Shown: positions 1 through 64,000 of the stretch, one piece after another
Layout: each line of letters opens with the position of its first letter
Numbering within the stretch: the stretch's first letter is position 1
Assembly: GCA_002269645.1 (NCBI GenBank)
Contig: NIVC01002166.1
Span: 1 to 64,000, forward strand
Direction: 5' to 3'
Source of the DNA: Macrostomum lignano
Lineage: Eukaryota
Length of the DNA: 64,000 nucleotides
The notes under the pieces: generated by a model
Seen by the model: the letters and a program-made list of their open reading frames with translations, nothing else
The model's database searches: none
What the model was told of the DNA's origin: nothing
Position numbers and translations under genes: made by a program

Positions 1-1016
1 TCTCTCAAAGATCAAACCGTGTTGCTTGGATCAGGTATTAAGGACTAGGGTGAGGTAGTGACATGAGGAACTAGTGGATGATAGGTGTGGGATACATGTA
101 TTAATATTTGTACTGGCAGCATCACTAACTAGATGTGCGGCTTTCGCGGCGCGGCGGGCTTGCCAGAGTAGACAGACTGTTCCTCCAGAGTAGACTGGGG
201 GGACTTTACGGTAGCATGAGTGCAGCTGGACACTGGGAATGATGAAGAATAACTTATAAATTGGATAGTGCAAATTAAGTAGCGAATTTCTAATAGAAGC
301 ATTAGGTTTGTCTCCGGGGGGAAAGGCAGGCCGTGAGGACCTTCGTCCACTTTTTGGTTCGGTGAATAAAACATGTTGCCAGCCCCGCTAATATTCGGCT
401 TAATTATTCAGCTGTCCATAATCCAGAGCAAGCAGAGCACTGAGGACAATGCACCGCGCTGCTTGCCAGAGCGCGCTATCTTCATCCAGAATTCTATCCA
501 CTGTTGCTTCTTATTTTCTGCGATTTTTAAACCAGACTTCTCTCTGCGCCTCTTCAGTCCATGTCTGCTCAGCCTCACCTCTCCTTCGACTCCGAAATGC
601 CAGCTGATTCTGCGTGCCTCATCTTCGCTTCTCAGCCATCCCCCACTGCCAAGTGATCGGGTGGATTCGGATTATCAGTCCCGCTCGCATATTAATTAGT
701 TTGTCACCTGACGCTTGGTGTCTTGATGATGGGCGCGGGTTGGAGAAAATTTATTGATTGATATCGTCTTTTCCTCTCTTTATCTTGTAAGTGAAGTTCC
801 GTCCTGTCTCACCGGAGCTCAAGCAGATGTGAAACATAATAACAGGCTTGTAGTGTCGCGGTATTCAGCTGACAGTGTATTTATTAACTATAAACTATAT
901 TAAAATAAAGCAGATTGGTTCAACATGCGTTAATCTATGAACCTACTTGGTTTATCGAAGGATTTAATTAAACAAATATTATCAGTGTCAAGTTTGACGC
1001 ATTCGAGTGTGCGCCA

Positions 1017-2644
1017 TCAGTTCCCCAGACAGGCCAACCCCCGTCTGCACCTCAGTCTCAATGAGTTGAGCATTCCGCACACCTGCTGTTTGAAAAACCT
1101 GTTCATACAGCCGTAGATGACCGGGTTCACTCCGTGGTTGATGAAGTAGAAATAGTACACTGTCTGCATGAACAGCCCGCCCAGGCCCACGTGGCTGCCC
1201 TCGTCGCTGCTGCTCCCTCCTTCTGACCCGCTGGAGCCGCTGCTGTACAGCCTCCGCCACCAGCTGCTGTTCTGCTGCTGGCTGTAGTTGCCTCCGGATG
1301 CCGCCGCCGAGCTCCAGTTGCCGAAGCTTGCCGCGGCAGCTTGGTACGACTGCCAGTCGCTTAAGTTGATGCCTCCAGTCGTCGCGCCGCCCGACCTCCG
1401 GCGGCCCGGCCTCTTGCAGGTGGAACACCAGAAAGAAGGGCAAATAAGAGAGCAGATAAAAGAAAGTGATGATGCTCAACACCTTGGCTGTTTTTTGTGC
1501 GGCCGCTTCCTAGTCCGCTCTGACAGGTGCTTCTGCGCCTGCGCCAGGCGGTTGCTCACCACCGAGTCTTCGCGACGCTGGCTGCCGACCAGCATTCGGC
1601 GCTGCTCGGGCGCCTCTTCGTCAGCTTCTTCTTCACGTCTCGGCTCGGCCTCCTGGCTGTTACCGTCATCATCGGCCACGCTGATTTCCTTGTTGGCAAA
1701 CTTCACCGCACAGCTTGAGGCGGCGGCTTCTTGCCGCCCAGTGCCTGGTCGATGTCCGTCTCTAGGATGCCGTTGTTCTGCCTGTCCGGCTGGCAGTCGT
1801 TGATTCTGTTGATGCCGTCGGCATTGGTATTGTTGGCTATTGAGCTGCGGCCAGCCTTGCCCTTGTCCTTGCTTGTCCTTGGCGTTGGAGACGCGGCTGA
1901 CGTAGCTTCGCGATTTGTCCCAGCGACGCGCTGCCGCTTGCGCACGAAGTAGAAAATATTGGCGTAGAAAAACATAATAGCCAGCAGCATGCACAGGAAC
2001 AGCAGTGTCAAGCAGGCCTTGTACACCCTGACGGTGATCATTGGCAGGATGCTGTAGTCGGCGATGCAGTGAGCCATGGTGACCGGCCGGCTGAGGACTC
2101 GGCCGGGCAGTTTCACAATCACTGTCCGCCTGGTGCCAGTCGTCAATCCAAGCGGGGTGCCCACGGCGAAGCCCAGCAGCAGGGTGAGGCCGATGAGTCG
2201 CACGGCCTGTCGCCGGCCGGTCTGAATGCCGGGCACGAAGCAGATGATGGCGAAGCGGTCCACCGCGATCAGGCAGAGCAGGAAGGCGGATGACGTCACC
2301 AGAGAGCAGCGGAGAATGTGAAAGATTTTGCACATGAAGTCGGTGGTGGCGGCCCGCCAGACGTCCTGATAGATGGTTGACGGAATGACAACAGAACAGA
2401 CGGTCAGGTCCAGCGTGGCCAGCGCGATCACGTACACATTCTGGGGCAGCTCGCGAAGTCCCCTATGAAAGAAGAAGACAACAAGGATGTTGCCAAACAG
2501 GCCGATCAGGGCCAGAGCGCCCAGTGACAGTGTGATGGCTACCGACATGGCCAGGGGCAGCTCGCCGCCCTGCTGAGTGGCCTGCATCATCTGGCTTAGT
2601 TGGGAGTCCCGGATACTGCTGTTGCTGCTCATAGTGAACTTCAT
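1017..2644 (-). CDS. Rhodopsin-like (class A) GPCR, orphan/peptide-receptor type; coding region intronless but broken by three +/-1 frameshifts (assembly error or pseudogene)
   Basis: ORF 1703..2950 gives TM1-5 (GLFGNILV, LATLDL, DRF). A frame change at ~1705 gives an acidic ICL3 ending RKRPHKK. A change at the T-run 1491-1496 gives TAKVLSIITFFYLLSYLPFFLVF (TM6). A change at ~1390 gives a S/G-rich ECL3 and TM7 YFINHGVNPVIYGCMNRFF, with TGA at 1019-1017. Start at 2644 (MKFTMSS) or 2632. Confidence 0.88.
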
Positions 2645-2754
2645 TTCTGCTGTGTTGCTTCTGCTGCTGTTTGTTGGCTTTTCTTCTGTGGAAGGTTTTG
2701 GCAAAAGAGAAATCTGTATGTAGAGATTGTAGATATGTATATGGAGTAGAGATT

Positions 2755-3014
2755 CTGCCCATTCCTCTGACTCGAGCACATGCAAGCGCGCCAACACAGT
2801 ACACAGGCACGCAATGTACACACGCTCACACAGGGTGTACAGCGGTCCTGACTGTCTAATCGTCAGGCATGTGCCTTGAAGGCTGACCCTCATGGCTGTG
2901 AATCGCACGACAACCCCCCACCTGTCAATTTTTGAGCTCACGAGCCCCAAAACGGAATCGAACTTGGGGTCGCGCGCGAGTCAGACTTGTTTAACGTTGA
3001 GCTGCTCTGGCCCC
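2755..3014 (-). mobile_element. tRNA-derived SINE-like element, most complete copy
   Basis: Minus strand head GGGGCCAGAGCAGCTCAACGTTAA (A-box-like) ... AAGTTCGATTCC (B-box-like). The body has a CCTGAC-N9-GTCAGG hairpin and CAGGGTGTAC, and is homologous to 5 other copies in the window. Confidence 0.65.
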
Positions 3015-4004
3015 ATGGGGTGATAGAGACTTGCATGGTTGTTTAAATGAGTGCAGCATGGACTTTAAGTCTTCAGTCGGTAAAGCTGACATTGCTATTC
3101 TACACAAGTGCATTCTATCAAAGCATTTCTGCGCTCCTCTCCTATCCACAAAGCGTCAGTCGGCGGCCCCTCTAACACCGAGGGAGCAATTTCACTCTGC
3201 CAGTTCATATGTTGAGAGGACTTTGAGGAGGTTCTTTCAGCTGTTCGCGTTGACTTAACGGAAGCAAAACAGTTGCTTCAAGCTGCGTACGTGTCCCTGC
3301 AACAATGATTTCTGCGAGGTTTAGCAGCGTACGCAGGCGGGAAACAGATCCGTGGGAAGTGTTTCAGCCGCGGGCGCGTGAATGTCAGGCTTATCCGGGT
3401 GTATCGTGTTGCACGGTTAGCCTATAAGTTTGGCCTTGCTGCGGAGTCTGAGCGGGAAGCTGAGAACAAATTTCCCGCTTGCAAGAAATGTAAAACGGTT
3501 GCTAAGGCCCGCGTTTCTCGCAATCCCAGGGCTTGTCCCAATTTTCTGACTGGTTAAAGAATTATTTATTGTCAGTTCTCAACTTACATTTTGCTTTGCC
3601 AGGCAGATGCGAAATGCAAACTGAAATCCTTGCGCCTTCCACTGTCGGATGGGTTGCTTCTGGATGGAAAGCGCCGGGGGTGGTTATTTTATCCTAAAAA
3701 AAATCCTGCGGGCTCGCAGTGGGAAGAAAAGGGAGGAGAAGGGAAGTGGAAATCGACCTCTCCAGTCCGGCTATTGGCCAGGACAAAATTCTGCACTGGC
3801 CTGTTTGGACTGCGGAGGCGGAGTTGACTGAGAAGTGTATTCTCTCCTCTCTCTCTCTCTCGTCTCTCTCTCGTAATATTTGTGCAGCGGTTAGACTTGT
3901 TGATCAATGTAGCGATGCTAATGCGGAGATGATAGAGATAGCCATCGCAGAGATAAATATTGTTATAAAAATTATGGCATGCGGCCAGCTGACCCGCAGC
4001 CAGT

Positions 4005-4125
4005 GAGTCGAGCACGCGTGCTCATACAGGGTGTACATGGGCCCTGACTTCCTCATCATTAGTAGGAATGTACACACCCCGTGCCTTAGGCTAGAGCTGC
4101 ACAAGCCCCGAGGCAAGTTGAACGA
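4005..4125 (-). mobile_element. Diverged partial copy of the SINE-like family
   Basis: cagggtgtacatgggccctgact ... gagctgcacaagcccc ... gttgaac is colinear with 2820-2965. Confidence 0.5.
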
Positions 4126-5008
4126 GACAGTTCGAATAGTTCGAAACAGAGTTTGAAAGATAACTGTACCCTTTTATCCCAGTGTACTTTGTACAGCATA
4201 CTAGATTTTCTACAAAAAAGGCACTGTGGTGCGCGTGAGCTCACAAATGCTTTCTTCTACTCAATTGTTTGCCTCAGATAAGTATTGAACTGCCGCTTCC
4301 CATCTCTCTCTTCCCTCTCCCTACCTCTCTCTACCTCAGCACATTAGTTTTACCTGTTGGTTGATTCTGTCTACGCGTTCAAACCTTGCATTTTTTCCAT
4401 TCCTTTGTTGTGCCAGCGCAGTGCAGGGTTGCACGGCCTAAAAGCATAGATGATTTTTCAAAACTGCCTCCGCATCGTTAACATTTTACAGCCAGTTAAA
4501 TTGCCTGCTGACTTGTTGCTTATGCTTGAAATTATTTTGTCCCCCATTCATCTTGCCTGCATCAGCCGTTTTGCGTATACCAGTGTAGAGGATTTTTGTC
4601 CCCCTGGCAGAGAGCTGCGGCTGTGTGGGCTTTATTCTTTTCAACAATATATCTACATGTCGTGACCCGGGTCGGTTTGGGTGCCCAGTCCCGAGTACAA
4701 TATATTTTACGTAATCTAACAGGCGTAGTGACGCTCTGTCTGTACTTTTATGAATACGAGCAGGCGTGACGACGCTCTGCGATAATAGTTCGATTCCTCT
4801 GGTGTTGTGACACTCAGAGTTCACGCTGCGGCTCGAGGTGTGGTGACACTCTCGGGTGCTTCTAGTTTCGATACTGTAGGTTGTACACGCTATATAAAGT
4901 AACCGGTACAGTACTACAATAATACGCAATATACAACGCTGCTGTGCCGCAGTGGTCACAGTCGCAGGCGTGATGACGCTCTAGCTATGGAATCACTGCT
5001 ACGGCAAG

Positions 5009-5209
5009 GCCTCGGAAAAGCTAAAGAAGCGAATGAACTCGGGGGTCTTACCGGTGCCAGAAACTGTGGAGCTCGTTCGAGTATCGCTACCACTTGACCG
5101 CTTTATTTGTAGCTTTGGGTACCACAGATCGATAAACAGAGATGCCAAAATCCGAATTTGGACATGCAATAAATTGAGTCCCCGCAGTAAGAGACCGTAT
5201 AGACACGGC
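5009..5209 (-). ncRNA. Spliced-leader (SL) RNA-like sequence, interrupted (probable SL RNA pseudogene or variant)
   Basis: Minus 5209->5163 reads GCCGTGTCTATACGGTCTCTTACTGCGGGGACTCAATTTATTGCATG and ends in ATG like flatworm SL exons. GGTAAGACC (5052-5044), which can pair with GGTCTCTTAC, lies ~110 nt further on. Homologous to 54852-54948. Confidence 0.6.
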
Positions 5210-5604
5210 TCGCTTGAATATCGCTAGGTTAGATTGAAGAGCTAGGCACGGGCGCGGAGCGGAGAGCGGGGAGCTGGCTGGGCCAGGCTTGAGCACTCCA
5301 CTTAACAGGGTAGAGGGGCAGACAACGCGAGAGAGAGAGAGAGATGCCAAACAAAAGAGACGACCCTTCAGCCAATCAGCGTGCCCGCCGAGCAGATCTG
5401 ATTGACTGGGGGCCAGAAAAGAAAACCACAAAAACACAAGCCCAGCCAATCAGCGACCGCCGCGGGAAAGACTCAAGCCGGGCTGAGCGCCCCCCCCCCC
5501 AACCAGCCAGAACTGGTCTGGGGATGGCCGCCTAGGGCGCACATAAAAAACAACTCAAAAAGTGCAAGAGCACTCAACAGGCCAGACACTACATACGCGT
5601 GGAG

Positions 5605-5790
5605 CAGACCAGCTCAGCGGTGAACACAGCCATGAGGGCCAGCCCCAAGGCACAGATAGTGTACATGCTTGAGGATTAGAAAGTCAGGACCGCAGTACAC
5701 CCTGTGCGAGCGTGTGTATGAATGCAGTGCCTGCGTACTGTATTGGTGCGCTTGTGTGCGCTCAGGTCAGGAGTCAGTGGAATGGGCACA
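5605..5790 (+). mobile_element. Copy of the SINE-like family
   Basis: cacagccatgaggg ... gattagaaagtcaggaccgcagtacaccctgtg ... gtactgtattggtgcgcttg ... gagtcagtggaatgggca is the reverse complement of 2755-2910. Confidence 0.7.
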
Positions 5791-6299
5791 ATTGGTTCGC
5801 CCGTATCTCTTTTTTTGGCAACCATTGTCCGTCTTCTGTCCCATTCTGTGTTTCGCCTCTTGTCTTCCGTCTTCTACCCCTCTATATTGCTTGCTGCCTC
5901 TCTTTGCACCTTTCCCTCCCTTCTCCTCTGTTGTCAGTGGATAAACTTGGCCTTGATTTGAGCCCCCTTGTAGTGAAATTCGAATGCCTTATAGAAACTC
6001 CTGACTGGCTGCAGTTTGACATTGATTTTGCGTCAAAACCAGAACGCGGACACAAGGAATACGAACTGATTGAACTGTCGTAAAACTGGACAAAAAAGTT
6101 AAAAAGGAAGTTTGCCACACGGACAGGCCGACAGGGCAGGGTTAAAGTAACGACCTGCTTGCTTAGGGGCATGGAACCAATTCATTCATCACCAATATTA
6201 AAGCTGGAAGTGCAGCTCTGAAGGTCATTGGAAAACTGCAAAGCTGTGGGAGAGTGGCTTAAACTCTCTAGGCCATGACTGGTCAGCATCCTGTAGTTG

Positions 6300-6485
6300 G
6301 CCTGAGACTGAGAGAGACTGAGAGAAACTAGAGGTGGAGACTGAGAGAGACTGGAAGGAGACTGAGAGAGACTAGGGGTGGAGACGGAGAGAGACTGGGA
6401 GAGACCGAGAGAGACTGAAAGAGACTGAGAGAGACTGAAAGACGGGCAGAGATAGAGAGGGTGACAGAGAGAGAGAGGGAGACTG
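6300..6485. repeat. GA-rich microsatellite-like repeat (GAGAGAGACT)n
   Basis: Directly visible. Confidence 0.8.
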
Positions 6486-6941
6486 AGGCTGTGTAGCACC
6501 AAGCAATAGTACTCTGCAAAAGTGCACGTTATTTGTTGTAAGTTACTTGTCTATGCCAGATCTACCGAACGTTCGACCGCACCCATAGGCGACACTGTAC
6601 CCCTTTAGTTATCACAGAGTCCTCTGGACTAATTTGCAATAGATTTATCCCTTGCTTGAGTATAATTGCCATTCCTAGCAAAGAAAGTGTTTAACCCGGC
6701 GAGTCCGTCTATGTTCTTTGTTCTAAACCTTTTCATTTTGCTGCTTCAAGTGTCTTTGACTTTGAAAAAAACTTATAGGCTTTGCTAAAATTGAAAGTCT
6801 CTTAAACTTAACGATGTCTAAAAAGGGATACAAGTGGTTTAATTGGCATTTTATTAGTTCTTTTGCACGACCTTTGCACTGCTGACTGATATTTTCTGTC
6901 AGCCGCAAACTTTCACCTGCGTCACATCAAGCATCTCTTTT

Positions 6942-7665
6942 GTCACACCAAGCGTCACCCCAGAGAGTCACACCAAGCGTCACCCCAGAGTCACACCAAG
7001 CGTCACCCCAGAGAGTCACACCAAGCGTCACCCTCCAGCGAGTCACACCAAGCGTCACCCCAGAGAGTCACACCAAGCGTCACCCTCCAGCGAGTCACAC
7101 CAAGCGTCACCTCAAAGAGTCACACCAAGCGTCACCCCAGAGAGTCACATCAACCGTAACCCCACAGAGAGTCACACCAAGCGTCACCCCAGAGAGTCAC
7201 ACCAGGCGTCACATCAGAGTCACACCAAGCGTCACCCCAGAGAGTCACATCAACCGTAACCCCACAGAGAGTCACACCAAGCGTCACCCCAGAGAGTCAC
7301 ACCAGGCGTCACATCAAAGAGTCACACCAAGCGTCACCCCAGAGAGTCACATCAACCGTCACCCCAGAGAGTCACATCAACCGTCACCCCAGAGAGTCAC
7401 ATCAACCGTCACCCCAGAGAGTCACATCAACCGTCACCCCAGAAAGTCACATCAAGCGTCACCCCAGAAAGTCACACCAAGAGTCACCCCAGAGAGTCAC
7501 ATCAACCGTCACCCCAGAGAGTCACATCAACCGTCACCCCAGAGAGTCACATCAACCGTCACCCCAGAGAGTCACATCAACCGTCACCCCAGAGAGTCAC
7601 ATCAACCGTCACCCCAGAGAGTCACATCAACCGTCACCCCAGAGAGTCACACCAAGCGTCACTCA
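6942..7665. repeat. Intronic minisatellite, ~25-bp unit GAGAGTCACACCAAGCGTCACCCCA
   Basis: Visible tandem array. It accounts for the repetitive N-terminal part of ORF 6940..8685. Confidence 0.93.
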
Positions 7666-7701
7666 GCGTCACTCAAATCAAGTTTCTCTTTGCGCCCGCA
7701 G

Positions 7702-10700
7702 GCTGACAGCTCCGGCGACGCGCCGCAGTCAGCCAGCTGGTCATTCGACGAAGTCAAGGAGGTGCACCTTCGCCGCTACGAGCTCCGCGACAACGCCCTC
7801 GAGATTTTTCTGGCCAACGGTGCCGCCTACCTGCTGGCGTTTCAGTCGCCTCGCGATCGCGACGAAGTGGCCCGCGTGGTGGACGGCCTGGAGTTGGACA
7901 GCCGCGTCCGCCAGCTCACAGTTGACGAGGCCCAGCGCCAGTGGGTCACCGGCCAGATGAGCAACTTCGAGTACTTGGCCTTCCTCAACACGGCCTCTGG
8001 CAGGTCCTACAACGACCTCATGCAGTACCCCGTGTTCCCCTGGGTCCTGGCCGACTACGACTCCGTCGAGCTGGACCTGACCCAGCCGGCCACCTTCCGC
8101 GACCTCGCTAGGCCGATCGGCACCCAGGACGACTCGGCCGTGGCCCGGCACCGGGACAAATACGAAGTGCTGGACAGGCAGTACAGGGAGCTCGGACCGG
8201 ACCACGCCACGCCGCCCTATCACTATTCGAGTCACTATTCGAACTCGGGCACCGTGCTGCACTACTTGGTCCGCCTGCCGCCCTACACCCAGCTGTTCAC
8301 CGTGTACCAGGACCGGCACTTCGACCTGCCCGATCGGACTTTTCACTCCATCCGAACCAGCTGGCGCTTGAGCTCGAAGCTGTCGGACTCGGACGTCAAG
8401 GAGCTCATTCCGGAGTTCTTCTGCCTGCCGGAGTTTTTTATCAACAGCGAGGAGCTCGACTTCGGCGTCAAGCAGTCCGGAGTTCGAGTTGACAATGTCG
8501 AACTGCCGCCCTGGGCCGCCGATGATCCGCGCCGGTTCGTCCTCATTCACCGGGCCGCCCTGGAGTCGCCGCTCGTCACTGAGAAACTGCACAAGTGGAT
8601 TGACCTCATCTTCGGGTACAAGCAGACAGGTAATGTTCGGCTTGCTTGCTATGGGATTGAGGATCTGGGGGGATTATGGACTTAGGTGGAGATTGGGGAT
8701 CTGGGTGGAGATTGGGGATCTGGGTGGAGATTGGGGATCTGGGTAGAGATTGGGGATCTGGGTGGAGATTGGGGATCTGGGTTGAGATTGGGGATCTGGG
8801 TTTAGATTGGGATCTGGGTTGAGATTAGGGACTTGGGTTGAGATTGGGGATCTGGGTTGAGATTGGGGATCTGGGTTGAGATTGGGGATCTGGGTTGAGA
8901 TTGGGGTTCTGGGTTGAGATTGGGGATCTGGGTTTAGATTGAGGATCTGGGTTGAGATTAGGGATCTGGGTTTAGATTGAGGATCTGGGTTGAGATTGGG
9001 GATCTGGGTTTAGATTGGGGATCTGGGTTTAGATTGGGGATCTGGGTTGAGATTGGGGATCTGGGTTGAGATTGGGGATCTGGGTTTAGATTGGGGATCT
9101 GGGTTGAGATTGAGGATCTGGAGAAGAGATTGAGGATCTGGATATGATATTGAGGATCTGGGGATGACATTGAGGATCTGGAGAAGAGATTGAGGATCTG
9201 GAGAAGAGATTGAGGATCTGGATATGATATTGAGGATCTGGGGATGACATTGAGGATCTGGAGAAGAGATTGAGGATCTGGAGAAGAGATTGAGGATCTG
9301 GGGATGAGATTGAGGATCTGGGGATGAGATTGAGGATCTGGGGTGAGATTAGGGATATGGGGATGAGATTAGGGATCTGAGGATGAGAATAGGGATCTGG
9401 GTTGAGATCGAGGATCTGAAGGTGAGATTGAGGATCTGGGTGAGATTGAGGATCTGTGGGTTAGATTGAGGATCTTGGGGTGAGATTGAGGATCTTGGGG
9501 TGAGATTGAGGATCTGGGGGTGAGACTGAGGATCTAGGGGCGAGATTAGGCATCTGGGGGGAGATTGAGGATCTGGGGGTGAGATTATCCGATAGCTAAA
9601 TCTGCCTAAAAACTTTGTCGTCTCCTCTTAAACGCGCAGGCAAGGCGGCGCTCAGCTCGGTGAACCTGTTCCACCCGTACACCTACTTCGGCGCCATCGA
9701 CCTGGACCAGATCGACGACCCGGTGCGGCGCCGCGCCATCGAGACGATGATCAAGACGTACGGCCAGACGCCTAAGCAGCTGTTCCGATCGCCGCACCAG
9801 CCGCCTGTGGCAGCGGCGCCTCGCTCTGGCCGGGTGCCCGGGGCTTTCGGCGTTCGATTTGGAAATTATTGCGGCTCGCCAGACTGCCAGGCCCCGCCCC
9901 AGGTGCGCTGCCGGGATGGGGCCAGCTGGGGCCGGCCTGTGTGGTGCTTCTGCCACTACAGGATCCGTGATATTATACTGGATCACCTTCCCAGATCCTC
10001 AGTTGCTGGGCCAGCTATCAACCTCCCAGATCCTCAGTTTCTGGGCCAGCCTCCCAGATCCTCAGTTTCTGGGCCAATCTCCCAGATCCCTAGTTCCCTA
10101 GTTTCCGGGCCAGCCTCCCAGATCCCCAGTTTCTGGGCCAGCTTCCCAGATCCTCAGTTTCTGGGCCAGCCTCCCAGATCCTCAGTTTCTAGGCCAGCCT
10201 CCCGGATCCTCAGTTTCTGGGCCAGCCTCCCGGATCCTCAGTTTCTAGGCCAGCCTCCCGGATCCTCAGTTTCTGGGCCAGCCTCCCGGATCCTCAGTTT
10301 CTGGGCCAGCTTCCCAGATCCTCAGTTGCTGGGCCAGCCTCCCAGATCCTCAGTTTCTGGGCCAGCTTCCCAGATCCTCAGTTGCTGGGCCAGCCTCCCA
10401 GATCCTCAGTTGCTTGGCCAGCCGTCAACCTACCAGATCCTCAGTTTCTGGGCCAGCCTCCCAGATCCTCAGTTTCTGGGCCAGCCTCCCGGATTCTCAG
10501 TTTCTGGGCCAGCTTCTCAGATCCTCAGTTTCTGGGCCAGCCTCCCAGATCCTCAGTTTCTGGGCCAGCCTCCCAGATCCTCAGTTTCTGGGCCAGCCTC
10601 CCAGATCCTCAGTTTCTGGGCCAGCCTCCCAGATCCTCAGTTTCTTGGCCACTGCCAGCCTCTCAGATGCTTAATCCCCTCTCTTCCGCTGGACCACAGG

Positions 10701-12568
10701 TTGCCTGGTGCGAGCAGCTGGCGGCCCCGGTGGCCCAGCTGGTGTTGAACCGTCGCCTGTCGGTCCGAGCGCTCCGGAGGTGCTCGGCCTGTGCCCCGGC
10801 ACCTGCGCCCTGGCCGGCGGCCAGCTGCTGGTCGGCGCCGCTGACAATGTTTTCCGCTGGCGCCCGGCGCCAACCTCGGCAAGCGCCAGCGCCGGCGCTG
10901 GACAAGCGCTGGGCGCGCCTCCGCCGGACTGGCTGGGCGACCGGGTCACCGCGGCCGCTGCCTGCGGATGGCGCGTCTTCTGCGGCCTCCGCTCCGGCCT
11001 GCTGCGCGTGTTCTCCGTAGCCGCCTCGTCCACCGGCTCCGCCGCGCCCGCCTCGTCCTCCGCGTCCGGGGCCCGCGGCCGGGCCGGCGGCCGGATCGAC
11101 TGGCTCGGCGAGGCGCCCGTGCCGCTGCTCGGCCACCGGTCGGCGGTCACCGCGGCGCACGCCTGCCCGGAGTTTGCGCTGCTCGCCACTGGCGACGCCG
11201 CCGGCCGCGTGCTGCTGTGGGACACTAACCAGGTGGCCTACGTGCGCTGCCTGCGACCTTCTGGTCCGCCCGTGGCCGCGCTGACCGCGTCGCCGACTCT
11301 GGCAGATGTGGCCGTGCTCGGACAGGTAAGGCTGAAGATCAAATAGGAGTCAGACTCAGTTAGGTTCAAGTTCATGTAGGCTGGTTAGAGTCAATGTCGG
11401 GTAGGTTCAAGGCTGGGTTGGGTCAAGGTCGGGTCGAGCCAAGATCGGGTAGGGTTAAGGTCGGGTAGGGTCAAGGTCTTGTAGGGTCAAGGTCGGGTAG
11501 GGTCAAGGTCTTGTAGGGTCAAGGTCTTGTAGGGTCAAGGTCGGGTAGGGTCAAGGTCGGGTAGGGTCAAGGTTGGGTAGGGTCAAGGTCTTGTAGGGTC
11601 AAGGTCGGGTAGGGTCAAGGTCTTGTAGGGTCAAGGTCTTGTAGGGTCAAGGTCGGGTAGGGTCAAGGTTTGGTAGGGTCAAGGTCGGGTAGGGTCAAGG
11701 TCTTGTAGGGTCAAGGTCTTGTAGGGTCAAGGTCGGGTAGGGTCAAGGTCGGGTAGGGTCAAGGTCGGGTAGGGTCAAGGTTTGGTAGGGTCAAGGTCGG
11801 GTAGGGTCAAGGTCGGGTAGGGTCAAGGTCTTGTAGGGTCAAGGTCCGGTAGGGTCAAGGCCGGATAGGGTCAAGGTCGGGTAGGGTCAAGGTCGGGTAG
11901 GGTCAAGGTCGGGTAGGGTCAAGGTCTTGTAGGGTCAAGGTCGGGTAGGGTCAAGGTCGGGTAGGGTCAAGGTCCGGTAGGGTCAAGGTCGGGTAGGGTC
12001 AAAGTCCGGTAGCGTCAAGGTCGGGTAGGGTCAAGGTCCGGTAGGGTCAAGGTCGGGTAGGGTCGAGGTCGGGTAGGGTCGGGTGAGCTGCTTTAATATT
12101 TATTACCCAATTAATTCCGTGCTCCACGGGCCGCAGGGCCAGGGCAGCCAGCTCACGGTGTACACCGCCAACGGAGCCCTAGTCGGTTCAGTCAGCAGCG
12201 GCGGCGGAGGTGGCGGCGGCGACCGGATCACCTGCGCCGTGTACAGCTCCCTGCCTGAGGGCCGCTTCATCAACTGTCTGGCAGTGGGCCTGAGCTCCGG
12301 CTGCGTCCGCCTGCTCAACAGCTGGGACCTGGGCGACCTGGCCTTCATCCGGCCCGGCTTAGCCTCGCCGGCGCCGCTCCTGGCGCTCGCCTTCTCGCGC
12401 GACTGTCGCCGTTTGTACGCGTCGGATCGGGACAATCGGGTCTTTGTGCTGGAGGCGCCGGTCGACCCCTACCTCAGCGGCGGAGGCGGCTCCGGAGGCG
12501 GCGGCGGCGGCGGAGGCGGCGGCATGGGTCAGAAAACTTCCAAGCAGCAGTTCGCCGCCTTCCTGTGA
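7702..12568 (+). CDS. LYST: Lysosomal trafficking regulator (LYST/CHS1): PH-BEACH-WD40 C-terminal part; the 5' exons lie upstream of the window
   Basis: Exons 7702-8629, 9640-9902, 10700-11325 and 12137-12568, all GT-AG and phase-compatible. LYST-type BEACH motifs: GRSYNDLMQYPVFPW, HYSNSGTVLHYLVR, DVKELIPEFF, WIDLIFGYKQ, RRAIETMIKTYGQTPKQLF. WD40 tail PEGRFINCLAVGLSSGCVRLLNSWDL. One apparent missing G near 10744. Confidence 0.93.
8660..9585. repeat. Intronic minisatellite, ~19-bp G-rich unit AGATTG(G/A)GGATCTGGGTTG
   Basis: Visible tandem array filling LYST intron 8630-9639. Confidence 0.93.
9985..10665. repeat. Intronic minisatellite, 28-bp unit GGGCCAGCCTCCCAGATCCTCAGTTTCT
   Basis: Visible tandem array in LYST intron 9903-10699. 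Confidence 0.93.
11400..12082. repeat. Intronic minisatellite, 16-bp unit GGGTAGGGTCAAGGTC
   Basis: Visible tandem array in the last LYST intron. Confidence 0.93.
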
Positions 12569-13497
12569 CCGCGGACGCGTGAAGTCGGGGTGTCAGGCGT
12601 TCAGCCGTGACCAGAATGGCTAAAGAGTCATTGCAAACAGCTCACTAGTGACTCTGAATAACTTTTTAGCGATTGCAAAGCGACTGAGAGGCGACTGTTG
12701 AGTCGAGAGCGCATCAAATTCGTCCAAGAGTCGCTTTGCTAGCGCTCAACCTTCTACTAACTGAAGTAGACTAAATAGAGTTGTTAGAAATGCGAAATCC
12801 AGCGACTCCAGCACGCCTCAGAGACCAATCTGCGGCCCCAGAGTCGCAGACAATGAAACGCCTGAAATTGACTCTATAAGGTCATAGGTATAAATTTAAT
12901 TAGGTCATGCTAAAGTGCATTGAATCTGGTCAATAATCTGCATGCTACTGATATAATTTCTCCTACAAAAAGCATAATAACGTACGAGCTATATATTACT
13001 TAGACATAGTAGTATCCAATGCAAATTAAAGCAGTTTTGTGTTGTATTTGGTTCTCAGTGCCCCGTTGCTATGTATTTGTGCCGTCATTCCCTGTGTACA
13101 TAAGCCAACTTTCCATGATTGCAAAGATTAGCCTAATCCTGCTAGTTGCTATGGCAATGCACTGACGCCTTATTGGTAAATGTTTTTTTGCTTATTTGGA
13201 TCGAATATTTTGTTATTTTTTATTTCCAAACTATTCTTTTTATTTTTTACTGCATTACCGTTTTTCGTATCAATCGATCAATCAAATTGCACTGTAATGA
13301 GCAGCTCCTCAATACCGGACATTATTTTGTATTGCAGTTTTCCTAAAACTTCACTTGATTCACAGCAACGCGTCAAATACAGAGAGACTGCACTCCTTGA
13401 TTCTGTAATGCCGTTGTACTATCGCAGTTTTATAATTGAACCTCTGACTGAATCTTTGAGTTGCATTTCTGACTGAAATCACATTTGGGGGCTTCAG

Positions 13498-15105
13498 TGG
13501 AGGTCAGTAACTAAACAGCTGACAAGATTGAGGTCAGTAACCAAACAGCTGACCAGATTGAGGTCAGTAACTAAACAGCTGACCAGATTGAGGTCAGTAA
13601 CTAAACAGCTGACCAGATTGAGGTCAGTAACTAAACAGCTGACCAGATAATTAAAGTCAGTACCTAAACAGCTGATCAGATTGAGGTCAGTAACCAAACA
13701 GCTGACAAGATTGAGGTCAGTAACTAAACAGCTGACCAGATTGAGGTCAGTAACTAAACAGCTGACCAGATTGAGGTCAGTAACTAAACAGCTGACAAGA
13801 TTGAGGTCAGTAACTAAACAGCTGACCAGATTGAGGTCAGTAACTAAACAGCTGACCAGATTGAGGTCAGTAACTAAACAGCTGACCAGATAATTAAAGT
13901 CAGTAACTAAACAGCTGACCAGATAATTAAAGTCAGTAACTAAACAGCTGACTAGATTGAGTTCAGTACCTAAACAGCTGACCAGATTGAGGTCAGTACC
14001 TAAACAGCTGACCAGATTGAGGTCAGTACCTAAACAGCTGACCAGATTGAGGTCAGTACCTAAACAGCTGACCAGATTGAGGCCAGTAACTAAACAGCTG
14101 ACCAGATTGAGGTCAGTACCTAAACAGCTGACCAGATTGAGGCCAGTAACTAAACAGCTGACCAGATTGAGTTCAGTACCTAAACAGCTGACCAGATTGA
14201 GGTCAGTAACTAAACAGCTGACCAGATAATTATAGTCAGTAACTAAACAGCTGACCAGATTGAGTTCAGTACCTAAACAGCTGACCAGATTGAGGTCAGT
14301 ACCTAAACAGCTGACCAGATTGAGGTCAGTAACTAAACAGCTGACCAGATAATTATAGTCAGTAACTAAACAGCTGACCAGATTGAGTTCAGTACCTAAA
14401 CAGCTGACCAGATTGAGGTCAGTACCTAAACAGCTGACCAGATTGAGGTCAGTACCTAAACAGCTGACCAGATTGAGGCCAGTAACTAAACAGTTGACAA
14501 GATTGAGGTCAGTAACTAAACAGCTGACAAGATTGAGGTCAGTACCTAAACAGCTGACCAGATTGAGGTCAGTAACTAAACAGCTGACCAGATAATTATA
14601 GTCAGTAACTAAACAGCTGACCAGATTGAGTTCAGTACCTAAACAGCTGACCAGATTGAGGTCAGTACCTAAACAGCTGACCAGATTGAGGTCAGTACCT
14701 AAACAGCTGACCAGATTGAGGCCAGTAACTAAACAGTTGACAAGATTGAGGTCAGTAACTAAACAGCTGACAAGATTGAGGTCAGTAACTAAACAGCTGA
14801 CAAGATTGAGGTCAGTACCTAAACAGCTGACAAGATTGAGGTCAGTAACTAAACAGCTGACAAGATTGAGGTCAGTAACTAAACAGCTGACAAGATTGAG
14901 GTCAGTACCTAAACAGCTGACAAGATTGAGGTCAGTAACTAAACAGCTGACAAGATTGAGGTCAGTAACTAAACAGCTGACAAGATTGAGGTCAGTACCT
15001 AAACAGCTGACAAGATTGAGGTCAGTACCTAAACAGCTGACCAAATTGAGTTCAGTAACTAAACAGCTGACCAGATTGAGTTCACAGCTGACCAGATTGA
15101 GTTCA
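13498..15105. repeat. Intergenic minisatellite, 30-bp unit TGAGGTCAGTAACTAAACAGCTGACCAGAT
   Basis: About 50 near-identical units between the convergent 3' ends of LYST and ADAM. Explains ORF 13494..15044. Confidence 0.95.
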
Positions 15106-15256
15106 AGAGCTTAGCAATTGTATATTTTTAGGCGATCCTAACTGACTAAATTCCAGTATAAGTGCAGTGCATTTGCACTCGAGAAGGCATTAAGCTAAAT
15201 CTATAATGTTTCCTATTTCTGCTAAGTATGCATCGAATTCAGTCCTAAATCTGTCA

Positions 15257-27444
<12,188 letters not shown>

Positions 27445-28904
27445 AACTTCTGCAGAGACAACGCGCCCTAAGCAGGAAGCTCAGAAAAGCAACACTGTTA
27501 TTGAGAGAGCTGCATCAGTAGCTTTCTACTGTTTACGGGTCTTTTGTGTCCGACCGTGCGCACACCGACCATCTGTGAACTCTTGGCCACGCAGCTGCCT
27601 TCTCGATGTCTATTCATTTTTTTGTTCAAGTGAGCGTGCTTGTGAGCTTTAGCCTGTGGAACGCAGAATACAGAGGTTTGTGTGTTTATTTTATTTTTTT
27701 AGCGCTTGCCCGGCCATAACCCACTTGCAGAAATTCTTACTGGCGCAACGCATGACTGCACGAGCTTCATTTACACTAGTTAGGGCACACTCTAAATGCT
27801 CTACTTGTAGATTTAAAACAAAATTATTATTTGCCTCGTAGGCACCCTGCTTTCTGGCTAAAAAGGCTAAATTACAAGCTTAGTTGATTAGGCTTTTAGT
27901 TAGATTAAATGTTGACCCATCTCACGTGGGTTTAATATGTTAACCCATATATTTAAACAAACTTGCACTTAAAATTAAGGACTTCTGTTCAATTATCGAC
28001 TATCAATATCAAATGACTCGCCTACCGACGTATGAAATTTAAACGACGCTTCCGGTAAGCTTGACGAGAGCGAAAACGTATCCTTACATACACTAAACTA
28101 GAAGCGAAATAGCGAAATGTTTTTGCAGAAACTCACCTTTTTGGCACGACTAATTGCAAAGCAGGCAAAAAATGTAGCCAGAACTGGCACAGCTACTTAG
28201 AGTAAGAGTAATATGAGAGAAATATCCTACCTATTTTTTCATATTTTACCCTCCTCACTCTGCTACCTCTATAGAACTCAACTAGCAATCTGCAACAAAG
28301 AAAGAAAAGATTTTTTTAAAACTGTATGCAATGTGCATTTAACCCATTGTACGAGTGCAGTCACTATTGTAAACTTTTTTACAGAAAGTGATGTTTAAAG
28401 CGAAATAGCAACCGCCATGAAAGCCAGCTACCTATAGTCTATGATATCAGCATCCCCGATGAGCCTTGACATCTCAACAATTTCCCACATGAGTCTTTTA
28501 TGGCTGACAGTACAATCAACCATGAAACCAGACCTAGCCAGCTGAATCCATCAGTCTCGCATGCAATAGCGGTTTTAAAGCCAATTAAAAGCAAAATGCG
28601 GATTCCACGCCTTCCGAATCCTCAAGCAACCTAAATTTAGCTTTCTTCCACTCCACTTGTAAGCAGCCTCCCTAAGACTCCAAAAAAGTCTTCATCTACT
28701 TGCTGGTGTACAAATAATTCATTATTTTCTAAGACACCGACTCCAAATTTCCAGATATGGCCATGTTCAACTAATCCTAATCCTGTCGCATTTAAACTGA
28801 AGACTTTCAGGAACTCACAAAACTTCTTAATGCGAGCACTCACGAAAAACTCTTCTCTATCCTAGTTGCTAAAGCCGTACCTGTAGACTAGATAGGAACC
28901 ACTG

Positions 28905-29700
28905 ATGTGTAGCCGTCTCACTGCTCTGATAGCTGCTGTGGTGGCCGCTCTGCTGGTCTCCGGGTCGCTGTGCCAGCGCAGAGCCACTCCGGTCTACGTG
29001 GGCTGCTTTGTTGACAGAGCGTCACCCAACAGGGACTTGCTGGGCCTCGTTGGCATCGCCCAGATCGGCCCATTCAGCAAAAACCCTGGCGTTTTGCGGC
29101 GAGCTGACATGACGGTAGAGCTGTGCAGCGAGATCTGCGCCTATGGCGGCTTCCGGTACTTTGGAGTGCAGCATTACAGAGCCTGCCACTGCGACTCCAG
29201 CTACGGCTCCTGGGGTCCGGCGCCAGAGTCCGAGTGCAGCCAGCACTGCCTTGGGAATCCAGCGCAGGTGTGCGGCGGCGGTTGGCGAAACTCCATCTAC
29301 GAGAATGCATACTCGATGGGTGAGTGCAGTGGTAACTGCTACAATTAGTTTCTTCTGCCCGATTTTGAATTTCTACATCTGGAGTTATTTGATGGTGTAA
29401 AATAGTGTCACAGCTGTCAAGGGATTTCAATTTCACCTGCTCCGCTTTCAAGATCTTAGAAATGTTCGATTTCGCAAGTTCGCCGCCTCTGCTGCTCCAA
29501 AGCTGGTCACCACTGCCGGATTCGCCGGCTCCCTGGGCTGGGACGTCAGGATGCAGAGCCTATCTGACTGCGCCGTCTTCTGTATCCAGTCTGCCAGCTG
29601 CTCCTCCTTTCGCTTCAACAGCAGCAGCGGCCTCTGCCGCCTCAGCATCTTCGCCACCGCCTTCGTCAACGATACTGGCGATGTGTGGATCATCGGCTGA
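28905..29700 (+). CDS. Secreted WSC-domain plus PAN/apple-like domain protein, 2 exons
   Basis: Exon 28905-29319 has a signal peptide and a WSC domain (YVGCF, MTVELCSEIC, YFGVQ, CHC, C...C.GN..QVCGG). Donor G|GTGAGT, acceptor TTTCAAG|. Exon 29453-29700 encodes DCAVFCIQSASCSSFRFNSSSGLCRL and ends at TGA 29698-29700. Confidence 0.85.
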
Positions 29701-30087
29701 AGCTACACTGAATCTGGGGCCGGCTTCCCAGAGTTTCCGCTGAACAATTCTCATCTTGTCGAAATTGGTTCAGTTTTTTGGCAAGGTCTAAATCAGATTT
29801 ACTGAAACAGATTTTCGGAGTTTAACTTACGTTATTATCATTAAGGACGCTTAACACGTCTGGAAAGTAGTATAGTTTAAGAAATTCTGCGTTTTTCTTG
29901 AAGCAGCCACAAAGGCAGAATTCATTGCCACTTAGGAAATAAACAAAAAATAGTGGACTATATAGATTAGTAGCGCTTTTCGTTTTTTTACTTAACGATA
30001 ACATAATGATAATTCAAACACATCGATGCTACGAGCTAATGGTTCATACGTTATCTGATGCCCTGTTTCAGATCCCAAAGATCCCAA

Positions 30088-31370
30088 AGACTGAAAACTG
30101 CTCGGTAGTTAGTTTCCACAACCTAGAACCCAACGGAGCTGATTCGACTGAAAACTACTCGGTAGTTAGTTTCCACAACCTAGAATCCAACGGAGCTGAT
30201 TCGACTGAAAACTGCTCGGTAGTTAGTTTCCACAACCTAGAACCCAACGGAGCTAATTCGACTGCAAACTGCTCGGTAGTTAGTTTCCACAACCTAGAAC
30301 CCAACGGAGCTGATTCGACTGAAAACTGCTCGGTAGTTAGTTTCCACAACCTAGAACCCAACGGAGCTGATTCGACTGAAAACTGCTCGGTAGTTAGTTT
30401 CCACAACCTAGAACCCAACGGAGCTAATTCGACTGAAAACTGCTCGGTAGTTAGTTTCCACAACCTAGAACCCAACGGAGCTGATTCGACTGAAAACTAC
30501 TCGGTAGTTAGTTTCCACAACCTAGAACCCAACGGAGCTGATTCGACTGAAAACTGCTCGGTAGTTAGTTTCCACAACCTAGAATCCAACGGAGCTGATT
30601 CGACTGAAAACTGCTCGGTAGTTAGTTTCCACAACCTAGAACCCAACGGAGCTAATTCGACTGAAAACTACTCGGTAGTTAGTTTCCACAACCTAGAACC
30701 CAACGGAGCTGATTCGACTGAAAACTGCTCGGTAGTTAGTTTCCACAACCTAGAACCCAACGGAGCTGATTCGACTGAAAACTGCTCGGTAGTTAGTTTC
30801 CACAACCTAGAATCCAACGGAGCTGATTCGACTGAAAACTGCTCGGTAGTTAGTTTCCACAACCTAGAACCCAACGGAGCTAATTCGACTGAAAACTACT
30901 CGGTAGTTAGTTTCCACAACCTAGAACCCAACGGAGCTGATTCGACTGAAAACTGCTCGGTAGTTAGTTTCCACAACCTAGAATCCAACGGAGCTGATTC
31001 GACTGAAAACTACTCGGTAGTTAGTTTCCACAACCTAGAACCCAACGGAGCTGATTCGACTGAAAACTGCTCGGTAGTTAGTTTCCACAACCTAGAACCC
31101 AACGGAGCTAATTCGACTGAAAACTACTCGGTAGTTAGTTTCCACAACCTAGAACCCAACGGAGCTGATTCGACTGAAAACTGCTCGGTAGTTAGTTTCC
31201 ACAACCTAGAATCCAACGGAGCTGATTCGACTGAAAACTACTCGGTAGTTAGTTTCCACAACCTAGAATCCAACGGAGCTAATTCGACTGAAAACTGCTC
31301 GGTAGTTAGTTTCCACAACCTAGAATCCAACGGAGCTAATTCGACTGAAAACTGCTCGGTAGTTAGTTTT
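30088..31370. repeat. Minisatellite, 57-bp unit, about 22 copies
   Basis: Unit GACTGAAAACTGCTCGGTAGTTAGTTTCCACAACCTAGAACCCAACGGAGCTGATTC. Explains ORF 30006..31433. Confidence 0.95.
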
Positions 31371-32284
31371 CCAAGAACCACTAGAAGTCACTGTTGTAAC
31401 GGTACAACACAACGATACAACGGTTACTTCTAGCGGTCCTTGTGCTTTACTTTCAAGGGTCAGCAATGCAATGCGTTAATAAGCGTCGGGTTCACCAATT
31501 GTCATAATCGGAGGAGGGATCTGTTGAATCGACAGGGAGAGTGGAATGCCTGTCTTCTTGCAGAGCCTAATAGCCCTCTATCAGCGAGCCTGTATCAGCT
31601 CTGACATTGTTTAACTGAAGTCACAGTGACTAATGGCTTCATCATCTCGTAGACTCTGTTAATGTTCAGTTTATTGACACACACAGCTTCTGCCTAACAC
31701 CCCACACATTTTTCATCAGCTTTAAAGAGACTGAGAAACGTCCAAAAAGTGCTTGGAAAGCAAATGAAAAATGACTGAAGTTGGCTTAAGTAACTGTTGA
31801 GTCGTCAGCAGTATTTATAAGTTATCAGATCATTTGCTTTTAGTGCCCCGGCACTTTTGTCGTTTCCCAGTCAATTCTAGATGCTTTTTGTCTCGGAGAA
31901 GCATTCAAGAAGACAAAATAGTGCCTTGTTTAATTAAAACAGGGATGTTTAGTGATTGGAATAGCAATTTTAACAAAATTCTATTCAAAATAAAGAAGTT
32001 TCACTTTTGTTGTAGTGATAGAAGTATTATTTGTGCTGTGGTTATCTATGTGGATGAGAAAGCAGATTTGGTTAAAAGAAACTGGTCATCCAGACCCTGA
32101 AATATTTCCAAAAAGTCAACTCTTGATTTTTGGGACTGGGAATTGGCTCTTGAACTCTTGATTAAAGGAGTTATTCTCAATGCTGTCAAATTCATTCCTT
32201 CCTGACTAACAGATTTCACTCGCAGTATCATAGCACGCAGACTTCTAGATTTTGCACTCCTAAAATCTTCAAAAGCCTGAGTCA

Positions 32285-32545
32285 CGCTTCGGTCTCAAGT
32301 GTTAGGAGACTCTCTTGACTCTCGACTCCTGATCCTAGCTTCATAGCACGCACTTCGGTCTCAAGTGTTAGGAGACTCTCTTGACTCTCGACTCCTGATC
32401 CTAGCCTCATAGCACGCACTTCGGTCTCAAGTGTTAGGAGACTCTCTTGACTCTCGACTCCTGATCCTAGCCTCATAGCACGCACTTCGGTCTCAAGTGT
32501 TAGGAGACTCTCTTGACTCTCGACTCCTAATCCTAGCTTCATAGC
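32285..32545. repeat. Tandem repeat, 66-bp unit, 4 copies
   Basis: cttcggtctcaagtgttaggagactctc recurs at 32287, 32353 and every 66 bp after. Confidence 0.9.
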
Positions 32546-33003
32546 ACCGCGGGCTTCTGCCACGGACACAAAAGCATGCACAGACAACAAAGATACTCAA
32601 TGTCAAACATGTCAATGTCATCCTGCATACAAACACTCCGGTTAGCGCTCAGTTTTTATCTGCATCGCTGCTGAATTCAATAATTCTCCCCCCAGGACTA
32701 TAATAATCTATTTCAATTTTCAAAGCTCTAAACTGATGGTAGGAAGAGCCGATTCTCATGTACAGTACAGACCAGGGATGCGTACTCTGTCATGATGGGA
32801 GAACAATGCGAACAATTCCTTTCCTGAGATGGAAAGGAAAGAGAGATAGACGTGGCATCCACAGCCCAGCCTGGGACTAGTGCTTCTACTGGTATATATT
32901 ATTCTGAATAGGAAGGCTCCGGTTCTCACTCTGGCACGTGTGGAACAAGTGTGCTTCATCAACCGGTTCCGATCCAGTCTCAGATTTTGTCCCAGCCGCC
33001 TCG

Positions 33004-34209
33004 ATGCGTCAATCAGCCCAGTGGAGCACTCTGCGCCATCTGACTATCATTCTCCTCCTTGCTGGCTCTTTACTGTATTGGTGGAATAGTTATCCCAGCG
33101 AACTATTGACTGCTGGTGACTCTGGTGAGGCATTTGCCCCCAGTAGCAGGCAGGAAAGTCAGGTGCTGCAAAAACACCACAGCAAGATCGACTTGGACAC
33201 CAATGCAGCAGCTGTTGGTCCCGAGCAAAGTCTCAACCAGATTAAGAAGGCAGTTGCTGCAAAAGCGTTGAGCGAGAGCAATCAAAAAGCAATTAAAACT
33301 TTCTCTGCTCATCAAAACTCGACAACGATAAAAGTTGTATTGAATCAATCACAGGAAACTGCTCAGCCAGCTCCAGGAACTGAAGCCACCCTACAAACGC
33401 TTCATACTACAGACAAAAGCTCAATTAATAGCGTCACTAATAACTCATGGATCAACAATCTGTGCCGCAAGGGCGGTGTCAAATCTGGAGCGGTGTTTCT
33501 GGTGATGAGCGCCCTGTCTCGGGAGGCTGAAGCACAACGGGCAGCGATATTGTCCACCTGGGGCGCTGAGCTGCAGCACCAGCGTCGGCTTGTCTTCTAC
33601 GCGCCGATTCTTCCATCCGATGCCGCGCAAGAATCGGTTCAGAGCGACCTGCTGACGATTCGGTCTCCGGCCGGAGAAAACCGCATCCTCGCCGGCCTCG
33701 TCTGGCTGCGTGCCCGCTGTCCGATGGCTCGAGCTATTGTCCTGGCCTGCGATCGGTCCTTCTGGAGCCTGAGTCGACTAAATACGTTTTTGAATTCACG
33801 CCGGTTCGATGCCACACTCAAGTCTGTTTACGGCTGGTGGCCAAAACCAGCCACTCAGTCACTTTTAGCCGCTCAGCCTGGCTTCATTTTTACAGGCCCC
33901 GCTGTGGACGCCCTCAAGCTAGCGGCAGCGCAGTTGGTCAAAGATGATGCATCTGCAGGACAAATCCCTGTGACGAAACCGCTCACAGAGCTCGCTGGGG
34001 TTGGTACCGTCCAGCTGAGCAGCGAGCTGGTGCAGGCGTCTTCGGATCGGCCGTTTCGAATTGCTACCCTGGCTTGCGGCTTCAAGAACGGTCGGTTAAT
34101 GTCGGTCAACGGTCTCGGCGCTGGGCGCAAGATGAAGCTGTGGCGCATATTTCATTTTCCGGGACTCAAGTGCTTCAGAGATAGGCAAAGAAAACACCGG
34201 AAGCATTAG
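33004..34209 (+). CDS. Type II membrane protein, GT31 (beta-1,3-galactosyltransferase/Fringe)-like with degenerate catalytic motifs, single exon
   Basis: Short tail and TM (LTIILLLAGSLLYWW), S/T/Q-rich stem, then VFLVMS...QRAAILSTWG, VWLRARCP.A.AIVLACDRSFW and GFIFTGPAVDAL in the GT31 motif order. Confidence 0.6.
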   Translation: MRQSAQWSTLRHLTIILLLAGSLLYWWNSYPSELLTAGDSGEAFAPSSRQESQVLQKHHSKIDLDTNAAAVGPEQSLNQIKKAVAAKALSESNQKAIKTFSAHQNSTTIKVVLNQSQETAQPAPGTEATLQTLHTTDKSSINSVTNNSWINNLCRKGGVKSGAVFLVMSALSREAEAQRAAILSTWGAELQHQRRLVFYAPILPSDAAQESVQSDLLTIRSPAGENRILAGLVWLRARCPMARAIVLACDRSFWSLSRLNTFLNSRRFDATLKSVYGWWPKPATQSLLAAQPGFIFTGPAVDALKLAAAQLVKDDASAGQIPVTKPLTELAGVGTVQLSSELVQASSDRPFRIATLACGFKNGRLMSVNGLGAGRKMKLWRIFHFPGLKCFRDRQRKHRKH

Positions 34210-36858
34210 ACGAGAATCATTGAGAACAGTATCTACGTGTGTACCGAAATAATCTCAGCTTGGCTTGTTTTTATTAACTCCAAAAGCTTGATCAAGAGCG
34301 GCCGCCAATTATCGTTGTGCCTTTTTGTTCGCTTGCATCGCTCTGCACCTCTCTGTCCATATACATGTAATCTTCAGTACCTGTATATTCTCTGATTATT
34401 TGCTAGAAGACATTATGAATCTCATATGCATCTTTAAATTATTTACGATATTCTCTACCTAAAAGCAATTGCTAAAATATGCTAATTCATTTTACATTTA
34501 ATCAATCTTTACAAGCTGCTTATAATAACAAAGTTTTTATCCTTGTTTCCCTCAATGACTATACCTCATAAACGCGATACTCAACAAGTCATTCTTGGAG
34601 GCCCTCTCTTCATTCGTATTTATCGATCTGTATCAATGACTATGATTGATTGCAGCACATTTAATGATACATGTAGCTAAATATAGCTTTTAGCAACTGC
34701 ATCTACGTCTTGCTTGTATCTTGCACTTGTGCTGCACAAGTCCAAAAGAAAAATTCACATATGCTTTATTTTAATAATACCAATAATTCATTTAACCTTT
34801 GACTTACTTGACTTCATTTAATTATTTCATTAATTCATTTAACCTCATTACCTCATTGTAATTTTAGGTCACTTTAGAGTAACTAATTACTCGACTCTGA
34901 ACTCAATTGAGTTGTACTCTCAAGTTGACCGAAATTAAGGCTGGGAGTCTGTGACCAATGGTCCCAACAACACGAGTGCAGCACGTTACAACTCTACTCT
35001 AAGATCAACCATATGCTAACCCTAACTGTGACATCACTTAGCACCTTTGCTGAAGCAAAGGAATTGCATTTTTCTTACAAAAGTTGTTAAAGCTTCCTTT
35101 CCGAAATTTTTTTCATGCATGATGCATCTATTTTGTTAAAGTTTGCTTTTGATTTGTATACGAGCTCGTGGTTCAAAAATTAAACTTTGTTGTTTCAGAG
35201 AAACGGAGTAAATACTTATAGCCCATAATTTTTACAGCACTAATGTAATTTTTTACCATAAAAGTTAATAAGATAGAAAGCACCCATTTAACATAAAAAA
35301 ATTAACTAGAGTGGCATTTCACTCGCTCTACCAAAACTTAAGTTTTAATGCCCATAGAAATAGGCCTAGTCAAAAGAAGGAAAACATTTTTCACATAAAT
35401 TTCAGACGTTCAGGGAAGAAAATGGCAGCTGCAGCGGGGAAAAGGGAAGTTAAGGGCAGGGTTGTGCAAAAGAAGAGACATGACAAAGCTTGTTTGCTAG
35501 CATCATTAAAAATAAAAATATACAAAATCTAATTCATAGGGTAATAGCCAGATTAATTTTTACTATTGAACATTAACAACATGACATAAGTATTTTAAAT
35601 ATAAATTTGCACAATCTATTACTTAATGACCTATTTCATATCAAAACAAAAAGGCAAATTAGACCAAATTATTAAATATTAGGCTTATTTGATATAGGAA
35701 ACTTCCTAATCCTAGCATTGTCTTTAATTAGACAGAAACTTTCTCTTTTAGTTTTAAGTAGTCTAATAGGCCTGCATAAAGCATGTAGCTATATAACTTT
35801 TAAAGGTAAAAATAAAATGAAATAAATTTTAGAAAGTTTATGTAGTATTAATGTTAGTAGTAAATAAGATTTAGAGTCCAAATTTTGTCTTTATTTAAAC
35901 TAAAAGAAAACAAAAAGTTAGCAGCCTATTTTATCTCCTATGGCCATGGGTCAAAGGTATTATAATGCTATGTTATTTTAGCAAAAATAAAATATATTGC
36001 TAGATGCTATTAAATGCTTATATAATATACCATGAATTTACAAGTAGTATAAAAAGTTGTCTATTTTATGCATTTATAAAATGAGTAAGTATGTTTTTAT
36101 TAGCTAATTTTAGTCTATATAGCCAAAAATATTACTAGGATTAATTGGAATAAATTATTACTATTATTTGGTTTTGTCGCAACATTTTATAATTCTATTA
36201 ATATTATAAAAAAAATATTTTATTAAATTTTATCATAGTTAACAGATTGAATATTTTAGAAGTGCTTAGACTTATAGATAAACATTTCTATAGAAATAGT
36301 ACCTAGTTATTTATAAGCCTAATGCCCTTGACCATGCTTGTATGTATACCAGTATATGCTTTTATATATTTGTTTTGTATTTATCTAAGAGAAGAAATAA
36401 AATCTATATTATCTTTCTATTGTAACTTTGGTATGGTTAATGGTAATAGAGTAAAGTAGAATCCTAGCAATTAGGATCACTGATGAATTAGGCATTTCAA
36501 TGTTTTTATTGCTAGGGCCTAATATATATTTAATTGAGAATAGAAACAATTTTTTACTTTAACATAGATCAATCTTTGTTGCCAACTAAAAGTCTTTCAT
36601 TAAATTGCAACAGCACAAAAAAACCTGTTTAAGCTATCACAGCATGCCGCAGTAAGTCACAGTTGTCAATGACAAATTATGGTTTGAAACAGAAACCCAG
36701 TCTGAACCATAAAACTCAGTTTAGCACCTTAGCTAATTTGCACTTATTGAATTCATGCTCTTGCTGCACATTAGTGCAAATGTGTGCACTCTTGGCAAGA
36801 CCTGGCCCAGTGTGACTCACAACTCTGCATATTTGACACTTAAGTCGCTCAGCCCAAG

Positions 36859-39800
36859 ATGTCGGAGTGCCTGCTCAGGCCAAACAGTTTTGCAAGCTAC
36901 GGTTCGCTCAACAACTTGCAGGAGGAGGCGGAGGCCGCAGCCAATGACTCCGAAGCTCTGGCGGCGCCAGCCGCGGCTCCCGGCTTCGCCATCGCCGATG
37001 AGAAAATGCGCCGCCGGTTAAAATATTTCTTTATGACGCCGTGCGAAAAGTATCAGGCCAAAGGTCGGTTGCCATGGAAACTGTTGCTACAGCTGGCTAA
37101 GGTGGTGTTTGTCACCGCCCAGCTGTACGTGTTCGGCATCGAGACCTCCAGCCAGGTGGCCTTCATGGACTCAACCAGGGCGGCGTTTCGCCGGCTCTAC
37201 CTGCAGGGCTGGGACGCCGGCTGGGAGTCGCCGATAGCCACCCACGGCCCGTTTGCTGTGTACACCTACGACACCATGTACGCCGTGCTGGACACGGCGC
37301 TGCGAGGCTACAACCAGACCCAGAGCGCTCTGGGCTCGTTCGATCTGCCAAACGCAACTGCCAACGGCCAGCAGCCGGAGCCGCAGTTCTGCGTCAGTTA
37401 CTATCGCAACCTGAGCGTTGACGCGGCAAATTTCCAATTCCAGCTGGACAACAGAGCCACTAAGCGATGCTTTTCTATGCGGCCAATCCAGCTGGAAAAT
37501 GGAACCCTGGCCTACAATTCCAAGCAGTTGCTGCAGGAGAATAATTTTACACTTAACTTTGACAACGTGCTGATGGCCAGCCTGCAGTTCAATATTAACG
37601 CTATACATTTCAATTTTGATGCGCCAAGGCTAACCAATGCTGAGTGCTTTCAGTTTAGCGTGTCTGTGAGTCTGCCTCTATTGTCACTTATGCTTGCATT
37701 TGCACTTCTATCAGCAGTCACAGAGACCTCTGTTGATTGCGCCCTTTCTGTAGCTGGCGCCCCCCTCTGTAGCTGGCGCTTCCTCTGTAGCTGGCGCCCC
37801 TTCTGTAGCTGGCGCCCCCCTCTGTAGCTAGCGCCCCCCTTTGTAGCTAGCGCCCCCCTCTGTAGCTGGCGCCCCCCTCTGTAGTTAGCGCCCCCCTCTG
37901 TAGCTGGCGCCCCTTCTGTAGCTAGCACCCCTTCTGTAGCTGGCGCCCCTTCTGTAGCTGGCGCCCCCTCTGTAGCTGGCGCCCCTTCTGTAGCTGGCGC
38001 TTCCTCCGTAGCTGGCGCCCCCCTCTGTAGCTGGCGCTTCCTCTGTAGCTGGCGCCCCTTCTGTAGCTGGCGCCCCTTCTGTAGCTGGCGCCCCCTCTGT
38101 AGCTGGCGCCCCTTTCTGTAGCTGGCGCCCCCCTCTGTAGCTGACGCCCTTCTGTAGCTGGTGCTTCCTCTGTAGCTGGCGCCCCCCTCTGTAGCTGGCG
38201 CTTCCTCTGTAGCTGGCGCCCCTTCTGTAGCTGGCGCCCCTTCTGTAGCTGGCGCCCCTTCTGTAGCTGGCGCCCCTTCTGTAGCTGGCGCCCCTTCTGT
38301 AGCTGGCGCCCCTTCTGTAGCTGGCGCCCCTTCTGTAGCTGGCGCCCCTTCTGTAGCTGGCGCCCCTTCTGTAGCTGGCGCTTCCTCTGTAGCTGGCGCC
38401 CCCCTCTGTAGCTGGCGCTTCCTCTGTAGCTGGCGCCCCTTCTGTAGCTGGCGCCCCTTCTGTAGCTGGCGCCCCTTCTGTAGCTGGCGCCCCCTCTGTA
38501 GCTGGCGCCCCTTTCTGTAGCTGGCGCCCCCCTCTGTAGCTGACGCCCCTTCTGTAGCTGGCGCCCCTTCTGTAGCTGGCGCCCCTTCTGTAGCTGGCGC
38601 CCCTTCTGTAGCTGGCGCCCCTTCTGTAGCTGGCGCCCCTTCTGTAGCTGGCGCTTCCTCTGTAGCTGGCGCCCCCCTCTGTAGCTGGCGCTTCCTCTGT
38701 AGCTGGCGCCCCTTCTGTAGCTGGCGCCCCTTCTGTAGCTGGCGCCCCTTCTGTAGCTGGCGCCCCCTCTGTAGCTGGCGCCCCTTTCTGTAGCTGGCGC
38801 CTCCCTCTGTAGCTGACGCCCCTTCTGTAGCTGGCGCCCCTTCTGTAGCTGGCGCCCCTTGTGTAGCTGGCGCCCCTTCTGTAGCTGGCGCCCCTTCTGT
38901 AGCTGGCGCCCCTTCTGTAGCTGGCGCCCCCTCTGTAGCTGGCGCCTCCTTTATAGCTCTATAGCTTTTCAGGAATCAAAACTTGAACTGAAATTTCGAG
39001 CTTATGAAAATTTAGGCTTGTAAAGTTTCCAGTTTTGTGAAGTTTCGTGCGCCTTTTACCGAGCTCTTGACCTTAGCAGTGCTGCTTTCAGATAGAAACT
39101 GCTAAGTCACTTGGGCTAGCAAGTAAGAAGGGTGGACACCGTTTGAAATGAACAGTATCAGATGTATCTGATGCTAACGACTGGCCAGTGACAGCGATTG
39201 GGTTACTGCCAATCTGCGCATTTCAGAAGTTTCTTCTAAAAATTTGCATTTCACACCTGTGCCCCTCATCTCCGCAGATTAGATTCGACAACCAGGCGCA
39301 TGCCGGTCAAGTGCTGGTGGGCCTGACCGCCAACCCCTCGACCAAGGCGTGCAATGCTCAGAGTCGCCAAGAGTCCATTAAATCCATGGGCTATTCCTCA
39401 GTCAAAGAGGCTCTGTACACCGTGCTGGACTCCTCCGTGATGCTTGTGTGCGCGCTGTCGTTCTTGTCCTGCGGTCGTAGCCTGTACAGGGGATTCAAGA
39501 TGCGAGTGGTGCGTCTTGGATGCGATGAAATCCCATCTTTCAGATCCCTCAATTAGATTGAAATCCCATCTTTCAGATCCCTCAATTAGATTGAAATCCC
39601 CTCTTACAGATCCCTTAATTAGATTGAAATCCTCTCTTTCAGATCCCTCAATTAGATTGAAATCCCATTTTTCAGATCCCTCAATTAGATTGAAATCCCA
39701 TCTTTCAAATCCCTCAATTAGATTGAAAATCCCCTTTTTAGATCCCTTAATTGGACTGATATCCCCTCTTTCAGATCCCTCAATTAGATTGAAATCCCAT

Positions 39801-42187
39801 TTTTCAGATCCCTCAATTAGATTGAAATCCCATATTTCAGATCCCTTAATTAGATTGAAATCCCCTCTATCAGATCCCTTAATTAGAATGAAATCCCATA
39901 TTTCAGATCCCCTAATTAAGTCCTTGCTTTTAGATGCTCAGCAGCTCAGGTCTAACTAATATCGCAAAGTTCCGCCTTCCCTAATCCGCAGCGCACCTTA
40001 GAGTACTTCCTCCAGACAGAGGATTACCGCCTCTCTCTAGACGAGCAATTTGAATTCGTCAATCTGTGGTTCGTGCTGATCATGCTCAACGACCTGCTTA
40101 CCGTCGTTGGTTCGATTCAGAAAATTTTAATCGAATATAAGGTGTGTTCTTTGGGTAGAATTTTGACACTTGCTACTTACGTAAACTAGTAGCTATATAT
40201 GTGTATAAATTTTTGCCAATTTTCAGGTTGGCAACAATGACAATTACATCACCTGCGGCCTGTTCCTCGGTGGCGGCGCTATGCTAGTGTGGTTGGGCAC
40301 GCTTCGATATTTGAATTACTTTGCCAAATACAATGTGAGTTTTGTAAAGTGATAATTTGTACTTTGCACTTTGTGTCTTTTGATCACTAGTGTGTCTTTG
40401 TTCCTTTGATCAGTACTGTACTTTGTGTCTTTTGATCAATAGTGTGTCTTTGTTCCTTTGTTCAATAGTGTGTCTTTGTTCCTTTGATCAGTACTGTACT
40501 TTGTGTCTTTTGATCAATAGTGTGTCTTTGTTCCCTTGATCAATAGTGTGTCTTTGTTCCTTTGATCAATAGTGTGTCTTTGTTCCTTTGATCAATAGTG
40601 TGTCTTTGTCCCCTTTGATCAATAGTGTGGGTTTGTTGGCCTCTGGTGCACCGCCTTTGGCGACATGGTCCCACAACCAGCGCTGAGGCAGCTCTGCCCA
40701 ATCCGCAGACTCCTGAGCGCATGCAAGCGCACCAACACAGTACGCAGGCACGCAATCACACACTCGCTCACACAGGGTGTACAGCGGTCCTGACTTTCTA
40801 ATTGTCAGGCGCTTTGTTGCAGTGCTGTATTAATTTGAGCTACAGTGGGTCTTTGTTTTTATTTGTGTAGCCATGCCCTTTCAACTCTCGCCCGCCACCC
40901 CTTCTTACCCAGGTGCTGCTGCTGACCATCAAGCGCAGCCTGCCGGACATCATCCGCTTCCTGGTGTGCGCCGTGGTGCTGTTCCTGTCCTTCTCCCTGT
41001 TCGGCTGGATCACCTTCGGGCCTTATCACGCCAAGTTCCGCGGCTTCTTCATCACCCTGGAGTGCCTGTTCGCGCTGGTTAACGGAGATGACATCTTCAA
41101 TACGTTCGCCATGCTGCCGCAGGACACCACCAACACCTACATCTATGTGGTGTCGCGCATCTATCTGTACTCATTTATATCGCTGTTCATCTATATTGTG
41201 CTCAACGTGTGCATCTCTATTATAATAGAGGCGTACGAGACTGTCACGGTAAGGCTGATTTAAGCGATTTGTAAATATTCCATAGTCAATTAAGCTAAGT
41301 ATCCACTGAATACTCGCTGAATACTCGCTGAATACTCGCTAAATACCCGCTGAATACTCGGTAAATACCCGCTGAATACTCGCTGAATACTCGCTAAATA
41401 CCCGCTGAATACTCGGTAAATACCCGCTGAATACTCGGTAAATACCCGCTGAATGAGCTGAATACCCGCTGAATGAGCTGAATACCCGCTGAATGAGCTG
41501 AATACCTGCTGAATGAGCTGAATACCCGCTGAATGAGCTGAATACCCGCTGAATGAGCTGAATACCCACTGAATGAGCTGAATACCCACTGAATGAGCTG
41601 AATACCCGCTGAATGAGCTGAATACCCGCTGAATGAGCTGAATACCCGCTGAATGAGCTGAATGCCCGCTGAATGAGCTGAATACCCGCTGAATGAGCTG
41701 AATACCCGCTGAATGAGCTGAATACCCGCTGAACGATCTATATGTCACCTAAAGTCAGTCCGGCAGTCCAGCTAACCGAGTCCGCGCTCCCCAACCCCCG
41801 ACAGCACCGCAGTGGTCTGACGCAGCCCTCCCGCCTGTGGCAGTTCATCGCCGAGTGTGCCGACCCGGCCAGCTCCGTCGCTTATCGACACGACGCCGCC
41901 GAACGCGCGGCGGCCGCCGCCCGGCCCTTCAGCTGGCTGATGCGCGCCCTTCAGTCCTCCCTGGTGTCCCGGGTTCGATTCAACCGGCATCGAACCGCTG
42001 GCGGCGTCGGCGGCGTCAGGGAGTTCAATGTCAACGATAGCGATGAACTCGGAGGTGGCGGCGGCAGCGGAGACATCGGCGGCGATGGCCGCGGCGGCAG
42101 GAGACGCAGCGAGAGTCTGGCCTCGCCTTGGGACGCCGACAATCTGGGCGGTAGCGGCGGATTCGACTATGGCAGACTGTCGTCTTT

Positions 42188-42230
<43 letters not shown>

Positions 42231-42293
42231 CATCTTCATCACAGCTGGTCGGACACGGGAGACGAGCAGCAGCACCGCCCCGAGATACTGTAG
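36859..42293 (+). CDS. MCOLN: Mucolipin / TRPML cation channel, complete, 6 exons
   Basis: Exons 36859-37665 (RRRLKYFFMTPCEKY...PWKLLLQ), 39278-39508, 39992-40141 (FVNLWFVLIMLND), 40227-40334 (LVWLGTLRYL), 40913-41248 (pore ECLFALVNGDD; SFISLFIYIVL...AYETV) and 41772-42293 (QFIAEC, polyQ). All introns are GT-AG and phase 0. Confidence 0.93.
37742..38955. repeat. Intronic minisatellite, ~18-bp unit GTAGCTGGCGCCCCTTCT
   Basis: Visible array in MCOLN intron 1. Confidence 0.95.
39525..39915. repeat. Intronic minisatellite, 33-bp unit GATTGAAATCCCATCTTTCAGATCCCTCAATTA
   Basis: Visible array in MCOLN intron 2. Confidence 0.92.
40370..40630. repeat. Intronic minisatellite, ~26-bp unit GATCAATAGTGTGTCTTTGTTCCTTT
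   Basis: Visible array in MCOLN intron 4. Confidence 0.88.
40695..40812 (-). mobile_element. 3' part of a SINE-like family copy
   Basis: gcccaatccgcagactcctgagcgcatgcaagcgcaccaacacagtacgcaggcacgc...cagggtgtacagcggtcctgactttctaattgtcaggc closely matches 2755-2870. Confidence 0.72.
41300..41732. repeat. Intronic minisatellite, ~20-bp unit CTGAATACCCGCTGAATGAG with shorter variants
   Basis: Visible array in MCOLN intron 5. Confidence 0.92.
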
Positions 42294-42439
42294 CGGAATT
42301 CCTATTCAGATTGTTATGCTACTGCACCTGTTGGATGGTAATTATTAATTCTCTATTAAGACAGCTGAGTTGTGTACTGCGGTTTTTGTTTGATGCTATC
42401 GTGTCTTTTCGGCCGATGTAGTAAGGTTGATAATGTATT

Positions 42440-43170
42440 AGGTTGCCCGTGTGGCAGGTTGCCTGCCTTTGGTGTAGGGTGCCTTTGTGATAGGTTGCTA
42501 GTGTGGTAGGTCGCCTTTGTGGTAGGTTGCCCCTGTAATAGGTTGCCCCTGTAGGTTGCATATGTGATAGGTTGCCCCTGTAATAGGTTGCCCCTGTAGT
42601 AGGTTGCCCATGTGATAGGTTGCCCCTGTAATAGGTTGCCCATTTGATAGGTTGCCCCTGTGATAGGTTGCCTATGTAGTAGGTTGCCCATGTGGTAGGT
42701 TGCTCATGTGGTAGGTTGCCCATGTGGTGGGTTGCCCGTGTGTTGGGTTGCCCGTGTGGTGGGTTGCCCATGTGGTAGGTTGCCCCTGTAGTAGGTTGTC
42801 CATGTGGTAGGTTGCCCCTGTAGTAGGTTGCCCATGTAGTAGGTTGCCCATGTAGTAGGTTGTCCATGTGGTAGGTTGCCCCTGTAGTAGGTTGCCCCTG
42901 TAGTAGGTTGCCCCTGTATTAGGTTGCCAATGTGGTAGGTTGCTCATGTGGTAGGTTGCCCGTGTGGTGGGTTGCCCATGTGGTAGGTTGCCCGTGTGGT
43001 GGGTTGCCTATGTGGTGGGTTGCTCATGTGGTGGTTTGCCCGTGTGATGGGTTGCCTATGTGGTGGGTTGCCCGTGTGATGGGTTGCCCATGTGGTGGGT
43101 TGCCCGTGTGATGGGTTGCCCATGTGGTGGGTTGCCCATGTGGTGGGTTGCCCGTGTGATGGGTTGATAA
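42440..43170. repeat. Minisatellite, 16-bp unit AGGTTGCCCATGTGGT
   Basis: Visible array downstream of MCOLN. Confidence 0.92.
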
Positions 43171-43849
43171 CCTAGTAGATGGGACTGGGACTGGATGGGC
43201 TGCCCACCAAACAGATTCAATCAGATTTTCTTTAGAAATTGATTGCACATTCTGTAATTATCATTGAGCAACACCCCGTGATTTCTTTCACATGTAAACA
43301 ATGCTCATATTGCCGTATTGTAATTTGCAGTCTAATTATATTCAGCCCTTTTCGTGTTTTTTGTCCTTCTCAGCTTGTTTCGTCTTCTGTTACACTTTGA
43401 TTATCCCCAATGCGCTACTTGTAAGTAGAGAATCTGGTGTTTTTATCGCAGCATATATTGCTGTTCCATATTTACACGCAAGAAATGTCCCCAATCAGAT
43501 GGAATTCCTAATTCTATAATTTTACGCACCTTTTTTAGCTTGCCAGCTTTTCTAAGAATAATTTCACTTGGCACAAACTATTCTGCCCATGTCCGATATG
43601 CACTACTGGGAATCTCTAAGTAGTCCGATGCAAGTTTCATACTTTTTGCACGGTAATAATGACACTGTTTGTATGCTAATTCGGTTAGATCTTCCAGCTG
43701 CCTGGTTCTATTCTCAGATTCATTTTATTTTCAATAAAACTTTCCAATTGAATTGGTATGAACGGATGCTACTTTCATGTCATTTAGATTTGCGATGCTA
43801 ATCCTTGTATTGACAAATTCTTAGAGACAATCTTTGCATTCACGTCTAG

Positions 43850-45370
43850 AGGTGCTTATTGATTCACTCTTGATTTACTTTCAGAGTCACACTTTTTGAT
43901 TCACTCTAAAAGGTATTCTGATTCACTCCTCGAGTCACTCTAGTAATCTCTCTTGGTTTCACTCTTTGGAGTCACCCTAATTCACTCTTAGAGTCATCTT
44001 GGATTCACTCGCGAGTCACTCTTTTGTTCAATGCCAGATTCACTATTAGTTATTTGAGTCACTCTTGATTCACTACTAGTTACTTGAGTCACTCCTTGAT
44101 TCACTCCTAGAGTCACTCTCATTCCCTAGAGTCACTCTGATTCACTCCTAGAGTAACTCTGACTCACTCCTAAAATCGACTCTGATTCACTCCTAAAGCC
44201 ACTCTGATTCACTCCGAAAGTCACTATGATTCATCCCTAGAGTCACTCTGATTCATCCCTAGCGTCACTCTGATTCACTCTTAAAGTAACTCTGATTCAC
44301 CCTAGAGTCACTCTGATTCACTCCTAAAGTCACTCTGATTCACTCCTAAAGTCACTCTAATTCACTTCTAAAGTCACTCTGATTCACTCCTAAAGTCGCT
44401 CTGATTCACTCCTAAAGTCACTCTGATTCACTCCTAAAGTCGCTCTGATTCACTCCTAAAGTCACTCTGATTCACTCCTAAAGTCACTCTGATTCACTCT
44501 TAAAGTCACTCTGATTCACTCCTAAAGTCACTCTGATTCACTCCTAAAGTCGCTCTGATTCACTCCTAAAGTCACTCTGATTCACTCCTAAAGTCACTCT
44601 GATTCACTCTTAAAGTCACTCTGATTCACTCCTAAAGTCACTCTGATTCACTCCTAAAGTCACTCTGATTCACTCCTAAAGTCACTCTGATTCACTCCTA
44701 AAGTCACTCTGATTCACTCCTAAAGTCGCTCTGATTCACTCCTAAAGTCACTCTGATTCACTCCTAAAGTCACTCTGATTCACTCCTAAAGTCACTCTGA
44801 TTCACTCCTAAAGTCGCTCTGATTCACTCCTAAAGTCACTCTGATTCACTCCTAAAGTCACTCTGATTCACTCCTAAAGTCACTCTGATTCATCCCTAGA
44901 GTCACTCTGATTCACTCTTAAAGTCACTCTGATTCACTCCTAAAGTCACTCTGATTCACTCCTAAAGTCACTCTGATTCATCCTAGAGTCACTCTGATTC
45001 ACTCTTAAAGTCACTCTGATTCACTCCTAAAGTCACTCTGATTCACTTCTAAAGTCACTCTGATTCACTTCTAAAGTCACTCTGATTCACTCCTAAAGTC
45101 ACTCTGATTCATCCCTAGAGTCACTCTGATTCACTCTTAAAGTCACTCTGATTCACTCCTAAAGTCACTCTGATTCACTCCTAAAGTCACTCTGATTCAC
45201 TCCTAAAGTCACTCTGATTCACTCCTAAAGTCACTCTGATTCGCTCGCGAGTCACTCTTTGATTCCAATCGCAAATTCAGTCCTAGAGCCACTGATTCAC
45301 TCCTGGAGTCACTCTTATGTTCAATCCTAGAGTCACTCTTATGTTCAATCCTAGAGTCACTCTATGATTC
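43850..45370. repeat. Minisatellite, 22-bp unit CACTCCTAAAGTCACTCTGATT with degenerate flanks
   Basis: Visible array ending immediately upstream of the USP start codon. Confidence 0.94.
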
Positions 45371-45391
45371 ACTCGCGCCCGCAGCGAGCCC

Positions 45392-46268
45392 ATGGGTGCC
45401 TACCTAAGCAGCAGCGCAGCCGCCACGGCCGCTGCCTCATCTGCCGAGTCCGGCAACCCGCTAAACAGCGGCATTCCGCGCACGCATCGCCGAGTCCTGA
45501 TCGCCATTGACGAATCGCTGGGCGCTCAAAAAGCCTTCGATTTCTGGAGCGGCGTGGCGCGCAGTCAGGATGACAGCATCCTGCTGGTGAACGCTGTGGA
45601 GGTGCCGAACGTGCCGACCGGACTGCTGCTGTCCCCCACCGGGTAGGCCGTGCAGACAGGGTTGAGCAGTGCTTGACGAATAACTTTTGAATTTTGAATT
45701 TGAAAACTATTAAAACAAATCTCTCATATACCCACAAAATACTAAGACAGTACAAGAGAATCTTCCTCAGTCAGCTTTGAGATCAGACATTATCCAGCTT
45801 TGAGAACAGCCATTAACCAGCTTTGAGAACAGCCATTAACCAGCTTTGAGAACAGCCATTAACCAGCTTTGAGAACAGCCATTAACCAGCTTTGAGAACA
45901 GCCATTAACCAGCTTTGAGAACAGCCATTAACCAACAATAAGAAGCTGTTAATGAACTCGAGTCTCCCAAATTCCGCAGCTCATTTGACTACTCGGAGTA
46001 CCAGAAGCAGACTCAGCCGCTGCTGGAACGGGCCCAGCGACTCAAGGCCAACATGATGGCCAAATGCGAGCAGCGCAAGCTTCGCTGCAAGTTCATCACG
46101 GAGGTTGGCAGCCCGGCAACTGCTGTGCTTGACGCGGCTAAGACCTTCTCAGCCTCGGTCATTGTAGTTGGCTGCTGCGGTCACAAGAACCACTTGTTGG
46201 GCTCGGTTAGCAACTATATTCTGCAGCACTCCTGCCGGCCTGTGGTCATTGTGCCCCGGTTCGACTGA
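45392..46268 (+). CDS. Universal stress protein (UspA domain), 2 exons
   Basis: Exon 45392-45642 (RRVLIAIDES...AFDF...DDSILLVNAVE) and exon 45980-46268 (GSPATAVLDAA...VIVVGCCGHKNHLLGSVSNYILQHSCRPVVIVP). The phase-2 GT-AG intron is compatible. Confidence 0.9.
45795..45935. repeat. Intronic minisatellite, 23-bp unit CAGCTTTGAGAACAGCCATTAAC
   Basis: About 6 copies in the USP intron. Confidence 0.9.
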
Positions 46269-46442
46269 ACTGCAGCTGGGATAACCTTGAATTGACTGAT
46301 AGGTGGGTGCAGGCTGATTGCTTTGCACTTTGTTGCTTTGAGAAGGTCTGCTAATCTGTTGCCTAAATGTCATGTGATGTGATGTATATTCGCCTTACCA
46401 ATGAGTTAGCGGAAAATTATGGTTAAGGTTTAAAGTTATATT

Positions 46443-46830
46443 CCAGCCAATCAGAGACGAGATCAGTCTAGCTTAGAGCAAGCATCCAGCCAATCAGAAA
46501 CGAGATCAGTCTAGCTTAGAGCAAGCATCCAACCAATCAGAGACGAGATCAGTGTAGCTTAGCTAGCTTCCAGCCAATCTGAGACGAGATCAGTCTAGCC
46601 TAGCTAGTTTCCAGCCAATCAGAGACGAGATCAATCTAGCTTAGCTAGTTTCCAGCCAATCAGAGACGAGATCAGTCTAGCTTAGCTAGTTTCCAGCCAA
46701 TCAGAGACGAGATCAGTCTAGCCTAGCTAGTTTCCAGCCAATCAGAGACGAGATCAGTCTAGCCTAGCTAGTTTCCAGCCAATCAGAGACGAGATCTGCC
46801 GTCTAGATTAGTTTTTCCAGCTAATCAGAA
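46443..46830. repeat. Tandem repeat, ~41-bp unit containing AGCCAATCAG
   Basis: About 9 copies of CCAGCCAATCAGAGACGAGATCAGTCTAGC. Confidence 0.9.
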
Positions 46831-47419
46831 CTTCCGTTTAAACTCCAATTAAAATTCCAATCATGTTTATTTTCAATAGCAGATTTTAAGAAAGTAGTTG
46901 ACATTTCGTGTGTAGTTTATTTTTACTTGATCCATTTTTGTTATATACTATTCTGTAAAATACTTTCGATCTCAGAGTGTTGCGTTATTTATATTTATAT
47001 TTAAGAGTAGTAAAATTTTCATCTTGTTTTAGTAATCGCTGTTTTAATTTTATACCATAGTTCCATGCTATAAAATGGAATAATAATTCCATACTATACC
47101 TTGCAGCCTTTGCTTAAACCATTATACCGAGTAATTTTTAATACTATGCTTTTACCACTGTGATATGTAAATCTATTTATCATGGGAATACAAGTTATTA
47201 GTACACTAACAGGCTAATCCGTTCTGTTTGCTGTGCAGTTTTCTGGTTACCAGCCGCACTATATATCAAATTAATACGCACATTAAACTGACAGCTGATT
47301 TATTCTCTATCTCCGTCACTTTCTCTTGTTTTTGAAAGGAGGGTACGAGCAGCATTGTGGAGGTTTAGTGTGGAGGATGAGGATGAGATTAGGTCAGAAG
47401 AAAGTAGTGGAAGTGTAAA

Positions 47420-48935
47420 GAGGGGCAGGGTGGATACAGGGGCGATAGAGGGGCAGGGTGGATAGAGGGGCAGGGAAGATAGAGGGGCAGGGTGGATAGA
47501 GGGGCAGGGAGATAGAGGGGCAGGGAGGATAGAGGGGCAGGGAAGATAGAGGGGCAGGGAAGATAGAGGGGCAGGGAGGATACAGGGGCGATAGAGGGGC
47601 AGGGAGGATAGAGGGGCAGGGTGGATAGAGGGGCAGGAAGATAGAGGGGCAGGGTGGATAGAGGGGCAGGAAGATAGAGGGGCAGGGTGGATAGAGGGGC
47701 AGGAAGATAGAGGGGCAGGGAGGATAGAGGGGCAGGGAAGATAGAGGGGCAGGGTGGATAGAGGGGCAGGGAGATAGAGGGGCAGGGAGGATAGAGGGGC
47801 AGGGAAGATAGAGGGGCAGGGAAGATAGAGGGGCAGGGAGGATACAGGGGCGATAGAAGGGCAGGGAGGATAGAGGGGCAGGGTGGATAGAGGGGCAGGA
47901 AGATAGAGGGGCAGGGTGGATAGAGGGGCAGGAAGATAGAGGGGCAGGGAGGATAGAGGGGCAGGGAAGATAGAGGGGCAGGGTGGATAGAGGGGCAGGG
48001 AGATAGAGGGGCAGGGAGGATAGAGGGGCAGGGAAGATAGAGGGGCAGGGTGGATAGAGGGGCAGGAAGATAGAGGGGCAGGGAAGATAGAGGGGCAGGA
48101 AGATAGAGGGGCAGGAAGGATAGAGGGGCAGGGAAGATAGAGGGGCAGGGTGGATAGAGGGGCAGGGAGATAGAGGGGCAGGGAAGATAGAGAGGCAGGG
48201 AAGATAGAGGGGCAGGGAGGATACAGGGGCGATAGAGAGGCAGGGAGGATAGAGGGGCAGGGTGGATAGAGGGGCAGGAAGATAGAGGGGCAGGAAGATA
48301 GAGGGGCAGGGTGGATAGAGGGGCAGGAAGATAGAGGGGCAGGGTGGATAGAGGGGCAGGAAGATAGAGGGGCAGGGAGGATAGAGGGGCAGGGAAGATA
48401 GAGGGGCAGGGTGGATAGAGGGGCAGGGAGATAGAGGGGCAGGGAGGATAGAGGGGCAGGGAAGATAGAGGGGCAGGGAGGATACAGGGGCGATAGAGGG
48501 ACAGGGAGGATAGAGGGGCAGGGTGGATAGAGGGGCAGGAAGATAGAGGGGCAGGGAGGATACAGGGGCGATAGAGGGACAGGGAGGATAGAGGGGCAGG
48601 GTGGATAGAGGGGCAGGAAGATAGAGGGGCAGGGAGGATAGAGGGGCAGGGAAGATAGAGGGGCAGGGAGGATACAGGGGCGATAGAGGGGCAGGGAGGA
48701 TAGAGGGGCAGGGAAGATAGAGGGGCAGGGAGGATACAGGGGCGATAGAGGGCCAGGGAGGATAGAGGGGCAGGGTGGATAGAGGGGCAGGAAGATAGAG
48801 GGGCAGGGAGGATAGAGGGGCAGGGAAGATAGAGGGGCAGGGAGGATACAGGGGCGATAGAGGGGCAGGGAGGATACAGGGGCGATAGAGGGGCAGGGAA
48901 GATAGGGGGGTAGGGAGGTTAGAGGGGTAGGGATG
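47420..48935. repeat. Polypurine minisatellite, ~17-bp unit GATAGAGGGGCAGGGAG
   Basis: Visible array. Explains ORF 47394..49016. Confidence 0.94.
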
Positions 48936-49454
48936 ATAGAGGAAGTATAGAGGGAATGGGACTATTACAGAGGCTGGGAGAGTGGCAGGGGTATAAACAG
49001 GAGCATGACAAGTCAATCTGCTCTACAAGTGCATCAAGGGAGAGCGGTTATTCGCAGCTCAGCATCGCAGAGTGCCTCCCGGGAGTTGGCATGGAACTGG
49101 CCGGATAAATTCAAATGTTTTTGCTGAGCCTGCGCTTAAAAAGCGGAATTTTTCGAGCCGTCGTTTTTTCACTTCGCAGCGGAGAGTCGGGCAGCCATTT
49201 CCCAATTAGCATGGGAGCGGCAGGGCTGGGCTGGGAACATCAAAATGAAGCCGTTTTAGTCCGGCTGGCGATTTCAGGGACTGCGCTGTCCGTGTGCCGA
49301 GCTGATTGTGAATTCTGCTGCTGCGATTCGGGATTAGTCTAGACAGATGAAGTGCTGGGAGGCTGGCTGCACTGGCTCGGGTGCATTGCCGGTTCAGTGG
49401 ACTCGCGCCTGAGGTGATCGGGATGGCTCGAGAGCTGCAAATTTAGAGGTCGGA

Positions 49455-50195
49455 GTGATTCTCAAGATGCTGTAGGAGTGATTCTCAAGATGCTGTAGGA
49501 GTGATTCTCAAGATGCTGTAGGAGCGATTCTCAAGTTGCTGTAGGAGCGATTCTCAAGTTGCTGTAGGAGCGATTCTCAAGATGTTGTATGGGCGATTCT
49601 CATGATGTTGTAGGGGCGATTCTCATGATGATGTAGGGGCGATTCTCATGATGCTGTAGGGGCGATTCTCATGATGTTGTAGGGGCGATTCTCATGATGA
49701 TGTAGGGGCGATTCTCATGATGATGTAGGGGCGATTCTCATGATGATGTAGGGGCGATTCTCATTTTGTTGTAGGGGCGATTCTCATGATGTTGTAGGAG
49801 TGATTCTCATGATGCTGTAGGGGCGATTCTCATGATGTTGTAGGGGCGATTCTCATGATGATGTAGGGGCGATTCTCATTTTGTTGTAGGGGCGATTCTC
49901 ATGATGATGTAGGGGCGATTCTCATGATGCTGTAGGGGCGATTCTCATGATGTTGTAGGGGCGATTCTCATGATGTTGTAGGGGCGATTCTCATGATGAT
50001 GTAGGGGCGATTCTCATGATGATGTAGGGGCGATTCTCATGATGATGTAGGGGCGATTCTCATTTTGTTGTAGGGGCGATTCTCATGATGTTGTAGGAGT
50101 GATTCTCATGATGCTGTAGGGGCGATTCTCATGATGTTGTAGGGGCGATTCTCATGATGATGTAGGGGCGATTCTCATGATGCTGTAGGGGCTGT
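49455..50195. repeat. Minisatellite, 23-bp unit GTAGGGGCGATTCTCATGATGAT
   Basis: Visible array. Confidence 0.94.
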
Positions 50196-53096
50196 TTTCA
50201 AGTTGCCGTACTGGCAACTCTCTAAGTGGTTTAGGGACATTCCGCAGTTTGGTTTAAGGGTGATTAAATATTAAGGCAAGGTTAGGGGTTTTGGCAAGTA
50301 TATAAAAGCGATCTTATAGAAAAAATTAAAAATCAGAAAATAGTATTCCAAATTCAGAATGACTTCAACTGTGCTGTGTCACGTCCTTCAATCCTGTTAT
50401 GTAATTATTAAAATATAAGCAGGTGCTGCCATGGGTTATCTTTAGCTTAAGATTTGGGCCAAAAATGAACCAGAAACAGCATATATTAGTTGGGGAGAAG
50501 TGGGAGTGGTTGTTAGAGATGAGAGCTGATGTGACTCATTTCAGCCGAAATCAAAAGGAAACAATGGCTTGGGAAACCGGCCACTTGTTCAAGCAGTTGG
50601 TGGGGTGGGGGGGGTTGCCGCTGCAATCTGCAATTTTGCTTTGGCAAACGGATCGCTGCAGTCTGACAAATTTGCTTGCAGGGGGGGAGCTGATTGGTGT
50701 TTAATTTTAGCCATTGGCAAGCCCGATTTGGGCGTTGGCGCCGGCGGTCGCTGCATTTTGAATTGATGCCAGCTTTGCACTTTAGGCGCTGATACAATGG
50801 GCTGACGGCACCACTGCCGGCCTGCGACAGTTGGACATTGGCTGCCTTCGGATTCCATTGTACATTGTCTTTTACATTGTACTCTTAAGTTCTATACCAA
50901 GCCCGATGGCGCTAAACAAGTAGTATGAAGATGCACACGTCTTTTTGCCACCAGTGAACGGGCTTCTTTTTAGACGTGGGTCTTCATACTACTTGACAAA
51001 CCTAGTTTTGTACCGATGAAAAAAAACTTTGAGAAGCTCAAGAAAATGAAAATCGGTTTCTCTCCTCTCTAATCTCTCTCTCTAGTCTCCCCTCTCCTCT
51101 CGCTTCTCTCTTATCTCCTCTTTTCTCTTCTTCCTCTATTCTCTTTCGTTTCCTCTCTCATCTGGCCAGCAGCCATGAACTGGAATCTTCTAGAATAGGC
51201 CCTCGATCTAAAAAATTGTCTAAGTCTCCAGAGCGTTGAAGGGTTATACCACCCCATTAAGCTGGTTGTTTCGGCGCAAGATCTTCTTAGCATCAGCTTA
51301 AGTGCTTGGAAAGTCAGGCCAGTTTTGTGGGACATATTATAATACTCGTACTCTCAATTAGATTGTACACTAAACTGGCATAGATACCCTAAGCCTCTTC
51401 CTCTTCTCCAACGGGGTTGCAAAGAAAGCTATAAATAAAGTCATTTCAAAACACTGTACATTGCTACTGTATAAGCCGTATCTCACCTTTTGGTCTGGGG
51501 AAGGGATTGTAAACGTAGTGACTTGGAACTTGCCACCCGCTAAACTTTGTCAATTTAAATGTGCAGTTAAAGAGCTAAATTTTAATACAAAATTCTAATC
51601 ACGTGACGCCTGTTTATCGATCTAATTTTCCTTGGTCTGTGCGCGAAGCAAATAAAGCTTTATTGACGCCCCTCCGGCCCAAGCCCTCACGTCGTCACTC
51701 GTCAGTCCCCCCCCCGCTTAGAAGGACGGAAGTGTACATTGTATGTACGATTATTCCTTCCCTTCCTTTCCTTTCTAACCAGCTTAACTCGGCCCCACGC
51801 CAAAGCCATGCAAGCAATCGCATGCAAATGCAAATTATGCAATGCGGTATTTCATATGCAGCATAATCTGATGAATTTTGGTGCAAAAAGGCATTTTTTA
51901 CCTCAAAAGAACAACGAATGGTTATGAAACTCAAGAAATTTGCTAAATTAACTGTATAGAACACTGTGTATTGGTTTCAGTGCAAAATTCCTACCATTTC
52001 CCGGTTAATTACGAGCGTAGCCCCGGAAGTAGCAAAAGTGTCACAAATCAAGTTTTCAGTTTTTTATCGATAATTTTTTACCCAATGAACCGAATCTCTA
52101 GAAATTGCACACAAATAGGCCTCGTTATGTGGGAAATCAGGCGTCATAAAAATATTGCCGTCCTATTGCGTTTTTTGCCTGATTTCAAGCCAAATATTAA
52201 AAAATCACTACTCTGATCGATTTCCAATCACTTTTGACACAAGAGCACTTGTTGCAGACACTCAAAAACTTGGTCAATTAAAGCCCGACATTAGTACAAC
52301 TAATTGCAGTGTCCGCATTTGATCTACCATTCTTCCATCCATTTTTCGGGCACCGAATCAGCCAAAATTCACAAATTATCGATTTCTGATCGATTTTCCA
52401 ACCCGAAAGCATCGAAATCAGACGGCGGCAATTTATAGTACAGCAACTTTGCTGTAGAAATTTGAAATCGGCTTTATTCGCACCATGTTCTCAAAATTAT
52501 AATGAGCAATAATGCGAAACTCATGTGATTTTTTGAAAAATCGATTCTTGTAGATTTTCTCAGCACTGCAGAATCGTAGGAAAACAAAACTTTAGACACT
52601 TGTAGATATTTGCATTGCGCATCTAACTGCACTGCTTTGAAGCCGAAACTCAAAAAGCTTCGTAGGAAAAAGTGGGGAGATAATAAAATGAGGGTATTTT
52701 TTTACCCAAAAAAACCCACCAAAACTGAATAAAGATGTCGAAATAAATTAAAGCGCCATATACCATTTTGTAGTAAATTTAGTTTTACAACTTTGATCCT
52801 CAGATGTCGAAGCCGTATCTCGTTAAGGTGTACCAGAATTTTGAGATCTCCCAGAAGCACTTTTGAAAAAATCGTCTTTCCACTTAATTTACGGCTTAGT
52901 AATAAAATCTCTGCACTTAAAAGTATATTCATTCGATAGATCTAAAAGTTTTCTATCGATCGACACCTCACTCAACTCAATCGGTGCAGTGGTTGCAAAA
53001 AAGGAGCATTTTTTGGCGAAAAAACGTGAAATTTAAAAATGCATGGGAGTCTAACTTATTTACCGGCGGCGCCGGACTCGGCTCGTTCACTGGTGG

Positions 53097-53645
53097 AACT
53101 AGAGCTGGTATAGACATCACAACTAGAGCTGGTATAGGCATCACAACTAGAGCTGGTATAGGCATCACAACTAGAGCTGGTATAGGCATCACAACTAGAG
53201 CTGGTATAGGCATCACAACTAGAGCTGGTATAGGCATCACAACTAGAGCTGGTATAGGCATCACAACTAGAGCTGGTATAGGCATCACAACTAGAGCTGG
53301 TATAGGCATCACAACTAGAGCTGGTATAGGCATCACAACTAGAGCTGGTATAGGCATCACAACTAGAGCTGGTATAGACATCACAACTAGAGCTGGTATA
53401 GGCATCACAACTAGAGCTGGTATATATAGACATCACAACTAGAGCTGGTATAGGCATCACAACTAGAGCTGGTATAGGCATCACAACTAGAGCTGGTATA
53501 GGCATCACAACTAGAGCTGGTATAGGCATCACAACTAGAGCTGGTATAGGCATCACAACTAGAGCTGGTATAGGCATCACAACTAGAGCTGGTATAGGCA
53601 TCACAACTAGAGCTGGTATAGGCATCACAACTAGAGCTGGTATAG
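53097..53645. repeat. Minisatellite, 24-bp unit CTAGAGCTGGTATAGGCATCACAA
   Basis: Visible array. Confidence 0.95.
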
Positions 53646-54851
53646 ACGCCAAACAGCCGGGGCCTCTGATATCGAATGTCAGACTGGCCCAGTTGAGTAT
53701 AAATTAGCCATTGCCCGATGAAAATCGCAGGCAGGCTGTTGTGCGCAGCTTCCTGTTATTTCTGCTCGATGCTTTCAGGTGCAAATAATTGTAAGCCATA
53801 AAAGCGGAGGATTTACGCTGCTTTTAGCTGATGGGGACGGACCGGCATCCTTCATCATGCTTGCTTGGGATCGAGTGGAGTTGTGGGTGCCCGGGTTTGC
53901 AGATCAAACGAGTGGCAGCCCACATCTCCTTAATTGAGTTATCAACACGGCTGCCCCTGTGCTCAGATATCGCCGATTTGCAATAAATATCCCATATCCC
54001 CATTTTTTGCTTCTCCTCCCATGGGGTCCCGGCCGGTTTCAGACCCCCCAGTAAAAGGCTTGTAGGGGAATGATGACGAGAGGCGTCAAATAAAGATGCT
54101 AACAAAATCGGCAGATCAGCAGACAGCTCAGAGCTAATTATTCGTTCCGGTCAAGCGCGGGTTGTTAAAGTGCGCCCAAATGCAGCAGAGGCTGAATCAA
54201 TATTTCAAGTTTGCACTAATTTATTTTTGGCCCGCTTGCGTGTTTGCCATCGCCTGCCTGCTACAGTCAGCATTGCTATTATTACCATGATGACTCAAGC
54301 CCGATTGCTGCGGAGTCCGGGCTTGAGCACGTGTGTGGGCGGCTGCTCTCGGTTGCTGGGAGACCGACAGTAGAGAAAGGAAACTAGCAACGTCGCTGAC
54401 AATACCATCCGGTTGCTACGAGAGTTTCAAACTCCTATGAAGAGACGAAGAGCCACTGTGTCTCGTAAAGTGGCGATCGATACCGGATCCGGAATGGTAA
54501 AGATTCTATTTTAATCATAGATTCATAGACCAGGAAGTTCAACCATAGACAATCAATCCTGGCGCTGGAGAGGAGATTGCAACTGAAAGCTACGAGTATA
54601 ATAGTTGCCACTATAAAAAAACAAAAAAATGAATTTCTTTCACCTTAGACCTAAAGGTGATTTTGCCATAGAAAAAATCAATTCTGTTCGCTTGATCGTG
54701 AAAGACTGATCAATTGACGTATTCTCACCGATTGGGGCTACGTAAATTAAAATTGCTACTCAACTCCAACCTGAGCACCGCACTTACAAGGGGGGCTTCA
54801 GGACGCACCCACACAAGGCTTCACCAGAGTCTGGACGCAGTGGTACAGCCT

Positions 54852-54948
54852 GGGGCTGGCACACATTGGCCGGTACGCCTCGGTAAGCTCTGGCGGGTCT
54901 TAATTCGATTGCTCTAGATTGAGTTAAGTAAGAGACCGTCTTTCCGGC
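54852..54948 (-). ncRNA. Degenerate SL RNA-like gene copy
   Basis: Minus strand reads GCCGGAAAGACGGTCTCTTACTTAACTCAATCTAGAGCAATCG-AA-TTAAGACCC...AGCTTACCGAGGC...AATGTGTGCCAGCCCC. The ~97-nt length and motif order fit an SL RNA, but the ATG, donor and Sm site are decayed. Confidence 0.55.
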
Positions 54949-55810
54949 TAGCAAGGAGAGAAAATCAAGACGTGAACACGACACCACACCCCAACACACG
55001 GCGTCAGTAATTAAATATCTACGGCCCGCGGAGGGGGAGGCCAACAGCCCTCCAACCCACCACCCCATCGATCCCAACCCGCGCCAGCCAACCACACCGC
55101 CAGGGGGGGAGGAAACACCGATCCCCCCGCCGCTCGGCCCAGCCAATCAGAACGCAGTAAGCAACAAATAGTACAGAAGCTGAACGATAAGTCATAGTAA
55201 AAAAACGCCCGGCTTGAACCAATTGATGCATGTGGGGACAAACTGAGTCAACCTGGCACTGAAACAAAAGTGCATGCAGAAAACAACAGTAATAAAAGTA
55301 TTGAGTGCAAGTTTCACTAATAGATCGATAAAATTGACTCTTAGTCACTCAGAAGTTAGCAATGGAAAATCTTTTTTAAAATGAACATTACTACGCCTTT
55401 ACACTTTCATTAAGCCTGGAGACGAAAAAAGCTTTAATGTTTCAAGCAATTTAGCCAGCCCATCTTGGTCTGGGGGATAGATTGGCATTGTACGTATTGA
55501 GGCAATGCTGCCAGTGTTTGTACTACAGCCGGGTAGGGACCGAGAGAGTTTCCAATTGGTGAAAAGGTGCCTTCGCAACCAACGCCCTTGAAGCTAATTT
55601 TTTGTTTGCTACGTCAATCAGGGCCAAAGCCAGTGGGAGCCGGGGCGGGCGGCCTCCTCACTCCGCCGCCCTCTCGTCCCCCCCCCCCCCCCGGCGGGTC
55701 AGATTGCGTGTATTTAAGCTGCGGCACGGGCCGCCCCAGCTGCCCTTACGCCACCAGCTCAGCCGGCACCAGCTCAGGCGCAACACTCGACAGCTACTCT
55801 CGAACCCGAC

Positions 55811-56230
55811 ATGCCGACTGCCGCGCACTGCCGCCAGCCGCACCAGCCGCCGCCGCTGGCCCTGCTACTGGCTCTGCTATTAATTTGCCTGGGCGCCCAG
55901 CTGCCAAAAGCGGCGGCGCAGAACGCCGAGGTCGAACGAATCTGCGGCCAAAATCCGTTCGAAAGGCTGAAGCAGATCGCCGAAAATATTCTGCAGAGAA
56001 CTCTAACAGGCCGTGAGTAGCTGCTCAGGTTGCTAACCGATAATATCAAACAGCTTAAACTTCGCGTTGCTAACCCCGGCAGCCACTCCCTTTATTCCGG
56101 TAATTTTGCAGCTGAGTTCCACATCCTGTTCAACCGGGCGCTTAGCGATCCGGAGAAGGGCCCGCGGCTGAAGGCTGCGGTCACCCGCTACCAGGAGTGC
56201 AGCCTGGGCGTGGAGAACAGCCACTTCTGA
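55811..56230 (+). CDS. Small secreted orphan protein (~106 aa, 2 Cys), 2 exons
   Basis: Exon 55811-56012 (signal LALLLALLLICLGAQLPKAAA), intron 56013-56111 (GTGAGT...TTTTGCAG) and exon 56112-56230, phase-1 compatible. GC-rich codon usage matches the other genes. TATTTAA lies at ~55710. Confidence 0.7.
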
Positions 56231-57291
56231 ACTGGTGGCGCAATGCTAACTGACTGAAATAGACACACCCGCACCTGGCCTACTCACCGGGCAGTGTTTA
56301 ATCAAGCACCTCTTATTCACTCACCTCTTCCGGCACCAGTTTTGTGTTATTCAATTCAATTTTAATCGGGTCGCAACAGCGAAATACAAATTTGAGCTAG
56401 ACAAATTCTAGGACATGAGTCAACCTCATCTCAACCGGGTATCTGATTATAAACTAACAGCTTTTGAGCAAGCAAAATAAAAACAATTGAGAGGATGCGT
56501 CTGTTACCGTGATGGCTTTTTGCAATTATTGTTATCAGCTTGTAGAAGAAATCAGATTAGTTGCGAAGAGAGTCAAGCAACCCCACAGGCCGAAGGGATT
56601 GTGATTGATTCTATGGAAGGTCTAATCATTGTGGCAATCACGAGTTGTATTAGGCTATTATTAATATAGATAATTGGGCGAATGTCTGGTGGAGTGAGCC
56701 TGTTCATAATTAGTGTTATTGTAATGCACTTATTTAAATAAATAAGCAGAGCAAATGTGATTGAAGTTGCCAGTGAGATACACAAATATGCGGCCACATA
56801 TAGGAGGGTTTTCGAGAGAAAAAAATATCGACAAAGGAGCGGTTGGCAGCTATCTACTGTCTAAGTTAATTTGAAGCAAAGAAGACAGACAGAAGCAGAA
56901 AAAATGATCGGAATAGCGTAGACTTCAAGTGTTCAGTAAAAATAAAACTTCAACAAATTAAAACTAAGGCCTTCAATAATAGAAAATATCGAATATAGAT
57001 TAATTGGCCCAGCTTCACTTCACGCAATCCAGAAACCCGATAGGCCAAGGTAATAAAATTTAATCGATAATTGAGGCACCTGACCTAATTTCATGGTGGA
57101 TGTCCTCGGCAGACCTCGCAAAGTGCAAAGCTAAATTTAGCAACAGAAACACAGCAAGAAAAAGTCGGTGTTACTAGGATTCCTGGTTCTCCGAATACAT
57201 AATATAGCAGCGGGAAACCCCCACGCTTCCGTGCGTGCTTTTAACGGCGATTTCACTGCCACTATTTGACTGCCACTATTTGACTGCCGAC

Positions 57292-57685
57292 CAAACCCCA
57301 ACCCCAACCACAACCCCAACCACAATCCCAACCATAACCCCAACCACAACCCCAACCACAACCCCAACCTCAATCACAACACCAACCATAATCACAACAC
57401 CAAATCAAACACAACCCCAACCCCAACCACAACCACAACCACAACCCCAACCCCAACCTCAATCACAACACCAACCATAATCACAACACCAAATCAAACA
57501 CAACCCCAACCCTAAACCAAACCACAACCCCAAACCAAACTACAACCCCAAACCAAACCACAACCCCAACCACAACACCAAATCAACCACAATTCCAACC
57601 ACAACCCCAACCCCAGTCACATCAACCACAACCACAACACCAAATCAACCACAACCCCAACCCCAACCACAACCGCAACCCAATT
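57292..57685. repeat. Degenerate (CCCCAA/CCACAA)n microsatellite flanked by a 12-bp inverted repeat
   Basis: Visible. TTTGACTGCCGA at 57279-57290 and TCGGCAGTCAAA at 57692-57703. Confidence 0.85.
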
Positions 57686-57906
57686 AAATAATCGGCAGTC
57701 AAAAGCCGGGCTTCCGATTTAGACAGGCCTAGCATTCAGAATTCCCTACGGAGAACTAACTTGACGATATGTATAGAAAACCAATTTATCCCAAAGGTAG
57801 GCGAAGACAGCACCAACTTGAAGATTAATTACGAGCGTATAATTGACAATATAATGTAAGGTAGGCCACAGAACATCATCCTCTCCATTAGAATCTGCGC
57901 TGGAAT

Positions 57907-60867
57907 TCAAAAGAACTCGGAGTCCGAGCTCTGGCTGGTGTCGCCTCCGCCTCCGCTGCGACCGGCAGCTCCGCCGTCCCGATGCGTTACGCCGCCATCG
58001 TTGTCGACCTCGGCGCTAACAGCGGCAGTGGCGGCTGCTCCGCCAGATGCGTCGCAGTCGTCTTCGTTGGCCTGCAGCAGCGAGGAGCGAGACCGGAGCA
58101 GCAGGCGGGAGAAGCTGGGGAACATGGCGGCCAGGAGCAGCTGCAGGCACTCGGCTGTGCGGGCCGAGCTGGCGCAGGCCAGAGCGGGTACGCCGCCTTC
58201 GGCGTCGGCGCAGAATAGGTTGGCCTTCTTGCTGATCAGGTGCTCAACAACGCCGGGCAGGCCGTTGCCGGCTGCCAGGTGGATTGGCCCTCTACCAGCG
58301 CTGTCCAGCTGCGGCAGGACCAAGGCGAGACAAGGCGTGCGGTTAGCGCGGGTGGCAACCACTTGCAGCAAGAATTGAAGGTTGCTTAGGGATTTCGGGT
58401 CAATTGAGGACTTTGGGTCACTTGGGGACTTTTGGTTAATTGGGGATTTTGGGTCAGTTAGGGACTTTAGGTCACTTGTGGATTTTGGGTCAGTTAGGGA
58501 CTTTAGGTCACTTGTGGATTTTGGGTCAGTTAGGGACTTTAGGTCACTTGTGGATTTTGGCTCAGTTAGGGACTTTAGGTCACTTGTGGATTTTGGCTCA
58601 GTTAGGGACTTTAGGTCAGTTAGGGATTTTGGGTCACTTGTGGATTTTGGCTCAGTTAGGGACTTTAGGTCAGTTAGGGATTTTGGGTCAGTTAGGGACT
58701 TTGGGTTAGTTAGGGATTTTGGGTCACTTGTGGATTTTGGGTCAGTTAGGGACTTTAGGTCACTTGTGGATTTTGGCTCAGTTAGGGACTTTAGGTCAGT
58801 TAGGGATTTTGGGTCAGTTAGGGACTTTGGGTTAGTTAGGGATTTTGGGTCACTTGTGGATTTTGGGTCAGTTAGGGACTTTAGGTCAGTTAGGGATTTT
58901 GGGTCAGTTAGGGACTTTGGGTTAGTTAGGGACTTTAGGTCACTTGTGGATTTTGGGTCAGTTAGGGACTTTAGGTCAGTTAGGGATTTTGGGTCACTTG
59001 AGGACTTTGGGTCACTTGGGGACTTTAGGTCAGTTAGGGATTTTGGGTCAGTTAGGGACTTTGGGTTAGTTAGGGATTTTGGGTCACTTGGGGACTTTGG
59101 GTTAGTTAGGGATTTTGGGTCACTTGAGGACTTTGGGTCACTTGGGGACTTTAGGTCAGTTAGGGATTTTGGGTCAGTTAGGGACTTTGGGTTAGTTAGG
59201 GATTTTGGGTCACTTGGGGACTTTGGGTTAGTTAGGGATTTTGGGTCACTTGGGGACTTTGGGTCACTTGGGGATTTTGGCTACCAGGAAACAAAGGTCA
59301 TATAAAGACATGAAATAAAGGATTTAACGAGGAGTCCCTGTTTACATGTAGAATAGAAAAAACTTGACTCAATAGAGGATAGAATTGAAAAACAATCACT
59401 CCGACACTCATCACTCACAGCATTGATGAGATCCGGATCCACGATCCGCTCCAATAGGAGAAGAGCGGCTCCCTCGTCGCTAGTAGAGCAGGCGTGATGC
59501 AGACAGGTCCTGCCGTCGGCGTCAACCACCGACACGGAGGCGCCGGCATCAAGCAACAGGCTGGTGGCAGCGGCGCGCGCCTTGCCGGCTGCCAGCAGAA
59601 GCGGCGTAGCGCCTTCAGCGTCGGCGACGTCAACGGTGGCGCCGTAGCGAAGCAGCAGGCTGGCCGCTTCGCAGTGATCGCCGTGCGCGGCGGCGTGCAG
59701 CGGGGTTCGACCACGCGAGTCGCGTCCGTCCACCTGGGCGCCGGCCTCTAGCAGGAGCTCAACGCAGGTGTCGTGGCCGCGGCCGGCGGCGCAGTGCAGC
59801 GGGCTGTAGGAGTTCCAGGCGCGCCAGACTGGCTTCTGCTCTCCCGAGGCTGGCGGTGCCGGCGGTGTCGGCGGATGCCGCTGCAGCAGCAGCTCGACGC
59901 AGCGCGTGAAGCCATGGTAGGCGGCGTAGTGCAGCGCCGAGTAGCCTTTGGCGTCGATGCTGGCCGCAGCTTCGGGGTTGTTGCCGATGGCCGTGAGCAG
60001 GCGGTCGGTGGTGGCCTCGTGGCCGCAGGCGGCCGTCATGTGCAGCGCGTGGCGCTTTCGAAAATCGCGCGCCAGCGGATTGGCGCCAACTTTGATAAGC
60101 AGCTCAGTGCAGTCGTCGTGACCGTTGGCGGCGGCACGGTGCAGGGCGGTCCTCTCGTAGACGTCGGGCATCTGCGAATCGGCGCCTACCTTCAACAGCA
60201 GGCGGGCGGCCTCCAGGTGGCCGTTCTGGGCGGCCAGCATCAGCGGCGTGCGGTCGTGCGCATCGGCGCTGTCGATCAGCGGCCGGCCTCCGCGGCTCCA
60301 CAGCATCGCCTGGAGGACGCCGACGTGGCCAGCAGCGGCGGCGTAGTGAAGGCCGTTCCAGCCGAACAGGCCGTCCACCATCTCCAGTGCACAGCCGCTG
60401 CTGTCCAGCAGGGTCTTAACTGCGCCCAGGTGGCCCTGGTGGGCGGCCAGGTGCAGCGGCGTGCGGCCCTGCGGATCGGCGGCCGAATTTGCGGGACTCT
60501 CCGGGGCCAGGTGCTTGGCCAGGAGGCTCAACACCTCATCGTGGCCGTGATAGGCGGCCAGGTGCTGCGGGCTCGGCGAAGAGTTCCAAGCGGCCCGGAG
60601 CACGGTGGCCCTGGTGGCGTCCAGCAGGCGGGCGACGGTGTGCCGGCTGCCAGCGCGGGCGGCGAAGTGCAGCGGCAGCAGCGGGCCGAGCTCGGGGAAT
60701 TCAGCCGTCTGGCACGGATCGGCGCCGTGCAGCAGCAGCTGATCGGACAGCTGCGGGTCGCTGGCGGCGGCCAGGTGCAGCGGCGTGAGGCCCTGCCTGT
60801 CCGCCTGGCCCGGCAGGGAGCCGCCGTTCAACTGAGGGGCGAAGACGGAGAGGCATAGGATTAACGG

Positions 60868-60928
<61 letters not shown>

Positions 60929-60933
60929 CACAC

Positions 60934-60971
<38 letters not shown>

Positions 60972-62771
60972 GGACAGACAGACGGCAGCTCACCAGAGTC
61001 ACAGCCGCATTCCGATGCCCCTTGGCGGCGGCATAGTGCAGCGGAGTCCGGCCCACCGAGTCCAGGGCATTGGGATCGGCGCCCTTGCCTAGCAGATATT
61101 CGACGCACTCAACGCGCCCACCAACGGCGGCCGCATGCAGGCAAGTTCGGCCGAATGCGTCAAGCCGGCCGATGGCCAGCGGCTGGGCCAGCGTGAGCCG
61201 CTGGACGCAGTCAAAATAGCCGGACAGGCAGGCAAGATGCAGCGGCGTGAGCTGGCTGGGCCCGACTGGCCGGTCAGGCGAGGCGCCGGCCTTCATCATC
61301 ACGTCAAGGAAGAGGTCGTGGCCTCGCATCGCGGCGACGCTGAGCGGAGTGTAGCCGGAGGCATCGACAGAGTCGGGCACGGCGCCGGCGGCCAGCAGCG
61401 ACTGGGCGCGAGTGAACCGGCCGTGAACAGCGGCCATGTGAAGTGGAGTGCGGCCCTCCAGGCAGACCGCGTTCACGTTGGCATCCTCGTGAATTAGCCA
61501 GTCTAGGCACTGAGCGCTGTGCGTGCCTGCAATGTAATGATTTGAAATGAAGGTGAGAAGGTGCTTCTTCTCAGGGTTGAACATACACTTAAGGGGGGTG
61601 GTCGGTGTTGCATGTACTCTAGGGAGGCTGGGTGGTCGGTGTCGCATGTACTCTAGGGAGGCTGGGTGGTCGGTGTTGCATGTACTCTAGGGAGGCTGGG
61701 TGGTCGGTGTTGCATGTACTCTAGGGAGAGGCTGAGGTGGTCGGTGTTGCATATACTCTAGGGAGAGGCTGGGTGGTCGGTGTCGCATGTACTCTAGGGG
61801 GAGGCTGGGTGGTCGGTGTTGCATGTACTCTAGGGAGAGGCTGGGTGGTCGGTGTTGCATGTACTCTAGGGAGGCTGGGTGGTCGGTGTTGCATGTACTC
61901 TAGGGAGAGGCTGGGTGGTCGGTGTTGCATGTACTCTAGGGAGAGGCTGGGTGGTCGGTGTTGCATGTACTCTAGGGAGAGGCTGGGTGGTCGGTGTTGC
62001 CTGTACTCTAGGGAGAGGCTGGGTGGTCGGTGTTGCATGTACTCTAGGGAGAGGCTGGGTGGTCGGTGTTGCATGTACTCTAGGGAGAGGCTGAGGTGGT
62101 CGGTGTTGCATATACTCTAGGGAGAGGCTGGGTGGCGGGTGTCGAATGTACTCTAAGGGAGGCTGGGTGGCGGGTGTCGCATGTACTTTAAGGGAGGCTG
62201 GGCAAAGGCCGCAGCACGCACCCGCAGCGGCCAGATGAATGGCAGTCTGTCCCAGCTGGTTCTGAGCCTCCAGCTCCACCCCGGCCAGCTCGGAGCACAG
62301 CTGGTCGTTGCCATTGAGGCAGGCCACGTGCAGCGGCGTGTTGCCCTGCAGGGTGGCCGCGTTGACGTCGGCACCCAGGTCGACCAGCTTGCGCGCGGCG
62401 AAGATATTGCCGCAGGCGGCGGCCGTGTGCAGCGGAGTGAAGGCCTGCTTATCGCGAGCGTTGATCTCAGCGCCGTGGCGGACCAGCAGGTCGATGAGAT
62501 CCACGCTGCCGTTGTAGGCGGCCCAGTGCAGGGCGCGCCGGTCGCGCTTGTCGAATGCGTTGACCATGTCCGGCGAGCGGGACAGCAGAAGCTCGGCCAC
62601 TTCCGGGTGGCCGTTGAATGCGGCATGGTGCAGCGCCGTGTGGCCAGCCCGATCGCTGACGTTCGGATTAGTCAGATGAGGCAATAGAAGCTGGGCGCAC
62701 TCAACCGCATTGTTGGCGGCGGCCACGTGCAGCGGGGTCTGCCAGTTGCGATCGCGGCATTGGACCTCGGC
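57907..62771 (-). CDS. ANKRD28: PP6 regulatory ankyrin-repeat subunit (ANKRD28/44/52 family), 3' four exons; the 5' exons lie beyond the window
   Basis: Exons 62771-62222 (WQTPLHVAAANNAVECA, VSDRAG, NAFDKRDRRALHWAAY), 61526-60994 (GTHSAQCL, PLHMAAVHGRFTRAQ), 60831-59419 and 58308-57907 (ends SDSEFF). Many TPLH ankyrin repeats with compatible phases. Probably a co-ortholog of the three vertebrate paralogs. Confidence 0.88.
58390..59280. repeat. Intronic minisatellite, 18-bp unit TTAGGGACTTTAGGTCAG and variants
   Basis: Visible array in the last ANKRD intron. Confidence 0.93.
60868..60985. repeat. (CAGA)n microsatellite inside a 162-nt intron
   Basis: Directly visible. Confidence 0.93.
61595..62195. 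repeat. Intronic minisatellite, 34-36-bp unit GCATGTACTCTAGGGAGAGGCTGGGTGGTCGGTGTT
   Basis: Visible array. Confidence 0.93.
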
Positions 62772-63104
62772 CTGGGCATTGGGAAGGCATTGGGGCGGCT
62801 AAGAGGTTGTCTATGGGCTAAGCTGTGCGGCCTCGGCTGCGATCGATAGTTACTTGGACTCGCTTATGAGTGATTTATGATCCTTTTTAAAACACTTTTG
62901 CCTAAATTTATGAGCGTAATTGTAGTTGTTTGGCATCATTTATAAGCGGTTTCCGAGTGGTTAAGCTATATTTATGAGCGATTCATAAGTTTCAGCATCA
63001 TGTATGAGTGATTTTTATTGTATTTTGCCTAGTTTATGGGCGCTTTCTAGCGGTTATTTCTCATTCGTTAGCGTTTATTAAATTTTTCATTGATGGTCTT
63101 ATTG

Positions 63105-63950
63105 GCGAGCAATGAATGGCTCAACTGCTTCAGGTCTCATTGGTGAGCTATGGCTAAACTGCTTCAGGTCTCATTGTGATGAATGGCTCAACTGCTTCAG
63201 TTCTCATTGGTGAGCAATGGCTCAACTGCTTCAGGTCTCATTGTGATGAATGGCTCAACTGCTTCAGGTCTCATTGGTGAGCAATGGCTCAACTGCTTCA
63301 GGTCTCATTGTGATGAATGGCTCAACTGCTTCAGGTCTCATTGTGATGAATGGCTCAACTGCTTCAGGTCTCATTGGTGAGCAATGGCTCAACTGCTTCA
63401 GGTCTCATTGTGATGAATGGCTCAACTGCTTCAGGTCTCATTGTGATGAATAGCTCAACTGCTTCAGGTCTCATTGATGAGCAATGGCTCAACTGCTTCA
63501 GGTCTCATTGGTGAGCAATGGCTCAACTGCTTCAGGTCTCATTGTGATGAATGGCTCAACTGCTTCAGGTCTCATTGTGATGAATGGCTCAACTGCTTCA
63601 GGTCTCATTGGTGAGCAATGGCTAAACTGCTTCAGGTCTCATTGGTGAGCAATGGCTCAACTGCTTCAGGTCTCATTGTGATGAATGGCTCAACTGCTTC
63701 AGTTCTCATTGTGATGAATGGCTCAACTGCTTCAGGTCTCATTGGTGAGCAATGGCTCAACTGCTTCAGGTCTCATTGTGATGAATGGCTCAACTGCTTC
63801 AGGTCTCATTGTGATGAATGGCTCAACTGCTTCAGGTCTCATTGGTGAGCAATGGCTCAACTGCTTCAGGTCTCATTGTGATGAATGGCTCAACTGCTTC
63901 AGGTCTCATTGGTGAGCAATGGCTCAACTGCTTCAGGTCTCATTGGTTGT
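63105..63950. repeat. Intronic minisatellite, 33-34-bp unit AATGGCTCAACTGCTTCAGGTCTCATTGTGATG
   Basis: Visible array. Confidence 0.94.
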
Positions 63951-64000
63951 TGCAATGTCAGTCTCATCGGTATATTTTAAATATATTTTAGCCAAAGAAC

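What the first reader, a model, noticed from the sequence alone, without database searches (positions are those of the whole stretch)
5009..5209. Spliced-leader exon separated from its donor-like partner by a ~110-nt insert
Seen: minus 5209->5163 is a 47-nt GCCGT...ACGGTCTCTTACTGCGGGGACTCAATTTATTGCATG. It is followed by TCC, not GT. GGTAAGACC (complementary to GGTCTCTTAC) and AGCTTTTCCGAGGC come ~110 nt later, and the same two motifs directly follow the exon-like part of the second copy at 54.9 kb. Established: flatworm SL exons end in AUG and pair with the downstream GUAAG donor in stem-loop I. From memory, and needing verification, the Macrostomum lignano SL is GCCGTAAAGACGGTCTCTTACTGCGAAGACTCAATTTATTGCATG, which differs at only 2 of the last 36 nt. 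Inference: a dispersed SL RNA gene copy with an insertion exactly at the trans-splice donor. It could be the footprint of an SL-targeting element (as NeSL and SLACS/CRE do in nematodes and trypanosomatids), or a variant that donates a longer leader ending at the displaced CG|GTAAG.
Basis: partly seen in the sequence, partly recalled or inferred. Interest (0 to 1): 0.75.

Follow-up and report, generated by a model that had tools for sequence, protein, structure and literature searches.

The report
Spliced-leader relic, not an interrupted gene
A near-perfect copy of the Macrostomum flatworm spliced leader sits here as a dead relic, most likely left by re-insertion of a trans-spliced RNA and not by a mobile element splitting a leader gene; this is an ordinary kind of genomic fossil.

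Summary
The sequence facts hold. Minus 5209->5163 is a 47-nt copy of the Macrostomum spliced leader. It matches 34 of the last 36 nt, the 5' GCCGT is kept, and the hairpin loop is changed. TCC follows it. GGTAAGACC lies 110 nt further on, and AGCTTTTCCGAGGC follows.

I recovered three real Macrostomum-type SL RNA genes from public contigs (L001-L003). They share a conserved intron: GTAAGACACCG, stem-loop II, an Sm site and stem-loop III. They also share the upstream context CTCTTT.

The window locus has none of this except GTAAGAC.CC. Its similarity to SL RNA runs exactly from RNA position +1 to the trans-splice junction, which is the part transferred to mRNAs. The leader plus the next 73 nt is bracketed by an imperfect 19-nt direct repeat. 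AATAAA ends 12 nt before the second repeat copy. There is no poly(A).

Best reading (about 0.5): a leader-only relic from an inserted copy of a short trans-spliced RNA. The interrupted-gene reading survives as a rival (about 0.2), because a donor-like 10-mer this close has a chance probability of about 0.5%.

Nothing supports an SL-targeting element or a working long-leader RNA. The copy at 54.9 kb is another dead SL relic. Interest is low.

The parts
5163..5209 (-). Spliced-leader exon relic (copy 1), 47 nt. The 5' GCCGT and 34 of the last 36 nt match the Macrostomum SL. The loop is AAAG->GTCTAT and there is an AA->GG change. It ends in ATG and no GT follows.
   Evidence: nhmmer E 2.6e-8; the alignment stops at the exon end. 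SL sequences come from PMC10468722 and PMC8629364.
5090..5162 (-). 73-nt non-SL segment joined directly to the leader's ATG. This is the putative body of the trans-spliced RNA. A 20-codon ORF runs from the leader AUG, and its stop lies inside AATAAA.
   Evidence: No other copy in the window. No Rfam or tRNA match.
5102..5107 (-). AATAAA hexamer. It ends 12 nt before the second direct-repeat copy.
5208..5226 (-). Direct repeat copy 1, TAGCGATATTCAAGCGAGC. It abuts and overlaps by 2 nt the first base of the leader.
   Evidence: It matches copy 2 at 16 of 19 positions, and all 3 mismatches are transitions. 4 of 3000 shuffles reach this score, but 3% of real non-tandem-repeat control sites do.
5071..5089 (-). 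Direct repeat copy 2, TAGCGATACTCGAACGAGC.
5042..5052 (-). Donor-like G|GTAAGACCCC. It matches 9 of 10 positions of the start of real SL introns (GTAAGACACC) and is complementary to exon GGTCTCTTAC.
   Evidence: Chance of about 0.5% at this distance. 1 of 37 independent GTAAG-anchored control segments scores higher.
5009..5022 (-). AGCTTTTCCGAGGC. It resembles AGCTTACCGAGGC of copy 2 and is absent from real SL RNA genes. It is not an Sm site flanked by stem-loops.
   Evidence: (171 of 2000 shuffles match as well).
54840..54948 (-). Copy 2, a degenerate SL relic. 21 of its first 22 nt match the SL, and the 3' half of the exon has decayed (ACTCAAT is kept). It is followed by AATTAAGACCCG with no GT anywhere nearby, so it cannot donate a leader.
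   Evidence: nhmmer E 4.7e-4, model positions 1-43. Fold z -0.7.

Best explanation
Copy 1 is a dead, leader-only relic. A short RNA that had already received the spliced leader by trans-splicing was copied back into the genome at this site. That RNA was the 47-nt leader plus about 73 nt, ending shortly after an AAUAAA signal. The insertion duplicated about 17-19 bp of target DNA.

The copy then decayed. The loop changed, AA became GG, and the flanking repeat picked up 3 transitions.

On this reading the GGTAAGACC 21 nt beyond the second repeat belongs to the pre-existing flank, and its likeness to an SL donor is coincidence.

Shown:
- The leader identity.
- The exact extent of the similarity to SL RNA.
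- The absence of the SL intron and of the promoter context.
- The direct repeat and the AATAAA.

Inferred:
- The RNA-mediated origin.
- The exact ends of the inserted piece.
- That the locus is inert.
For: 1. Similarity to SL RNA runs exactly from RNA +1 (GCCGT) to the trans-splice junction (ATG), which is the part carried by mRNAs (nhmmer).

2. Four real SL RNA gene copies from three independent contigs share these features:
- A 45-nt exon.
- GTAAGACACCG.
- TGATCCAAT..TGGATC (stem-loop II).
- AUUUUU(A)G (Sm site).
- AGCCC..GGGCU (stem-loop III).
- C/TTCTTT immediately before +1.
L001 and L002 fold with z -3.5 and -4.4.
The window locus lacks the upstream context (AAGCGA) and the intron. With the 110 nt removed in silico, the profile alignment extends only 12 nt into the intron (44.9 against 31.4 bits). 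One unrelated GTAAG segment of the window does better. That joined sequence folds with z -0.5.

3. A 16-of-19 direct repeat brackets the leader plus 73 nt, and copy 1 of the repeat ends at the leader's first base. AATAAA ends 12 nt before copy 2.

4. GC content dips to 0.43-0.49 in the bracketed piece, against 0.60 upstream.

5. Leader-only loci are common in flatworm genomes and are ascribed to re-integrated trans-spliced transcripts: 597 such loci against 312 SL-RNA loci (PMC12582326).
Against: - There is no poly(A) tract between the AATAAA region and the second repeat.
- The direct repeat is weaker evidence than the shuffles suggest. 3% of real non-tandem-repeat sites in this repeat-rich window show an equally good nearby repeat.
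- A 9-of-10 match to the SL intron start lies 110 nt after the leader on the same strand. This has a chance of about 0.5% and the retrocopy model does not explain it.
- With permissive gap costs the downstream piece is weakly like SL introns and like copy 2 (p 0.005-0.03).
- A 12-mer, TTTGGCATCTCT, occurs both upstream (5351) and inside the 73 nt (5149).
- No parent locus could be searched for, because the species' genome and transcriptome are not in the available collections.
Confidence: 0.5

Rival explanations
1. Interrupted SL RNA gene or pseudogene. A DNA-level copy of an SL RNA gene, possibly of a divergent lineage shared with copy 2, took a 110-111-nt insertion exactly between ATG and GTAAG.
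For: - GTAAGACCCC matches the real intron start at 9 of 10 positions and pairs with exon GGTCTCTTAC (chance about 0.5%).
- The downstream piece is weakly similar to L001 and L002 introns and to copy 2 when gaps are cheap (p 0.026, 0.005 and 0.009).
- TTTAGC lies roughly where the Sm site would be.
- The CCAAT-type box CTGATTGGCTGGGC lies upstream of both copies.
Against: - Between L001 and L002 the 102-nt gene alignment has 97% mean column identity, and L003 keeps the same intron elements. Here only 12 nt of intron align, while the exon keeps 34 of 36.
- Stem-loops II and III and an Sm site flanked by stems are absent.
- The conserved upstream CTCTTT and ACTGCCATAG are absent.
- The insertion would have to hit one exact bond.
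- This model does not explain the direct repeat that starts at the leader's 5' end, nor the AATAAA.
- The CCAAT box also occurs 7 times in a tandem array at 46.4 kb.
Confidence: 0.2
2. SL-derived first exon of a live gene. The leader plus 110 nt is transcribed as a 157-nt 5' exon. Its CG|GTAAG donor is used in cis, for example onto the rhodopsin-type GPCR gene 2.1 kb downstream on the same strand. This is compatible with a retrocopy origin of the leader.
For: - The 110 nt ends in a consensus donor (CACCG|GTAAGA).
- CCAAT boxes lie at -170 and -244.
- A 7tm_1 ORF lies on the same strand at 2950->1703.
- A leader-plus-gene sequence was once mistaken for the M. lignano SL RNA (PMC8629364).
Against: - No expression data are available.
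- The leader AUG opens only a 20-codon ORF.
- GTAAG occurs 40 times in the window.
- Nothing links this exon to the GPCR.
Confidence: 0.1
3. Local duplication or rearrangement. The 'insert' is a diverged partial duplicate of the locus's own upstream region, within a decayed tandem array of about 200-nt units.
For: - Colinear matches link the upstream region and the insert: TTTGGCATCTCT at a spacing of 202 nt and TAGCGATA.. at a spacing of 137 nt.
- The 202-nt blocks align with z 3.4 for 5351-5150 against 5149-4948, and z 3.4 for 5149-4948 against 4947-4746.
- The window is about 38% tandem repeats.
Against: - The two spacings disagree.
- The sub-segments between the anchors are not similar (z about 0).
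- The exon itself is not duplicated.
- The scores depend on permissive gap costs.
Confidence: 0.1
4. Footprint of an SL-targeting mobile element, or a working SL RNA that donates a 157-nt leader.
For: Only the position of the extra DNA at the exon end and the downstream GTAAG.
Against: - The insert is 110 nt, with no RT or endonuclease and no Pfam hit.
- It has no terminal repeats or poly(A), and no second copy in the window.
- The only two hits to the translation are tandem-repeat proteins, which I judged spurious.
- The long RNA folds no better than shuffles (z +0.75) and its best fold does not form stem I.
- No Sm site is flanked by stem-loops.
Confidence: 0.04

Closest known systems
Leader-only SL loci in flatworm genomes (Evolution of SL-RNA Genes... 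in Parasitic Flatworms, PMC12582326)
   Same: The genomic locus's only SL-RNA feature is the leader sequence. It has no donor, Sm site or stem-loops. Such loci are interpreted as re-integration of transcripts that had been trans-spliced.
   Different: Those loci were mostly tied to LTR and LINE elements and carried partial leaders. Here the leader is full length from +1, no transposon is recognisable, and the host is a free-living macrostomid.
Relict DinoSL tags on dinoflagellate retrogenes (PMC6050394, PMC5585692, PMC12014239)
   Same: A DNA-encoded spliced leader at the 5' end of a retroposed transcript serves as the mark of RNA-mediated origin.
   Different: Dinoflagellate relicts sit upstream of working genes and are re-trans-spliced. 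Here the attached body is only about 73 nt with a 20-codon ORF, and function is unlikely.
Canonical Macrostomum SL RNA gene (109 bp, PMC8629364; L001, L002, L003 here)
   Same: The leader exon is the same: GCCGT...ACGGTCTCTTACTGCG..GACTCAATTTATTGCATG.
   Different: Missing here are the donor straight after ATG, stem-loop II, the Sm site, stem-loop III and the upstream CTCTTT context.
SL-RNA pseudogenes (loci with lost AUG or donor, PMC12582326)
   Same: A non-functional SL-related locus with a lost donor. Copy 2 at 54.9 kb fits this better than copy 1.
   Different: Those pseudogenes keep the rest of the SL RNA. Copy 1 keeps only the leader.
   Same: Foreign DNA associated with an SL exon.
   Different: Those are multi-kb elements encoding reverse transcriptase. 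They insert at a fixed site inside the exon and are present in many SL gene copies. None of this holds here.

Membership tests
Functional flatworm (Macrostomum-type) SL RNA gene | Leader exon matching the genus SL and ending in AUG | tested here: met
   34 of the last 36 nt match, and the 5' GCCGT is kept (PMC10468722, PMC8629364).
Functional flatworm (Macrostomum-type) SL RNA gene | GU donor (GTAAG) immediately after the exon | tested here: not met
   ATG is followed by TCC. The nearest GTAAG is 111 nt away.
Functional flatworm (Macrostomum-type) SL RNA gene | Stem-loop II, Sm site and stem-loop III downstream of the donor | tested here: not met
   The profile alignment stops 12 nt into the intron. 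Fold z is -0.5 without the insert and +0.75 with it, against -3.5 and -4.4 for L001 and L002.
Functional flatworm (Macrostomum-type) SL RNA gene | Conserved upstream context (C/TTCTTT at -1; ACTGCCATAG at -54/-73) | tested here: not met
   Caution: the context was defined from other species' genes (L001-L003).
Functional flatworm (Macrostomum-type) SL RNA gene | The leader variant is found on mRNA 5' ends | not testable with these tools
   No RNA-seq of the species is available. All known Macrostomum leaders have AA and not GG.
SL-targeting non-LTR retrotransposon (NeSL/SLACS/CRE) or its footprint | Encodes, or derives from, a reverse transcriptase/endonuclease element | tested here: not met
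   The insert is 110 nt. There are no Pfam hits for ORFs across it. The only two hits to the translation are tandem-repeat proteins, which I judged spurious.
SL-targeting non-LTR retrotransposon (NeSL/SLACS/CRE) or its footprint | The same insert recurs at the same site in other SL gene copies | tested here: inconclusive
   It is unique within the 64-kb window, and copy 2 has no insert. The whole genome could not be searched.
Retrocopy of a trans-spliced RNA (SL relict) | SL similarity spans exactly the mature leader (+1 to the splice junction) and is followed by non-SL sequence | tested here: met
Retrocopy of a trans-spliced RNA (SL relict) | Target-site duplication flanking the copy | tested here: inconclusive
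   A 16-of-19 direct repeat starts at the leader's 5' edge. 4 of 3000 shuffles match it, but 3% of real genomic control sites do.
Retrocopy of a trans-spliced RNA (SL relict) | Poly(A) signal and poly(A) tail at the 3' end | tested here: inconclusive
   AATAAA ends 12 nt before the second repeat (met). No A tract is present (not met).
Retrocopy of a trans-spliced RNA (SL relict) | A parent locus elsewhere with an SL acceptor in front of the 73 nt | not testable with these tools
   The species is absent from the searchable collections.

The most novel reading that the evidence does not exclude
Copy 1 and copy 2 belong to a divergent SL-like gene lineage marked by TAAGACCC...AGCTTxCCGAGGC. Copy 1 was hit exactly at its trans-splice donor by a site-specific insertion. 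That would be the first hint of SL-gene targeting, or of an extended-leader SL RNA, in a flatworm.
Probability: 0.1. Interest if true: 0.6.

Novelty: new member of a known kind. Interest (0 to 1): 0.22.

Why it matters
The main value is for annotation. A leader-like sequence followed some way off by a GTAAG is not an SL RNA gene. The M. lignano SL RNA was once mis-assigned in a similar way (PMC8629364).

If the retrocopy reading holds, it adds a free-living flatworm example of a trans-spliced RNA being written back into the genome. The leader would then act as a built-in tag of RNA-mediated origin, as in dinoflagellates.

The three SL RNA genes recovered here give a usable definition of the Macrostomum-type SL RNA: exon, donor, stem-loop II, Sm site and stem-loop III. 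Future candidates can be tested against it.

Tried and rejected
- Rfam at gathering thresholds over the whole window, Rfam at E<=10 around the locus, and ARAGORN all found nothing relevant.
- Exact look-ups of the two ORFs spanning the locus found nothing on record.
- A homologue search with the neighbouring GPCR found nothing at E<=1e-20, so the species and its close relatives seem absent from the protein collection. An orthologous empty-site test was therefore impossible.
- The viral-contig scan for the leader gave 0 hits.
- The covariance model built from two genes was too weak to be decisive. Its best window hit, at 34847-34941, is hairpin-driven and not SL-like in sequence.
- An exhaustive HMMER search with the 69-aa translation through the leader, the insert and the flank returned only two proteins made of tandem repeats, which I judged spurious.
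- A search for target-site duplications or poly(A) further downstream found only 7-8-mers at chance level.
- A tRNA or SINE origin for GTCAAGTGGTAGCG...CTCGAAC was considered and dropped, because ARAGORN and Rfam found nothing.
- The inverted ~170-bp repeats at 2752-2900 and 5625-5792 were considered as transposon ends around the locus. I rejected this because the same repeat is scattered through the window.

Full report
OBSERVATION

On the minus strand, 5209->5163 reads GCCGTGTCTATACGGTCTCTTACTGCGGGGACTCAATTTATTGCATG. TCC follows. GGTAAGACC sits at 5052->5044, exactly 110 nt later, and AGCTTTTCCGAGGC at 5022->5009.

M. cliftonense has GCCGTAAAGACGGTCTCTTACTGCGAAGACTCAATTTATTGCATG. M. hystrix and M. 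lignano are identical over their reported lengths (PMC10468722 Table S3; PMC8629364).

The window copy keeps GCCGT and 34 of the last 36 nt. It has AA->GG and a different hairpin loop (AAAG->GTCTAT). The match is far beyond chance: blastn E 9e-11 and nhmmer E 2.6e-8.

The second copy (minus 54948->) reads GCCGGAAAGACGGTCTCTTACTTAACTCAATCTAGAGCAATCGAATTAAGACCCGCCAGAGCTTACCGAGGCG. So the 'same two motifs' are only approximately the same, and copy 2 has no GT.

WHAT A REAL GENE LOOKS LIKE

Rfam has no model that hits here. I therefore looked for real genes in public collections.

- A metagenome scan for leader plus GTAAG gave L001.
- A scan of prokaryotic genome bins gave L002, evidently a flatworm contig inside a Flavobacteriaceae MAG.
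- A protein-space search with the antisense ORF over the L001 gene gave L003. It carries two copies 1165 nt apart.

All share these features:
- The 45-nt exon. L003 has loop ATAG.
- GTAAGACACCG directly after ATG.
- TGATCCAAT(NN)TGGATC (stem-loop II).
- AUUUUU(A)G (Sm site).
- AGCCC-loop-GGGCU (stem-loop III).

These features are shown. L001 and L002 fold far better than shuffles, with z -3.5 and -4.4.

The flanks of the three loci are otherwise unrelated, so the intron is under strong constraint across species. Immediately upstream of +1 all have C/TTCTTT. L001 and L003 also share ACTGCCATAG at -73 and -54. This agrees with the published description of the 109-bp M. lignano gene, whose GTAAG donor lies directly after the leader (PMC8629364).

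TEST OF THE INTERRUPTED-GENE READING

If copy 1 were an SL RNA gene split by an insert, removing the insert should restore a gene. It does not.

- The joined sequence aligns to the three-gene profile only through intron position 12 (GTAAGAC.CC), scoring 44.9 bits against 31.4 for the exon alone.
- I joined the same exon to every other GTAAG in the window as a control. One of 37 independent segments scores higher.
- Strict local alignments of the downstream 80 nt to the L001 intron or to copy 2 are no better than shuffles.
- With cheap gaps there is a weak signal, p 0.005-0.03.
- The joined RNA folds with z -0.5. The native 225-nt RNA folds with z +0.75 and does not form stem I.
- The upstream CTCTTT and ACTGCCATAG are missing.

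An exon at 94% identity next to an intron at background level is not what neutral decay of a gene copy gives. No canonical SL RNA gene exists anywhere in the window.

WHAT ELSE IS AT THE LOCUS

Similarity to SL RNA begins exactly at RNA position +1 and ends exactly at the trans-splice junction. That is the part carried by mRNAs.

A direct repeat brackets the leader plus the next 73 nt. One copy is TAGCGATATTCAAGCGAGC (5226->5208) and the other is TAGCGATACTCGAACGAGC (5089->5071). They match at 16 of 19 positions, and the three differences are all transitions. The first copy ends at the leader's first base.

AATAAA (5107->5102) ends 12 nt before the second copy. The bracketed piece is somewhat lower in GC than its flanks.

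Taken together, this is the anatomy of an inserted copy of a short, trans-spliced, 3'-processed RNA with a target-site duplication.

Caveats:
- There is no poly(A) tract.
- The repeat beats 2996 of 3000 shuffles, but 3% of real non-tandem-repeat control sites in this very repetitive window do as well.
- The donor-like 10-mer is left as a coincidence of about 0.5%. GTAAGACACC with at most 1 mismatch occurs 4 times in 128 kb of both strands, and two of those are simply the antisense of the two leaders.

COPY 2

21 of its first 22 nt match the leader. The 3' half has decayed: it carries a 4-nt gap, and ACTCAAT is kept.

TAAGACCCG follows 3 nt after the exon-like part. CCAAT and CAGCCC..GGCT lie roughly where stem-loops II and III would be, at p 0.002-0.011 with cheap gaps. 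There is no GT and no U-tract.

It looks like a decayed copy of an unspliced SL RNA. Its similarity also starts at +1, with no CTCTTT before it. It cannot donate a leader.

CONTEXT

- The locus lies between a rhodopsin-family GPCR ORF (minus, 2950->1703) and a PH-BEACH/BEACH/WD40 gene (plus, about 7.7-11.3 kb).
- About 38% of the window is tandem repeats.
- A ~170-bp dispersed repeat flanks the region in inverted orientation, but it also occurs at four other places.
- The CCAAT-type box CTGATTGGCTG lies upstream of both leader copies. It also occurs seven times in a 41-nt tandem array at 46.4 kb. I give it little weight as a shared promoter.

VERDICT ON MECHANISM

Best (about 0.5): a leader-only relic made by re-insertion of a trans-spliced RNA, now inert.

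Rivals:
- An SL RNA (pseudo)gene interrupted at the donor: about 0.2. It is kept alive by the 10-mer and the weak gapped similarities.
- An SL-derived first exon whose GTAAG is used in cis, for instance for the downstream GPCR: about 0.1. This is compatible with the same origin.
- A local duplication in a decayed ~200-nt periodic region: about 0.1.
- A targeting-element footprint or a working 157-nt-leader SL RNA: about 0.04.

COMPARISON AND NOVELTY

Leader-only loci ascribed to re-integrated trans-spliced transcripts outnumber true SL-RNA loci in parasitic flatworm genomes, 597 against 312 (PMC12582326). DNA-encoded leader relicts are the standard tag of retrogenes in dinoflagellates (PMC6050394, PMC5585692).

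This locus is a new example of that kind, in a free-living macrostomid. It fails the membership tests for a functional SL RNA gene and for an SL-targeting retroelement.

Interest is low. The practical lesson is for annotation.

Noticed in passing
window 54840-54948 (-): A second SL relic. 21 of its first 22 nt are canonical, including the AAAG loop, and the rest is much more diverged (1 of 22 against about 10 of 23 differences). This uneven decay is unexplained. It has no GT donor.
   Followed up: partly
window 2752-2900, 4020-4090, 5625-5792 (inverted), 19643-19753, 27181-27221, 40695-40810: A dispersed ~170-bp repeat family at 72-90% identity (MITE- or SINE-like). Two copies flank the SL locus in inverted orientation. 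In ORF lists it reads as ...SGPLYTLCERVY....
   Followed up: partly
window 46441-46796; also 5369-5379, 5443-5453, 55140-55150 (all -): The CCAAT-type 11-mer CTGATTGGCTG occurs 10 times against 0.1 expected. Seven are in a 41-nt tandem array, and the other three lie upstream of the two SL relics.
   Followed up: partly
window, whole: Extreme tandem-repeat load: 51 TRF rows, about 38% of bases, periods 10-221 nt. Several arrays stay open in long ORFs, for example 6942-7662 inside the ORF that continues into the PH-BEACH domain.
   Followed up: no
window 5351-4746 (-): Weak periodicity of about 202-204 nt across three consecutive blocks, with z about 3.4 for neighbouring blocks. Anchors include TTTGGCATCTCT (5351/5149) and AGAGCGTCRTCACGCCTGC (4982/4778). 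This may be a decayed tandem array.
   Followed up: partly
L002 (JAGQZA010000190.1, 'Flavobacteriaceae bacterium' MAG), 1589-1692: A complete Macrostomum-type SL RNA gene sits in a contig of a bacterial metagenome-assembled genome. The contig is almost certainly flatworm contamination of the bin.
   Followed up: partly
L003 (Ga0450804_1231195), minus 3363->3257 and about 4528->4422; L001 596-614: L003 carries two SL RNA gene copies 1165 nt apart with identical promoters. L001 has a partial duplication, GCCGTAAACTCTTT, just upstream of its gene, and a Na/K-ATPase beta-subunit gene 1.1 kb downstream.
   Followed up: partly
window 1703-2950 (-) and 7700-11350 (+): A rhodopsin-family GPCR ORF (7tm_1, E 1.4e-22) and a PH-BEACH/BEACH/WD40 gene. 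The GPCR had no homologue at E<=1e-20 in the 5.8-billion-protein collection.
   Followed up: partly

What the first reader, a model, noticed from the sequence alone, without database searches (positions are those of the whole stretch)
54852..55150. Second SL-RNA-like locus with a homologous upstream region: a dispersed family of SL-derived units
Seen: minus 54948-> GCCGGAAAGACGGTCTCTTACT..ACTCAAT shares ACGGTCTCTTACT and ACTCAAT with the 5.2-kb copy. It is followed by TAAGACCC, AGCTTACCGAGGC and AATGTGTGCCAGCCCC, where an Sm site plus CAGCCC would be expected. Both loci also share the identical 14-mer GCCCAGCCAATCAG about 190-240 nt upstream (55137-55150 and 5440-5453), and AAAAGTGCA further out, in C-rich and A-rich sequence reminiscent of retroelement terminal repeats. 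Established: SL RNA genes are usually in tandem arrays. Inference: two dispersed copies 50 kb apart imply either many SL orphons with promoters, or a mobile element that has captured an SL RNA gene. The latter could let it self-cap or act on trans-splicing.
Basis: partly seen in the sequence, partly recalled or inferred. Interest (0 to 1): 0.75.

Follow-up and report, generated by a model that had tools for sequence, protein, structure and literature searches.

The report
Decayed spliced-leader RNA gene copy
This is a worn-out, almost certainly non-functional copy of the flatworm (Macrostomum) spliced-leader RNA gene lying about 200 bp from an ordinary CCAAT promoter box, not a mobile element that captured the gene, so it is a fairly ordinary genomic relic.

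Summary
All the quoted motifs are at the stated coordinates. The window is from a Macrostomum flatworm. The minus-strand stretch 54948->54845 is a real derivative of the Macrostomum SL RNA gene. Its first 22 nt match the published 45-nt leader at 21/22 and start exactly at leader position 1. TAAGAC sits at +47, exactly where two canonical genes I recovered (L001, L002) have GTAAGAC.

As an SL RNA gene it is dead. The leader's 3' half has decayed (about 14/23 identical, with a 4-nt deletion). The terminal AUG is lost and the GU donor is UU. Stem-loop II is gone and the Sm site AUUUUUAG reads AUGUGUGC. A covariance model built from the canonical genes scores it at noise level (9.2 bits, E 1.5). 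The "5.2-kb copy" is also defective. It is two abutting degenerate units, and the first has lost its donor through a 15-nt deletion.

The "homologous upstream region" is not homologous. Only the 14-mer GCCCAGCCAATCAG, a textbook CCAAT box, is shared, and its core also forms a minisatellite at 46.4 kb. I found no repeat boundaries, target-site duplications or transposon ORFs.

Verdict: an SL RNA pseudogene or orphon, a known kind of locus in flatworm genomes. The box's similar position at both loci remains a small unexplained oddity.

The parts
54845..54948 (-). Degenerate full-length SL RNA gene unit (the finding): leader-like nt 1-46, dead donor, decayed stem-loop II and Sm region, remnant 3' hairpin
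   Evidence: nhmmer against the canonical gene aligns model positions 1-43 starting at position 1. The covariance-model alignment spans 1-103 at 9.2 bits, E 1.5. Sequence read.
54927..54948 (-). Best-kept block: GCCGGAAAGACGGTCTCTTACT, 21/22 identical to leader nt 1-22 (GCCGTAAAGACGGTCTCTTACT)
   Evidence: Published M. cliftonense 45-nt leader and canonical genes L001/L002. Chance expectation 5e-7.
54903..54926 (-). Decayed 3' half of the leader (TAACTCAATCTAGAGCAATCGAAT): 4-nt deletion, about 14/23 canonical positions kept, terminal ATG replaced by ATC
   Evidence: Pairwise alignments. Heterogeneity against the first 22 nt: Fisher p = 0.01.
54894..54903 (-). TTAAGACCCG, homologue of the canonical exon-intron junction GTAAGACACCG. 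The GU donor is mutated to UU. TAAGAC is at +47 as in canonical genes.
   Evidence: Chance of the 6-mer at the exact offset is 2.4e-4.
54845..54870 (-). GCCAATGTGTGCCAGCCCCAGGCTGT: Sm-site position now AUGUGUGC (canonical AUUUUUAG), followed by remnant 3' hairpin CAGCC/GGCUG (canonical AGCCC/GGGCU)
   Evidence: Covariance-model alignment and fold.
55137..55150 (+). GCCCAGCCAATCAG, a CCAAT box (NF-Y-type consensus) 189-202 nt upstream of the unit on the opposite strand
   Evidence: Consensus match is from general knowledge of NF-Y sites.
55084..55100 (+). Degenerate second copy of the box (CCAGCCAACCACACCGC), 55 bp from the first
   Evidence: Direct repeat D1.
5105..5209 (-). The '5.2-kb copy', unit 1. 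Leader 34/36 identical from ACGG to ATG. A 15-nt deletion removes GTAAGACACCGGTGA (donor and 3' strand of stem I). Sm-like GGAUUUUGG is kept.
   Evidence: nhmmer E = 7e-6. Alignments.
4994..5104 (-). Unit 2 of the 5.2-kb locus, abutting unit 1: heavily diverged leader, but the CACCG|GTAAGACC donor is retained (GT at 5051-5050)
   Evidence: Local alignment to the canonical gene scores 42 against a null maximum of 39 in 4000 window segments.
5440..5453 (+). Identical CCAAT 14-mer at the 5.2-kb locus (-231 to -244). Further boxes lie at 5368-5379 (+) and 5398-5409 (-).
54783..54787 (-). Strong GTAAG donor-like site at +162 from the leader start (unexplained). The 5.2-kb locus has its unit-2 GTAAG at +159.
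   Evidence: Sequence. A second unit at 55k is not statistically detectable (p about 0.08).

Best explanation
The locus is a dead copy (pseudogene or orphon) of the Macrostomum spliced-leader RNA gene.

Shown:
- It is collinear with a complete canonical SL RNA gene from leader position 1 to the 3' hairpin.
- It has lost every element needed to donate a leader: the leader's 3' half and AUG, the GU donor, the hairpin before the Sm site, and the Sm site itself.

Inferred:
- It arose by duplication of an SL RNA gene. This family is small and, from the two solitary genes recovered here, apparently not tandem-arrayed in Macrostomum.
- It then decayed, so it cannot form an Sm snRNP or take part in trans-splicing.
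- The copy came from the gene or from unspliced SL RNA, not from a trans-spliced mRNA, because the intron start is present.

The 14-mer shared with the 5.2-kb locus is a CCAAT-type promoter box. It is either a leftover distal element of SL RNA gene promoters or the box of a neighbouring plus-strand promoter. It is not evidence of a common mobile element.
For: - Organism and reference: the M. lignano leader, its GTAAG donor and the 109-nt gene are published, as is the M. cliftonense 45-nt leader. The best protein relatives of window genes are from M. lignano (83%).
- Two canonical genes were recovered. L001:615-723 and L002:1589-1690, which sits next to a U1 gene, have identical 45-nt leaders and near-identical introns. 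L001 folds into three hairpins with z = -3.3.
- At the 55k unit, leader nt 1-22 match 21/22 and the homology starts at position 1. TAAGAC is at +47 and CAGCCC..GGCU at +91, against +86 in the canonical genes.
- Defects: ATG is now ATC, GT is now TT, and AUUUUUAG is now AUGUGUGC. Stem-loop II is unalignable. Fold z = -0.6. The covariance model gives 9.2 bits, E 1.5, below unrelated hits.
- Functional leaders are invariant over all 45 nt in L001, L002 and M. cliftonense. This copy differs at about 10 positions and carries indels.
- No repeat family, significant target-site duplication or transposon domain was found.
- Such loci are documented in flatworms. Of 1,179 leader-bearing loci, 867 were rejected as true SL RNA genes, and donor-less copies were called pseudogenes (PMC12582326).
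Against: - Decay is uneven. Nt 1-22 and the TAAGAC block, the two strands of stem I, are almost intact while the rest is near random (Fisher p = 0.01). This could mean residual constraint or recent partial gene conversion.
- The identical CCAAT 14-mer lies at a similar distance and in the same orientation at both SL-like loci, although the DNA between is unalignable. The 12-mer core has only three places in 64 kb, and the chance estimate is about 5e-6.
- The canonical comparators come from other Macrostomum-like species, so the intron of this species' own functional gene is unknown.
- The intron part of the homology is not significant on its own.
- No expression data could be consulted.
Confidence: 0.72

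Rival explanations
1. The locus is a transcribed SL-derived unit that keeps SL-type promoter modules: a distal CCAAT box near -200 and the first 22 nt acting as an intragenic element, as in Ascaris SL RNA genes. It would produce a donor-less SL-like small RNA, or a genome-encoded leader-like first exon spliced in cis from the GTAAG at +162.
For: - The 14-mer is identical at -202 and -244 in the same orientation.
- A related TCAATCAG, the only one in 3 kb, lies at -224 of canonical gene L001.
- Nt 1-22 and the stem I partner are selectively retained.
- GTAAG lies at +159 and +162 in the two loci.
- From memory, CCAAT motifs occur in distal elements of some vertebrate snRNA-type promoters (rat U3), and the Ascaris leader is a promoter element.
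Against: - The second canonical gene, L002, has no CCAAT-like box upstream.
- No proximal motif is shared among any of the four upstream regions.
- The same 12-mer forms a minisatellite at 46.4 kb, so the box is not specific to SL loci.
- The boxes could equally serve plus-strand promoters. At 5.4 kb a BEACH gene lies on the plus strand.
- There is no Sm site, so a stable snRNP is unlikely.
Confidence: 0.14
2. The locus is a retroposed copy. Either unspliced SL RNA was reverse-transcribed and inserted, or it is the 5' end of a trans-spliced (possibly retrotransposon) transcript that carried the leader.
For: - Homology begins exactly at leader position 1.
- Partial-leader loci from retroposed trans-spliced transcripts are reported to be common in flatworms.
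- A 12-nt imperfect direct repeat (11/12) flanks 54682-54956.
Against: - The exon-intron junction (TAAGAC at +47) and the 3' hairpin remnant are present, which excludes a spliced mRNA source.
- There is no A-rich tail.
- The 12-nt repeat is at chance expectation, about 0.9 per 900 bp, and is low-complexity.
- No reverse transcriptase or other transposon ORFs lie nearby.
- Co-occurrence with the CCAAT box at both loci would be a double coincidence.
Confidence: 0.1
3. A mobile element (LTR, YR or LINE type) has captured an SL RNA gene and dispersed it.
For: There are two SL-like loci 50 kb apart, and both have the 14-mer upstream.
Against: - No alignable sequence exists beyond the short motifs.
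- 54000-56200 has no other copy in the window.
- An HMM built from all units finds no further members.
- There are no terminal repeats and no significant target-site duplication.
- No transposon domains appear in any ORF tested.
Confidence: 0.03

Closest known systems
Macrostomum SL RNA gene (M. lignano, 109 nt; Ustyantsev & Berezikov 2021, PMC8629364). Canonical examples recovered here: L001:615-723 and L002:1589-1690
   Same: Same 5' end and first 22 nt (21/22). ACTCAAT core of the leader. TAAGAC at +47. Remnant of the 3' hairpin. Similar overall length (about 104 nt).
   Different: No terminal AUG, no GU donor, no stem-loop II, no Sm site. Covariance-model score is at noise level. The fold is no better than shuffled sequence.
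SL-RNA pseudogenes and rejected leader-bearing loci in parasitic flatworms (Calvelo et al. 2025, PMC12582326)
   Same: A leader-like sequence without a conserved donor or AUG, failing the motif-order and hairpin criteria used to define true SL RNA genes.
   Different: Most rejected loci there carried only partial leaders next to LTR or LINE elements. Here the whole gene length, including the intron start, is traceable and no mobile element is nearby. The host is a free-living macrostomid.
Relict leaders from retroposed trans-spliced cDNAs (dinoflagellates; Slamovits & Keeling 2008, as cited in PMC12582326)
   Same: Leader sequence encoded in the genome outside a functional SL RNA gene.
   Different: Those relics are a leader fused directly to mRNA body. 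This one retains the exon-intron junction, so it did not pass through trans-splicing.
snRNA-type distal promoter elements with CCAAT motifs and the NF-Y CCAAT box (recalled from general knowledge, not tested)
   Same: AGCCAATCAG matches the NF-Y consensus. The position about -200 to -245 resembles that of snRNA distal elements.
   Different: Binding and function are untested. One of the two canonical SL RNA genes lacks any such box, and the motif also occurs in a minisatellite.
Retrotransposons specific for SL RNA genes (NeSL-1 in C. elegans; SLACS/CZAR/CRE in trypanosomatids; recalled from general knowledge)
   Same: They are a known link between SL RNA genes and mobile DNA.
   Different: Those elements insert into SL genes and encode reverse transcriptase and endonuclease. 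No such ORF or insertion is seen within several kb of either locus.

Membership tests
Functional flatworm SL RNA gene | Leader sequence matching the species or genus leader over its full length | tested here: not met
   21/22 for nt 1-22, but about 14/23 with a 4-nt deletion for nt 23-45. Functional leaders are 45/45 identical in L001, L002 and M. cliftonense.
Functional flatworm SL RNA gene | AUG at the 3' end of the leader, followed immediately by a GU splice donor (GTAAG in Macrostomum) | tested here: not met
   The locus reads ...GCAATCGAAT|TTAAGAC. ATG is replaced and GT is TT at the homologous position.
Functional flatworm SL RNA gene | [quoted passage not shown] | tested here: not met
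   The outer part of stem I is retained (GGUCU/AGACC plus CGG/CCG). The inner stem I and the whole of stem-loop II are lost. Fold z = -0.6, against -3.3 for the canonical gene.
Functional flatworm SL RNA gene | Sm-binding site (RAUnGR-like) between hairpins II and III | tested here: not met
   Canonical GUAUUUUUAGC corresponds to CAAUGUGUGCC here.
Functional flatworm SL RNA gene | Significant score with a sequence-and-structure model of known members | tested here: not met
   Model R1 from L001 and L002 gives 9.2 bits, E 1.5, below unrelated window hits at 12.3 bits. Rfam has no family that detects even the canonical gene.
Functional flatworm SL RNA gene | Leader found on mature mRNAs; capped small RNA expressed | not testable with these tools
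SL RNA pseudogene / orphon (derived from the gene, non-functional) | Demonstrable homology to the SL RNA gene including non-leader parts, in gene order | tested here: met
   Leader start at position 1. TAAGAC at exactly +47 and CAGCCC..GGCU within 5 nt of the canonical offset. The intron part alone is not significant.
SL RNA pseudogene / orphon (derived from the gene, non-functional) | Loss of elements essential for function | tested here: met
   The donor, AUG, Sm site and stem-loop II are all lost.
Mobile element carrying an SL RNA gene | Several copies with shared sequence and shared boundaries | tested here: not met
   Within the window only: the two loci share nothing alignable beyond a 13-mer and a 14-mer. 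54000-56200 is single-copy. The HMM finds no more units. Genome-wide copy number is not testable here.
Mobile element carrying an SL RNA gene | Terminal repeats or target-site duplications, and transposon ORFs (RT, integrase, YR, endonuclease) | tested here: not met
   No inverted repeats, and only a chance-level 12-nt direct repeat. Pfam finds GPCR, BEACH, ankyrin and mucolipin domains and no transposon domains.
Retroposed trans-spliced transcript relic | Leader joined directly to exon sequence, with no SL intron, an A-rich 3' tail and target-site duplications | tested here: not met
   The intron start TAAGAC follows the leader at the canonical offset. There is no A-rich tail. The candidate target-site duplication is at chance level.
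NF-Y-type CCAAT box | Match to the RRCCAATSR consensus in a promoter-like position | tested here: inconclusive
   AGCCAATCAG fits the consensus (recalled from knowledge). The 12-mer core is enriched, 15 matches against 0.5 expected, but most are in a minisatellite. Binding and the promoter served are untested.

The most novel reading that the evidence does not exclude
In this Macrostomum, decayed SL RNA gene copies stay transcriptionally active. They would keep a distal CCAAT box about 200-245 bp upstream and the first 22 nt of the leader as promoter modules. The two loci, each with a GTAAG donor about 160 nt from the leader start, would then provide genome-encoded, SL-like, cis-spliced first exons or donor-less SL-like RNAs for neighbouring genes. 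That would be a route by which SL RNA genes are exapted as promoters or leader exons.
Probability: 0.08. Interest if true: 0.55.

Novelty: new member of a known kind. Interest (0 to 1): 0.25.

Why it matters
- It shows that leader-like hits in flatworm genomes must be checked for the donor, the Sm site and the hairpins before being called SL RNA genes. In this window neither SL-like locus (three degenerate units in all) passes.
- It provides two complete canonical Macrostomum-type SL RNA genes for comparison. One of them is hidden as contamination in a bacterial MAG.
- It raises a cheap, testable question: does a CCAAT box near -200 belong to the SL RNA gene promoter in macrostomids?
- If the relics are simply dead, the finding matters only for annotation and for estimating birth-and-death turnover of this small gene family.

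Tried and rejected
- **Global alignment of 4980-5600 against 54730-55340 and blastn at word size 7.** No homology beyond the 13-mer and the 14-mer, so the claim of homologous upstream regions is rejected.
- **Rfam at gathering and E-value thresholds.** Uninformative, because Rfam does not recognise even the canonical Macrostomum SL RNA.
- **The look-up of encoding contigs with the 788-aa ankyrin ORF.** Nothing on record. The species is absent from the protein collection (best hit 83%), so no orthologous or allelic copy of the locus could be fetched.
- **Viral-contig scan for the leader.** Nothing found.
- **HMM built from all four units.** No further units in the window.
- **A second degenerate unit downstream of the 55k unit (54845->54700).** Suggestive strings are present (ACTGCG..AGACTC, GGTGAG, CAATTGATCAGTCTTT), but p is about 0.08-0.1. 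Not claimed.
- **Intron-only alignments of the 55k unit to the canonical intron.** Not significant.
- **Search for a proximal promoter motif shared by canonical and window loci.** None found. The two canonical upstream regions are not alignable with each other either, so absence of promoter similarity is weak evidence.
- **The 12-nt direct repeat flanking 54682-54956 as a target-site duplication.** At chance level.
- **Chance match.** Rejected; the expectation is 5e-7.

Full report
**What is in the sequence**

Read on the minus strand, 54948-> is GCCGGAAAGACGGTCTCTTACTTAACTCAATCTAGAGCAATCGAATTAAGACCCGCCAGAGCTTACCGAGGCGTACCGGCCAATGTGTGCCAGCCCCAGGCTGT. The 13-mer ACGGTCTCTTACT occurs exactly twice in the window, here and at 5186-5198, both on the minus strand. 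The 14-mer GCCCAGCCAATCAG also occurs exactly twice, at 5440-5453 and 55137-55150. AAAAGTGCA lies at 5557-5565 and 55266-55274.

**Organism and reference sequence**

The published Macrostomum lignano spliced leader is CGGTCTCTTACTGCGAAGACTCAATTTATTGCATG. [quoted passage not shown]

The full leader assembled for M. cliftonense is GCCGTAAAGACGGTCTCTTACTGCGAAGACTCAATTTATTGCATG (PMC10468722 supplement). The large ankyrin ORF at 59281-61647 (a PP6 regulatory subunit) has its best relatives in M. lignano at 83% and 67% identity. The window is therefore from a Macrostomum, probably not M. lignano itself.

**Recovering canonical genes**

The gene sequence is not printed in the papers, so I scanned public collections for leader plus donor. 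Two contigs came back.

- **L001**, a 3-kb metagenome contig. It carries a canonical gene at 615-723, next to a Na/K-ATPase beta-subunit gene.
- **L002**, a contig filed under a Flavobacteriaceae MAG. It carries a U1 snRNA gene (Rfam 151.7 bits) followed by a canonical SL RNA gene at 1589-1690.

Both have the identical 45-nt leader. The intron consensus is GTAAGACACCG.TGATCCAAT..TGGATC..TATTTTTAGCAGCCCT...ATGGGCT, and the two differ mainly in hairpin loops. L001 folds into the expected three hairpins, with the donor paired in stem I and a single-stranded AUUUUUAG Sm site (z = -3.3). In each contig the gene is solitary, so tandem arrays are not the rule in this group.

**The 55-kb locus compared with the canonical gene**

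What is kept:

- Homology starts exactly at leader position 1 (nhmmer).
- Nt 1-22 match at 21/22, with an expectation of 5e-7 for the window.
- TAAGAC sits at +47, exactly as in both canonical genes.
- CAGCCC..GGCU sits at +91, against +86 in the canonical genes.

So the whole gene length is traceable, and the copy derives from the gene or from unspliced SL RNA, not from a trans-spliced mRNA.

What is lost:

- Nt 23-45 have a 4-nt deletion and about 14/23 identity.
- The terminal ATG is gone.
- The donor reads TT instead of GT.
- Stem-loop II is unalignable.
- The Sm site reads AUGUGUGC.

The predicted fold is no better than shuffled sequence (z = -0.6). A covariance model built from the two canonical genes scores the locus at 9.2 bits, E 1.5, below unrelated hits in the window. 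Functional leaders are invariant over all 45 nt across the three sources, so this copy is clearly not under that constraint. It fails each criterion used in the recent flatworm survey to separate true SL RNA genes from other leader-bearing loci. In that survey 867 of 1,179 candidate loci were rejected, and donor-less copies were read as pseudogenes.

**The 5.2-kb "copy" is not a functional gene either**

- **Unit 1 (5209->5105)** has a nearly intact leader, 34/36 identical from ACGG to ATG, with GAA changed to GGG. A 15-nt deletion removes GTAAGACACCGGTGA, so ATG runs straight into TCCAAATTCGGATTTTGG, the stem-loop II and Sm remnants.
- **Unit 2 (5104->4994)** follows directly. Its leader is barely recognisable, but it keeps CACCG|GTAAGACC. 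Its alignment to the canonical gene beats all 4000 random window segments.

A comparable second unit downstream of the 55-kb unit is not statistically detectable (p about 0.08).

**The upstream regions**

The two 600-bp regions do not align. The aligner does not even match the leaders, and blastn returns only the 14-mer and the 13-mer. The region 54000-56200 has no other copy in the window.

The 14-mer contains AGCCAATCAG, which from general knowledge is a textbook CCAAT/NF-Y consensus. Its 12-mer core is strongly enriched, with 15 matches at one mismatch or fewer against 0.5 expected. Ten of those lie in or beside a 41-bp minisatellite at 46441-46796.

No proximal motif is shared between the window loci, L001 and L002, and the two canonical upstream regions are not alignable with each other. 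L001 has its only YCAATCAG at -224. L002 has none.

No significant target-site duplication and no inverted repeat surrounds the unit, and no A-rich tail follows it. The ORFs tested encode a rhodopsin-type GPCR, a PH-BEACH protein, the ankyrin subunit, mucolipin and repeats, with no transposon domains. The idea of a mobile element that captured an SL RNA gene therefore has no support.

**What remains odd**

1. Decay within the 55-kb unit is uneven. The two strands of outer stem I are almost intact while the rest is near random (Fisher p = 0.01).
2. The identical CCAAT 14-mer lies 189-244 nt upstream of both SL-like loci in the same relative orientation. The core motif has only three places in 64 kb, and the rough chance of this arrangement is 5e-6.
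3. A strong GTAAG lies at +159 and +162 from the leader start in the two loci.

These points leave room for a minority reading in which the relics keep promoter activity, or were duplicated together with a distal promoter element. The alternative is that both sit beside ordinary plus-strand promoters. At 5.4 kb a BEACH gene follows on the plus strand. None of this can be settled without the rest of the genome and expression data.

**Verdict**

The finding is real as an observation, and correct in calling the locus SL-derived. The locus is best explained as a decayed SL RNA gene copy, a known kind of object in flatworm genomes. The proposed dispersed family and mobile-element mechanism is not supported. 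Interest is low to moderate. The only potentially new point is the recurrent CCAAT box at the position of an snRNA-type distal element.

Noticed in passing
window 4994-5209 (minus strand): The '5.2-kb SL copy' is two directly abutting degenerate SL RNA units of about 105-110 nt with no spacer. Unit 1 lacks the donor through a 15-nt deletion. Unit 2 keeps GTAAGAC but has a scrambled leader. It lies between a minus-strand GPCR gene (1703-2950) and a plus-strand BEACH gene (6940 onward).
   Followed up: partly
L002 1-3752 (JAGQZA010000190.1, filed as a Flavobacteriaceae MAG): This 'bacterial' contig carries a eukaryotic U1 snRNA gene (1121-1283, Rfam 151.7 bits). About 305 bp downstream is a canonical Macrostomum-type SL RNA gene. 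It looks like flatworm contamination of a metagenome-assembled genome, and it shows U1-SL RNA gene linkage.
   Followed up: partly
L001 615-723 and 1774-2922 (Ga0302322_100095745): An environmental metagenome contig holds a complete canonical Macrostomum-type SL RNA gene upstream of a Na/K-ATPase beta-subunit gene (PF00287). The closest protein relatives are unnamed Logan assemblies at 76-77% identity.
   Followed up: partly
window 46441-46796: A 41-bp minisatellite (8.6 copies, 93% matches). Each unit carries the CCAAT-box core CCAGCCAATCAG. It lies just downstream of a universal-stress-protein-like ORF (46053-46268, plus strand).
   Followed up: no
window 44087-45246, 47437-48942, 49457-50192, 53097-53645, 57294-57681, 58386-59280: The 15 kb around the finding is packed with unrelated satellites of period 22, 17/67, 23, 24, 6-18 and 36/90 bp. 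Several of them create long spurious ORFs.
   Followed up: no
window 5625-5770, 2767-2900, 19643-19705, 27181-27221, 40712-40802: A short interspersed repeat (80-90% identity, about 60-110 bp detected) occurs at five places, once just upstream of the 5.2-kb SL-like locus and once inside the GPCR ORF region. It is unrelated to the 55-kb locus.
   Followed up: no
window 54670-54681 and 54957-54968: A 12-nt imperfect direct repeat (AGAAAAAATCAA / AGAGAAAATCAA) brackets a 275-bp segment that begins 9 nt upstream of the SL-like unit. It is at chance level and low in complexity, so it is not claimed as a target-site duplication.
   Followed up: partly
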